Source: Yuukianura sp. NJ FZ-2021 (Eukaryota). Taken from it: a stretch of DNA of 64,000 nucleotides. This document shows positions 1 through 64,000 of the stretch, piece after piece (positions within the stretch are counted from its first letter, which is position 1; the number at the start of each line of letters is the position of its first letter). Below the pieces are notes generated by a model. It did no database searches and had not been told where the DNA came from. It saw only the letters and a list, made by a program, of their open reading frames with translations. The position numbers were made by a program, and so were the translations under genes. Location of the stretch: positions 10,478,001-10,542,000 of the forward strand of contig CM102290.1 in the NCBI GenBank assembly GCA_046563655.1. Direction: 5' to 3'.

Positions 1-360
1 GACATGACAGAGAACTTGAAGACCAAAGGAGTTCCCTTTGCCATGACGGAAAACGCGATGACGGACCGGCTTTCCTTATGGGGATATGACGGAAAACGTG
101 ATGACGGACAAAAATACTTTTATAAAGTAGCTAAAGCTACTTAATAACTGTTGTTTCTTTTTCTTCATTCTCCAAATTGTAACTAAAAATAACAATTTGT
201 TTTTTTCTTTTTCTGACAAAATGTTAGAAATCGGTAAAATTCAGTTTTCCAGAAACTAAACTTCTAAAAACGATTTCCAATTTCACTCTGTCCACCTTTC
301 AGACTTACCAATTATGTCACTGAAAATTCTTAAATAGAACAGCAAAGAATCTCAAGTTAA

Positions 361-412
361 TACGGTTTCTGACTGCTGTCGTCATCAGTACCGAGCAACA
401 CGGTAGACCGTA
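361..412 (-). ncRNA. Type III hammerhead ribozyme motif
   Basis: The minus strand reads UACGG-UC / UACCG-uguugcu-CGGUA / CUGAUGA / c-GAC-agca-GUC-a / GAAA-CCGUA. It has an intact CUGAUGA and GAAA core, a GUC cleavage triplet (cut predicted between 406 and 405), a perfect 5-bp stem I and a perfect 5-bp stem III. Stem II has only 3 bp, with a C.A mismatch at its base. Confidence 0.75.
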
Positions 413-422
413 GTGCAATGGT

Positions 423-471
423 CCCTTTGTGCATAACATACCAGATTTAAGTTTCTGGTAGTTGTGCAGGG
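423..471. other. Long imperfect hairpin next to the hammerhead
   Basis: tgcataac-a-taccaga (430-445) pairs with tctggta-gttgtgca (454-468) around an 8-nt loop, with outer ccc/ggg. A TGGTCCCT direct repeat lies at 419-426 and 474-481. Confidence 0.6.
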
Positions 472-480
472 TGTGGTCCC

Positions 481-1700
481 TCTAGCGTATAAAAAAACCG
501 AAAGTCACATTAAAAATACACGAAGACCCATACAACAAAAGATAAGTCAATTAAAAAAAACCGAAAGTCCCGTTAATACACAAGATCCATACAACAATAG
601 ATAAGTCAATGACTACGCTCGAGATTCCGGCCTCATTCACTCGAACTGGCGCACACCGGACTCACCAAGAGTGATTCACACCCCTCTTTGCCCCGTGCCA
701 CCTGAACAGCTACTTGCAAGCCTCATCCGTCTTCGCGCCCAATCTACTGCCGTATGTTCTAGCGTTTAAGAAAAAAACCGAAAGTCACATTAAAAATACA
801 CGAAGACCCATACAACAAAAGATAAGTCAATTAAAAAAAAACTAAAGTCCCGTTAATACACAAGATCCATACAACAATAGATAAGTCAATGACTACGCTC
901 GAGATTCCGGCCTCATTCACTCGAACTGGCGCACACCGGACTCACCAAGAGAGATTCACACCCCTCTTTGCCCCGTGCCACCTGAACAGCTACTTGCAAG
1001 CCTCATCCGTCTTCGCGCCCAATCTACTGCCGTATGTTCTAGCGTTTAAGAAAAAAACCGAAAGTCCCGTTAAATATACACAAAGATCAATTCAACAAAA
1101 GATAAGTCAATTAAAAAAACCGAAAGTCACATTAAAAATACACGAAGACCCATACAACAAAAGATAAGTCAATTAAAAAAAAACCGAAAGTCCCGTTAAA
1201 TATACACAAGATCCATCCGTCCTCGCGCCCAATCTACTGCCGTATGTTCTAGCGTTTAGGATAAAAAAACCGAAAGTCCCGTTAAATATACACGAAGATC
1301 AATTCAACGAAAGATAAGTCAATTAAAAAAAACCGAAAGTCCCGTTAATACACAAGATCCATACAACAATAGATAAGTCAATGACTACGCTCGAGATTCC
1401 GGCCTCATTCACTCGAACTGGCGCACACCGGACTCACCAAGAGAGATTCACACCCCTCTTTGCCCCGTGCCACCTGAACAGCTACTTGCAAGCCTCATCC
1501 GTCTTCGCGCCCAATCTACTGCCGTATGTTCTAGCGTTTAAGAAAAAAACCGAAAGTCCCGTTAAATATACACAAAGATCAATTCAACAAAAGATAAGTC
1601 AATTAAAAAAAAAACCGAAAGTCCCGTTAATACACAAGATCCATACAACAATAGATAAGTCACTGGTAAACCATTGACTACGCTCGAGATTCCGACCCCA
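481..1700. repeat. Tandem repeat block A: ~165-bp core plus ~55-bp A-rich subrepeats
   Basis: The core ATGACTACGCTCGAGATTCCGG...GTTCTAGCG occurs at ~609, 889 and 1381, with partial copies at ~1213 and ~1675. Cores are separated by variable numbers of AAAAAAACCGAAAGTC...GATAAGTCAA units. Confidence 0.95.
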
Positions 1701-1703
1701 AAC

Positions 1704-4700
1704 TCTAATAATAACACTTCTGCTGCGCATTCAAGCAAGAGACACAGGGACTAAGTTTTTTACCACATCCCCGAACCAATGCGGATTGAGACTTTGAAAC
1801 GATCTGTGCATGGACACATTCGCCAAGAAGTGATTCCGTAGGTTTCGGTTGTGGGATTTAGTATGTGTTCCTAAGTGATGGTACAGAGAAGGTTTAGTCA
1901 AAAATTTAAAGTTCATTTTACAATTTTTTGAACCAAAATTACGAAACAAACTCCAGATTTTTTTTATATACACGAAGATCCATACGACAGAGGACTAGTC
2001 AATGACTACGCTCGAGATTCCGGCCCCAGTTCACTCGGACTGGCACACTCCGGACTTACCGAGAGAGATTCACACCCCTCCCTGCCCTGTGTCACCTGAA
2101 CAGCTACTCGCAAGCCTCGATCCGTCTTCGCGCCCAATCTACTGCAATGCCGTATGTTCCAGTGTATATGAAAAAAACCGAAAGTCACGTTAAATGTCAA
2201 GTCTCGTTAACTCTAATAATAACACTTCTGCTGCGATATGAATAAAACCGAAAGTCACGTTAAATGTCAAGTCAAGTCTCGTTAACTCTAATAATAACAC
2301 TTCTGCTGCGCATTCAAGCAAGAGACACAGGGACTAAGTTTTTGTACCACATCCCCGAACCAATGCGGATTGAGACTTTGAAACGATCTGTGCATGGACA
2401 CATTCGCCAAGAAGTGATTCCGTAGGTTTCGGTTGTGGGATTTAGTATGTGTTCCTAAGTGATGGTACAGAGAAGGTTTAGTCAAAAATTTAAAGTTCAT
2501 TTTACAATTTTTTGAACCAAAATTACGAAACAAACTCCAGATTTTTTATATACACGAAGATCCACACGACAGAGGACTAGTCAATGACTACGCTCGAGAT
2601 TCCGGCCCCAGTTCACTCGGACTGGCACACTCCGGACTTACCGAGAGAGATTCACACCCCTCCCTGCCCTGTGTCACCTGAACAGCTACTCGCAAGCCTC
2701 GATCCGTCTTCGCGCCCAATCTACTGCAATGCCGTATGTTCCAGTGTATATGAAAAAAACCGAAAGTCACGTTAAATGTCAAGTCTCGTTAACTCTAATA
2801 ATAACACTTCTGCTGCGATATGAATAAAACCGAAAGTCACGTTAAATGTCAAGTCAAGTCTCGTTAACTCTAATAATAACACTTCTGCTGCGCATTCAAG
2901 CAAGAGACACAGGGACTAAGTTTTTGTACCACATCCCCGAACCAATGCGGATTGAGACTTTGAAACGATCTGTGCATGGACACATTCGCCAAGAAGTGAT
3001 TCCGTAGGTTTCGGTTGTGGGATTTAGTATGTGTTCCTAAGTGATGGTACAGAGAAGGTTTAGTCAAAAATTTAAAGTTCATTTTACAATTTTTTGAACC
3101 AAAATTACGAAACAAACTCCAGATTTTTTTATATACACGAAGATCCACACGACAGAGGACTAGTCAATGACTACGCTCGAGATTCCGGCCCCAGTTCACT
3201 CGGACTGGCACACTCCGGACTTACCGAGAGAGATTCACACCCCTCCCTGCCCTGTGTCACCTGAACAGCTACTCGCAAGCCTCGATCCGTCTTCGCGCCC
3301 AATCTACTGCAATGCCGTATGTTCCAGTGTATATGAAAAAAACCGAAAGTTCACGTTAAATGTCAAATCAAGTCTCGTTAACTCTAATAATAACACTTCT
3401 GCTGCGATATGAAAAAAACCGAAAGTCAATGTTAAATGTCAAGTCAAGTCTCGTTAACTCTAATAATAACACTTCTGCTGTGCATTCAAGCAAGAGACAC
3501 AGGGACTAAGTTTTTGTACCACATCCCCGAACCAATGCGGATTGAGACTTTGAAACGATCTGTGCCTGGACACATTCGCCAAGAAGTGATTCCGTAGGTT
3601 TCGGTTGTGGGATTTAGTATGTGTTCCTAAGTGATGGTACAGAGAAGGTTTAGTCAAAAATTTAAAGTTCATTTTACAATTTTTTGAACCAAAATTACGA
3701 AACAGACTCCAGATTTTTTTTATATACACGAAGATCCACACGACAGAGGACTAGTCAATGACTACGCTCGAGATTCCGGCCCCAGTTCACTCGGACTGGC
3801 ACACTCCGGACTTACCGAGAGAGATTCACACCCCTCCCTGCCCTGTGTCACCTGAACAGCTACTCGCAAGCCTCGATCCGTCTTCGCGCCCAATCTACTG
3901 CAATGCCGTATGTTCCAGTGTATATGAAAAAAACCGAAAGTTCACGTTAAATGTCAAATCAAGTCTCGTTAACTCTAATAATAACACTTCTGCTGCGATA
4001 TGAAAAAAACCGAAAGTCAATGTTAAATGTCAAGTCAAGTCTCGTTAACTCTAATAATAACACTTCTGCTGTGCATTCAAGCAAGAGACACAGGGACTAA
4101 GTTTTTGTACCACATCCCCGAACCAATGCGGATTGAGACTTTGAAACGATCTGTGCCTGGACACATTCGCCAAGAAGTGATTCCGTAGGTTTCGGTTGTG
4201 GGATTTAGTATGTGTTCCTAAGTGATGGTACAGAGAAGGTTTAGTCAAAAATTTAAAGTTCATTTTACAATTTTTTGAACCAAAATTACGAAACAGACTC
4301 CAGATTTTTTTTATATACACGAAGATCCACACGACAGAGGACTAGTCAATGACTACGCTCGAGATTCCGGCCCCAGTTCACTCGGACTGGCACACTCCGG
4401 ACTTACCGAGAGAGATTCACACCCCTCCCTGCCCTGTGTCACCTGAACAGCTACTTGCAAGCCTCGATCCGTCTTCGCGCCCAATCTACTGCAATGCCGT
4501 ATGTTCCAGTGTATATGAAAAAAACCGAAAGTCACGTTAAATGTCAAGTAAAGTCTCGTTAACTCTAATAATAACACTTCTGCTGCGCATTCAAGCAAGA
4601 GACACAGGGACTAAGTTTTTTACCACATCCCCGAACCAATGCGGATTGAGACTTTGAAACGATCTGTGCATGGACACATTCGCCAAGAAGTGATTCCGTA

Positions 4701-4824
4701 GGTTTCGGTTGTGGGATTTAGTATGTGTTCCTAAGTGATGGTACAGAGAAGGTTTAGTCAAAAATTTAAACTTCATTTTCCTATTTTTTGAACCAAAATT
4801 ACCAAACAAACTCCAGATTTTTTC
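1704..4824 (+). repeat. Tandem repeat block B: ~5.5 units of ~582-591 bp, probably Helitron-derived
   Basis: Marker ATGACTACGC at 2002, 2584, 3167, 3758 and 4349 gives periods of 582, 583, 591 and 591. Each unit has a TCTAATAATAAC start and a CTAGT junction and contains a diverged version of the block A core. The repeat is directly visible; the Helitron origin is inferred from the TC...CTAG-type ends. Confidence 0.9.
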
Positions 4825-5228
4825 AGTATTATGCATAATGAATCCGTATAATTTCGTTAAAATTTGTTGTTTTTTTTTTTGGGAAAACTTTGGAAATGTG
4901 TTGAAGTAATTTTTGTCCAGGTTTCTAATCCTAACCTAATTTTTTGATTAAGTGAGATTCGAGTTGCCAAAAACTAAATTCGGAATTAATCCCAAATTTT
5001 GAACATCTGAGAAAAGAAATGCCTGGTTGACCTGTTACACAATTGCAAACTGACGTGACTATTCGCTATTTCAAATTCCTTATTTTTTCAAGTTTTTTTT
5101 ACCATGATTTCTATAACCCTCCCTATGGATGATAAAACCGGATAAAAATATTATCCACACTCGTAACATAATGCCTATCATATAACACTCGTAAAAACCT
5201 GCGAATCGGCACAGTCTGAAATATCTGG
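4564..5228 (+). mobile_element. Possible non-autonomous Helitron-like element (last array unit extended)
   Basis: Begins TCTAATAATAAC like the array units, leaves the array at ~4824 and ends in a short TGC-gaatcg-GCA hairpin followed by CTGG-T (a CTRR-type end). There is no Rep/helicase coding sequence. Confidence 0.35.
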
Positions 5229-5341
5229 TTTTCGGAGGAATAGACATACCCGATTTGTTGCTCCATGTGCTTTATCATGTTTACTTTAAAATTGTTATTA
5301 ATTCATATTTGTGCATCGGAAACACAAATCACACCTTACAG

Positions 5342-6025
5342 TTAATTCGTGTTTGGAAAAAGATGAACGAGAACGAGAGAGGGAAGATGACATGGAGAAA
5401 GAAGCCATCACTAAAAATCCAAATCTACCAAGTCTACAAACAGCTGATATTGAAAAAATGGTAATTTCCAAAGTTTGCAACTTTTAGAAAAGATTATTTT
5501 TTGAAAATTTCGAATTTGGTCTGAACAGGCTGACAAACTCATCGAAGCTCCTTGATGTATTCAAAGATGATTGATGAACACCCTCTCCTGCAAGCCTACG
5601 GTGCTGAGACACTGAATGAGTTCATGACCAAAGTGCTAAGTTTAAGTACTATCAAGGCAATAGAGTTGGAACAAAGCATTATGCTACTTCCGGTTTCCTA
5701 CGTTCATCAAATGATTCCCGCACTGGAGCAAGTACTTGTCCACTTTCCCGTTTACGCTGAACTTGCAATCAAATGTCTCTCGGCTGTTGTCAACTTCCAC
5801 TTGGATTCTCTGCGCCGAGTCGATAAAGAACTGTTGAACAAAGTAGCGGATTTGGCAGAGTCCAGAGGCCTTGAACTGAGCGACAGACTTGGAGTGAACA
5901 TCGCCTCAAATTTTTGCAGGAGTCGGTAACAATGGCAGAAAACTTGGCGTGAAATTTTGAATCTACCGTGGGAGATGTGAAACGTAAGAGGAAACAGAGC
6001 GAAAAACTTATCAAAAGAGCCTTTG
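5342..6025 (+). pseudogene. WDR3: WDR3/Utp12 (Dip2) C-terminal gene fragment, disrupted
   Basis: Translated pieces LIRVWKK..DEREREREDD..EKM | ADKLIEA..HPLLQAYG..ELEQSIMLLPVSYV..GVNIA..LKFLQE..KRKRKQSEKLI match the Utp12 C-terminal domain. A GT-AG intron is retained (5461-5528). There are frameshifts at ~5360, ~5550 and ~5905 and an in-frame TGA at ~5950, and the WD40 N-terminus is absent. Confidence 0.8.
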
Positions 6026-6029
6026 GTGT

Positions 6030-6710
6030 CCTAGGTCATCCTTCCTTGTCCATTGAAGATTGGTCAAGCAAGCAGAGATTGACGTCACAAAAAGAACGCA
6101 AACACATTGCGATTGCGATAGGAAAAGAGAAGCTGAAATCAACAGTTGCCAAAAACTTGCCGACGTCTGGTGGGTTTTCATAGTTTTCGCAAATATCCAC
6201 ATTCCAGTCCTGGCACTTGAGCTCTGTAGGTTGTCCACAGTTAGTACTTAAGGTGTGCTAGGTCATCCTTCCTTGTCCATTGAAGATTGGTCAAGCAGAG
6301 ATTGACTTCGCAAAAAGAAGTCAAACATTGCGATTGTGATAGGAAAAGAGGAAGCTGAAATGAAGTTGCCAAAAACTTGCCTCCGTGTGGTGGTTTTCGC
6401 AAATATCCACATTCCAGTCCTGGCACTTGAGCCCTGTAGTATGTCCACGGTGAGTACTGTTACTGTTAGGGCATCCCAGGTCGTCCTTCCTTGTCCATTG
6501 AAGATTGGTCAAGCAGAGATTGACTTCGCAAAAGTTGAAGTCAAACATTGCGATAGGAAAGGATAAGCTAAACAAAAAAAATTGGCAACTTACCGACGTC
6601 GGGTCTTGAAGTCTTCGGAAATATCCAGGTAACAGTGAGGGCCGTTGAACTTTACAGTTTGTCCACCGTGAGTATGTCCATGTCATCCGTCGTCCTTGTC
6701 CATTGACACT
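6030..6710 (-). repeat. Degenerate ~210-230 bp tandem exon-intron modules (about 3.3 copies)
   Basis: CCTT(CCTT)GTCCATTGA recurs at ~6040, 6265, 6485 and 6693. On the minus strand the units have GTAAGT/GCAAGT donors, pyrimidine tracts and a Cys-containing frame (NLCLTNLQWTRKDDLGCP...GLKCQDWNVDICEN) broken by stops and frameshifts. Confidence 0.7.
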
Positions 6711-6874
6711 GGTCGCTCACAAATTGTTCCGCACAAACAAAATTTGCACGGTGTTGCAAAAAAAAGAGAAACTTTTGCGGTTTTTTTTGCGAGGAACGTA
6801 AAGTACGTCTACCCAGGCCGGGTTTCTAAGAATCACTGCGGGATTTCAAAATGGCGACCGACGACATCACAACG

Positions 6875-6899
6875 AGAACCTTCTAGAAGGTTCTAGAAA
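6875..6899. promoter_or_regulatory. Heat-shock element, 5 perfect inverted nGAAn units
   Basis: aGAAc-cTTCt-aGAAg-gTTCt-aGAAa, with a YY1-like AAAATGGCG at 6848-6856 nearby. Confidence 0.75.
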
Positions 6900-6984
6900 G
6901 TGAACTTCTTCTGCTTCTAAGCAGTGACTGCTATATGGAAAACAATGGAGACTGTTACTGGCTATGATCGGTTTTCGATATAGT

Positions 6985-7004
6985 GGAACCTTCCAGAAAG
7001 TTCG
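6985..7004. promoter_or_regulatory. Heat-shock element, 4 perfect inverted nGAAn units
   Basis: gGAAc-cTTCc-aGAAa-gTTCg. Confidence 0.7.
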
Positions 7005-7541
7005 GAGGGGGAGGGGGGGGGAAGGGGTGACCTGCCTCTGGACAGTATAGCAATGCTCATCCATTGTTGTCCAAGTAGTATTAGTACTTTTGTATGAAGT
7101 AAACAGTTATGTATAGTTCCATTCATTTGTTCTAAAAAATAGCGGGAAAAAAACGAAATACTACATTCATACCCAATCTACACACCGCAAAAATTTTGAA
7201 ATTTGATAAAGCAGCATACCATTGGCAAAATTTCGGTTGACATTTCGACTTAACAGTACACTCTCTGAAGTGAGTCCTTTGATAAATTTGACACCAAGAC
7301 ATGACAAATTATCGTGTTCAGTTTGGCCTTGCTTGATATCCGAACCTCTGACCTATTTCCTAATAAAGTTTTGACTGTTTCAGATTCTTCTGCTCCGGCG
7401 GCCAAGACGAATTGAATGTTCAGTTCCATTTTCTGGGGTATGAAGATTGGTATCACAAACCTCAAAGGAACAAGATTTCAGTGTCAACTTTACAGTTTAC
7501 AATACTCGAGTCTGAGAACTTAGACACAAGACATCGATACC

Positions 7542-7968
7542 ATGGAAAACAAAGAGATCGTAGCCATTCTCGGGAGGTAGTAACTGTTGCTAGAAGGTGT
7601 TGATAGCAACGAAGCATTCCTAACGGCAGAGGAAACCGAAGATGGCGAATTAGTTGAGATTTCCGAAGAGATCGATCCATTATCATGGCAAGTCGAATCC
7701 GGGGGAATACGGGATGCTGGAAGTACTGCTAGCAGTTAGAAGAAGGTTTTCATCTTCCACCAGACGTTGGACGTGAAGATGTCATAGGCGATACTGCACC
7801 AACTGATGAACTGGGCTTGCATTAACCTGGTGCCTTTGACGAGGTGGAGGATGAAGACAAGGAAAATGGAGGCCAGGGTTCACACCAATCTGATTTTGCT
7901 GAAGAAGTCAAAACTCAGACAGTTATGGCGATAACAAGACGAAGACTTTCCCATGAAGGAATCTACTG
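7542..7968 (+). pseudogene. Decayed acidic coding fragment, unidentified
   Basis: E/D-rich frame (LEGVDSNEAFLTAEETEDGELVEISEEIDP...DEVEDEDKENGG...EEVKTQTVMAITRRRLSHEGIY) interrupted by stops and a frameshift, ending at a GTATGT donor. Confidence 0.4.
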
Positions 7969-8439
7969 GTATGTCCAACTCCAATTTAATCGTTAAAGTT
8001 CCGTTCGTTAAATGTACTTGAATACTGTTCAATTGATTTCAGGGGAAAAGACCGGAATCTGAACATTGCAGAGCTTCTCTGCGCCTCCTGTCATCGATGG
8101 TATACCACGAGTCCTGTATTGGCTACCAACTTGGCAAATTGGTCCTTTTATGATGAATTTCATCGTCATTTGAAAAATCTGCTCTGCAACTGGACTGGAG
8201 TCTTTCAAACGAAGCCCGGTACGGGAGTAAATCAACCTTTCCAATAAATTTGTTTATTCATTGATACATCAGGTGATTTTTGTTTCTTCATTAGCTTTCG
8301 TCCAGATCTGTGTCACTGCCATTGCAAATCTGCAACAAGCTAGTCTAAAGGACGGTTCAAATCGACAACGTTTTTCAAAGGAGGGTGAGATAATTCCATT
8401 TATCGACATGCACCCGGAAGGCATGACACCACCAACCCG

Positions 8440-9536
8440 ATGCAGCTCCTTATCCTAGCAAACAGCTGTAAATATCCAACAGAAAAAGCAAAGTGAGTTT
8501 CCAGATCCAATTTTTACCTTGTTAAAAAATTAGGCTAGGTTTTTTAAAATTTTAAATCGTTTTCAGAGTTGTCCGCAGCATCTTGAGTGTTGACGGAAAC
8601 AGAGAGTGCTGTGACTGTGGAACACCAAACCCGGAATGGGCCAGCATCAACCTCGGTATCACCTTGTGTATAGGTAAATTGAAATAAAACTTAAGACTAA
8701 CTTAAAATAACTAACTTAAATCATAAAGCTAAGTAAACTTATCCACCACATCGAATGAACATTAATTCAGCTCCTTGTATTTCCAGAATGCTCCGGGATC
8801 CATCGATCGCTTGGCGTTCATTACAGCAAAGTGAAGTCACTAAAACTAGATACTTGGGAAGGCGGACTTCTAAAAGTCATGGGAGATTTAGGAAACTCCG
8901 TCGTCAACCGAATTTATCTGGCCAAAGTAGAAGTCGTAAACACCTTAGGTATAATCCCAGCTACTCCGAATTGCTCCAGGTATGAATTTGAATTAATTAA
9001 GTAATTAATTAAATTCATCAGTTTTTAGCAATTAGTAAGTTAAGTTACATTTCTTCTCATTAAGGGAGATACGCGAGACATGGATAAGGGCCAAATACGT
9101 CGACAAAGCTTTTGTAGCATCTCCGGGTCTGAATGGAACCAATTCCGCAGGAAAGAAGTTGATTCGGAAGTGGAGTGTTCGGAAACCGTTTCGGCGAGAG
9201 AGAAAAACTGGCAGTGGTCAACGACCAGCTCAAAATCCAGAACAAGAAAGTGCGTTACAATCTCAGCTTCCGTCGGCATCAGTACCACCGTCTGCTACAA
9301 ATGAAGACTCAGAAACTGAGTCGTTCAAATCACTTTCCTCCAATTCTCGAGACGAAGGAGAAAACTCAAGTGTCCGAAGTCGGAGTGACTCGGAAGTGCT
9401 CGTTTTCGGAGCCGAAGCATTACCATTATCTCCAACAGAAATTCTCGATACACAGGGAGAAGATTCGACGGATGAACCAGAAGCAAAGGAGACTGGTCAG
9501 TACGCGATGACGGACGAAAACGCTTTTATAAAGTAG
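8440..9536 (+). CDS. ArfGAP-domain fragment of an ACAP/centaurin-beta gene (truncated copy, possibly a pseudogene)
   Basis: Exons ~8440-8492, 8567-8673, 8787-8979 and 9065-9536 with GT-AG introns. They encode [51 protein letters not shown]...[11 protein letters not shown], i.e. the C4 zinc finger and catalytic Arg. The BAR and PH domains upstream and the ankyrin repeats downstream are missing. Confidence 0.8.
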
Positions 9537-10111
9537 CTAAATCTACTTAAAAATTAAAATGAAGGAATTAATTCAAACAATCACACTGTATGTGAATTAC
9601 TTTTAAATTACTTAGCAACTTGGAATTTATTTTGGCAGTTGTTAGTTTATACCAATCCGTGTATGCCTGTAGAACAGTTAAGTTTATCGTTTGTAAATTG
9701 TAATAACGTGAAAACTTGTGTAATAATCTAGAAAAAAGATTCTAAACCTTATCACATCCGAATTTCGGAAAATCGTTGGAGAATTATAAAATTTTCGGTT
9801 TTGTTTTAAAATTGTGCAAATTGCACATGTGGCCTATTCTACAAACGGTCTAAAACGTTTTTCCAAATTTTTACAAGAGTTATTTTACAAGAGTTCCTAC
9901 ACTACGCCAAACCTTACACAAAGTTTTCGTTTTTTTTTGGCAATTTTGGATGCTAAATCGAACTAACTTTAGTACCTAAAACTATTTGAACAATGAGCGT
10001 TCATTCCTAATCTGAAAATTTGTCCCATGATTTTTGGCTGGAATTGTCCTCAGCTTGGGTAAATGCGAAGTATACTAAACATGAACTTCGTGACTTCAAT
10101 TGGGCAACACT

Positions 10112-13100
10112 TCAATGATGTGTTTCCTGGTAGTCAAACTGCTTGCGGGAAGATTCAAAATCAGGAAATGTGAACATGGAAGAGGCTGGGCAGGGTTCCG
10201 TCGTGTTGTTGCCGTCACCCGGTCCATGGGAGTGTAGATGGCACTGCGGTGTGGCAAAAACGACATCGGGTGAGTCGACTGGTGATTGGCCACAGTAGGT
10301 GTAGTGGGGCGAATTGAGACTGGGAACACCATATTCCGTCTGATGTGAAAATATAGGATAGGTGGGTTCAAAGTGGGTTAAGCGTACTTCTGCTCCACCA
10401 ACAGCCCCCGCCTCTGCCCCACCTCCTGATCCAGACCCACTACTACGTGATCCAAACTTTCGTTTCAAGTTGAAGCTCACGCGTTTCATCGAGTCTGAGC
10501 CTCCGCCGTTCATACGTCTCCCATTTCCAAACTCCCGGTTCTCTGTTGACCCCTGACCTTCTAGAAATGGATAGTGACCTTCTCCATCCACAGAGTTGCT
10601 ACCTTTGAGTTGCCTCTGCTTCAGTAACGCCGCTTCACGACAGCGCTCTTGTTCCATCAAAATTTCGTCCATCATGTCACCATTTTGACCTCCATTGACC
10701 TTGCCCTCGTGACACAGCAACGCTCCAATAACAGACACTTCGGGGTAGGTGCAACTGAAACTACGATGGTGGACTCCATTCCCGCTGGGTGCCTGTGGCT
10801 TCCCATTTTTCAAACTTCCATATTGGCGTTGGAGGCTGGTTCCACCGGGCTGATTTGATTGGCGGGAATTTTTGAGCCGGAGAAGCGGTGATTGGTCCTT
10901 TGACGTCACAAAGAAACTGGCGCGTGAACCAAGGCTACTAATCTCAGACAGTGTTTCCGGACTCGCCAGAGGAGCCATCCAGTCCTCGTACCTGATCGTT
11001 CCAAAAATTTCTTTGAAAGTACTGCCAGCATCGTCGCTGCAGCAGGAACTACTTGTGTAACCATTGTTCGATCGCTGTTCAGCAGTTGAGTAGGGGAAGG
11101 GCAAGCGAGGCGGGAGATTCGGATCTGTTCCGAATTGATGAAGTGACTCACGCTCCAAGTACTCATCTTGAAGGCTCGTCACGTAGTCCCAACTTAGGTT
11201 CAAAGACGATAGCACGTTGTGAAGACTCTCGGGATTGGTTGGAGTCAGGTCACCGTCGTCAATGACTCGGTCTGACTCGGCATCAGCATCAACGATCAGT
11301 GGACTTGGATTCATGAGGGTACAACTACTGCTACAAATACCGGTTGAGGATGATGGAGGTTTTGATGAGGAAGAGTAATTAGCAAAACTCGTTTCGATAC
11401 AAATCCGTTTTGGAGAATCCGATTTCCGTTTGCCGCCGGAATGAATCGGAGAAGTCGTTGTGTTCCGGATTTCGTCTGGAATGGATTCCTTGGACAGAAT
11501 CAAAGGGGAGACACTCGCTGTCAAATTTCGTTGTGGTTTGGCAGGTCCATGACTAGTGACAACCTAAAAGTTTACATGAAATCAAAATTTTGAATTTTTG
11601 AAACATGAAATATGTTTTTAGGAAATCGGTAGGGAAGCATAGAAATGTTCTAAACTTTTCATCTTTTCTCCAAGTTAGGTGTGATCTCAGTTAGCTCACA
11701 TGCGAAGGGTCAAAGGTCAATGAACTTACACGGTGAAGAGCACGCAGTACTTGATGCGGCATGTGATCTTCAATCATTCCAGGTGAAATCAGAACCTGGC
11801 CATAGTCTACATTCTCCGTCCAGAGAGCTTGGAAGACAGGTTCCTTTTTTAAGATGCGCCTGTGCACAATACAGGGATCAGGAAATGAAACATTGAACGG
11901 AAAAATGCATAATAAAACAAATATGTCACAATTTTTGGGAAATTTTAGTCCCTTTTTAGTGAAAACGTCAAAAATGAATGAATTTCATGCGATTCTTTTC
12001 TAGTGTTGGCCAACGTCATTGCGGTCACCGCAATGTTGACCTTGACCTTTGACATGAGAAAATCAAAAGAAATAAGAACAGGGGAGAGGGTATATTAGAT
12101 TATGGTTTTGGTGATGAGCATGTGCTCGTTTTTTTTTTTACAAATAAACGAAACTGAAAACGAACTTTTGCAACTTTTCATGCAGACGTGTAGTGTGTAT
12201 CTGCTGACGTCAATCAGTCAAAAACTCATGTTGAATTTTTGTTCTCAGTTTTTGGAAGAATTTTTTACAAATTGAGATCAGAATTTGAACACAAACTCAC
12301 CTCCAAACAGATTCGTATTTTATCCTGTCAACAACGAGTGGAAAGCGCAAAAATTCAAAAATTCTAAAATTATTTCCTTTTTCTATTGTCGATGAACTTT
12401 AAAAAAAAGTTTACGTTTCTTTAAACACAAAAAAAACTTTTTTTTTTTAAATTGAACACTGAATTATCGCTACGCTCATTTGCTCATTTGTCCGAATTTT
12501 ATGTAATGTCGATTCAGAGCTTGACTTTCAACATTTTTCCAAACCGATATTTTCAAAATTTGAAGAACCTTGATCTGAACCGACATCAACCTGGCTGCGT
12601 CCTATTCAAATTTTCAGAAAACTAAAGAAGCAGATTGAAAAAATTGAACGTACTCGTCTTTCTTCGGATGATGTCGTACGATGTGCATGATTCGACCGGG
12701 AGGATACAGTGGTTGGTGGACCGAGAGAGAAATGGCGCTTTCGTTTGGATTGATCGTCACTTCGCGCAAGTCTTTAAGAGAACGCCGGGATCGCATGAAT
12801 TCTTCACTTTGAATCGATGGCGCTGAACTCAAACGTTGTGGCAGGGCAAACTCGGGTTTGACGCAACAACAACATGCCATTCCCGACATGATAGTCTGCC
12901 ACTGGAAAGGTCAAAGGTCAAACGTAAGTTATTTAAGTGTTTCACACCATGGTAGCCTTAATAAAAAAAATGGCGGGAAAAGTTATAAACTTGTGATACC
13001 TTGGGTTTATTGCTTTTCTTCATGGCGTTAATTAAGTCCGCACGGAGAGCTTCCAGCTGCGACAATCCAATTCGGGGCACAAGGTCCTTACCAACGATTA

Positions 13101-16100
13101 CGGAAATCACAAAGTCCTTGGTGTACTCTACCACTGGCATACTAAAAAAACGAATTTCAGAGATTAAATGTCAGAGGTCAAAGGTCAAAAACATCAATCA
13201 CAAACATATCGTAAACCTGGAACAAAGTTTTCTTGAGTTAAGTTGCAAGTCGTAAACTGGAATCACCACAAAAGATATAAATCCGAATGAGATTCAATCA
13301 AACTCGGAAGAAGAAATTGTTATTTTGACAGAAAAAAAGGAGATGTCAAATGAAATGTCAACCTTTTTTGCATTGTCATTTGAACTGAGCTACAAAAATG
13401 GAAATTTTGATTGCCTTTATATTGATTAACCCTTTGATTAGTCAAAGTTTTGTTCATATTTTTCCGAAATTTTTGGGAAGCTTCTAAATTTTGGGCCATT
13501 TGCGATCATTATTGAAAAAACTTTCTCTCTTATTTTAAAACAACATGAAAAATTTTATCTTTTACTGCATCGGTTGTTAAAGTTGAAAAGACGAGCATCA
13601 GTTGAAACAAATATTTTTTCGAAATGTGTTTTCAATTAAAAAAAAAATGTTTTTCAACCGTTTGTTCTTCTGAAATGTCGACTACACACGGTTTTTCGCT
13701 CAACTGCACAATGTGTAAATATAAAGTTAGTGAAATTACTTTTCTGGGGTTTCTTCCTCAACTTTCTCTCTTCAATCACACTTTATGTGCAGAGAGTTTG
13801 TCAGAGGCTTTCAAAGTAAAATTTTACTTGGAAATTCTACCTGTTTCCACAAACTCAGTCTCAAAATTTCCAAGTCTTCGCTGTAGTGTTCAGAAGTGGA
13901 AATACTCAAAATACATTTCCGTGTGTAAACATCCTCTTTGAACCGCACAGTACTTCTGTACTCCTAACTTGTTTTTAGATTTACACTTCTTAGACATGCG
14001 ACGTATCTTGAGTACAAACAACCACGGATGTAATTTTTTAGAAAATTGAAAACCGAATTTAATTATTTACGTGAAAATCTCAAAAAAAGCTTCTTCCTTT
14101 TTTCTTTGTAAATAACTTGTGCAAAGTGCTGCCAACTGTCAGGGTGTAGGGTCGTTCACCTACGTTAAATTGAGTTATGACATAACCTAACAACTTAGAC
14201 GTTGAATAAAATTGAAGGCAAGCCATTTTTGGAAAAAAAATTGCAACTGAAAAATTACTTTCTTTTTAAACATAAAACGGAAAGTGAAAGTCACTCGGCG
14301 AATTTCCAATTCCCGCTTCTGAGCAAAGCTATTAAATTTTTCAATTGCAATTTCATAAAAGCGATGTTTTTTTTTCCTATTTTTGAAATTCGTATAGTAC
14401 CTTAGGAGGCCCCCTGGTGGTGAGAAAGCATAGCACTGCAGCGTAGGGTACGTTTCCTTGAGAAGAACTGCCAAGATCGCTGCTGTTCCAGCCCCAAGCG
14501 AGTGCCCAACTAAAACCAGGCGATAATTCAAAGTTCCGCGCTCCGGGGCTGCGTTGAAAGCTTTTTCGATAATCCCACCTTCCTGTAACTTTGATTTCAT
14601 GTACACGGCTGCTGCTACAATTCCCTAGAAAATTTAAATTTATACATTAAAGTGAACTTTCCCGCCAAAACTGTTTTTACAATGTCAACAGTATTTGGGT
14701 CCAACTCTTAGCTCGTCCAAGTCCAATCTTGGCGACAAAGCCAAAAATCGACCTCCGAAATCCCTTGAGTGCTGACACCACCACAGGGCCAAGACGACTT
14801 AGAGCTAAAAGCGTAAGGTTAGGATAGGCTCCAACTTAAAAAGTTCTTGCTCGCCTCCCTTTACGACGGATTTGAAATGGGAATTGGCGCGAGACGGAGG
14901 GGATTTTGAATTAAGGTTTTATTCTTTGTGGACTCACTTTATGGCCAATCCAATCTTCCTTCGGAGGATCAACTGGTAGAGCTTCTCCTTCTGCATTCAA
15001 GTCAGTGATCACGTCCTGCAGGGACCATAGCAATACAACCCATTGTTAAAGCCACACTATAAACTCTTAGGAATAAGTGACCAAGGACAACACAGCACTG
15101 TTTGTGCACAATTTGCACGATTTTTGTGCATCACTAGTTCATAATGTAAACAACTTGCGTACAACCTTCACTTTTAATATGATACAATGTAAATATTTGT
15201 ATAACCAGTGCCGAAGTCTACGTCTCTGCTTGTGCACAATTTACACGATTTTTATGCACAACTAGTGTAACATTACGAGTTATTCATATTATAATCTAAC
15301 TTAAATCCTACTTCTTTTCTCAACCTGCCTTTGGCAGGTGACTGTGAAACTAAAATAAACCGAAAAATTTCAAAAAAAAAAAAAAAAAAAAAGTGTAACA
15401 TTCTACAATTAGTGAACAATGTTCACGTTTTGATACAAATTGTACACAGTACGCTGGTTGTGCTATATTTGTTACATTTTATTATAATACGCTTGTTGTA
15501 TTATAATCACTCACAATACAGTCATGTTGTGAGCACCGAAGTTTTAATCGAAAATTTCGATTCCGTAAGCATACTGGTCATCCGACCCATTTCTGCTTGG
15601 ACAAATTCTAAAGTTTCATTTTTTTTAGAATGTAAGTTTTGGAGAGGCTGGAAGCCATAATTCAAACCTAAAACGTAGTGAATGAGGCACAGTGTCGCGA
15701 GTACTTTAATCTGGACGACAACGGCGCGCCAAAGTTTAAAAAGTTTTAGAGACCATTCCAGTCCCTTGCACTCCCGCCTTTCACAGACTCCCAAAGTTGG
15801 TCTCTTGCGGTAAAATTTCATGAGCTTCAAAAGTGTTTTTTCTACAGCCCGACTCGCTCCAACTTCGTTCATTTGAAGCCCAAATTTTGTTCTGGTTTCT
15901 CCAACTACCATTTCCCGCAATTCCCCTAAAAATTTTAAACGTTCCCCCCGGTAAATGAAATTCAAATTCGTCCGAGAGTTCTAAAAGATTCATTACATTT
16001 TCTACTCAAACGTGCCTATTTTTAATTACGACTTTAAAGGCATCAAGAGAAAGTGACTCGGAAATGGTATGAGAGCGGGAGCATTTCAAAATTCAAAAAA

Positions 16101-19100
16101 AAAACTTCCCGTTCCCGCCTCTGGTTCTCCTGAAAGGGGGGAGGAACCAGAGTTGAAAGTTAATTTCGGTTATTTACGAACCTTGAGTGAAAGCGTTCCG
16201 CGAATGGACACAACGATGGCTTCTTTTTTGTAGTCCACAACGACAAAGAATGGCGTTTCTCCGACTTCCACGTGATATGTCGCAAATACGACATCAAAAG
16301 TTCCCGGGTCAAAGGTCGCCGGGATCACTGCATAGTTGCAGTAGCAACAATTGTCTTCTGCTACAACCCCCTCCAAGTCCGAACCGCAACAACAACTGCA
16401 ACCAATCACAATTTTCATATTGCTGGTGCAACTTTGCACCAAATGCAACTCTGAAAATAAGTTGCGGCAAGGTTTACCGTAAATTTGAGCAAAGGCGGCA
16501 AACTCCACAGCCGTTAGGTAGAAGATACCACGGCCATCCGTAGGCCGCTGAAGCGTAGTGCATAAAATGGACCACGTTTTTAAAAATTTCCAAATCCGCG
16601 GGTTCGTTCATAGCTACAAATTTTGTTTTGGAAGTGATTGCCACTCCAGACAGGAACTCATACGTATTGTTTCGTTTCTGAAATTTGAAAAGACCCCAAA
16701 AAGTTCATGTCATAAAAATTTCAATTTCCTCTCAAACTTTTTCAAATTTCCTCTATAAATAGGCCAAAGGTCACGAACAACCTTCTTGGCCTCATTCCTT
16801 CTTCCCAATTAATTGAATCAGGAGTTGGGAACTACCGAAGTGGAACCACGAAAAGTGAAAGTCGAAAGTTCCTGCTCAAACTCTTAATTAAGTTTTTGCA
16901 CATTTTTTGAATTTCTACCTGCTTGACAATAGAGCATTGTTCGAGGCGTTGGAGACGACGCAGAAGTAGGAGAGCTACGACGACGTCGGAAGGTACAACG
17001 TCCAAGTCCCGGAAAAACTCGGACAGAAGCCTTGCCAAGTCGGCAAAAGAGTCCTAAAGGTCAAAGGTCAACGACCTCAGTTTTTTAAGTAAAAATAGTT
17101 GCTTTGAATTTATTAAGTTTTAAACGTCAGTGTTTACTCTGTTTCGGTCCGTTCGATGAATACAGCAAAAGAGAAGACGACATCGGTGGTCCCAACTGTC
17201 CTGATAGGCTCGGATTACTTTCCTGTTTGAACGAAAAAAAAATTTCAAAATTTGAAAAGAAATCAATTTAAAAGTTTTCCGCCACCCACTGTTATGCATA
17301 GCTGCTCTACTAGCAATATCTAGCTATTAGTAAAGCACGTGAACATAAAAAAGAAGTTTTTAATAATATTCTTCCAAGTTTGAATGCCATTTTCACTCAA
17401 TTTTCTTTGAAAACTTTTTTTCAAACAAGAGTTTTTGTTTTTTTCGATTTTTCAAAAAAGAAGAAGGGAAGTTTGAAAAATGATGCTTGATTTTCCAAAT
17501 GAAGAAAAATGTCACTTTGAATTAGGGAGAAAATGAGGTATGAAATTAATATTTTTTTCAACCTGTGCACATTTTTTCCAAATTTTCTTTGGAACAAGGT
17601 AAATTAGAAGAAGGAAGGAGAAAGTAATTGAGCCGTAATTTGATTTCCTTCTACTGTTTTTTTCTTAAAGACAGAAGCTGACGCCATAGATAGATCCAAT
17701 TTCTGGAAAAAAGTTCTGGAAGAGTGTTATACAACTTTGGAATCACCCATTTCTTTCACTAGCCCAATTGGAACGTAAAGTGAGAAGGGAAAGTGGAAGT
17801 CTCTAAAGCTCATGTAACAAAAATTAATGCGCGCGCACTCTTACGCTTAATTTTTTGCTTGAAAAAATGCAGTGAGCAGACAATAAAAAGCAAAAGGTCA
17901 GAGGGGTCATGCTACCTTTGTCTCCAGTTTCTGTTGTGGCGATTACTTCCTGAGCGCTTGTAGATCGATGGGTACTTTTGTTCAAATTCTTTCATGTTCG
18001 CCTGGTATCGTTTCATCTTCACCCACGAACGACCAGCGCCATCAAAAGTGCACCACCCAGTCACCAATACGGACAGAAACACGAACCATGTACAAATTAC
18101 CAATGCTGTAAAATTTCAAGAAAAAATTATACAATTGAATTTTGAGAAACAAAAGGTTGAGAAAATTGACTTTTAGTAAAGTAAACTGTTGACCAAATGA
18201 AATGCTTCGGAGAAAACCACAGAAAATTGAATTTGTTCAATTTAAGCGTTCAGGAAGATTGAATTCTTCCTTTGCTCCGGCGCAGTCAGTTTCAACCTTG
18301 AAGAAAGCAGTATGTCTATGTCTGAGCTTATGCTTTTTTTTTCAAAACTGGCGGGAATTAATAATTCAAAATCCTGGCAGAAGTGTGAAGAACTCTCAAT
18401 GTGTCTGCTGGTCTCCGGGAGACGTAAATAATTTTCCCCAACTTTCTCAAATGGCAAAATCTTGTTTACTAGTTTTTCTCCTTTTTTCCTGACGGAGGCT
18501 CTTCTGCGGAAATTGACAGATCACTTTCTCACTGTCTGCCGCCAACAACAAAACTTCGTCTGAACACTTTCATTTCACTGATCCAAATCCAAACCTATTC
18601 CTAACCTAATCCAGAAACATAACAACCTAACGTACAAAGAATAAAACTACGATTCAACTCTCACAAACTTTTTGGAAACTTTTTCCAGATCACCTTAAAC
18701 CCAAGTCTTAATTTCGTTTTAGCTTAACCTGACATAACGTAAGCTTCAACGACATTAACTAACTTTAGTTAACAAAATTTTGTCTTCAAATTTCTCACTA
18801 ACGGTGTAGTAGTACTTACCCAAAATAATTTGTTTGGTAGGTTCCAGAGTACAGGTCAAGTAGAAATGATGGATCCAAGCCACTGCAAAGCCTGTCCACG
18901 TGAGCTTTAAGATGAGAATGACTGAAAAGGGAATTTTGGAAGAAAAATTAAAATTTGTGTTTGAGGTGCTGAATTTTTTTAATGCAGAGCATTTTAGCCT
19001 ACGGTTGACACGTAGTTGCCATTGCCAATACAACTATAACGCGGGCTACCACATGTTTTATCATATGGTAGAGCGTTTTAAAAATGAAGTGAATCGGCGT

Positions 19101-22100
19101 CACTTTAGCAGGCATTTAAAACGATCTACGCTGTTTGAATATTGTGCCAAATTTTGAGCGAATGTGCTTACCAAGTAAGACGTAGATGAGGTATTGAGCA
19201 GGTTTTCTGGGACTATCGTCAAGAATTGAGCCACGAAGTGAGACGACCATAAGGAAAATGGTCATGATGAGGCCAATACTCAGCAGAACTACTGCACCGA
19301 CTAATTTATACAAAACGTACTTTCCACAAGTGACCTCAGACAACTTCTGCGTCACCTCTTCAAAGTCCAGCACAAGAGCCACGATCGACATAACCAAGCT
19401 GAAAATATTTCAGAAATGTATTAACCAAAAATAACACGACATCACCAAAAGTTGCACACGAGTTATCTAGCTCAGCCTATCAGCAACACAATTCACATAA
19501 TATAAAATAGATTTGCTAACAATTCTGGTGGCACTTTTTTTTGAATCTGCATAACATTAGGGCATTTTAACATTTTACGAAAGAAAAGCCACAAAAATGT
19601 ATACTCCAGGGACTCATTCGTGGAGGGGAAAGTTTCCAGCAGCTCTAAGTAATTTTTCGGTTTTATAAGAAAAATAAAATAAAATTTGAAAAGGAGAACC
19701 GTGTTTTTTTTTATGTCTTTGCTCATCTTCATCATTCTTTTTTGCAAAAATAAAATAAAATTTGAATCCAAGTGGCAAAGGAATCAGAATAACGATTTCT
19801 CAGAAGTCGTATCTTTTTGACTTTCACTCAAAATGCAAAAAGAAGGAGAAAGTGAAAAAGGTGGAAAAGATGAAAGGAAGAAATTTATATGTAGAGCTTC
19901 ATCTAACGTCCGGATTAAGCCGTTAGGTTTTTAGCTTTTCGTTAGGTTTGCATTTTCGTTAGGTTTTTAGGTTAGGAAAGCACTTTTCTCCTTTTTCCAT
20001 CAGCACATCGTTTGAAACGTAGTTGGCGCAGTAGACTACAACTACCGTAGTTGAAGTTAAGGGCTCAGGTACCATTGTACTAAAAAATGTTACCAAGAAA
20101 GCTGTTTTCACATTTGTGCATCAAAACATTTTGAACAAACATTTTTAAAAAGTACCCCACTTCCTCAAATACTTTAGTCGCACCCATACTATCCCTTTTT
20201 ATGTTGTGAGAACATGAAAAATTACATTTTACTTATATTAAAATGAAAAATGTTAAAAATTGGAAGCTTACATTTTCAAAAAAAATATTTGTTTTTTAAA
20301 ACTTTGAAATCGATTTCAAGTTCCCGCTTATACATTAGGGTTCAGTAGACTGACTACACTTTATTAGAAACCTAACCCAGGAAACTGCCGTCGCCGTGTA
20401 AGACCTTTGCCAAGATTAAATCCAGTAGATAATCCTTTGTAATTAGTTTGGCAATGCACCGTGAAGCGGGAGGATTCAAACATTTTTGTTTCTAGTTTAA
20501 AAATTGGCGGGATTTGTTTTCACTGAGAAGAAAATGTTCCATCCGTAGTGAGAAAAGTTATGTTTAGAAGAAAATTTAAAGTTGGTCGAAACGACGCTGC
20601 TGGAAAATAAAGTTAACTGGAAATTGAGAAACAAGATTTAGGATCCAAAACAACTTTTGAAACAAGTTTTTAGAACAAGTTTAGAAAATCCTGAGAGAAA
20701 GGAAGCCTCCGAGTGACATTTGAGCTTGAGCTCCCTAAGCGTGCCGAATAATGAAATTCCTAAATGCGTTCAAGCGTTAGGGGTTTTGGGATGTCGATAA
20801 GCCATTTCCTCCCTGGCGCTTTCCACTGGATCCACTTGACTGGATACACTTGATTCCCTCTACCTAATGTTTCTGTAAACAACCAACTGCATTGAACACA
20901 GCTTCATGTTTAGTCACTTCGGAGTTAGGTTAGGTTAGTTAGGTTAAGCATGTTACGCTAGGCTAACTTCTAAAGTCAACAACCCTGGAATCAATCAAAC
21001 AGCAGCGGAATTTCTACTCGTCGACTGAACGATGGCCAGCGTTATTTAAAAAATTGTCAAGGTCAAAATTCGCCTAGTTTAGTTAGGATAATTAGCAGAC
21101 CTGCCAAAAATATTTACTAAAAACCATCGAAATTTTTAAACAAATACAATATTTAGTGAGAAAGTCCGAAATATTCCCGAACTTAACATTAAGGGCATGG
21201 GTAAATAAATACATATTTAGTAACAAAAAGACCCGAAATACTGATTTTGTCAACATTACAGGCATAGAAACTAAATATTTTTGGCAGGTCTGATAATTAG
21301 GGTAATCCAAAGTAGCCTTTTGTTCGGTGATCAGAAAAATGTGGAATTTTTTGTACTTAATATATTAGCGTATTCAAAATTTTGGAACATGCCAATTGCT
21401 TGACTCTGTTGCAGAAAAGTTTTTCTTAGGTTAGTAAAGGTGGTAAAGTTAGTAACCTGGCAATCTGTGATAATCTTATGTTCAAGCCTTCCCTTTTGTG
21501 ATTAGGAATCAATTTACTTTGCAAAGAAGTCTTGAATTGGTTTTCAGATTAGGTTTCTGTTAGGTAAGATTACATTAGGGTAGTAGGAAATGTTGAAGTT
21601 AGGTTGGGATTAGGTTAGGACGGACATCTTAAGTTCTTCCACCTGTCCATTTCCCCAGGACAAGTGAAAACACTTCTCAAGTTTCACTTTCCTCAGAATT
21701 TATTTTTTCGACTTGAAAGTCTGTCTCCCAAGCCTAAAAAGTTCTAGAAGGACTCTAACTTTTAACTCACATAATAAGCTCATTTGTTAGGTTTAGGTTG
21801 TCTTCTATTAAAAAAAAGCTTTAAAAAGTTCTTTGATGCCAAAATTTTGAAAAAAGAGAAAACGGAAAACGCGACGAGTGAAAGTCGTGGTGAAAGCGAG
21901 AGTGTTGTGCTGCAAGTCTTTTAGACAAAGTTCAATGACAGAACAACTTAAAGAAGAAACTCCGATTTTCATCTTTTCACTTTTTACAAAGAACATGGCC
22001 TGAACACCCATGAACGGAAACCCAATGCCCGGGAGATTTCGTCAATCGTCAATCCTTTTTAGGATTCCGATCGAAGCACACATGTACATCAACTTATTAT

Positions 22101-25100
22101 TCATCTAGAAATGCCCGTCCAAACTCGTTCATAATACAATGTAACGTCTATTGGCATATTTTAGTATTACTATTGGAATTTTGGGACGTATGAGGCGAAT
22201 TCAGAACGTTCGTCAAACATTTCAAAGAAGCCGGCAATAGAACCTTGTTCAAAACAAAATTGCTATAGAAACAGCCGTCCATAAGTTTCCGTTCACAACT
22301 ATCCGAGATTAAGAGTATGAGTAGTACTCATGTAATACATCATACATGGCTGTCCGTCCATGTGGCCTGGCTATAAAACTAAACTTAAGGACAAGATTAC
22401 TGAGGCTTCACCAAGACATTCTCCATGACCAAATTTGTACATGAGCGACCGTCGATATGTATCCGTGCAAAAGCGTCGGGGACTTTACCAAAGAACGAAG
22501 CTAGGGAAAAGGTTTTTTTGGGGTGTACAATGGAGCGAACTGCACTGAAGCTGCCCAGCATCCTTCTACCTAAACGTCCTTCTCCACCAAATTTCGCTCC
22601 CCTTTGTAGGCGGCACAAGAGTTCTGTGCAGCACTGGATGCAGCAGACGAGATGAAGAAAACGGCGGCAGCAGTGGAGGGGCAGAATGTATCGATCCACC
22701 CAAGCCCCACCACCAACTTCCAAATCTTGAATATGACACACAGGGAACCCTCTTCTTCTTCCCGGAAGCAAAGCAATAGTGCAGAGAAAGTCAAGCGAAT
22801 GCTTTCCCCGTATACCCAATTCGATCCTAATACAAAATTCACTACCATCTATTCCAAAACTCAAGATGTTTCATCTTAAAAAAAATCTAAATTTCTCAAC
22901 CATTCAACCAAGATTGTGCAAATCAAAATTTGGTTTTTTTTTCCAAGCTTCACTATAAATTCCGATGCTACAAGTAAAGTCTGGCGTAAAAATTTCGACG
23001 CAACAAAACTTTAACAGAAAATTCGACGCCACGAAAAAAAATTCAACCGAAAATGCGACGATGCAAAAAGACGGCAAAATAGAAAGCTCCTTCTTTCCAT
23101 TGTTTTTGAAATAGCTTTAGGCAAAATTTTGAAAGCGGAAAAAAAATATGGAATGCAACAAATTTAGTAAAAGCTTTAGGCATTATTTTGAAAGCAAAAA
23201 ATTTGCGCGAAGAAGATGCGGCAGTAATGTTAGGTTAGGAAATGTTACAACCATGTTTTGAGAAAAGTGTTTGAAAACAATCGCCACTAGATGAAAGTAG
23301 GAAACGTAAGGAGTGGAGTGAGGACGATTACGGGTAGATTTTTGGAACAATATGAACCAATCATATCATTATTCTATTATTTATGATTTCTTTTCCGGAA
23401 CTAACGAGGCCGACAACAATATTCAATGCTAAACCGACCACTATATTACGATTTATATCGTTGATAAGTTCCTTTGAAGAGAAAATTATTTTAAAAAATA
23501 GGGCATGATTGCTAAAAAACCATTTTTTTCTTTGAAAATAAGTCAGTTTTTAGAAAACCGGATACAAAGAAATGGGAGTTGAGGTTTTCCGAACAAGAAA
23601 AGTCAAAATTGTTTCCTAAAATTTGATTTTTGCCGCTTCATGGACCACAAAAAAAATTAGACGGCTAAGATATGTTACATAGGAATGGTTATTCTTCAGG
23701 ACACGCAAAAGGAGATCATCAAAAAAGGAAATAGGCCAAATCGATGGCAATTTTTACCCCAATTTGTGTAATTTGTCATCCGAAGTTATAAAAGAAAAAC
23801 CCTAATCTAGCGTAACCACGAATATACTTCTAGGATAATTGATTAGGTTAACATTTGAGTTAGTTTAGGCCAACCTTAGTTAAAAATGCTCAGGAGCAGC
23901 CAATTGGTTCAAATGAATTGAAAAAATTAAAAAATTTTCCGCTTTCTACAAAATCCGGGGTTTTAGAAAGCTTTAAGCGCCATCTCAAACCCGGATTAGA
24001 ATTTCCATAAAAAACCTACGCCATTCAATATACAGATGCTTCTTTTTTTTATTTCTTTTCCTTTTTTTTAAAAAAAACAGAATGGAGGGAAAAACTTGAA
24101 AAGAGAGAGTTTGGCACCAAATTCAAGAAAAATGTATAATAATGTATAGGCGGATTTAATGGGATCAGATTCTCTGGTTTTGGATTTTTCGGACGAAGGG
24201 GAAAAGAGAAGCTTTCCCCGTTCGGTTTCCTTTCTAACTTTTTACAATACTCTCTCTGTTGTGTCTCAACACTTGTGGACGGAAAGTAATGGACGACTTC
24301 CGTCCGCGGACGGATACATGTAGACGTTTGGAGTACTAATCGATTTAACTGGTAGTAAATTTAAGGTTTAGGTTAGGTGACGCCATGGATGGTCATAAAA
24401 ATAAGAAACCATGTACAAATAAGAGCTGTCCGTGGACATATTAGTCCAGGAGTGTCTTTGAACTAGTTTTCTCCCCATCCCTTGACATTTTCCAAGTCAT
24501 TCAAGAAGTGGAAGCGGCAGATGAAGCTTTCTTCTACTGCAGTTACTTCCTTCATTTGAAATGGTAATCCAATATGGCCAGAATCCTCCAGTCATTGTGC
24601 TTTGCAGGGATGACGCTCTGCAGTTTCCAACAACAATACATAACTAACCTAACCCAACTCCTTGATTCGTGCAGAAGAGACAATTTGAAGGGAAATCGGT
24701 TGCCAAGTCCTGTTGTGGAATCTAGACTTTTAGAATTTAGACGCTCAAATGCTGATAACTTTTGTTCCAGTCTTTCGTATTTTGAATTCACTTCAAAAAA
24801 CTTTGTTTGAGAAATCAACCTCGAACAATAGAACGTTTGTAGATATTGAGTTACCGAGAAGTCTCGTTAGGCGATTTGATCAAGTTACCCGTCAGATTTC
24901 AAACATTTAAAACAACTTAAGTTCTTTTAATGAAATGAAATAAAATTTTGAATGAAATGAATGTGTTATTTCATTCAAAATTTTATAAGCTATGCAATTT
25001 CATCTATCTATTTTTTTAAACAACTTCCTCATTTCCATTCACAATTTTTACGACGCTGTTCATTTCGTTAAAAATTTTGCAAGTTATTTTTTTTTTTGCA

Positions 25101-25565
25101 GTATTTTTTCATAATTCTACTTCATGTTTCACAATTTTTTCGATTATGAAATGATTTTCAGGTATAAATTTGGATGATGTGAGTTTTAGGTGTAAATAAT
25201 GAAAAAACGAAGACAATCAAAAAATTTGAAGTTTTAATCGGAAGTTGAAATTTAAAACTGCGCGTGCGATTTTAGATTTTGAGCTTTTTGTTGTAGTTCC
25301 AAACTTTTTTTTAGTTTTAAACTTTACTTTTGTTGAAACTTTTTTCAATAAAAGGTTGTGGATTTTAGAAACTACTGGAAAGGAAAATTTGGAGGTGGAA
25401 GTTAGAAATTTGACCTTGGACCGGAAATTGATCAGAAAATATAATTTTTTGAAAATTCTCATGTGCTTACCAAATGATTTGAATGAATCCTAAGCAAATA
25501 CTTGGCACAAACAGGTCATCGCTCCCAACACTCCAACGACGTCCAAATGCCACCAACCCGGGCAT
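10112..25565 (-). CDS. DAGLA: sn1-specific diacylglycerol lipase alpha (inaE-like)
   Basis: Exons 25565-25471 (MPGLVAFGRRWSVGSDDL), 19398-19172, 18921-18820, 18105-17916, 17222-17138, 17053-16919, 16677-16478, 16395-16182 (SIRGTLSL), 15015-14938, 14624-14401 (GHSLG nucleophile motif), 13141-13000 (GKDLVPR), 12901-12654, optional 12324-12301, 11859-11730 (DHMP) and 11563-10112 (long Ser-rich tail). All introns are GT-AG and phase-consistent. Confidence 0.95.
12301..12324 (-). CDS. 24-nt frame-preserving microexon of DAGLA
   Basis: ttgacAG|GATAAAATACGAATCTGTTTGGAG|GTgagt, phase 2/2; inserts IKYESVWR between HHPKKDE and RILKKEP. Confidence 0.7.
21096..21292. mobile_element. MITE with 8-bp TSD (hAT-like)
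   Basis: 21-bp TIRs CAGACCTGCCAAAAATATTTA / TAAATATTTTTGGCAGGTCTG, flanked by identical ATAATTAG (21088-21095 and 21293-21300). Lies in DAGLA intron 1. Confidence 0.9.
22010..22296. mobile_element. Decayed MITE of a locally dispersed family
   Basis: Ends TGAACGGAAAC... / GTCCATAAGTTTCCGTTCAC; related ends at ~24277-24437 and 44687-44791. Confidence 0.4.
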
Positions 25566-27931
25566 TTTTCAACTGTTCAAATTCCTCCGGCGGCCGTTTC
25601 TCAATTAAACAGTTTCAAAAATATTTTACGAAAAACCAACAGTTTCAGCAAGACTCTAGCCTAACATGTGCCATTTGTAGAGAAAAGTTGCTCAAAAGAA
25701 GAGAGAAGCTGTGCTGTGTAGCACTTCACTTTCTCTGTGTCTACTTTTGGTGAAAGTGACGCTGGAGCTGGATCCTGCTCCAGCAGGCTCCGATTTGAAA
25801 CTGGAGTTGAGAAGAACTGGTGCTGTTGGAACTGGAGCTGGAGATGTACTTTGGCTTAGAGAGCTCAGCGCTGGAAGCTGGATGCTGGATGGAACGTAAT
25901 AGCATAAGCAGAAACAGGCTTTTTCGGCTGGAGAGGGAAAATTCAAACCAATTTTTGTCAGACGAGCTTTTCTAGTCCCGTTTTTTGGATTTGAAAACTA
26001 GACATGAGTCATATACAGGCTAAAGGGATAACAAGGGATGTCCCCACGTTTTCATTTTGCATAGATTAGTTGGTTACGTTGTAAGGAATTAATTTTTTGT
26101 AGATATTGTTTTTCAGATTTTTTTTTTGGAAAATGTTGTGTAGGAAATAAGACCAGTAGCGGAGAATGGTCAAGGATTTTTGTAAAAAAAAGAAAAAAAA
26201 AAGAAAGTGCTTTCATGACATGCCATTAATTACATTAGAGACACAACTTCTGGAAGTGTTGGGTCCCTTGGAATTTGAAGCGGATGCAGCTAGTCCTGTT
26301 CTTTTTTACCAATGAAGACTGCTGCTGGTCAACCATAGAGTTTATTTGGAAGGAAAACAGCTTGGAATGATTGGTTCGTCGTAGGCGCAACTGCGAATTT
26401 GATTGGTCACGCTCCAGCTTAATTATTCAACTCAACTTCAATTTATACTTTGTACAACGTGGTACTACAAATAAAATGAGGTTGCGCTGGACGCAACTCG
26501 AGATTCTACAAATCATCATCATGTTATGCAGATGCCTGCAGCTCAAATTTGTTTGACTAAAATAAGTCAAATCGAGCGTTGACTGGTCACATCTGGAAAT
26601 AACACGTTTTTTTTTTTTGGTTTAAAAATTGTTCCAACTTGCGTGGATTTTAATTCCGCATAACTCGGTATAAACGTCTTGTGGTTTTCTGCAAATACTT
26701 TCATACACTATGATTTTACTTGCAGCTATGTTTAAGATTGCGCTCGCTGCAGGCTGCAGTTTGTTATAGACTTGCGCTTCTGTTCACACGAGAGCCCAGC
26801 ACCGACTTTAAGTTTGAGGTTACTTTCTCACGAGAGAAAGTTTTTTGAAAAGTTCGGTGGACCACCGCCGCCGCATCTCCTCCAAAAAACCGTGGAAAAG
26901 CGTGAAGATGATCAGCAGCACTTTGAAGCTGCCTCCAGAACTCCATGGACTCGTCCGGAATTTTATTTACCAAATTAATATCCCTCTGCTACCCCAAGCT
27001 TTCACCCCTCTCCCCTTACCACTCCCCCCTTTCATGCCCGCCTCCTCTGCCATTGTTATTCTTTACTTCCGCACAATGTACAAGTCTGACTTGTACACGA
27101 ACTTTGTACTGGATTTCGACCCGAGAGAAAGTTGCGGAAGAAATGTCAGCGGAGAAAGTGGTGAAACTCGGATTTGAATAGGAGCTAAACTAACGTTGTA
27201 ATGTTGTATGTGAGCACTCTTTCAGCGCGGGAAGAGAAAATATTTGAATTTTATCATAGAAAAGGTAAACAAACCAAAAAATTAACAGTCTTGGACGGTC
27301 TCACACTTTAGGTTCCGTCAAAAGTTTCTGCTTGTAAACTACTACTACATGCGAACTGGCCGTCATTTGCTAATGTGACACTTTACTGTGTCTAAAGTAG
27401 TTTTTTAATTCAAACAAAAATTAAGCATTAGTAGGTAGATGGTTCATAGTAAAGTATTTTCTTTTTTCTTACATTTTGAACATTCGATAGACATGTTAAG
27501 GCTGAAACGGCTTTTCGGCAATACCTAAACGACCAATCGTTATAGACTGTTCAGAGGGCAAGGAAAAGGTTTTCCAATACATATGCCTTTAGTAAGAAAA
27601 TTTATTAACTAAATACTAATTACTTCCTATTTATTTAACTAACCCATTGTTCTTAGGGTTAACGTCAGTTATTAGGCATAAAGCGGAAGTTGACAAGCAT
27701 TGTACAAATTTCTGGTTTCCTTCTAGCTGTCAACCATTACACTCGGGGTTCGCGTTCGGGGAGCATCCATTCTTCAAACAAAGGCGGGTGAGAATATACT
27801 AATACGAACTACGTTATGAATTTACAAACATAATAATTTGTATTTTTTTTATGTAAACGAAAAGGTTGCTGAACGGGTTGTGACCTGGAAGAACTGCGAT
27901 TTGTAATAAACCAGTCGATCTTGAGAAGTTA

Positions 27932-28836
27932 ATGGAAATGCAGAACCAAATGGGTGGCAGAGTACCTCATATGATGATGATGGGTCAACATCCGCAGATG
28001 ATGGGTCAAGGCCCTCATCCTGGCATGGGTCCTGGACAAATGATGGCTGGCGGAATGCAACCTTCCACACAAATGCAACCACATCCGACCCATCCAATTC
28101 CACATCCAGGGTTACAGGCTCAGCAGCAGCAACAACCTCCTCCGACACCAGGGGCAGAGCAGCCAAAGTTAGACAATATTTCCAGAGCCAAGGCCCTTGT
28201 TCCTACGCTGAAGGAACTCGTATCGGTAAGCGAAGTGCTTCAACACTAAACAATCAGCTTGATTTATTCTGCAAAGAAAGTGTATATCTAATACTGAAAC
28301 TTTGTTATACAGAACGTGTTCAGAACGGCTGCAGAGGCTACGTATGCCAACAACTTGGTAGACAGTGGAACGTAAGTTTATACATACTAATGCCTTATGC
28401 CAATACTTACACATTAGAATTCTAGGGTATGGATCAGTCATTCGTTAATTGACAATCTCCTGTACTAGGAAACCAGTGGAATGTGATCCCAATAAGTTTG
28501 ACAAGGCCTTAGAAGAGTTCTACTCCGTTTGTGATCATATGGAGATGCATCTTGTAAGATCCTTCAATGACAGTAGCCAACAATTCATAATTTAGTACAT
28601 GCTAAATACGTAATTATTCTAATATATTGGTTACTTCGTTTTTATAGAAATCGTCCATGGAATGTATCACTCAAGGCAGCATGTCCCAACAGAATCTATC
28701 AGCCAGTGTCAGTCAAACCAAAATGGACGGTACCCTGAGCTATCCTGAATTTGTCGGTGTCGTACAGTCTCAGATTTCTTTTGCCCGTGATGTCCATGAT
28801 GCTCTCGCCGATGCTGCCCAGAAGTTACTAGACTAA
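27932..28836 (+). CDS. MED29: Mediator subunit 29 (intersex)
   Basis: Exons 27932-28225, 28313-28371, 28469-28553 and 28648-28836. An M/Q/P/G-rich N-terminus is followed by KLDNISRAKALV...KFDKALEEFYSVCDHMEMHL...LSYPEFVGVVQSQISFARDVHDAL. Confidence 0.93.
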
Positions 28837-29907
28837 AAATTGCCAGTAACTTCAAGAGTTTCGAAACTAACTTTGGAATAACATCTCAACTTTATCTAAA
28901 CTACGATTAATAGTTAAGTCCAGTTTCAGCAATTCGTTAAACTGCTGAAATGCAATTCTTTAAATTCAAATCCTTCCTCCAAGTTTATTTCGTAAAGTTT
29001 GCATAAAGTCATTTCGTGATTTACAAGGTTTTCCATTACAAAAAAATAAACATCCATTTTGTGTTTAGTGAATTAGCGCAAACGCACTCGGGAAGTGAAG
29101 GGACTAGTCACGAAAATGGAAGAAAAGTATTAGGGGAAAGGCAAGTCACGCGTGCAAGCATAAAATCCGTAAGTATAGTTGCGAATGCTGTTAATTAGTT
29201 GCAGTAATTAGTAATTACGCACACAAAATGAACACTCTCCAGAGAATGGTCGGTTAAAGATATCAATCAGTCGCCATAGAGGCATGATTAACTGGACAAC
29301 TAAAACTAAACACTAAACTAATTGAACTAAAAACTATTTGAATTAACGCAGTTATAAACGACTCCCACTGTTGAACTTCCACCATATTTTAGTGTAGAAA
29401 CAACTGTCGTTTTATGCTGAAACGATTAATCGCATAAACAACAATCGTTTCTGCGTTAGTTAAATTCAGATTTCCAGATGACCTTGAGATTAGTCTCACT
29501 TACTAAACAGATCCTATTGTGGTTGCAATAACTTAAGTTAACGTATGATTACTGCCCTTAATCACTTAAAACTCGTAATACCATGATGTGTGTTAGATCT
29601 AGATCTCAAGGTTAGTTTGACGATCCGTCAATCCAGGAGTATCACAGTACAAAACACGCTAAGAAAAGAACAGAACTATTGGAAATGAATTAATCGTGAC
29701 ACTTAAGGCTTAGACTCCAGACTGCGCAGAAATGTGAACGTTAGCTTACCGTTTTCATTCGCGAATTGTCATTTTTAGTGTAATATAGACGTATTAATTT
29801 TTGTTCTGTTAGTATTTGGTAAGCAGATTCAATGGGTTAGTGGCAGTTATTTAGTTGGTTTTGAATTTTGATGAAGTTTGATTATTTACGTTTTGCTGCT
29901 TGTTCTT

Positions 29908-32541
29908 TTAGTTGATTCCATCTGGCAATTGAGCCTGCGCTTCTTTAACGCGTTTGTTGTCCTCTCGTCGTTTCTTAACATCTTCTTCATCCTCCTCAAA
30001 ATCCCGTCGAAGTTCTTCCAAAAGCTTGTCCAAGTCCTCGTCCCTCTTTCCGTCATTGTCTTCTGAGTAGCGTGGTGGTTTGATCGATCCATCCACAATT
30101 CCATGGTAAAGTGGGTTGTAGACTCGACGATTGTGATTGATGAGACGATAAAACTGGGTCAGCGTTCCGTACACCTCGTGGTGAATAGTTGCAATTCCAG
30201 CTGGCATAGCTATTGGATACGCCCAACGAGCACAGACGACTTCGTCTATGTACTCATGAAGTCGTTTCACTGCAAATCAAACATACCAATCAACTAATTA
30301 GTAGACTAGCCAAACAGGAGATTTATGATAAATACCGAATAAGATGAGTCTTACGCATGAGGTTGTGAACTTTATGTTCCGGTTCTTTGATTTCCAGAAT
30401 GCAACTTCGGATTTTCTGTTTCTCGCTCTCACTGATGTCTCTTTTTTGTTTTACGCTGATCGCTTCATTGATCAAAACACACATTTCTTCAGCAATTCGA
30501 AGAATGGCTTCGGTTCGCTCCCTGTGAAAACGAAAAAAAAAACGAAAATGAAAAGATGAAAACGAAAGGACCGTTTGTGACAAAAAAAAAGAACGGACGG
30601 CATGCTTACTCGTCGGTCATCATGTCGTTCGTGCTGACGATAAGTTTGAGATGCTTCTTGGCCTTTTCTCGAAGCTCATGTACAAACCGCTCGCCAAAAT
30701 GTACCTGCAACACGACACTTGCCTCCAGAATAGCAGTGCCAATTAGAGCAAGTCGCTTGATCTGCAGAGCCATTTCGTGCAACCGAGCAGTGTCCAACAC
30801 CAAGGTCTGAAATACGCAATGCAAATGTTTGTTAAGCTATTGGCATTGGATGTTAGGTAACCTATAACTTATGTTATCTCTCAAATAGTTGTTAATAATT
30901 AAGGTTTCTTTGGCTACTTTAAGTACCTCCGGCCAGGGATGGGTCTCATTGTAATTGAGCAACTCTCCAAATGCTTTGGCAACGACAATTCGTGGCTCCC
31001 GATCCTCGGCTACATGTCGCTTGAGCCAAAGCCGCGTAGCTTTAAGCCCGTCATCGTGCAGACGGTATTCCAGGTCGAGAAATTCAGCAAACTTGGTTCG
31101 TTCGTAGTGGACGCAGTATTTAATAATCAGAGGACGTGTCTGTCGAAGAACGAAGTTCGCCATGTCCAACTTCATTTTTTCAATTAGGTCAAAAATTGCT
31201 CTTAAAACTTGTCCGATTGTTTTCAATTCTCTCATAGCCCTCACATCGCCGTCACGAGCGGGAGAGCAGAGGTTGCCGAGCGTATCAATAATGAATGATG
31301 CGTATTTCTGCCAACAACAAATAACGACTACAATATTGATGGTTACAAAAGCTTTGGTTTGAAAATACTTCTTACACGGAAGTCCTCTGGATTAAACGCT
31401 CGGTTCTCAATTTGTGTAACAATTTGTTCAATGTCGAGTGTTTCCTCAATAACCTGTTTGATTCGTCGGTGTTGAGGAAGTAAGATTCCAAGCATTTCCT
31501 TATAACCAAAAACGTAATTTTTATATTGTTAAATTCAGTCCTAATCAATTAACAGAAACTTACTTCTTTTACTTCTCCAAGAATTTTGGCGGCCATAACA
31601 TAATTCGGGGTAGTTCCTTTGTGGAAAATTTCTTCAAAACGGGCCCAGTATGCTTGTTTCGCCTGCTTGTGGACACGGTAAGCCAAACTGTAAATGTACA
31701 AGGTTATAAGCATCTATTTCGGAACATCCGATAAAATGCTTACTTAGGTTTCTTTTTGTGTTACCCTTCAGGTTCTGGCATACATTTTTCCAGGTCGAAA
31801 TCGTCGTTGATGCAAATCTCATGAGCCAAGTACATGTTAGCAAATCCATTCATGGCTCTCTGAATTTCGTCACGTGGGATTCCGAGAGGATTCTGTACAA
31901 AGTATTCAGAAGGAGGTCGAGAAGGTGGGTTGTTTCGACTAAAATCCTCCGATGGAGTAAGACCTTGTGGTACATCGTCTGTCTTCGGCATATGTAGAAG
32001 GTTGATGTCGGATCCAGCATGATGGGTGAAAGACGGCGTTAATCCAAAGGCGGAAATGATACTTGCTGCCATGTCCCTGATAGCAGCGTCATCCTCAGCT
32101 GTACCTCCATCCTGCCGACTTGCGCCAAGTAGCTCGGGTGGCAAGGGACATAGGTAGTTCCAACAGCTCTCACTCGGCGATTCACTGCAAGTCGCATTCT
32201 CCGTTGAAGAAAATTCGAATTCATCTTCTCCTGTTCGTCTTCGTGTATCATCTTGCTGATCACTCTGGAATCTATTCAAAGAAGATAATTACATCTGAGT
32301 CAACGAAATTGGTATGTTTTCGCTTTATGTTCTCGGAAAATCTCGTGATTTTGACTTACCGAGTGAGAGGTCCCTGTAACTTTTTCCCCAATTGGTGCGA
32401 AAATTCCGTGGAATTTTTCGTTAGTCTATTGGCCTCCTCTTGTGTGGTAGGTTCTGCTGATCCTGCAGCGGCAGCTTCCTCAATTGTAGTCTTAGTACCC
32501 TTGTCGACATCTTCAGCATCTTGAGTTTTCTCCATTTTCAT
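29908..32541 (-). CDS. TCP11L: T-complex protein 11-like (TCP11/Sok1 family)
   Basis: Exons 32541-32360, 32271-31765, 31687-31564, 31498-31376, 31307-30927, 30806-30610, 30521-30355 and 30269-29908. Family motifs include NMYLAHEICINDDF, LCSPARDGDV, MKLDMANF, WPETLVLD and LINHNRRVYNPLY. Confidence 0.9.
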
Positions 32542-35151
32542 TCAGTTTTTCCGAAGGATGGTCTATCTGCAACAAAAAAATCGAGTCAGTAGTCAATTTT
32601 TTGTTTTCAAAATATATATAAGCGTATATAATATATAATATGTATATTCGTAAGTGATAACATATATAGTATGTAATTGGCGGTGAACATACAGTAGTTA
32701 TTTAAATAATAAGTCAATAGATATATAGCATGCGAACACACACTATAAAGCAACAGTTACACATCTTGTTTTGCTTCGCAAACGTATACAGGACAAACCG
32801 AATTGTTATGATAAGCAATAACCTAAGTAACCGCAACTACACCACAACGTTACTTTTTAAAACTCGGATTCGGTTTCGCATCAGCGGTTATGGTTGCGCT
32901 TCCCTGTCCCTTTCGTCCTGCGTAAATTAGATACGATAAATCAAATAAAACAAGAACTGATAACTTACTTAGTTTCCTTCTTTCCTTTGTTTCGATTCAC
33001 CACCCAGTGACCTAGTCATCCAGTCTTCCCTTCCAGTTAAGTCTTCTGATCGATCAATTCAAACTCCTGAAGTACCTGAGGATATGATGCAGTAAAAGGT
33101 CAATGACCAATCCAACGACAACTGATGAAACCAAACTATTTCTTGAAGTCCAAAATAGAAATGTTTGGAGAAGTTGGTTTGCTTTTGTGTACACAAATCA
33201 GATGGTGGATGAGTAAACAAATGCGGAAATCGCTCCCACGGAAGACAGTCTGTGCCTATTGTGCTAAGCAATGAGTTTTAACTTTTATAAGAAGTCGAAG
33301 TTAATAGGTCATAAAAAATCACTGAATTAAACCTAATGTCTTTAATATTTTTTTGCGTTTTTCTTCTAATAACAGGACAAACACGACAAAAGTCAGTAAG
33401 AAATTTTTTTTTGGAAAAAAGAGAAGGGTACATTTTATTTCGGACAGTAAAATTGAGCCATTGCTTTTGGCTTTATAAAAAATAAATTTTAAGTTGAGTT
33501 GTAATACTTATTATATTTTCAGATGCTAGAATTTTGCAGTTACTCCAACGGTAAATTAAAACAAAGTTTCTTCAAACTATAAAACTTTCAAAATAAACGT
33601 TAAGACAAAAGAAGAAAAAATTGTCTTTTTTGTCCATTTTTTAACTCATATAGCCACGGCAAGTTATTTGATTTAAAGGATTTTGTGCTCATCATATAAA
33701 ATTAATTAAACAGTAGTTAACATTATGAAGCAACAACAGCCTCCGAGGAGCCACGCTTACGATGAGTGTAATGGACTGAATATATTTAAGAAGCCCCTCC
33801 TTCTTTTCCCAACCGCAAGCTTGTAAACTCCTCCCACCTAATGCACCAGATACAACTACAACACGCAAGCGCTTGCAATTCTTTGTTGCCTAGAGGCCAT
33901 GGCCATCTTCAGCATTCCATGACGTTTGGACTTTGACTTTTTGAACTTTTCGCAAATGAGGAGAAGGGGTTAAGTGAGTGAAAAAAAATTTTTTTATTTT
34001 TTTTTTTGAAAATTGGAAACTCTACCCACTGCACTATTTGTCTGATCCAGAAAAAAACTTTTTTTTTTGCCTACTTCTTCGAAAAAACAAAAAAGAATCT
34101 CTTTTCTCCTTTTTACGACTTTTCAACTCATTTCCCATCGTTTTCCGCAAAAATAAAACTTTTATTTGTAGCTTTGAAATTTCCATGTTTAATTGCGTTT
34201 GCTGTTTATTTTCGGAGGATATTATTTACTGAAAAAAAAAACGGTCCAACAACTTTAAGTGTGAAGTGTGCTGCAAGTTAAACTCAGCATCAGGTTAATT
34301 ATTCCCCTTTAAAGTTTGACTTTACACAGGTACGAATTGTCACCTGAAATTTTTTCAAAATTTGGTGTGGGTGGATATGGCATGAATGAAGCAGTTTTTG
34401 GCGTGGGCTTTTGTTGCCGTGGGGTACGGACGATGATGGCACTTTTTGGATCATTTCTTGATCGCAATCGCAATCGTCTTCTGTCTCTCGAACGAAGTTG
34501 TTCGCTTTCAGTCACGTCGTGCTCCTCGACCTGAACGTAGCGACACATTACGTGCTTCATCTGCCGCACCGTTGAAGGTCGTGCTAAGCATTCAGATATT
34601 TAAAAAACCGAATTCGAAATTACGGGATCCAAAGTTGGTACGTTTGCATCTCTAACTCCATTTCATTTGCTTTCTCCAAAGATTCGAAAAAATTGTTGCG
34701 GTATTGAGATCTTTTGAAATTAGACAAAAAAACATTAGTAAAAACACAAAGCTTTCAAAGAAATGTTTGCTTTTGCTGAAATCACGGACATTATGAGTTT
34801 GTTTTTTGACATAACATTTTAAAAAAAAGTGGTAAAAGTATCCAGAGGAATGCAGAAGATGAGGATATGTCAGTTAATCTATATTGAAATCGATTAGGCT
34901 CGAGGATTTGTCCGTGCGGACTCCAGAAAATTTTGGCTAAAAAAATCAAAGCAGAAACACGCCAAAAAAATTCAATTTAATTTTGTTTTATTCATAAACG
35001 AATTGCTTCGACAGTTAGCTTAAGTTTAAGTATTGACTTCTGGGGTCAGAGAAGAAAAAAAATTTTTTGCGAACTTTTGTCCAAATTTTGAAACATTTTG
35101 GACAGCATGCTTGTATATGTTAGAGTAATTGGTTAGTTTTTCATGTTCCTC

Positions 35152-35176
35152 GTTCCAGGACATTCCTGAAGGTTCT
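35152..35176. promoter_or_regulatory. Possible heat-shock element
   Basis: gTTCc-aGGAc-aTTCc-tGAAg-gTTCt (one mismatched unit), followed by TATAA at ~35184. Confidence 0.35.
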
Positions 35177-36329
35177 AGTTTAGTATAAGGTCGGACAAAG
35201 GAGAAAGTTTAAGACTTTTATTAATGGGTTTGTGCTTGCTCACTGTTACCGTGAAAATCCGTACCAAGCTACCGCTCCAATTTCCCACTTTTTTCAAAAA
35301 CTTTCTATAGTAAGTTTCGCCGAAGTTCCACAGTTTCAAAAAAGTAAAGGCATAAGTTCAGGCTTAGCCGTTGACTCTTGACCTTTTTCCGAAATTTAGT
35401 GACGTCGAGCTTCCAAAACCGAAAATAATCATGGAAATTTGAAAATCGTTTCACAATTTTTGGGGGAAATTTAAAGTTCGAAATTTTATATAGTAATATT
35501 AATAAAATTAAAATTACAAATAATCTGGGTGTGTTATTTTATGTGTTAGTAATTACTTCCGCTATTCTACTTTCGTGTACAGTAAAACACGACCAAAAGA
35601 GGCAATAATAATCTGCTGAAGAATTCAATTGCCAAGTTTTACACCCACGCGACTTCACTCGCGAATTTAAAGGATTTTTATGTGTAATGTCACCTCAATT
35701 CAGCTTGAGTGACTTTATGGCTTATGTTTGACTTACCTTCAGGAAGTAACCTGAAATAAACTAAAGTAATCTAAACCTTTGACCTCTATAGACTTATTTC
35801 ATGTGCATGATTTTTAGATATCATAACATTGTAACTGAAACCAAATATCGATTTATCATTTTAAGATGTTACTCGACTGCATCACAGTTGAGATTTGCCT
35901 TTTGAAGTAATAACTTAAGTTGATGTCTAGAAAATCTTAAGTTAGTAAGTCACGCAAAACGTGATGTGTCACAAAGTGATTGAAATTTTTGAAAAAATAT
36001 TATCTATTTTTTGTCTACATTACCTCAGACGTTATTAGTTGGGTGCCAATTTCACAACTTTATTTTAAATTCTACTCGCACAGGATGTAGCAAATTTTTG
36101 TTGAGTTAATTACTAAAGTTAAGTTCTATTGTCATTCAAAGATCCTACAAATTGGTCCTCCGCCCATCTTAGGGCAGACTTTGTTAGTCAGGCTAATAAG
36201 TTGCGCAATTGTTTTTGAACAAAAAATTGCAAATTCAAATTCGCGCTGAATTTCCAATTAAGAATATGACCACGTCCTCCTCTTCTAGAATGCATATCCT
36301 GTCTTTTCGTGCAGGTTTTGAGATGCAAA

Positions 36330-36672
36330 AAGTTACAAGATAGAGAAGCAAACGTCAAAAACTCAGACAGCAAAAGACAAATCATGGGGAGACAAAATCC
36401 AAATAAAAAAGGCAAAAAGGGAAAAGTTGAAAGTCAAACAGCAGTGGGCAATTAGGCAAAAAAGGAAGAGAGCAAAACCTATGGAGAGGCAAACGACGTG
36501 CAGGACAAACAGCAAAATGTATTTGGCAAAAAGGCAAAAAGTAGAAGGTGGTCAAAAAATACAAGACAAAACTTAATGTGGTCAAAAGAAGAACAACGAA
36601 TGTGTCGTGTAAAGAACAGAAAGTACCTAGAAGACAAAAGACAAAAAAAATTAAACAAAAAGGCAAAAAAAA
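36330..36672. repeat. Low-complexity (G)GCAAAA/ACAAAA-rich tract
   Basis: Irregular reiteration of ggcaaaaa/gacaaaa; accounts for the spurious Phe/Leu/Cys-rich minus-strand ORFs. Confidence 0.6.
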
Positions 36673-37906
36673 AATGAATCAATTTTAATAGTATTGATCC
36701 AATTTTCCGTTTTCTATGTGCACCAAGTATGAATATGAAATAGAGCACCATGTATGTCTCTATCTCCTATTTGATTCCAAGTGCCACAGTCGTAGAGGTC
36801 ATCTTTATGTCTGAAGAGGGACTTTATTGGTAAACTTCCTAAAGAGGTCATGATGCATAGTTGGGCTTCTCAGACCATTTAAGGTCACAAACGTGCTCTG
36901 CCATCATCACAGCTTCAAATGTCCATTTATTTGCACTTCTCCCAAATTGCGCCAATTGCAGTTGAGGCCGGCTTCACCCATTGTGTTTTCTCTGAAGTGT
37001 CACGTTTGTAACCCAACTCACTTTAAGTACTGCAATTTTGAATCGGTTCATAATTACCACTTTTTGTCTACGAAAACAGAAATTGTTTTTTTTTTTAAAG
37101 AAATCGTAGACGCAGACGCCCGAATGAAAAAACAAAGATTTAAGGCCACAACGCCCACGTACAGATTCGCCTCTTCAATTTTTTTTAAATAAAAAATTGA
37201 AAACTGCTGAGCTCATCCACTCAAACGCGCGACTTCCGAATTTTGCCTGACGCGACAATGCAACGGGGCGAGAAATTTTAAGTTGTAATGGAATACGGCG
37301 GAAATCTTGTAAATTGATACTTTGACATCGTTTGCCTTTCAGGTTCTGGCACCCAGCGTTGACTAACTTTGACGGAGTGTTGTCGTACCCTACGGTGTCA
37401 TAATTTGATGCAAACATGTAATAAGCTCAAAGGTTATGAATGAGTGACTGACAATTGTGGTGGTGGAAATCCTTGTAAGGAAAGGATTTTTTTTGAAAAG
37501 TCAAACCCACGAAATGCTTCAATTTTTTCTTCATTTTTGGAAAACGTGATTGGTTTGGTATCATTTTGAGTTGAAAAGGTCACGGAATTTTAATTTCAAC
37601 TGGAAGCTTACGAAGTTTAATTTCAAACTGGAAGGTCATGAATTTTTTTTCTGCCAGCTAGACATCAGTTTTCTGTAAACTTCAAAATCTACTCCAAATA
37701 ATCAATATTTTTTAAAAAGTCATTGGAGAATGGGGATTTTGAATTTTTTCATATGATTTTAAGTTCATTATTTCATACGTTTCATGAAGAAACTTTTTTG
37801 AAAATTGAAAAGATGAGTTTGAGTTGAAGTGGCAGTGGCAAGTAATGCTCGCAGGCTTGAAATTTTCGGTGTCAAAGTGTCAATTTTCTTTTTCGAAATT
37901 TTAGAA

Positions 37907-39495
37907 ATGGGGGGTCATGTCCAACGGCCCTGGACACCGACTAAGCGACGCGGACCAATCGCGGCTGAATTTACTGGACCAGGACCGGCTTGGGTGACTC
38001 TTCCATCACTAATCGGTTTGTATTTTTTTCAGTTTTTTTAGCTGTTTAACAATTTGGTTGTGAAACTTTTAGTAGTCGCTTCTAAAACTTTGCAAAAAAT
38101 ATATTTCAAATGTCCAATTGAAGCTTTTGGCGCCATTTTGGTTTTGGGGGGCAAAGCTTTGAACTTGAACTGACTTTTAGGGGTTTGGTTGACTACTGCA
38201 GGGCGTAAGCCATTCGTTTCGGGAACAGGACACTCTCCTTGCTTTTCCTTCGGCTGTAGGTAACAGTACAACTTTCAAAATTAAAATTTCTAAAAAACCG
38301 CCGAAAAATTCAGAAGCTTGCTCTGCTAAAATGTCTTCTTGCGTTGCCGTGACCTTACCTGCAGACACGGTGATACGCTTGATTATGCTGGTCCTGGGCC
38401 TACTTACAATGTCTTCGGCTTGGGTCACAAAGGTAGCACTCAAAAATTGTGCAAATTCCAAAATATACAAATTCGATTTCAAATTTTCAAAGCTTCTCAC
38501 TTCCAAATCTTCTGCTTCTGTACTCAAATACCGTTTTGTACCGTAACGCTGATGCCATTTATGAATAACAGGAAAGTCCTCTGCGCCAGCGTCTTCCATG
38601 CACATTCGCCACCACGAACCGAAACCATTCGTGACTCCGGCTCCATGCTCATACTTTCCGGAAAAAGCGGACAAAAACATTCTGGACGCTTCGCCTAAGT
38701 ACAGTTTCGGACTCAAAACCAGTCACGAAGTGAAGAGCACAACACCAGGTTAAAAAGCTTATTTTGAAAAAAATGAAGGTTTTAAATTTTGAAAACTGAC
38801 CTTAACCTTTGACCTTGAAAACAGCTCCGAACGTATACAAGGTTCCACCGGTGCTAGGGAAGGACTGTCCAGAAGGAAATAAGCAGAAGGCTCCAGCCTA
38901 CACTATTTCGGGACGTGGAAAGAGCCCGGTCGATGTCCATGCGGCTGTTCCAGGACCCGGTAAAATTCAAAATTTTAAAAATTCAAAATCTAAATTTGAA
39001 CACAATCGCCTTCATGAAATTTGTGTAAGTGACTTTTGTTTTGAATTTGGAGGGAAATACGAATCTGCAAATTTGAACGTCCTGCGCAAAAAGTCTCCTA
39101 GCTACTCTCTGAGCACTCGCACAACACTGCCAACTGATGATACCAAAAAACCCGGGCCGGGAGCACATTCTCCCGAAAAAGTTAGTTCCTCTAGTTTGTA
39201 ACCTTTGACCTCTTTCTCCCAATGTCCTCCGAACGTTGCAAATTTTCCGACTTCTCCAACGATTTCCGAGCTCTCCGCCTTCTCCGATGACCTTGATGTT
39301 TCCCCTACCACCGTCGGTGACCTTCCCACCTAAAGACTTGTACTGTTAAGCATCTCTTGACTTTAAAAATACATTGAAAACCCGTTTTTGCTTTGTGTCC
39401 ATTTGGCGGAACAGGTGACGGCTGTAGCCCCAGCCCACACATTTGGAATCAAACATTCGCCTTATACGGCAGAGCTCAAGAACTCGGGCTGGTAA
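37907..39495 (+). CDS. ODF3L: Outer dense fiber protein 3-like (SHIPPO/PGP-repeat protein)
   Basis: Exons ~37907-38015, 38202-38259, 38365-38431, 38572-38748, 38825-38959, 39053-39180 and 39415-39495. The translation MGGHVQRPWTPTKRRGPIAAEFTGPGPA..., with repeated PGPG/TPAP and P.YSF motifs, ends HTFGIKHSPY. Confidence 0.88.
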
Positions 39496-42333
39496 AGCAG
39501 AGAAAAAAGAACGAACCAATCCAAATCTTCCACCCACGCCAACAACCAGAGATCAGATGAGGACAACAATAGGATATTGCAGACATACGTCTTCAAACAG
39601 AAGATCACCAGCTACCAACTACCCACTAACACTTTGACTAATTGCACAGTCCCCTCCAAGGTGATATGAAAGTATGCTGCACTTCAATTTCAAACATCGA
39701 ATATTGTTCCACACTAATTGCAAGTTTCTCTCCTAAATCCTAACACACCTACTCACGATCCAATTTAAAAAAAAATTCAAGTCTAATAAAGTCAATTTCT
39801 TTTTCAAAATCCAATTCCAAACCTACTCAAAATTATTCCGACAAACATAAAATTTAAACCACTTTTTTCAATTTTAGACTTTTCACTTTTTGAATCTGCG
39901 CATGAACATTGGCAAGGCGTCAGGATTAGTGAATAATGAAGTAGGCCTTTCAAATTTTTCAGTAATTTCAAATTCAATTTTTTTACATTAGGTGGAAATT
40001 ATAAAATTCGAAAGTTCGAATCTCGTACTTCGTCTGATGAATGGCAACGAAGAGATTGGCGCTGTTGAAATTTTAGAAAGTATAACTAAAAAATTGTAAA
40101 ATCAGTTTCAGTTTTTGTAAATTTCGTATGCTGACAATTTACAAAGGAGACACGGCCAGCAATTTTTCTGAAAATTCCAAATGCTTTTCCAAGAAATTTT
40201 GAAAAAATGAATTCCGACTAGATATTTCGAGTTAGATGGTTTTATTTCAGTTTATTTAATTTGCCTGCCAAATGCAGTAGGGTTAACAGGTATAAATTAT
40301 TAGTCTGATGGAGGCAATTTACAATTGGAATGTATCTCTCGTATCACACTGCTACACAAATATAATAGTTAAATATTAAAGTAAAATTCAGTTTTTGAAA
40401 ATTCAGTAAGTTGTAAAATGTAAAGTGTTTTTTTTTGTAGTAGTAAAGAGTTAAACAGGTTTTAAACTTTTGTGAATAACAATGACTCAATTGTATGACA
40501 TTTGTGATTTTTAAAAAACCATCTTTATCTTTTTTTCACTTCCGTTTAATAACTTTTTGTTTTGAAAAATATTTCGACATTTTTTCACCTTTTTTAAAAA
40601 ATGGCCAAAAATGAGCAAAGATCCGTGTCCATTTTCAGTCAATTTTTCTCTTGGTTTATTTCTTGGTTACTAAAATTATAGTAATTCTGTATAAAAATGA
40701 AGGTTGTAAGAGAATAGCTAAGGTAAAAAGAAATTTTTTTTTTCTGAAAAAGTTAGGATTTTAGATTTGACATTACAAAAATTAAACTTTCATCATTTTT
40801 TGACCTCGCGACCTTTGACCTTTTGAAAACAGTGTGACAACAAGAGGATCCCTTTGCCTTAACCCTACCCTTATAATAGTACTACTACTTTTCAGTCTTC
40901 AAAAAACCAAATAACTTTTTTTCAACATAAAATTTCCAGTTTTTCTATAAAAACAAAAAAAAATTAAGCTTCCCGTTATAACATAAGGTTGGTTTTTAAA
41001 TATACTTTTTGAAAAAGTTAAGTTTTTATACAAATTGTAGGAGAGTTAACTTTTTTCAGTTATTCGTAGGCTCTGAGGTAGTCATGTTGTCCAAAAGTAT
41101 GGTCGACAAAAAAGATTGTAGTCCACGCCAGTCTTAAACTTTTAACTTCAAAAAACTAAACTTAAAACCGAAAAAAATATATTACAACTTAGCTAAATTA
41201 TAATAAATTTAATTAAACTAATTCCAACTGTGTGAAATTTACAAAAACAGATGATTGAATATTCTCTGCTGTGATTTAAAAAATCCCGTCTTACAGATTT
41301 TAAATAAGTTAAAATAAATTGCAAAATGAAGTAATTAAATTAAGTGTAATGTAATTGTAATTAAACTTTAGTTAATTACAAAGCATAATCCAATTCCCTC
41401 CAAGCATAAACCCAGTCAGTTTTTTAACTTTCTTTTTCGTCAAGGAAGAATTTCAGGAACAGCCATAATCCAAAACAATTAAAAAAAAAACCAACCCAAT
41501 TCCTGTAGCCCAAAAAAATTTTCACCTTACCCAAAAAATTAAAAATTATAAACCAGTCACCGGGAAAGTTTAAAATTTTGTTCCATCTTTTACAAAATGG
41601 GCCTCCGGTGGGAAAACTTTTTCAAAAATAGAGTTATTGTACGTACTGAATCAAGATTGATGTGGGATGGGAATTACGTTAATGCTATTCTTTGGCCTTA
41701 TGAATTAAAATAACAAAATGGAAGCCTTTAAACGCATTTGAAGGTTCGTTCCATTCATTCTTCCCAGTTTACAATTCCTCCACTTTACACCTTAATTTAA
41801 TTAAAACTAACCAACCTTAGTTAGCCATTTAACCTAACTTAGCCCCTCAAAGGTCAAAGCTTAACCTTCAAGGTCAAAGGTCAGTAAAGCTATTGTTAGT
41901 GAATAAGTGAAAACAAACTGCAAATTTTCAAGGTCTAGCAGAAACCTCTCCAACTCTAGCGTGGCCTCGTTCCAGTTTTTTTTTTGCGGGCAAATTTAAA
42001 CTTTCCAGTAATTTAACTTTTCTGCTCTTCATCTCAAATCAAATTGGTTTGGAATTCAGTTTTATCTGAACAAATCTTTCTCTAAATCTGAACAAATCTT
42101 TTTTTAAAACACGTTTGAACAATTCGTTTGCACTCTCCTCCATTAATTAGTCTCGTTAGGTTAACAAAACAAATCACTGCCAGGGTTACTCTGTACAACA
42201 CTAGTATCGTCCTTGGATGTCAAGGTAAGGACCAATTCCTATTAAATACAAATTATCCAATGCACTCCATGCCCTTGACAAGTTGACATAATCGTTACGA
42301 TTGTCTTGCACCTTGACTGGTTAGGTTAACCTA

Positions 42334-42455
42334 CCGTAGATTTCCAAATAGTACCCTGTGATTCCAAATAGTACACCGTCACCACAATTAGTACCCCTCT
42401 CCACAATGGGCCACTTAAGATTTAGTACCCGGGGGTACTATTTGGAAATCTACGG
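42334..42455. mobile_element. Tc1/mariner-pogo-type MITE with TA TSD
   Basis: Perfect 23-bp TIRs CCGTAGATTTCCAAATAGTACCC / GGGTACTATTTGGAAATCTACGG flanked by TA on both sides, with internal TAGTAC subrepeats. Confidence 0.88.
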
Positions 42456-44493
42456 TAACCATCCCATTTGCTAATTACACAAAATGGATGAATAACACGA
42501 TGGTGTCAAGAGCGGACAAGTCCAAGGTAATAGCACAGTATCTCCTTAATTTACAAACTTAATGATAGGTTTAAGGTTAGAGCAAAATGGCATACACAAT
42601 TACACATGTTACATTGACATTAGCTGTGAACCTTGACCTTCATAAAACCACCGTAGTAACCTCCCTCACTGATTGTAAACAGAAAAATAGTTAGGTCGTT
42701 TTGACATTTAAAACCTAACTTAATTAAATCCATAAAGAGTCCTGTTAATTACAGTTTTACTAAATCTGGAGACACTGGCTGGCGTTTTACAATAGAAAAG
42801 TAATCTCGATTCCTAAGTTTATACTACGCTAAAAGTAATCATAACTTAACCGTAACCATAACCTAACACAAGACGTAACTTTCCATTCCACATTAGTAAC
42901 CTCTAGTAAAACCCTCCATTATCTTACGTAACGTTTATAGTCAGCTGATTCGCTGGACAGTCTCGTCGTTTGTCTTTCCAGTCGAGTTAGCATGTGGTTT
43001 TACATAGTCTTTGTTATTGTGTGGGTTCTTGAGTTTTGCAAAATTTGCAGAAAATTTCGCAATTGAAATTTTAACAAATTTTGGAAATTAGTCCAGTAGA
43101 AGTCACCCCCGCCCCCTACCCTAACTTTCTAAAAAACGAATTTTTTGGATTAGTTTTTCTTAAACAAAATTGAACACATGGAGTGTGGATCTCTCTCAGC
43201 CTTTGAAGCTCATTTTGTACAGTCTTCGCTTTTGTAAAAATGCTCTTAATTTTGTAGTAATTTTTATATATTATAAAACTACGTATTATTATTCTCGAAA
43301 AAAAATCAAAAAAAAATTAAGTCATTGTTAACTTCCTCAGTCTATTTTAACGTAGATTTCTTCCTTGGAAGAAATCGTCCACTTTCCTTTCCACTTCATA
43401 GGCTTTCCCCAAAATTTTTAAGCTTTCACTCACTTTCTTTAAAAAGAATTTTTCTTTAACATTTTCAAAAAAAAAGTTTCGTTTTTGTAAAACTGTCCAA
43501 AAAGGAATAGGCCTGTCTTTTGCATAATAACTTGATGAAAATAAGTCATCGGGAAAACAAGAAGAGTCAACCTCTGAAGCCTTGCTTGACAGTTAATTAG
43601 TTAAAAGTTGATTAAAGTTGCATTAATTCGTAAATTTCAATTATCGAATTTAAGATTTAGGACTCTTTCTTCCTCCTCTTTCTGAACATAACTTTCCCTG
43701 CCAAAAAGTGACTATAAACGGCTACAAAAACTTAAGTTCGAGTGAGTTTATACTTGACAAAACTATAAAACATAATATAACTAAAATATTTTTTTTTAAA
43801 GTAAAGTTAACAACTATAAAACTATTTACGTCTTGTGAAGTTTGATAGTCTTAAATGGCAGAAGTTGTATAATTGAAAACAAGACTCTTTTTGGACTCGA
43901 TAAATAAATTTCTCTTGTCTACGATTTAGAAATCAGTCTTTTACATTTTCTGTTTTCATATTTAAAAAAACAAACTTTTTTTAAAAACAAAAAACAAAGC
44001 AACATTAGTTGTGAGAATGGAGTTTTTGGCGATTAATTAACTTGACGATTCAGTCATCTTTTTCAAGGTCCCTTAATCTTCGTTTTTTGAAACTCCATGT
44101 TTTGTAAGCAGTCCTTAACTCCCTTTGAACACATTTAGTCCTTGTTTGAACACATACAGTTCTTGTTTGAACACACTTATTAGTATCTGAACACATTTGA
44201 TTTCAATTTGTAAGGTTGGTTTCTACGTATCTTTAGTTTTATGAAAAAGGTATATGAAAAACCCGAACTTGAGTCAACATTTTAGTTATTGCACGTACTT
44301 GAACTTGAAAGAAACTCTAAAAAACAGTTTAAAAATGTTCTGATTTGGAAAACCTTGTGATTTCTGGAAAATTACAGCATGTACTTGTAGTAGTGGTCCA
44401 ACCCACGCATGGTTTTAGGATTAACGTAAAGTAAAATGCTCACCGACCCGTCAGTTCTTTTTTGATTATTGCTTTTTAGCAGAGACGTAAACT

Positions 44494-47114
44494 TCAGGCT
44501 CCAAAATAGGATCCATTGAGATAAGTTGGAAATGGGGGCGGTGGAGGCTGCTGACGTGGCGGTGGACCGAGACTTGATCCGGGTGAAGTCATCTCTGGCC
44601 CTTTACCATCTGAAAATACGTTTTCAGAAGAAAAATTAATTAAAAATGTGTCTAACTTAAGCAGACTTTAGAGTATAACCCGACGTTCATGAACGGTCAA
44701 CTATGGACACTTTAGGTTTATGTTATGCCCACGAAGTAGAATCTAAATGTCGTCATGAAGAGTACTCGTCGTCCATAAGTGACCGTCCACGAGAGCCCTA
44801 CATTCATCTAGACTTGTATTGCACTGGTTTCCCGCCAAATTCAAAACGTTGTGAAACGTTTTCACGACGTTTTGATGCTATTTGAATCTAACCATTCTCA
44901 GAGTTGCTCTCTTCTGCTCTTTCGTAGTGCGGCGACTCTTCGAGATCTTCAATTCTTGGACTGTGATCTTGTTTGATACTGGAAGAGCCTGGATCCGAGT
45001 CAATCTTGTCACTGTCTCCTTCTTGCCCATGTGAGTTCCCGTTGCCATTGCCAGTTGAGGATACGTCAAGCGGTTCTTCTGGAGAGTAGCCCGAAACGTC
45101 TTCCATCTTGAGATTTAGCCCTTGGTAAGGAGACATAGGGAAACTGCCTTTGCGATATGGACGGTTCGTCGTTATTCCCAACTTCTTGACCTTGTCATAG
45201 AGCGTTCGAGACGGAACGCCATACTTCCGAGCAGCTTGTAAGGCACTCATCCCGGCACGAACGGCTTCAATTGCTGCCATGATGTCATTCCGAGTGTACT
45301 GTTTGTACCGTTTCCACTCTGGTTTCTGATTGGATCCGCCATAACCCGCCATCCCTGTGGAACAAGTAAGGAAAAAAGGCAGAAAATGCATTAAGTTGTT
45401 TATAGTTTTTGTTCCAAATTCGATAAGATTAGTAAATAGAAACTACACATTTCAAATCCAGCTGCTTATTAACTATGTAAGTGTGTGTGTGTTTCCTTGT
45501 TGTTCCAGCCAAGTTTGGCCCATTTCATCGAAAGTTCCCGCAATGGATGAAAATGTGTGTGATTTAACGTAATCGTGTGCCATTTAACCTCATTCAATGT
45601 CCAAAACCACTTACCCTGCTTATTATCTTCCGAGTCCAGGCTAAAGGAATGATTGTCTTCGTGCATCTGAAAAATAGATAAACAAGACTCTAGGTTATGC
45701 TTGACTCTGCACATTTATTAATCTGCTAAGCACTTTAAACCTTGACATTACGGGTGAATGGACCAAGTTCTACTTTTTAAGTTGGTGACATAGACATACA
45801 AACACACAGAAAGATGACAAAAATAACAAGCTTGGACTTACCTTATCACTCTCGACACTGCGGATGGAGTCATCGAAATACGTGTCTGGAGATTCACGGA
45901 GTCCCTGCAAATCATGTCCAGAAGTTATTATTACCTGCAGCTTTTAAACTTAATTCATTTTAAATCAATTCAATCCCCGGATGAACAAAAATGAATGACG
46001 CACAATTGCATTGTTTTTCTCAAATTTAAAAAATCTGCTCAAAAGGACGTTAATCCGACAGTCCAGCAGTTTCGTTTCTTGTAACAAAATTGCTGAATTG
46101 GTCTCTAATGTAATGTACATGTAATATAATGCAATAATTCTACTTTGACCTTGAACTTTAGATTGCACTGGACATGAAGGTTACCTTGTCACTGTTGTCG
46201 TTGGGTCCATTACTGTTGGGTGTCCCACTACCAGAGAGTGAATAATTGATTGACTTGACCTGTGGCTCACAGTTTGGATGGGAAGCCGTGTGACCCAAGA
46301 CTGTCCTCAGAATCGGCGTATCCTTATTGAGGTTCGTATTTGAGCTGCTTCCGCTGCTATAGTACAATTTCTTACGTTTGAAACATGATGTAGACTCTAC
46401 TGAATTTTCATAGGTTGTGGATATGGAGGAAACTCCGCCGTGGATTGGTGACGATGACGCTGATGGCAACTTCGTTGATGACCAAGCATGGAAGGATGGG
46501 ATGGAGTTCCTCTCTGGCGGTAGTACGGCACTGTAAGGTGACTCTGTCGGAATGAACTTATTATTCGGTGGCAAATGATTATTTTTTGGATAGGACGGAC
46601 CGACTCCGACGTTGTTGTCGTAGTCAAGTTGCGGCAGAGGCGGTGGGGGAGGTGGAGCTGGAGGTCGAACTTGCTGCTGCTGAGTTGACTGAGCGAAATT
46701 TGTTGTCGAAGAGTGCGGCGACGAATTGCCGACTGCTGCCGAAGACGTTCTCTGATGATCTTCTACGAGCCCTTTGACCTTGAGCGTTTCTGCTGCCTTG
46801 AGCAAGCCGGACAACTGATCTTGACCAACATTGACCTCCCCTTTGTACATGTACTCCAGGATGGCCTTGACCTCTGAGAACAGAATGTCCTTGAGGATGA
46901 CAATGGGATGTCGACAGTCGTTTTCCAGGAACAATTGCTGGAAGTATGAGGAACAGGCTGCCAACACCATTTTATGACACTTGATTGAGTGGCCGTCACA
47001 GGCTAACGTCACGTCCGTAAACGCTTCGGTATGAAACAAATGTTCAAAGACCAGGAGTAAGTTGGAGCGGTGATTGTTCCAACGAAGACAGTATTGCTGA
47101 TTTGCTTGTCCCAT
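44494..47114 (-). CDS. lov: BTB/POZ plus pipsqueak HTH transcription factor (Tkr/jim lovell-like)
   Basis: Exon 47114-46185 carries a tramtrack-type BTB (QQYCLRWNNH...DVTLACDG...HKMVLAACS...LKVKGL). It is followed by 45904(or 45934)-45842, 45666-45615, 45354-44893 (WKRYKQYTRNDIMAAIEAVRAGMSALQAARKYGVPSRTLYDKVKKLGI, psq motif) and 44609-44494; an alternative stop lies at 44888. Confidence 0.88.
44687..44791. mobile_element. Short inverted-repeat element in the last lov intron
   Basis: GAACGGTCAACTATGGAC ... GTCCATAAGTGACCGTCC imperfect inverted repeat; same end motif as 22010-22296. Confidence 0.5.
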
Positions 47115-50100
47115 TCTTGATTTGTAGGAGCCGTTCGAGAGCACTGAAGAACTGAAAACAGAAGAAATTTATTTTACTGAAGAGACTGGAAGAACGTTGA
47201 CGCAGGGTGGGCAACTTTGCCGCTGCGGAAAACTTGCACTGGTGGAAGGTTAGGTTAACCTAAAATTGGCAAACTGACTTGGAGCGCGTTGGGGATGAAA
47301 CTGACGAAACTAAACGGTGTACCCTTTACTACCCTCCAACTTTACGGTGTCAAGCGTATTACGACTGCTAATAACGATTCACCGTCACTGTTCAAACCGT
47401 GTCAACCGCCATTCCTCCTGACCACCATGACTTTGCTGGGTGTGGATAAGCCAAAAAAATTTTGCGTGTAGAATGGAGACAGCAGGAGTAAAGTTAGGGA
47501 GGTGTTTTCTGGACCTGGCAGAAGGAAACCCAGTATAAATTGGTCCGAGCTCTCCGTGGATACCCAAAAAAGAGTTACTTGGAGTGGAGCTCTGTGCCGA
47601 GCCTTGTAAATTGGACTTTTTCTACTTCTTCTGCGGGGGGATGATGGGGATGGTTTTGGGGGGTACGGGAGCTCTTAGGTCCAGGGTGGGAACGTTACGG
47701 AAGATGGCTGCAATTTTGAGGGGCTGACTAAGAGAGGGAAGTGCTTAGGCTTGAGTAAGATCCAGAATGAAAGCTAAGGCTGACTTTGGCCTCGGCTTCC
47801 CTAAGCCAAGCTATTATAGGCCTCTTTAGATTACGTAATGCACAAAATGCACTTTCCGAGGTGATGGTTGGGGGGGGGGGTGTTCTTAAGGGGAGGTGTT
47901 CAAACTAGCTTTCCTAAATATACCCCCAAAATCCTATCGTGTCCAGAGTGTACCAGAATATCCAAAGACCATGTCATTCTTACCCAGAGACCCAGAATGT
48001 CATGGAATACTTGGTAGTAAGTTGGCCTGTCTGCGCCAAAAGCCTCCAAGCTTTGGCCAAAAACCTTTCGTTTTGTACAGACAACAATAGAATCCTCCCC
48101 ATCCCCACCCGCCCCCAGGGGCAACAATAGGCTATTCCTCCCCACTCCATGACCATGCACATCCACTTGATTAATCCCTACTCTTGCCAAATTTCTTCCA
48201 TCCCTGTGGCCCTGTAGGGGCCCTTAAGGCCCAACCTGCTCCAACTAACTACCCTTCCTAAAATATTTCAGCCCCTTTAAAAGTAAACACAGGGTAAAGG
48301 GCCCCATGAATCCAGAACAATGGGCCAAGGGACATGCCAAAACATGACAGTGACAGCAACGAAAACTGCAAAGTTCAACAAAACAAAAGGGATTTAGGAA
48401 TAAGCAAAGTCCAAAGCTCCATTTTCCAAGAATTCTTTGACTAATATCGACGATACTAACTTACCAACGTTTATGATGGATGTACATTCCGGTATCGAGA
48501 TATCAGGAACGAACAATACACGGCAAGCGTAACTGCAAAAATTGCGATTCGCGAAACGTAAAACTGTAGTCGCCGTATCCACCTTAGGTTTGACGTGTGA
48601 CGGTAGACATATTAGTACAGTTGACATTACATTTTACTAATTAATTAAGCAGTACATAGAAGATTATAATTACATTTACCTACCTATACTAATTACGTTT
48701 TGCTTACGTTTCAGGAACGTTTGAATCTGCACAGCGACATGAAACTGAAGTCTGGTATTCGGTACGTTTTACGTAACTGGTACACGTAAATGAAACGATA
48801 TGGCGGTAGACCTACAACGGTATTCCGTGTCACCAACAATCGAACAACAGCGACTAAGTCAAAAAAACGGTGCCACCGTTAGGAACAATGTCAGTATGCG
48901 GAGTGATGAGAGGTTCTGCAAACCCTTTTATGAAAATTGCAATGTCCAGCGTCGATATGAATGGTGGAGTTATGCAGTCACGTGATTCAATGAGAGGAAT
49001 TGTTTGATTTTGATTGTTCTCGAATCGTTGATTGGTGGATTTTGGCCATCTAGTGCCAATGCATAGTTTCATGCAAATTTTTAGCCACCTTCTGGTCACC
49101 CATTCGCAATGTCATTGTCATTGTTAAAAGTTTTGTATTAATTCAATTCGAATTAATTTCGATTTTTCAATTATATAAAAACCACAATACTAAGAAAATG
49201 TTAGGTTTCTAACATTAATATAAACGTGCAAATTCGTTTTAGCAACTTCGCCAAGATTGGCAATGGAATCTCAACCTTGCACAAATTTCTCGTCATTAGC
49301 CAAAAATTTGCATAAGGACTGTACTGTTTCGCCTTTGTTCAAGTTAAGGTGGCTTTGATTAGTAGCATGGTGTGATCATTCGCAAATTGCAAATCTTAAA
49401 TGGTGTGAATTTGCAAAAAAAAAGAGGAAAAAAAACTTTCGAATATTACTAAGAAGTTTGGTTTTAACCTGAGATTAAAAATAAGATTAGAAAAATTCCA
49501 TTTGGAATTCTAAATTTGGCAATAAGTTGTAAGTTTTGCATGGAAACAGTGCACTAAAAAGTAGCATGACTCTGAAAAGAATGGGATAAGCTGCTTTTTG
49601 TAAAAAAAAAAAAATCAAAATGCGAAGGGGAGATGAAATCTGGGCTTGGGCGTTTTTTAAAAAAAAAGAAGCTTTTTAAAACAAAAAAATTCCTGCTGTA
49701 ACTTGTTCCTTGGAATTTGTTAAAAGAAGTGCTTTGTGCAAAAAAACAATAAATTGCTGAATCCCACGACCCATCAACCCCCCTATATTTCTATTTTCAA
49801 AAATACGTTGGAATTTGTTTTTTCATGATTTGATTTTTAAAACAAGAGTTTGAAATTTTGAAACAAGATGGCGAGTACAGTAGCTAGAGTTTTGGAATAA
49901 GAGTTCGGTAGCTCCATGAGATGGCGTAAGCATCCTACGCATTTTACGCACATGACGCACTTTTTTTTTCTTGAAAAAGCCATATTAAGACACATCAGAA
50001 TTTTTACAATTCAAAATTAATATTTTTTGTAACAAAAATATCTGACAACTTCGGTGTATCTTTATTTGTTCATTGCAAAAAGCAATGCTGAAGAGTATGA

Positions 50101-51278
50101 ATCCAGTTTTGGCAGAAACATGGCCGCCTGCCATGTGCCAAAACAGATGCGAAATTTGGAATCGCAAAGGCTGGTAAATCAACAACTTATTTTGCTAAAC
50201 CTGTTTTTTTTTTCAAAATGTTTCAAATTTTATTAACTTTTTCATTGGCTGAAGTTCTGGAAGAATGGTTAGAAAGCAAAAACATGCACAGCATTTATTA
50301 ATTTACAGCTGACGAATTACGTTTCGACGTAAATGACTCTGACAAGGGCGGGATTTTTTTGCTGATGGAGGGAATTTAAAAGTTGTTTCAAAAAACACTA
50401 CACTCAAATATTGCATTTTTGAACTAAATTCTAAACTTCTACTTGATTAGTAATAATGTTTATAAGTGTACTAAGGTTTAAGTCGTTTCCTTAAATTTCA
50501 AATTAACTTCAAAGTTTACAAATTTCAAAAAAAGAAAGTTAACTTTTTAGAACTTATTGAATGTTTGTGCAAAATGTTACTAAAATTCATGCATGGTTGG
50601 TTGGTAGGTGTAGTGCTTAAGCACATGCGCGTAGCTTAAGACTATTAACTTGTAACTTATAGTTTTCCCGCACGTTAACTTCTTTTTTACAAATTACAAA
50701 AAACGTTTTGGTAGTTGAAATGGTGCTGGCGGGGTTCGGTGTCTTAGTTATGTTTTGACGGTTAGGTTAAGGACGCATGTCTTAATTGAACAAATTTCAA
50801 GGTTTCAATTAATTAAATGTAATGTAATTAATCTATGCACTATAGTCAATTAGTTAACCTCAGCTAAGCCAAGTTATGGTTAGGTTTAACAATACGTTAT
50901 GCGGCAGGAAGATGAACTGGGTTTTCAGTTGTCGTTTCACAATTTCAATTTCACGTTAATATCAATGACGTAAAGTAGTACAAGGGTAGTTCGTTCAGTA
51001 TCGAAGTACTGGTAGTACCGAAGGTTTCCGTTGAAGTGCCGGTAGTACCGTATTGTTTCCATCGTAGTACCGGAAGTACCGTATTGTTTCTACCAATGTG
51101 TCGGATTAGTACCGTAAACGTTCATCCTCAACTTCAGGCGATGAACGTAAGTTGTAAATTTCAGTTAAGTTTAAGAGCCCATGACTTGATCACAAAATTT
51201 TTTGAAAGTCAAAAATAATTTTAATTCCTAATTAGTTTTTAATTTTCTTGAGTTTTGTGTTCAACCCTTAGAAAGGCT

Positions 51279-54200
51279 TCACACTGTTCTCGGTCTGTGC
51301 AAATTCGCCGTGTAGTAAGTCGACTTGTGCATTGTAGGACATTTCTTCGCCTGAAAAAGAAAAAAGAAAAAACCCGGGAACAATTAGACATATTGATGAC
51401 ATTTGAAAACCGAAAATGGTGAGGAAAGAGATCTTGGTCACCCGGAATTCAGTTGGGATAGGGACATGCACCTTAATTTCTCTTTTGTTTCTTTTCTTTA
51501 GTCGATTGAAGTTGATGTGATTGTTATTTTTATACTTGTTTTCTGGACGTGGGGGCGGGGGATACTGTTTGTGCGTGAGTGGGGGGATTGTATTGGTCTA
51601 GCAGGGATAATTCTTCCTTCCTTTTTTTTTTAAAAAACTGCACTGGTCTAGCGATGTGCTATCTTCTTAGAGCTAGCTGGAGTGGAATGTTCCCATTTGG
51701 ACAAAGGGAAATGGTCAAGAATGACTCCCTTGTGGAATTGGGCGGAATGAGGCCCACCGAGAAGTGGCGGGTTTATTTCAATTCTGAGGATTTCCTCAAA
51801 ATTTCCACGTCGAGGAAATCCTCGACGTGCTCGAAAAGCCAAAATTTTGGGGCAAATTTTATATCAGACGTAAATATTGGAGAAAGCTGACGACGGACAT
51901 TCGCTAGAAAACTTTCACCGTTACGCTTATCACGAACAAAAATTCAAAGAAAGGTTAGGTTAAGTTTTTTGTAATGTTATGGGAGCATGGTTTGAGGATT
52001 GAGGATAAAGATGAGCACTTGGGCATGTGTGAACATGTTTTTGAGGATATCCTCAATGGCATTCCGCAACCTTCCAGTTTTTTGGTCCAAAAGCTTTCCA
52101 CTCCAGGAAAACTCAAGGATGGATAATGAGCGGTCAGAATGACCCGAGAGAAAACGTTAAAGCCTTCCCGCCTTTTTTTTGAAAAAGAAAAAAAGAAATC
52201 AGAAGTGGAGATTACCACAGCCGCGGTTTTTCAAGATGAAAACCGTGTGCGGGAAAAAGAAAAAGAAAAAAGCCACAACTTTTATTGTGTCTACTCCTCG
52301 ATGTCTTTCGATTAAGGAAAATTTATCTGCACTGGGGGTCCTCTAAAACTGAAACTATTTCTTTTTCCACCCAACTTACGTCTCATTCATTCCACTTTCC
52401 ACCTTTTCTTTGTTCCCTCTTCTAAATGGCTTCCACTTTCGCGCTTTTGGCGCGTTTCTTTGAAAGAATCAAAATTTTAAAACACCCAAGCATTTCTATC
52501 CACCGTAACTTCTCCTGCGACAGGAAGATTAAATAGGAATTTCAAAAATTCGAATCTGCATGGAAAACGCGAAAACTTTTGGAGTTGCAAAATTTTCAGA
52601 TGCCATAAGCGAGAAAACATTGACCTTGGAAGTTTTCAATTTGCAAACGGCGGAAAACATAAATGAAATACAAAATTATTATAAAAGGGGGTAAGGAATA
52701 AAGTTGGCACGGCAAAAGTTTGAAAGTTGTTAAACTTTTGCGCTGTCGCGCCTTTCGATCGGCGAGATCAAGACAAGGTGAAGTGCCATTCGGAATTCCT
52801 TGGCGGTTTCACTTAATGCCTGGGATTGGGTCGTGTTTGGGAAATTGAATTGGTGTTAGGCAGTCTTCCCACGGCGGGAAAGGGGTTTACACTACTAGGT
52901 TAGGGTTTCTCTTCCACCGTGGTGGGGCTTCTTGTATGGTGGTGGCTCTCCCCCACCATAACTCTCGACCTTTAATTAAGAGTGACAGAGCTCCAAGGAC
53001 TTTCACCTGAACTTGTGGGAAATTGATGTTGGTTCGCACTGTGCGATGAAACAGTTTTTGTGCCGGTCGAACATTCCACAGCGGATTCTTTGCAGCCTCC
53101 GGAGTTCCCTGTTTCAGTTGGCGAAGAGCGTACATCTAAAAAAGTTTTCAAAATGTTAGACAAATTTGGCTTTTTCATAGGTCGAAGGTCATTAACTTTA
53201 CCATTTGGTTGGAGATGTACACAGGTTTGTTGAGGATGACCCAGGTCACGGTTTCCCAGCATCCTGGATGTGTCGTTGAGCCTTCGTAGGTCATGTAGTA
53301 ATCAGTCTCTGGCAGAAGCCCATACAACGAAATAGGGTTCACAGGGGACGTTTGATCTGCAAAGTTTAATTAAAACCGCCATGTCAATCACAATTCAAAA
53401 AAAATAAATTTGAAAGAATTTTCCAACTTTTTTGAAAATTCCGCCTGAAAAGCACCTAAACTATTCTATATCAGTGCTAACTTCAGTCTGAGTGATGTAT
53501 TTGACCTTTCCGGTTTTTTTTTTCAAAAGGTCAAGTGAACTAGACCTGCGTGTTTGTGTCAAATTCGTTTGTTTTCTTTTTGGCGGTAAAAGAGGAAAAG
53601 TGCGGGATTTGAATTTAAAAGGAAAGCTGTTTAGGAAGTTAGATGGTCTGGAGAGAGTCAAGTCACGTCAGGAAGCTGGACAAACAACATGAAAGGGAGA
53701 CAACGAAAAACCGCGCTTTTTTCTAAACTCACCCCATTTCATTTTTTGAATTTTCCCTCTCCTTCAACAGGACCTACTCTAATGAGTTCCACCACTTGGA
53801 CCAAGAACGCCGAGACCGGGATTCGAAACCACGTCCACGACTGATTGAAACTGTACATAACGCGAAAGGACGGGGGACACATGATAGAAGGGCAGCGGGA
53901 AAATTCAAAACGTGGGTGCCAAGGATCCTTCACTTCCAGAATTACAAATTTTTGAATGAGCGAAAATTTCGGCACCAAGTGTCTTTGAATTTTGATTTTT
54001 CCCTCATCACTTGAACACTATACGAATCCTCACGTCTTTTTGGCCTTCAGATTACGCTGAACAGCGTTTGAACAGAGCGCTGCAGCGGGCCCTGTTTAAA
54101 AATCTGGAGAGAGCCTGGGGTTCCCTTTCCATTCAAAGTAATTGAATTAGGCATCCGAATTGATGAGAATAGATGACGAACGTTGAGAAACTTTGAATTT

Positions 54201-56967
54201 CAATATCTTTCTGCGCCTTTCGCGCTCCTTGCATCTCAACTTCCAAATTCTCCCTCCTCCACTTCATTTAATGTCATTTTCTAAGCCTTGTAGAAGGTGA
54301 GTAGATTAAAACTGCCTAACGTAAGGCAAAGATACTAGACACAAACATTTTGCTTATTCGACGAAATTTTCGCGCGAAAAAGCAACACAGTCCCAAATTT
54401 AAATTCACGAATCTTTTTTCAAGTTTGAAAAATAACGGAACTTGTAATGAAATGGGACTTTCGTAGAATTGTAGAATTTATTGCAAAAATGTCAACATTG
54501 CAAAAAGCCACGGCGGGCAAAATTTGCAACTTTTTCGCAATCTTATCTCAAGTGCAATAAAGATCCAACAGCCTCTTCCATATCAAGGTGGCTTCTGTTT
54601 TAAATTTCCAATAATTTGGCCCGTAATTTTTTGTAATTGTGATTTAAATTTTTGAAAATTTTAATTTTAATTGCTCTTTCACTGCGCAGCTCGGCTCAGT
54701 GGTCTAGTGGTATGATTTACGCTTTGGGTATTCAAATTTGTGTAAGACACGGGTTCGATTCCCGTCTGAGCCCGAAAATTTCTTTTTCGCTCAAATTAAT
54801 GCCCTACGCTTTCATTTGTTTGTCTGATTTAATTATTTTTAATAAAAGGTGCACTCATCAATACTTTTGAAACTCTAACTTTCACAATGTTTAATTGGCA
54901 GGGTAATTAAAGTAAGTAACGTAATGTTGATTAGGCTAATGAGTTTGTGTTATGTTGTAATTGATGTTTGTTTGGGTAGAGCAGCTTTACATAATGTTCA
55001 GTATGTATCGAGGTTACATATTAGGTTAAGTATGGGAATTCTATTTCTGAAAATACATTCAACGCTGCGAATCAATCATAATTTGTTCCACGTTGGATTT
55101 AGGTGTGACAGGGAGAATAGGGAGGGAGAAAGCGCGGGAAAACTTTCTCTCTTCAAAATCAGAGAATTTGAGAGGAACGCGGCGGGAAGTAACAACGAGG
55201 AAAGAAAAGTTTTGGATGTCAATTAAATTAAAGGGGAGAGAAGGGCCCTTGAGCCCTTAAACCCTCCAGCAGAAGTTGACCTGTCAGTCACAAAAGCCAC
55301 TTTTGAGGTCAATTCAATTTGACTTTTGGACCTAAGCAAGGTCAAGGTCCATGGTAGCTAAACCGCAATTTTTGCGGCGTAAGCAACGCAACAGCATCGT
55401 GTAACGTTTCTTTTTCACGGGCTACGTGCTTCTGTTCCTATCGCTTTCTCCGATGACACTTTTTGGCATGGTGAGAAAAAGACAGGGGTAGCAGGTTTAC
55501 ACGATTTCACGAGTTGCAAAGCCCAACGCGATCTGAATAAGCAATTTCATTAAGAGTGGCTCGCAAAAGTCTCGCAAGCGCGACAAAATTTCAAATTTTG
55601 AAAAACTCTGATTAAACATTGCAAGCTGAAGTAAATATGCCGTGTTTACTGTCTAAATAATTTGATTTGCATTTGTTATAAGTTAACCTATCGTTTTCTG
55701 TAGTTAGCTTAACTGTATACTATGCTTAATCATAATCACCTAAAAGTTAAACAGTCAACTCACTTCTGTACTTTATTAGATGAAAAATGCTGGCCAACAT
55801 TCGTAACTCCGAATTCGGTGCTTTCGGTCCGTCTTCATTCTAAAATAAAACAACAATGACTTAGCCGTTGATGTTTTTTTTTGTAAGACGTTCTTATGTA
55901 TGTGCAAAAATAGTTAATGACTTGAACTTTTTTTTTGCAATTTGACAAGTTCCAGACAACTTGTCAACCATGTTTAAGTTTCTGTTCTAAAATTTCGTTC
56001 TAATTGATTAAATGGACCAGAACAGGCTAAGATGGATGGAGTGATAATGGGTGTCATAAAGACAATGGACACTTCCCCTTGCCTCATCTCCTCATAAAAC
56101 CGGAACAGAAACTTTTTACGAGTTTGACAAATAACTGTGGCGTTTGCATTGGGCGACTCAAACTGCGTTCGTAACTCACTCGGATCATGATAGACACGGC
56201 GACGACCCCGTTGGGTTTGAGCAGCGCTTCGGACAAGTTGGCGTACAGCTCCACGTTGAAACCATAAAGCTGCAGCTGTAAAAACAATAAACTGAATTTA
56301 ATTTACAACTCTATGCGCATTAAAAGTTTTCCAGCAGAAAAGTTACAACTGGAATTGAATCATCATGGGGCAGGATGAGTCAACTGGAATTTCAATTTTC
56401 AAACTTTCCCTCTTTACGAAAAAAGTGAACACCCATGGTCACTGGACCGAACGTCAATTCAATTCCTTTCCAAAATATGAACTTTCATCAACTTTCTTTT
56501 TCCAACTTCACAAATAAATTTTCCAAACTTTTCGAGAAGAGGATTTAGCGCTACTTTCGACATAAACTGGATGAAAAACAGGCGAAAATCATATATTTTT
56601 TATAATTTCAAAGAAAAAAAAACCTCGTGCGTTATAAAACGAATTTTGTTCGTGTGTCGTTGGAAAAGTAGACTTTGCATGAATTTTCAAATAAATGAAT
56701 TTGAAAACTGACGCTTCGTTCAATTTTAATCGCCAAGCGCGGAATTTGATATCGTCGGAATTTTTTAAAAGATGGACTGACCTCGGCTGGAAACGCGATT
56801 CCGTCGATCAAATGTTCTGAGCCTAACAAATCTTCTGGACCAAAGTGAATGTAGAGCTCTTCAAATTGGTAACGATAGGTCAAGGGACCACCGGAAATGT
56901 TGACCCGTACTCCCCTCTCAGCTGAAAACACAACTGTTTGTCCAGTATTCCGCAGAGTTCCACTAAT
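51279..56967 (-). CDS. Carbonic anhydrase-related protein (CA10/CA11-like, acatalytic), 3' exons only
   Basis: Exons 56967-56782, 56275-56180, 55839-55764, 53356-53202 (YMTYEGSTTHPGCWETVTW), 53135-53007 (NVRPAQ...RTVRTNI) and 51350-51279 (KKCPTM...). The zinc ligands are replaced (ELYIHFG, ELQLYG). The N-terminal exons were not found and probably lie beyond the window end. Confidence 0.9.
54693..54773 (+). tRNA. tRNA-Pro(TGG) with a 10-nt intron (54729-54738)
   Basis: Acceptor stem GGCTCAG/CTGAGCC, A-box TGGTCTAGTGG, anticodon stem TACGC/GTGTA, anticodon TGG at 54725-54727, T-arm ACGGG-TTCGATT-CCCGT and a T-run at ~54783. It is antisense within a CARP intron. Confidence 0.85.
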
Positions 56968-57905
56968 CTGCAAAGGTCAAAAGGTCAAACAAATTATAAT
57001 AAGGTCACACAACCCCCCCCCCCCAAATTGTAAAGAATTAGGTTTCAAATGACAGCAGTGGAGAGTTTTTTTACTGTAGAAATTTTTAAAACGTTTAAAG
57101 TTGATTCTGACAAAGCTTGAAAAGTTAGTATTTAAATTTAGCACACTGAATCATAGCTGTGCATAAGTAAACCTTGACCTATCGACCTGGATGACCTTGA
57201 AATTGCTTTGTTACTGAACCCAAAGAAAGTGCATGTCTTCGAAATCAATTTCTAAGCTAAATGTTATGTGTTTCAGACTGAACTTTCAGTTCAAATGCAA
57301 TCAAGGAAACAAACTAAACTTTTGGAAGGTCCGTGAACGATGGAATGGAATTGGATTTCGTTCCTTCCCGCCTTTCTGAAACCCACTTTCATAAATTCCC
57401 GCTTCCAATGCCTTCATCTTTTCCGCCCAATTGGATTATAACGAAGTGGAATTGGACTGGACTTGGACGTTCTAGATTCGGACACCAACCTCCCTCCCTT
57501 CCAGCAACTTCCTTGTTAACCCACTTAACCCATCTCATTTGTAACCCATCTCACCAAAGGTCAACTCGTGTCACTGGCCCATGAGACCATACTTTATATC
57601 AACACTACTAAATTCTCAAGAAAAGAGATTCAACAATTTTTCCATTTTTCCACTTAACTGCCCCTTCCCAAACCACCAAAAAATTTAACCCATTAACCCA
57701 TTCCACAATTTATTGTATTTTTTGTTTTCAAAACGCACATTAGCGGTAACAAGGCTTGGCGATCCTGGTTGTACGGAAAAATGTGCACGTAAGGTCATGT
57801 TGCTGTTTCAATTCGACGGGCTTACAAATGAGTGTTAACCCGTTAACCCATTCGACAATTCCCCGTACACGCCAAGGTTCGTGAACAAAAGGAAAACGTT
57901 TTCTA

Positions 57906-58069
57906 CACCAGGTTGTCCAATAACTCGAAGTTTAAAAATTTGTTTGAAAGTAGCAAATCTGCAGTTCTATGGTAATTATTGCATGTAATTTAAATGGGAT
58001 TGGTGCTAAATTGGTGCTAAAAGTTGTTTGAAGATTTTTGACAACCTTGAGTTATTGGACAACCTGTTG
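57906..58069. mobile_element. Tc1/mariner-type MITE with TA TSD
   Basis: TIRs CA(C/A)CAGGTTGTCCAATAACTC (20 of 21 matching), flanked by TA at 57904-57905 and 58070-58071. Confidence 0.8.
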
Positions 58070-60529
58070 TAGGAGATACAATTTGGTTGCCAAGGAACTT
58101 CGGTCCACACATAAGTAGTTTAGTCTAGGGTTTTAGTTAATTCAATACGCCGGGTTCACAAATTGAGTGTTAACCCATAAGTTGTCCTCCTTTGAATTAA
58201 CCCTTGGCGGGTTCCATCTTACACTGACGGGATGGTTAGAGAGTTTTTCAATTGTGTTTCTCCAGTTGCCACCTTAATATCAATTATTTCCAAGTGCAAA
58301 TAAGTATCTTTTGGAGACGGGGAAGAAGTGTCCTTGGGGAGTGTATCGGTTGATAGGCTTCCCATTCCGTGTTTTCTATTGTGCACAACTGTGGTGGAGT
58401 TTTTTTTTGGCGGGAGTTTTGGGGAAGCGGTTAGGCAGAAAATCGTATGGAAACCAAATAAAAAGAAAATGGAACCATTACAGCCTCTGAAAATATCTAT
58501 TTAACACTCATAGACTTCCGCCAACAAAACACACTTTCTCCTTTCACTGTAATTCACTTTCCGATAAAAAAGAAAGAAAGTTGTTTAACTCCTTCCAGCG
58601 TCATCCTCCCTCCAGAACCCACTAAACAACATATAGAAATAGTGTAGAACCTTCCATGTTTTTAGGGGGAAGAAAATCTTAAGCGGGAACTCCGTTTTTC
58701 GAAAATCCGGGACCGTTTTTTTTTGAAAATCCAGCTCCGGTTTTCCCTTTGTGTGCTTTCTTTCTTCTTATCCTTTTCCTTAAAAGTCCATGACGACGGT
58801 AGAGACTGGAGCTGTAGGATGCAGCGTCAGTAAAAACACTTTTGAGTACAAAATCCTGGATAGATTTTCAGCGATTTCTGAACCAGCTGACCGCTGGAGA
58901 ATATCTTACATGAGGAAAGTCTTTGTCCAGAAACATGACAATGTCCAGTCCAAGGTAACCGTTCAGTGGACAATGTCACAAGGATCAACAACGTAAACTT
59001 TCTTTTCAGAAACTTTTTTGATGTCACGCTTTGGCATAAATCTGCGTCAATCTGCACAAAACTTTCTGCCTGACTCATGCGCCTTCGCTAAAAATTAAAA
59101 AAAAAATCTACTAAAAGTAGAGAAGAAAATTTTCACACGTTGATGAGGACTTTCTTTTTTTGGAATGAGTTGATCACTTTTTTGAAAATGAAAACAGAAA
59201 CGATTTCCCATTTTTCACTTCCAATAACCTTTTTAACTTTTTATGCAGAATTTTGTACAAAAGCTGAAGGATTAAGTTTTGTGTAAAATAAATTAAGACT
59301 AGATTAGGTTAAGGCTAGGTTAGACCTGTCTTGTGCTTTCATTTTGTTGGACAACGGTACGAATTGGATTGAAAAAAGTGAAAACAATGTCGAGTCCAGA
59401 AGGTGCTACATTTGGAACCCATTTCTTTAAGAGGTTCTAAACGACTCTGACTTAGTTCAGTCCCCAGGGACCCTTTGGCGGGCTTTTTCCGTTTTTCGGA
59501 TCTTTAGAGCCCACTAGAGATCGTCCCTGCTTTCCTCACTTTTATACTGTTAGGTTTACCCTAACCTAACCACCCCCACCCCTCCCCAGCAAATCCCCAC
59601 CAATCGGACCTTTGACCCACGTCCCACCACACATTCCCAGGCTCAATCATTTATTAACCAAGCGTTTCCGAAAAAAAAAACTGCCACGACCACCGTTTCG
59701 CCTCCTAATTCTAAATCCACAAAACGAGTTTCACCGTCGTCGTCGTTCCACCTCAGAAAGTCCAACACATGGGCCCTCCTCGTCCTCGCTGTGATGCCCA
59801 TTAGAAGGCCCCGGGAAAGTTTGAATTCAAAAGTGCGCGGGGACTGTGGCACTTTTTTTTGGTTTTATGGAAGAAGTTCTAACGCGGTTCTATTTGAAAT
59901 CATGATTTATGAGGTGGAGAGAACTTTGAAAACCCAAAAGGCCTTTTAAGTAATGTCTACAAGTCATAATGGAGCATCTATTACTACTCCAGTCTCTGCT
60001 GGCTCTGATAGAATCTCCAGATTACGCCTTTCCTTATGGAGATTTGGAAAAACGAGAGGGCGGCAGTTTTTGAAAAGGAACAAAAACAATGAATGAGGTG
60101 TCGTTAGAGCGACGCTGGGAAATTTGCTTCCATGCCACATAAAAATCCATGTCAAAATTCAATGAGGTAAAGCCTTGGAATGTTCCTCCTTTCCCCTTCA
60201 CTACCAACACTTTCTCTTTCCTTCAGAATTCAAAAAAGGAGCCAACGACTGCTATTTTCGTGTACATTTAAATGCAAACAGCTCGTAACATCAATATTTA
60301 TACCGGAATAAACCTAAAACTAACAATCCGAAACCCAACAAGAACTTCACCATTCTAATGAATAACAACCTGATTTTAAAACTAATGCCTTTGTTTACTT
60401 TTATTGTACTACTTCTTTAAAAATTCCTCTAGTGTGACTATAGTGTTGTTCATACAATCAAAATCTAAATGCTTAATTTTCAAAATTTGGCACATAATAT
60501 TAACATAGGCACAACATAGTCACAACATA

Positions 60530-60904
60530 GCCACAACATAGTCACAACATAGCCACAACATAGTCACAACATAGCCACAATATAGCCACAACGTAGTCAC
60601 AACATAGCCACAACATAGTCACAACATAGTCACAATATAGTCACAACATAGTCACAACATAACCACAACATAGTCACAATATAGTCACAACATAGTCACA
60701 ACATAGCCACAACATAGTCACAACATAGCCAGAACATAGTCACAATATAGTCACAACATAGCCACAACATAGCCAGAACATAGTCACAATATAGTCACAA
60801 CATAGTCACAATATAGTCACAACATAGTCACAACATAGCCACAACATAGCCAAAACATAGTCACAACATAGCCACAACATAGCCAAAACATAGTCACAAC
60901 ATAG
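60530..60904. repeat. 11-bp minisatellite ACAACATAG(T/C)C, about 34 copies
   Basis: Directly visible, with variant units ACAATATAG.C and AGAACATAG.C. Confidence 0.97.
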
Positions 60905-63900
60905 TTTTTTGAATACCCTGTCAAAATTGATTGATTTCAAAATACGGAATGTAATCCCGCTAAAATGTGAAACTTTAAGCCTAACCGCGCTTCGCTTAAC
61001 AGAATCCTAATCTAAACTTATCCTTAATCCACGTTTTGCCCTGTTTTTTACATTTGGGGTTTGTGTGTATACCACTTTTGTGCTTTTGAGCGTTTTCTTT
61101 TTTAAACAGCGTCACTTCCTTGACGAAAGTGATTTGAGGCGCTTGGCAGTTAAGCTTCCCCTGGAGGTCGTGTCATGTCATTGGCGTAGAAGTATCCCAT
61201 TTTGGGTAGAAAATGGGCCTGGTTAAGAGCCACGATGGTTCTGATGTGCCAGGATGTAAAGGAAGATGACTTAAGGAGTTGTGGCTGTGACGAGATGATC
61301 TCATTTAGACAGCTTAGAGAACAATTAGTTTTGACTGGGGGTGGGGAGGGTGAGGAGAAAGTGGGGGCGGGGGATCATGTCTTCTTTTATGGCCAATTCC
61401 CATGTCTCCATTTGTTGTTTCCAGAATTCTTTGACTTTGTTCCTACGTCTGCCTTCCGTCTTTGGTTTTGGCACAAGATCAGAAAGTGAGGAGCAAAGAG
61501 CGTCTCTCCCCCTTTCTCTTCCTCTTCCATATTTATTATTGGGCCTTCTGAAACTTTTCCGGGTAGTTCAAAGTTAGCCGGGTAGCGGAGAGTGGAGTCT
61601 CCGTCTTTTATCCGGAAAATGTCTCGGACTTTGGATGATTCGGAAGTTGATAAGGCAAACAAAATTTATGTGTTGGCGGCAGGAACATGTTCTGCTCAAA
61701 AACATATCCATTCTGGTTCACACTGACCGAAGACATCGAAATCAGTAAACAACTGACGAAATACAATAAAAACTATACAAAATTTTGAGAACATTTTGAA
61801 AAGTTACTAATATTGAAAATCAGAAACATTGAAAACTCAAACAACAAAAGCGAATTACCAAAAGAGAAACCTGGTTCTGTGTGTATGTGGCTATCTCAAC
61901 TTTCTCAAAATTCTGCTCATGACTAATCAGGTATTACACTTTAGCCTAGTTGGTTTTAGTAAAAATTTGTTAGGTTAGTTAGGTTAGGGTAAGAATAATT
62001 GATTCCAACTTAGTTTTGTGTGTACGTTGTTAAAGTAGAAGTAGGCAAAGTGATGGTTCTGCAAAAGGAGAAAGTCGTGAGCAGTAAAGTTAGTGAAGCG
62101 GAAAGATTTCCCGTCCGGATCGCTGTCTCCAGCCCCTTCATTCTCCCTGGTCATGCAACTTCCCCCACAACTTTTAAAAGCTTTCCGCACAACTTTTCCC
62201 GCCAAACGGAATATGACTTCCAAATCTCAGAATTCCGTTTCCAGAAATGGACGCTTCTTTACTGTCTTTTTTCTGGAACCGGAAACCCTCCATTCCTCCG
62301 AATTCTCAACTTGACAGACACGAGTGACCTCCATTTTGTTTTTTGTAGATGATGTTTGGTGCTTTTGTGGAAATGCCCGAGTGCATTTTGTATCCTCACG
62401 AAACACAATTCATGAGTCTCGGTCGTGTCTCAACTTGCCCCAGCCCAAACATTCGTCGAAATCATAGAACGTGTACATTCAAAATCAAAATATAAAAAAA
62501 TACCTCAAAACTTTGCAAAAGCAGTGAATTTTTCCAAATACGGAAATTTCACAAAGAGACGTAGACACAACCGAAACGTGTAGAGAGTTAACATTACCAT
62601 AAATCCTCGCGTATACCACGCGGAATAACTGATAATTAGGCGAATAAGCTGAGCCATTTTGTGTTGACAAAGAAGCGACAAAATGCAGCCCAAATTTAAA
62701 AAAAAAGTTTCCCGTCGTGTTTTACAACCTCTTCACTTTCTCCCTCTCTCACACTGAAAAATATTGCTTTTGTTGAAACAACCTTTACTTATTCGTACTC
62801 CAAAGTTCCTGGAACTTGTTCCTTTCTCTCAGAGAACTTTAACGTTACGTTAGTTTTTCCATTAGGATGCAAAATACGGTCAGAGTGAATTTTCCAGTTA
62901 AGTGATTTTGAAACAAAGAAGTGGGATTGAAGATGGGTCATCCTGATTAGACTGAAGTCATTCCCCCTGCTACATAAAGGCCAACTTCTCAGTCACAAAT
63001 CTCCTCAAGTCAACGACTTATACCCCTGAAAATCCACGTTTTACATAAGATAAAAACGATTTGGAGTCTGAGTATAAAGTAACCTTACTCTTTGACCTAA
63101 CCTTACTTTCGTCCTAACCTTACTTGCTACACAATTTAATTCTCTAAATGCACAAAGTATTTCGAGGAACCTTTCTCCACTACCCACCCAGTGAAGAGGA
63201 AAGTTCCCAACGCAGTGGGTTTGAATCTGATGTTTTTCTTCTGAATCTACTCTCGAAGTGGTTTTTCTATTTTCAAAAAAGTTGGAAAGTTCTTCCTTTA
63301 TGCTATTTCAATCAGTAGATATTGGTAAAGAGCACCTATGCAGATTCGACACTGAATTTCAAGAAAAAGTGCGCGGTCATGTATGTGGTTGTGGGAAAAG
63401 TGCCTTGTCACTTTCTCCAAGATGCGAAAATACGACACAGTGGGTCTTCTTTCTTTTTCCAGAAAAATCCTTTCAGGAAAATGATAGTTTGGCGAAGGAA
63501 AAAGAGTTTCCTGTTTTTGAGGGTTACCTTTACATACAGTACTCCACAAATATAACATATTCAAAAATACATTACATGTTACATTACAATACATTAGTAT
63601 CCAACAACGCGTATGCAATGTACAAACATAACACATTGTGTGTTTCATGTAGTATGTGATGAATCTAACTATTGGCTGTGAAATTTCGAGTAGCATGAGG
63701 TTAGGTTAGAATTTTTAAAAAACTTGAGTTAGGCTAGTCTAACGGACTGGCTTTGTGTGAAACTTCGGATGCACTTGTGATGGAGTCAGAGGAAGATTAA
63801 TTTTGTGGAGATGGATTTAAAAAGTGGAGTTGAAAGCTTGAAGTTGCGGAGGGTGTGAATTTGGGTGTCTTCTGAATCTCATCCCTCCGCATTCCTTCCC

Positions 63901-64000
63901 CTCCACCTCATTTCAAAGGCTTCTTCCAATGTAAACAGTTCAAATTCCTCCCGCGCTCCTAAATTACTCAACATCCAAGTCTATTTCTTCCAGAAAGCAA

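Follow-up and report, generated by a model that had tools for sequence, protein, structure and literature searches.

The question raised by positions 361-412 of this stretch of DNA is whether a complete hammerhead core, read on the minus strand of an animal genome, is a self-cleaving RNA or has only the shape of one. We analysed the whole stretch of 64,000 nucleotides (hereafter the window), the DNA contigs that match its first part, and a set of natural hammerheads that served as controls. The preliminary description had called the motif a functional or recently decayed self-cleaving RNA. Our own reading, held at somewhat better than even confidence, is that it is a crippled, or never catalytic, hammerhead-shaped motif in the end block of a dispersed repeat associated with a tandem array.

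The anatomy originally reported for the motif is correct in every part when read from the sequence, namely the type III topology, stems I (5 bp) and III (6 bp), both loops, and a 3-bp stem II with a basal C.A mismatch (Table 1). All 13 core positions are present (C3, U4, G5, A6, N7, G8, A9, G12, A13, A14, A15.1, U16.1 and H17). The topology test was passed as well, stem III being open and the other two stems capped by loops, with only three pairs in stem II. A descriptor scan of both strands of the 64 kb found 29 CUGANGA sites and a single match, the one at 361-412. Two of the three core-adjacent pairs are formed (U405-A389 and A366-U407), while C381.A370 is unpaired. An alternative labelling was tried and set aside, in which C381 is an extra nucleotide after A9, A370 an extra one before G12, and G380-C371 takes the place of 10.1/11.1; this is the same structure renamed, and the stacking on the core is not restored by it.

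Table 1. Features of the motif and of its immediate surroundings, in window coordinates.
Feature	Position	Strand	Remark
Block recurring elsewhere in the genome	361..492		DNA contigs matched to window 1-500
Hammerhead-shaped motif, type III topology (stem III open)	361..412	-	predicted cut C406/U405
Stem III, 5' strand UACGGU	407..412	-	pairs with 361-366 (ACCGUA), 6 Watson-Crick pairs
A15.1(366)-U16.1(407) pair, within stem III	366/407	-	Watson-Crick
C17 (base 406)	406	-	GUC cleavage site, predicted cut between 406 and 405
Stem I, UACCG (405-401) / CGGUA (393-389)	389..405	-	5 bp; sequence read
Heptaloop 1, UGUUGCU, closing stem I	394..400	-	fits UNmYN; U1, G2, pyrimidine 6
Core box CUGAUGA (C3-A9)	382..388	-	sequence read
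Base of stem II, C381 (10.1) facing A370 (11.1)	370/381	-	mispair; sequence read
Stem II, GAC (380-378) / GUC (373-371)	371..380	-	3 pairs; sequence read
Tetraloop 2, AGCA, closing stem II	374..377	-	5' purine, 3' A (RNnA)
Core G12 A13 A14, first three letters of the GAAAC box	367..369	-	sequence read
Long imperfect hairpin in the same repeated block	421..478		more stable on the plus strand
Tandem array adjoining the block	481..4823		self-BLAST, Tandem Repeats Finder

The pair missing next to the core lies at a position on which the literature is specific. The G10.1-C11.1 pair has been termed 'highly conserved' (PMC4209133). A divalent ion is bound by the N7 of G10.1 together with the phosphate of A9, and 7-deaza-G10.1 was reported to bring a 30-fold loss of rate (PMC6795133). 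Because cytosine has no guanine N7, the divalent-ion ligand at 10.1 is absent from the motif. Perreault et al. (2011) rejected candidates mispaired at N10.1-N11.1, and one sentence of their methods describes the rejected matches as mainly cryptic mutant hammerheads within repeated elements (PMC3088659). Engineered 'minizymes', in which a linker replaces helix II, are still able to cleave according to the report on them (PMC544870). The motif could be a working type III ribozyme, maybe slow or conditional, that tolerates C.A at 10.1/11.1, perhaps as a protonated wobble, and the published searches that discarded such mispairs, as their methods are described, would have missed variants of this kind. 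We consider this unlikely, the missing purine N7 at 10.1 being the first of several points against it.

Other parts of the motif agree well with such a ribozyme. The loops had been likened to those of plant satellite RNAs, and the likeness holds: UGUUGCU and AGCA fit both docking motifs given by Dufour et al., UNmYN for loop 1 and RNnA for loop 2, and loop 1 matches, in U1, G2 and a pyrimidine at position 6, the heptaloop class of sTRSV, sLTSV and CChMVd (PMC2632901). Both motifs are also fitted by 16 of 27 natural hammerheads. The change U6C in loop 1 was reported to reduce the activity of CChMVd, and the candidate has C, not U, at position 6. Canonical type III hammerheads are described as having a helix I of 6 bp with a loop of 6-8 nt and a helix II of 4 bp with a loop of 4 nt (PMC7936874). 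The geometry of the candidate is near canonical, with 5 bp and a 7-nt loop in helix I and four positions and a 4-nt loop in helix II, and this geometry speaks for an active variant, as do the full set of core positions, the GUC site, the GAAAC box and the two docking motifs.

The family models gave a different answer. No hammerhead was found in the whole window at Rfam gathering thresholds. Hammerhead_3 (RF00008), the model that had been named as the check on the motif, gave no match even at E<=10, for either a 401-base or a 60-base stretch (gathering score 48.5). The sole member of the clan reported was Hammerhead_II, whose gathering score is 37; it reached 16.6 bits for the 401 bases (E 0.94) and 16.2 bits for the 60 bases (E 0.18), and the other Rfam families gave chance-level rows only over 200-600 (E 0.94-6.7). 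This lack of Rfam support counts against an active variant.

Natural hammerheads resembling the candidate put these scores into proportion. The exact 24-base core stretch was matched by neither metagenome nor viral contigs (0 in each). A gapped control pattern, which specifies 27 bases in stem I, part of stem III, the cleavage site, CUGAUGA and GAAACC, led to four metagenome loci, one viral locus and one prokaryote-genome locus (L001-L006). All are canonical prokaryote- or phage-style hammerheads, and they served as controls rather than as relatives. They share the same 27 specified bases with the candidate and differ from it in stem II, which is GC-rich and of 4 bp and carries G10.1-C11.1 in all six. 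The stem I that they have in common with the candidate presumably reflects coincidence among very many real hammerheads rather than kinship. The Hammerhead_3 scores of the four metagenomic controls sharing stem I (L001-L004) were 35.5, 41.2, 41.2 and 50.3 bits, and the best clan score of the candidate is at least 19 bits under those of the scanned controls that share its other parts. Since three of these four well-formed controls (35.5-41.2 bits) also fall under the gathering score of 48.5, missing that threshold alone means little. The same figures indicate that Rfam scans at gathering thresholds overlook good hammerheads.

Some features of the control loci deserve mention in their own right. 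Near-identical canonical type III hammerheads occupy L001 1163-1211, L002 217-264, L003 2001-2049 and L005 301-349, in metagenomic or viral contigs. In L001-L003 each hammerhead lies between a GC-rich terminator-like hairpin and a ribosome-binding site followed by ATG, an intergenic placement that is the known phage-style arrangement. The same stem I recurs in the canonical type III hammerhead at L006 301-346, which lies in a contig of a Candidatus Shapirobacteria metagenome-assembled genome.

Folding predictions also argue against the hammerhead. For the 52-mer, the hammerhead structure has a predicted energy of -11.5 kcal/mol versus -14.8 kcal/mol for the minimum free energy (MFE) structure, which makes it 3.3 kcal/mol worse, and the MFE fold pairs CUGAU (C3-U7) with GUCAG (11.3 to G12). 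Calculated with nearest-neighbour energies, the hammerhead share of the ensemble was 0.0014 for the isolated 52-mer and between 1.6e-4 and 5.5e-6 when it was folded within 81-201 nt. Such energies take no account of loop-loop docking, by which real hammerheads are stabilised. Competing folds also occur in the hammerheads of natural viroids. In five of the six controls the hammerhead is the MFE structure. With 3-nt flanks, the MFE structure of L006 is not the hammerhead, owing to its short stem III. A stem II of three weak pairs and a hammerhead fold at no more than 0.14% of the predicted ensemble weigh against cleavage by the motif.

In context, the stem arms re-pair as two hairpins. They are able to do so because all four are close variants of a single short palindromic word (ACGGU / ACCGU) and are mutually complementary, and this two-hairpin alternative is the predicted fold on both strands. 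These properties agree with an explanation in which the stems come from a palindromic word repeated four times in the terminus of a repeat, the core letters are coincidental, and no ancestor ever cleaved. We regard this explanation as possible, if doubtful. Reviews warn that relaxed descriptors give mostly false positives (PMC6155905; PMC3088659), which is in its favour. What it has to overcome is the number of core letters that would have to coincide, to which we return below.

The genomic setting shows what kind of DNA carries the motif. Copies were assessed in the DNA contigs of four runs (two samples from two studies) matched to window 1-500. Window 1-480 matched five runs, with no RNA run listed among them. 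Several contigs match rightwards from 361/362, and their leftward continuations are at least two other sequences. On one side the copies of the block end at 361/362, and on the other at 430, at 460 or beyond 492, with differing continuations. Diverged pieces cover 311-460, 341-460, 354-460 and 379-460, with 26, 18, 10 and 13 differences, respectively. A 929-nt contig of a second organism (organism B) covers 355-492 with two substitutions and one insertion and then continues into array-like sequence. The motif belongs to a repeat, because the contigs show loose ends with different continuations as well as diverged pieces. The recurring unit is about 361-492 and consists of the motif, the imperfect hairpin and the junction to the array. 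Paralogues therefore exist in the DNA contigs of the four runs; their absence had been put forward as part of what would speak against a ribozyme. The statement that no ORF or gene model explains the motif was incomplete, as it left out that the motif is part of a dispersed repeat adjoining a tandem array. Animal hammerheads typically reside in repeats, and the candidate does likewise.

Within the window the block stands alone. Neither a second copy nor a terminal inverted repeat of 340-500 was found in the 64 kb, and the same holds for a second ribozyme, an LTR pair or a hammerhead-bearing tandem unit. The ends of the block do not resemble the termini of Helitron-type elements. Position 35-150, to the left of the block, reaches a summed contig depth of up to about 40,000 (run X2) versus roughly 600-1,500 over 154-357, with many contig ends, which suggests a separate, very abundant repeat.

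The array to the right of the block is 4.3 kb long and repeats about every 280 bp over 481-1700 and about every 583 bp over 1700-4823. Its units of about 280 bp contain sub-repeats of 59-65 bp, and its units of about 583 bp are 98-99.5% alike. Stop-free frames of 60-116 aa inside the array are probably meaningless. The CUGANGA box is absent from 481-4823 on both strands. A retrozyme, of either the LTR or the non-LTR type, was rejected on the basis of the single motif in 64 kb, the lack of a second copy of 340-500 and the array without CUGANGA. If the motif were active, it would cut minus-strand transcripts that leave the array through the block, 45 nt before the end of the repeat, and a single site of this kind could not release a unit-length or circular RNA. 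The neighbouring hairpin likewise speaks for the other strand: over 413-482 its predicted energy is -28.1 kcal/mol with three G.U pairs on the plus strand and -21.6 kcal/mol with none on the minus strand. These energies hint, weakly, at a role of the plus strand should the block act as RNA.

The protein-coding content of the window fits the earlier statement that this is an animal genome. Exons with the Pfam domains BTB, HTH_psq, Utp12, Tcp11 and Lipase_3 are present, and Arthropoda is the most frequent assignment among the Atlas clusters nearest to the BTB ORF, which we treat as a lead only. The one nearby exon is the Utp12-domain exon at 5534-5929 on the plus strand. Judging from this single exon, the motif is probably intronic and antisense with respect to a plus-strand Utp12-domain gene, and a position antisense to its probable host gene is a further point against a working ribozyme. 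Elsewhere in the window, exons for a BTB domain and for HTH_psq are close neighbours at 44888-47168 on the minus strand; given the Atlas clusters, we take these to be an arthropod-style BTB transcription-factor gene. Rfam matches a tRNA at 54693-54773 on the plus strand (50.8 bits) whose anticodon region holds 13 additional bases; it is probably an intron-bearing tRNA gene. ARAGORN listed no tRNA in the window.

Substitutions among the copies were examined for signs that the structure is maintained. A position within 361-412 was counted as variant when it differed at >=10% depth in some run, and letters are given for the plus strand. Eight positions were substituted in the contigs of other copies. 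The change 386 C>T is G5>A, which inactivates the core, and was seen in four contigs in X2, two in X4 and one in X1. Stem II loses two of its three pairs to 371 G>C and 372 A>C, and their partners at 380 and 379 have no listed change. Stem III pairs become G.U through 361 T>C and 411 T>C, and 377 T>C, 394 A>G and 398 A>T are at loop positions. Among the five non-loop substitutions, three are disruptive and none has two-sided compensation, counted on contig-level variants only. In one diverged piece of 120 nt, six listed differences fall in the 52-nt motif and 12 in the other 68 nt, so the motif is not visibly better kept than its flanks. Near-identical copies, including that of organism B, retain the motif, which at 98.5% identity carries little information either way.

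The loss of G5 and of stem II in diverged copies, uncompensated, counts against an active family. A diverged subfamily with A at G5 (CUAAUGA) and without stem II speaks for core letters that were coincidental from the beginning. At 381 and 370 no variant was found at >=10% depth in contigs, so that C.A is common to the copies seen, although contigs lose rare variants and copies with another letter at 10.1/11.1 may exist. A multi-copy family sharing C.A is also what a master copy working with C.A would leave behind, which is in favour of activity.

The frequency of such a motif by chance bears on all of these explanations. A loose type III descriptor, with stems of 3-4 pairs, loops of any length and a basal mismatch permitted, gave six matches when applied to 40 Mb of sequence simulated from a first-order Markov model of the window, one of the six with equally good stems. 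This corresponds to 0.003-0.02 per window, or hundreds per large genome, and an analytic product agrees with it (4.3 expected versus 6 observed). A strict descriptor adds near-canonical loop and stem geometry and the UNmYN and RNnA motifs, so that the full combination consists of the core, an RUH site, a GAAAY box, two Watson-Crick stems, near-canonical geometry and both loop motifs. Its expectation, under an independent-base model and with a descriptor composed after the motif was known, is 2.8e-12 per position, which amounts to 3.6e-7 for one window, 0.006 for a genome of 1 Gb and about 0.09 for 250,000 windows. Even when the three-way junction is taken as given, the probability of core, site and GAAA is 2.9e-7, and with the loop motifs it is 6.7e-9; these two values are what the explanation by a palindromic word and coincidental core letters has to overcome. 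Because the strict expectation is so low, even with independent bases and a post-hoc descriptor, pure coincidence is an uncomfortable explanation and true hammerhead ancestry is a live possibility. The very low expectation is equally a point in favour of an active variant.

Ancestry would take the following form. A repeat ancestral to the present copies would have had a canonical type III ribozyme, in the manner of a retrozyme-like or viroid-like element; pairing at 10.1/11.1 would have disappeared ahead of their spread, and the motif would now be decaying neutrally. We hold this tentatively, and think it rather doubtful. The combination of features is too rich for easy coincidence, the rejects of Perreault et al. 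are said in their methods to be mainly mutant hammerheads in repeated elements (PMC3088659), and the ratio of differences in the motif and its flanks looks neutral. Against this, going from G-C to C.A takes two transversions, fixed while the 13 core letters, the other stems and the loop motifs stayed intact. The same requirement, together with the uniform C.A of the contigs, disfavours the earlier proposal that the ribozyme is recently decayed, as no copy with the canonical pair was seen among the contigs. The lack of any further ribozyme, LTR pair or hammerhead-bearing tandem unit in the 64 kb also counts against descent from such an element, and in the parts of the literature consulted here we found no report of a canonical plant-style type III family in arthropods. 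Between descent from a once-active hammerhead and palindromic arms with a coincidental core, the odds for the origin of the motif are roughly even.

We thus favour the crippled or never catalytic motif, and this reading can be set out as follows. The 52 bases have the shape of a hammerhead and form one end of a structured, repeated block of about 130 bp (361-492) that adjoins tandem arrays. Two arrangements are open to their stem arms, stems I and III or two simple hairpins, and the two hairpins, with a CUGAU/GUCAG helix that buries C3-U7, are predicted to win. With C at 10.1, both the core-adjacent base pair and the ion ligand are missing. We would expect little or no self-cleavage under cellular conditions, and the spread of the block is probably owed to the agent that mobilises the repeat rather than to ribozyme activity. 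The claim of a functional RNA is unlikely to hold: the mispair at 10.1/11.1 is of the kind that Perreault et al. used for rejection (PMC3088659), Hammerhead_3 gives no match, the hammerhead fold is disfavoured, and diverged paralogues carry G5>A and uncompensated stem II changes.

The most far-reaching version of an active motif is an arthropod repeat family flanking satellite arrays, with a plant-satellite-style type III hammerhead that works despite C.A, a variant that no published descriptor search would have retained, and processes antisense array transcripts. We judge this quite improbable. If it were true, animal mobile DNA would be shown to carry the canonical short type III design, and the 10.1/11.1 pair would be dispensable in nature. 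Cleavage by the motif would in any case make it the first short satellite-RNA-style type III hammerhead in an animal repeat and a natural exception to the 10.1/11.1 pairing rule, and would argue for looser filters in ribozyme censuses. As it stands, the locus is a worked example of a shape in a repeat that is perfect in its core and loops and fails the fold, family-model and paralogue tests.

Among known systems, the closest match in design is the heptaloop class of plant satellite and viroid type III hammerheads (sTRSV(+), sLTSV(+) and CChMVd; RF00008). The candidate resembles this class in its open stem III, 13 of 13 core positions, GUC site, GAAAC box, heptaloop 1 with U1, G2 and pyrimidine 6, tetraloop 2 of the form R..A, and helix II of four positions. 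It differs in having C.A rather than G-C at 10.1/11.1, a helix I of 5 rather than 6 bp, and C rather than U at position 6 of loop 1, as well as in lacking a Hammerhead_3 match, in a predicted fold other than the hammerhead, and in its host, which is an animal genome rather than a circular RNA. The candidate was not filed as a member of this RF00008 class, because the pairing rule, the family-model score and the fold test all failed.

Animal hammerheads are for the most part of type I (PMC7229834, PMC4209133), so the emphasis that had been put on finding type III in an animal is justified to that extent. It overlooked precedents in arthropods, as type III hammerheads have been described, with a different architecture, from termites, dipterans and D. 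pseudoobscura (PMC7936874). According to the descriptions of these atypical forms and of those in HDV-like circular RNAs, they share with the candidate a type III topology in arthropod DNA, an isolated position and no nearby ORFs, and they differ from the candidate, which has the short plant-satellite geometry. The hammerheads of animal non-LTR retrozymes and Penelope-like elements are like the candidate in being associated with repeated and tandemly repeated DNA of an invertebrate genome. They are of type I and carry a ribozyme in every tandem unit or flanking repeat, whereas the candidate is single and lies outside an array that has no CUGANGA. The mutant hammerheads rejected by Perreault et al. 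(2011), as the methods of that study describe them, are like the candidate in having an intact core, a core-adjacent mispair, and a place in a dispersed repeat of an animal genome.

Follow-up and report, generated by a model that had tools for sequence, protein, structure and literature searches.

The interval at positions 361–7004 of the window (the whole stretch of 64,000 nucleotides of Yuukianura sp. NJ FZ-2021 DNA that was analyzed) can be explained as a composite of independent features in rearranged, gene-fragment-rich arthropod DNA, a reading to which we give about an even chance. The verdict that a real HSF-type promoter stands here beside an unrelated tandem array is held with the same evenly balanced confidence. 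Most features named in the first-pass annotation are borne out, and its interpretation is supported in part. In this scheme, two heat-shock elements (HSEs) and an Inr/DPE core at 6837 on the minus strand would fire leftwards in an HSF-dependent manner. The first sequences to be transcribed would be a non-coding 241-nt leader, triplicated 218-bp units, and then the antisense of a WDR3 fragment. The array would be a young local repeat, separate from the promoter, and the hammerhead-like motif beyond it a chance match.

In HSE1 (6876–6898), GAA and TTC alternate over five perfect units, which include a perfect palindrome of 18 bp, GAACCTTCTAGAAGGTTC. HSE2 (6986–7003) has four perfect GAA/TTC units and is identical to this palindrome at 16 of 18 bases. 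The four-unit pattern occurs twice in the window against 0.02 expected (100 shuffles), and 200 random Markov-1 sequences of 64 kb yielded 331 three-unit runs, 12 four-unit runs, and not a single five-unit run. Both of the strong HSEs named by the first-pass annotation are present, with perfect units and far above chance, and the pair has the appearance of a genuine heat-shock promoter. Although the pseudogenes beside them are visibly decayed, the HSEs are intact at all 27 key bases, which suggests that they are under current constraint or arose recently and are not a dead remnant.

As palindromes, the HSEs have no polarity of their own. A direction is suggested by the proposed core promoter (6805–6839, minus strand), in which an Inr core, GCAGTG, with A+1 at 6837, lies 39 bp from HSE1 and points away from it, and a DPE, AGACGT, occupies +28 to +33 (6810–6805). 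HSE1 and HSE2 are centered at ∼−50 and ∼−157 relative to this start. The search patterns, CAKT and RGWYVT at +28, follow the consensus given in the cited part of PMC1538597. Only four such pairs occur on both strands of the window (2 × 64 kb), so that the probability of finding one this near an HSE by chance, in a check made post hoc, is ∼4 × 300/128000 = 0.009. The GCCATTTT motif to which the first reading had drawn attention is present on the minus strand at 6848–6855 (−18 to −11 relative to the proposed start); we take it to be YY1/Pho-like, with a putative binding factor. The minus-strand polarity claimed for the promoter is independently supported by the Inr-core/DPE pair, an argument from sequence only, and the HSE pair and Inr/DPE core together most likely constitute an HSF-dependent promoter firing leftwards.

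The absence of polarity in the HSEs would also permit them to act on the plus strand towards the right, where an ASH2-like fragment and ArfGAP exons lie at 7.4–9.5 kb, or to serve as an orientation-free enhancer. The ArfGAP exons (8567–9536, plus strand) read open, and the first of them has no upstream in-frame start, which suggests further 5′ exons. However, neither an Inr+DPE pair nor TATAWAW occurs within 600 bp on the plus side of the HSEs, and the ASH2-like sequence between them and the ArfGAP exons is frame-broken, so that we consider rightward or enhancer action quite improbable.

The leftward transcript would begin with a putative non-coding first exon of 241 nt (6597–6837, minus strand), proposed from its sequence, which ends at a consensus donor, CG|GTAAGT (GT at 6596–6595). 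The upstream ORFs of this leader are all very short, and there is in addition one unspliced ORF of 121 aa. The latter had three matches among 1.84 billion representatives, all of them internally repetitive, unrelated-looking proteins aligned in 5–11 weak stretches, and pairwise BLASTP against the best match gave an E of 0.03; by these comparisons, the ORF is without real relatives. Three tandem units of ∼218–227 bp (6021–6710, minus strand) are 72–77% identical to each other. They had been described as exon–intron repeats. The tandem units themselves hold, whereas the exon–intron label finds no support, because translations of 6014–6825 (minus strand) gave no Pfam match in any frame and the best-conserved block, TGCTTGACCAATCTTCAATGGACAAGGAAGGA.GACCT, is the end of the supposed intron and not the supposed exon. 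GTAAGT is present as donor only in the promoter-nearest copy, and the other two copies have GCAAGT.

Next to these units lies a pseudogene fragment of the WDR3 C terminus (Utp12; 5335–6020, plus strand; PF04003, E 2e-7, at cut-off), which keeps an intron-like gap and contains an in-frame stop; it would be antisense to any minus-strand RNA across 5335–6020. The ASH2 sequence on the other side is a winged-helix fragment, the PHD part of which is split over three frames. The flanks thus consist of copied WDR3, ASH2, and ArfGAP fragments, indicating that DNA was shuffled here, and this patchwork fits a caveat of the first-pass annotation, that its parts might be adjacent by chance in a rearranged region.

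Such surroundings, together with the strong donor at the end of the leader, would also suit a promoter of something else, either of a coding gene, remnant or live, with exons outside the window and the array in a long first intron, or of a mobile-element or segmental copy that gives incidental heat-induced transcripts. In C. elegans, HSF-1 directly targets Helitrons and pseudogenes that carry HSEs, and transcripts of SINEs, telomeres, and satellites are likewise driven by HSF1, as described in the cited parts of PMC6765114 and PMC9032817, respectively. In these accounts, the human satellite III, TERRA, and SINE RNAs and the C. elegans Helitron and pseudogene RNAs resemble the present case in that HSEs lie beside or within repetitive or pseudogenic DNA and give rise to stress-induced non-coding RNA, which is putative here. 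Their HSEs occur in or among many dispersed or pericentric copies, whereas we see one HSE pair, promoter-like, at a distance of 2 kb from a single local array. The HSE segment and its flanks have no second copy within the window, and the ORFs scanned encode no transposon protein domain. With the intactness of the HSE bases beside decayed pseudogenes also counting against it, a promoter of this kind is possible but rather doubtful.

In the composite that we prefer, the two-class tandem array (478–4830; 4.35 kb) would be unrelated to the promoter. Its units are 98–100% identical within a class, and the cores are 91–92% identical between classes. The long-unit part (1676–4830) comprises five and a half units of 582–591 bp, each with GGTAAGTCCGG and a TATATAAAAA stretch on the minus strand; the neighboring units 3124–3714 and 3715–4305 are 100% identical. 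The short-unit part (478–1675) comprises 280-bp units (491–1670) with subrepeats of 59–65 bp, and its cores carry GGTGAGTCCGG on the minus strand. A unique AT-rich spacer (4831–5334), which has no other copy in the window, separates the array from the WDR3 fragment. The donor motif that had been claimed for each full core is borne out: 8 of 8 full cores contain GGTRAGTCCGG, a consensus 5′ splice site, in minus-strand orientation, where 0.02 occurrences would be expected, and despite a divergence of 8–9% between the two classes this site reads either GTGAGT or GTAAGT throughout. CTGANGA is absent from both strands of 478–4830 (below 7.8 kb, it is found only at 382–388 on the minus strand and at 7803 on the plus strand), and we therefore infer that the array is independent of any ribozyme. 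Judged from its sequence, the array is a young, homogenized local tandem repeat of two unit classes without a ribozyme core in its units.

Promoter and array might instead belong together in an hsr-omega-like nuclear stress RNA without a ribozyme. A ∼2-kb unique leader (6837–4831) would precede the array, U1-type 5′ splice sites and missing poly(A) signals would keep the RNA long and nuclear, and its end would be made otherwise, possibly beyond the left edge of the window. According to the cited parts of PMC1636489 and PMC9865238, hsr-omega has a unique 5′ part with small exons, after which short repeats in tandem (280 bp in D. melanogaster) extend over kilobases, and its family conserves organization rather than sequence. 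The present layout parallels that of Drosophila hsr-omega (93D) in these accounts: a heat-shock promoter (here predicted) and a ∼2-kb unique 5′ region without a conserved long ORF are followed by kilobases of short tandem repeats of the same polarity, a 280-bp class included. The positions of the HSEs, the Inr/DPE pair, the non-coding leader, and the donor motif in all cores point in the same direction. Moreover, neither AATAAA nor ATTAAA occurs on the minus strand from ∼7990 to 1, the left edge of the window. This run of 7990 nt is the longest free of these signals on either strand of the window (the next is 4835 nt), and it is consistent with the earlier claim that minus-strand RNA ends without polyadenylation.

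However, in the 3355 non-redundant bases of this run 3.5 signals are expected and zero is found in 5% of simulations (p ∼0.05, noticed post hoc), and the variant signals AGTAAA (5285), GATAAA (5276), and AATACA (5561) precede the array on the minus strand. Unlike in hsr-omega, transcription is putative here, the array is no longer than 4.35 kb and its units fall into two classes, and the leader, composed of pseudogene antisense and a local triplication, resembles debris and not a conserved gene. The predicted RNA structure of the array cores is unremarkable on both strands (z-scores of +1.25 to −1.16). Repeats of hsr-omega share a conserved 9-nt motif, which is missing from the array even with one mismatch allowed. 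Finally, hsr-omega-n RNA is itself polyadenylated in the cited parts of PMC1636489 and PMC9865238, whereas a canonical poly(A) signal is lacking here. On this evidence, an hsr-omega-like RNA appears unlikely.

Some observations run against the independence of the parts. The promoter direction, the donor that closes the leader, and the donors in all eight cores fit a single minus-strand transcription unit, and it is also the minus strand that goes longest without AATAAA or ATTAAA.

Seventy nucleotides beyond the array, the minus strand carries a single hammerhead-like type III motif (361–412). Its stem III (412–407 with 366–361) is open and has 6 bp, C17 of the GUC site is at 406, and stem I (405–401 with 393–389) has 5 bp. 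The core CUGAUGA (388–382) is followed by C10.1 (381), which opposes A11.1 (370) in a C·A mismatch, and by a stem II of 3 bp only (380–378 with 373–371); GAA is at 369–367. All invariant core nucleotides are present, as are the A15.1–U16.1 pair and the optimal GUC site. This complete core with its optimal site, the sole motif of such kind in the window, speaks against a chance origin. The hairpin that had been noted ahead of the motif is also present (439–460), with a 7-bp stem that reaches 10 pairs in the predicted fold and an 8-nt loop.

The first-pass annotation had tentatively placed here the end of a heat-induced RNA of ∼6.4 kb, its 3′ end made by hammerhead self-cleavage after C406 and not by polyadenylation. 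All support for an hsr-omega-like RNA would count for this model too, as would the position of a complete-core type III motif on the same strand just past the array and its rarity per window, motifs of equal quality being found in 3 of 600 random 64-kb sequences. By simple arithmetic, the same frequency corresponds to dozens per arthropod genome. Three Rfam searches stayed below threshold: no hammerhead model matched at the gathering score; none, type III included, matched at E ≤ 10 with 8 kb searched; and with only 151 nt searched, the best score was 16.6 bits against a threshold of 37, for a type II model. The predicted hammerhead fold (−11.6 kcal/mol) compares with a minimum free energy of −14.9 kcal/mol. 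The competitor, favored by 3.3 kcal/mol, pairs CUGAU with GUCAG instead (p ∼0.73), and the pair probability of stem II is 0.003. In contexts of 131 and 221 nt, stems I and III are predicted to be lost too, and the 76-nt fold has a z-score of −1.09. No relatives were found.

Tertiary contacts are not indispensable for cleavage in vitro by minimal hammerheads. The motif shares its open helix III topology with type III and intronic hammerheads (Rfam RF00008, and HH9/HH10 of amniotes), and after cleavage the ribozyme body would likewise stay with the 3′ fragment; the differences are the missing Rfam type III match at E ≤ 10 and the mismatch at 10.1–11.1. Apart from 15.1–16.1, this is the most conserved hammerhead pair in the cited part of PMC3088659. 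Animal hammerheads are mostly of type I and lie inside each repeat unit, according to the cited part of PMC7229834. In such accounts, those of newt satellite 2, Dolichopoda pDo500, Schistosoma, and metazoan retrozymes are of type I, occur in every monomer, and are backed by loop–loop contacts and cleavage assays, whereas here the units lack CUGANGA and the motif is single, of type III, outside the array, and below the Rfam threshold.

Sequence comparison and fold predictions thus indicate that the motif most likely fits the hammerhead descriptor by chance and does not mark an RNA 3′ end. What stands of the annotated hammerhead is its full core, the GUC site, and stems I and III; the C·A mismatch, the Rfam scores, and the predicted misfolding count against it. 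As a terminal ribozyme it fails on these same points, the competing hairpin among them, and on a motif frequency at chance level on the genome scale, and the model of a self-cleaved heat-induced RNA is hardly credible.

On the opposite strand, the hammerhead-like motif lies ∼230 bp downstream of the 3′ end of a paralogous ArfGAP last exon (1–147, plus strand; stop at ∼133–135). This ArfGAP tail is 88% identical to 9502–9553 over 52 nt and holds an internal duplication of ∼44 bp.

The candidate system, in which a heat-shock promoter was proposed to drive a repeat-rich minus-strand RNA of ∼6.4 kb that ends by hammerhead self-cleavage, has its strongest feature in a pair of heat-shock elements (HSEs). 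HSE1 (6876–6898) consists of five perfect alternating GAA/TTC units in 5-bp phase and contains an 18-bp perfect palindrome, and HSE2 (6986–7003) consists of four perfect units and shares 16 of its 18 bases with HSE1. Both strong elements claimed by the first-pass annotation are present, and the window has two occurrences of the four-unit pattern, whereas 100 shuffles predict 0.02. Two hundred random Markov-1 sequences of 64 kb contained 331 three-unit, 12 four-unit, and no five-unit runs; the window has one further HSE-type run, of three units, at 35163. An HSF target calls for three or more inverted nGAAn units in direct succession near a core promoter, and the locus provides runs of five and four perfect units with an Inr-core/DPE pair 39 bp off. 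The HSE pair is very probably a real HSF-type site. Its position among broken gene copies resembles that of the HSE-carrying Helitrons and pseudogenes described as direct HSF-1 targets in Caenorhabditis elegans (PMC6765114), and HSF1 is reported to drive SINE, telomeric, and satellite transcripts as well (PMC9032817). A G-rich run, GGAGGGGGAGGGGGGGGAAGGGG, directly adjoins HSE2 at 7005–7030 on the plus strand.

Since HSEs have no polarity, we sought a core promoter on both sides, searching both strands (2 × 64 kb) for the Inr core CAKT combined with the DPE RGWYVT at +28 (consensus sequences as given in PMC1538597). Such pairs occur only four times in the 2 × 64 kb. One of them, on the minus strand, reads GCAGTG ... 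AGACGT, places A+1 at 6837, and is directed away from HSE1, which is 39 bp off. Its DPE, AGACGT, includes the GACG described as “most trusted” (PMC1538597), and a start at 6837 puts the HSE centers at about −50 and −157. Within 600 bp on the plus side of the HSEs, neither an Inr/DPE pair nor a TATAWAW motif was found. By our own arithmetic, applied as a post hoc check, the chance that one of four pairs lands in the 2 × 150 suitable positions is ∼0.009. The presence of the Inr/DPE pair near HSE1 and of none on the plus side supports, at the motif level, the minus-strand polarity that had been claimed, and we favor a promoter that would fire leftwards. The YY1-like motif GCCATTTT, previously placed leftwards of the HSEs, is found on the minus strand at 6848–6855. 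Positions 6763–6791, which would correspond to roughly +47 to +75 of a minus-strand transcript starting at 6837, contain the inverted repeat GCAAAAAAAA ... TTTTTTTTGC.

The putative leader of this transcript comprises 241 nt (6837–6597, minus strand) with the consensus donor CG/GTAAGT at its end, and holds tiny ORFs and one unspliced ORF of 121 amino acids. Pfam contains no family for this ORF or for any other open stretch of 6014–6825 on the minus strand. An exhaustive HMMER search with the 121-amino acid ORF returned three matches, an 880-amino acid low-complexity repeat protein and two multi-domain repeat proteins of 1425 and 1759 amino acids, each matched in 5–11 weak stretches at 32–34% identity. 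We dismissed these matches as repeat-driven artifacts, because they are internally repetitive, match in weak stretches, and yield E 0.03 when the best of them is compared with the ORF by pairwise BLASTP.

The 3′ part of the leader falls in the first of three tandem units (6021–6710) that had been described as exon–intron repeats. In an alignment of the units, the best kept block is the supposed intron end (TGCTTGACCAATCTTCAATGGACAAGGAAGGA.GACCT) rather than the “exon,” and the donor GTAAGT is found in the promoter-proximal copy only. We therefore interpret the units as a local triplication, not as demonstrable exons, and abandon the earlier description. For the proposed transcript as a whole, one splice donor can be named and no convincing acceptor was found.

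Downstream of the triplicated units, the minus strand is antisense to a fragment of WDR3 (Utp12; 5335–6020, plus strand), which scores exactly at the Pfam cut-off (E 2e-7) and contains an in-frame stop; none of 557 candidates from a word-index protein search related it to longer proteins. An N-terminal pseudogene fragment of ASH2 (8040–8455, plus strand) is composed of winged-helix and PHD-like parts. Positions 8231–8455 match the ASH2 winged-helix domain (PDB 3rsn_A, residues 71–119, E 1.5e-4), and the PHD-like part (8040–8230) is spread over three reading frames and by itself found no match in the PDB. ArfGAP exons occupy 8567–9536 on the plus strand, and a paralogous ArfGAP last-exon tail at 1–147 (plus strand), in which about 44 bp are duplicated internally, is 88% identical over 52 nt to 9502–9553. 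With pieces of WDR3, ASH2, and ArfGAP around them, the promoter and the array described below thus lie amid at least three broken gene copies, which fits the caveat of the first-pass annotation that the parts might be neighbors by chance in a rearranged region. Together, 1–147 and 9400–9553 on the plus strand may mark a ∼9.4-kb tandem duplication with its other copy left of the window.

The tandem array proposed as the body of the RNA is present at 478–4830, and the splice-donor motif ascribed to each full core (GGTRAGTCCGG, minus strand) occurs in eight of eight full cores versus 0.02 expected. Two classes of units build the array. Units of 280 bp (491–1670) contain 59–65-bp subrepeats, and units of 582–591 bp (1676–4830) add two subrepeats of 75 bp and a further 250-bp segment to the same core. 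The donor-like motif reads GTGAGT in the short class (three copies) and GTAAGT in the long class (five copies). Units are 98–100% identical within a class (reaching 100% in two adjacent long units, with more divergence in the edge copies), and the cores of the two classes share 91–92% identity. The array is thus either young or under active homogenization. It has no family match, its ORF at 1327–1674 (plus strand) found no protein relatives among 20 candidates of the word-index search, and a 24-nt array motif had no match in metagenome contigs.

We rejected a structured RNA in the array core, where z-scores of +1.25 to −1.16 on both strands reveal nothing unusual. The minus-strand RNA can form a 9-bp hairpin just upstream of the array-core donor motif (3227–3250 and 948–970); by eye, the two unit classes differ there by a single double change (A-U to G-C), too little for covariation. 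Each long unit carries on its minus strand a TATATAAAAA stretch (TATAAA; 1968, 2550, 3133, 3724, and 4315), which could be a unit-internal TATA-like element. The separate hairpin placed between the array and the ribozyme is present at 439–460. For a possible Helitron made up of array and hairpin, inspection by eye gave no convincing terminal signature.

The proposed 3′ end of the RNA, self-cleavage at 406, depends on positions 412–361 of the minus strand, which can be arranged as a type III hammerhead with an open 6-bp stem III (UACGGU/ACCGUA) and a stem I (UACCG/CGGUA) closed by a 7-nt loop. A hammerhead is defined by CUGANGA ... GAA, an A15.1–U16.1 pair, and a base other than G at the cleavage site, and the motif has this invariant core complete: CUGAUGA (388–382), GAA (369–367), A15.1 (A366) paired with U407, and C17 at 406. 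However, helix II is not closed by a Watson–Crick 10.1–11.1 pair, because C381 stands opposite A370, followed by three further pairs. Position 10.1–11.1 is described as the most conserved pair besides 15.1–16.1, with U·U as the best tolerated mismatch (PMC3088659). The Rfam hammerhead models (clan CL00010) find nothing in the window at gathering score and nothing in 1–8000 at E ≤ 10; on 330–480 alone (151 nt), the best score is 16.6 bits (Hammerhead_II) versus a threshold of 37.

The predicted folds also disfavor a ribozyme. For the 53-nt core, the hammerhead fold has −11.6 kcal/mol versus −14.9 kcal/mol for the minimum free energy (MFE) structure, in which CUGAU pairs with GUCAG (p about 0.73) and thereby sequesters the catalytic core; the pair probability of stem II is 0.003. 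In contexts of 131 and 221 nt, stems I and III are predicted to be replaced too, and the MFE structure of 76 nt is a non-hammerhead fold (z = −1.09). A descriptor requiring at least 5 bp in stems I and III and at least 3 bp in stem II, with a tolerated closing mismatch and allowed G-U pairs, finds 361–412 (minus strand) as the sole site of the window. Among 600 random 64-kb sequences, the same descriptor finds a site in 3, or in 31 with stems of at least 4 bp, a rate that is rare per window, yet by our own arithmetic amounts to dozens per arthropod genome and to many more across many windows. Scans of metagenome and viral contigs with the stem/core pattern gave no match, and no relatives of the motif came to light.

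Repeat-associated hammerheads of animals are described as type I, one per monomer (PMC7229834), whereas CUGANGA (CTGANGA) is absent from both strands of the array (478–4830). Because its monomers are devoid of the hammerhead core, we ruled out a metazoan retrozyme or hammerhead satellite. A search of 1–8000 with Rfam returned nothing in the array but microRNA-model matches at E 8–9.7. Of the terminal hammerhead, the complete core with C17 at 406 stands; the C·A mismatch, the sub-threshold Rfam score, and the disfavored fold count against a working ribozyme. We rate the motif a chance look-alike; it illustrates that chance can produce a match to a hammerhead descriptor even when the core is complete. 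It might cleave weakly in vitro, but it is most improbable that it makes the end of the RNA.

Canonical poly(A) signals (AATAAA/ATTAAA) are absent from the minus strand from about 7990 to 1. With both strands of the window considered, no signal-free stretch is longer than these 7990 nt, and the second longest has 4835 nt. As the array is redundant, the absence was assessed on 3355 non-redundant bases, for which 3.5 signals are expected and zero occurred in 5% of 400 simulations; having been noticed post hoc, it is suggestive, not decisive. The minus strand does have variant hexamers, at 5285, 5276, and 5561. ARAGORN detects no tRNA-like 3′-end element in 1–8000, and 1–1000 contains no bacterial-type terminators, a type of scan irrelevant to Pol II.

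In our best reading, the locus would be a composite, in which a genuine heat-shock promoter neighbors a young array unrelated to it and a ribozyme look-alike produced by chance. The live alternative is an hsr-omega-like RNA transcribed from the HSE promoter. Promoter, 2-kb unique part, and 4.35-kb array form a layout compatible with that of hsr-omega, the Drosophila heat-shock lncRNA gene with tandem repeats. In hsr-omega, a single transcription unit is described to begin with unique sequence, comprising two small exons and one intron, and to continue into >5 kb of short tandem repeats (PMC1636489). Published accounts give kilobases of 280-bp repeats after the small exons, a conservation of organization rather than of sequence, and a conservation of the gene in Drosophila species, beyond which they name only a Chironomus heat-shock puff whose non-coding transcripts are similar (PMC1636489, PMC9865238). 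Provided that the HSF-type site is real and fires leftwards, an RNA could conceivably extend into the array, although we are somewhat doubtful that it does. The repeats of hsr-omega in Drosophila species share a conserved short motif. This motif is missing from the array (0 in 478–4830 with up to one mismatch; seven elsewhere in the window versus 5.9 expected), which argues against the likeness, as does the polyadenylation described for hsr-omega-n, whereas the minus strand here has no canonical poly(A) signal.

An RNA of the hsr-omega type would be a heat-induced, polyadenylated, and nucleus-limited repeat RNA located in speckles. We consider it unlikely that the locus represents an architectural stress RNA of the hsr-omega type in a non-Drosophila arthropod, with an HSF-driven Inr/DPE promoter leading to a long unpolyadenylated nuclear RNA. 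On that model, each unit in the 4.35 kb of homogenized repeats would display a consensus 5′ splice site able to bind U1, the repeat strand would be kept without poly(A) signals for 8 kb, and the 3′ end would possibly be set by a weak hammerhead or another non-canonical cut. Our literature searches on hsr-omega-like loci yielded no sequence-defined example from arthropods other than Drosophila; if the promoter truly drives a repeat-bearing RNA, it would provide a sequence-defined hsr-omega counterpart outside Drosophila. What can be taken as firm is more modest, namely an exceptionally perfect pair of HSEs accompanied by a DPE-type core promoter, set in DNA that is non-coding and rearranged.

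The sequence of the window is eukaryotic and resembles that of an arthropod. Its genes have small introns. They include a diacylglycerol-lipase-like gene (10.1–16.6 kb, minus strand) and a bric-a-brac/ribbon-like gene with BTB and Psq-type helix-turn-helix exons (44888–47168, minus strand), the BTB exon of which (46158–47165) is nearest to arthropod BTB clusters in a protein atlas. The anticodon loop region of a tRNA gene at 54693–54773 (plus strand, 50.8 bits) is interrupted by an intron-like insert of 13 nt.
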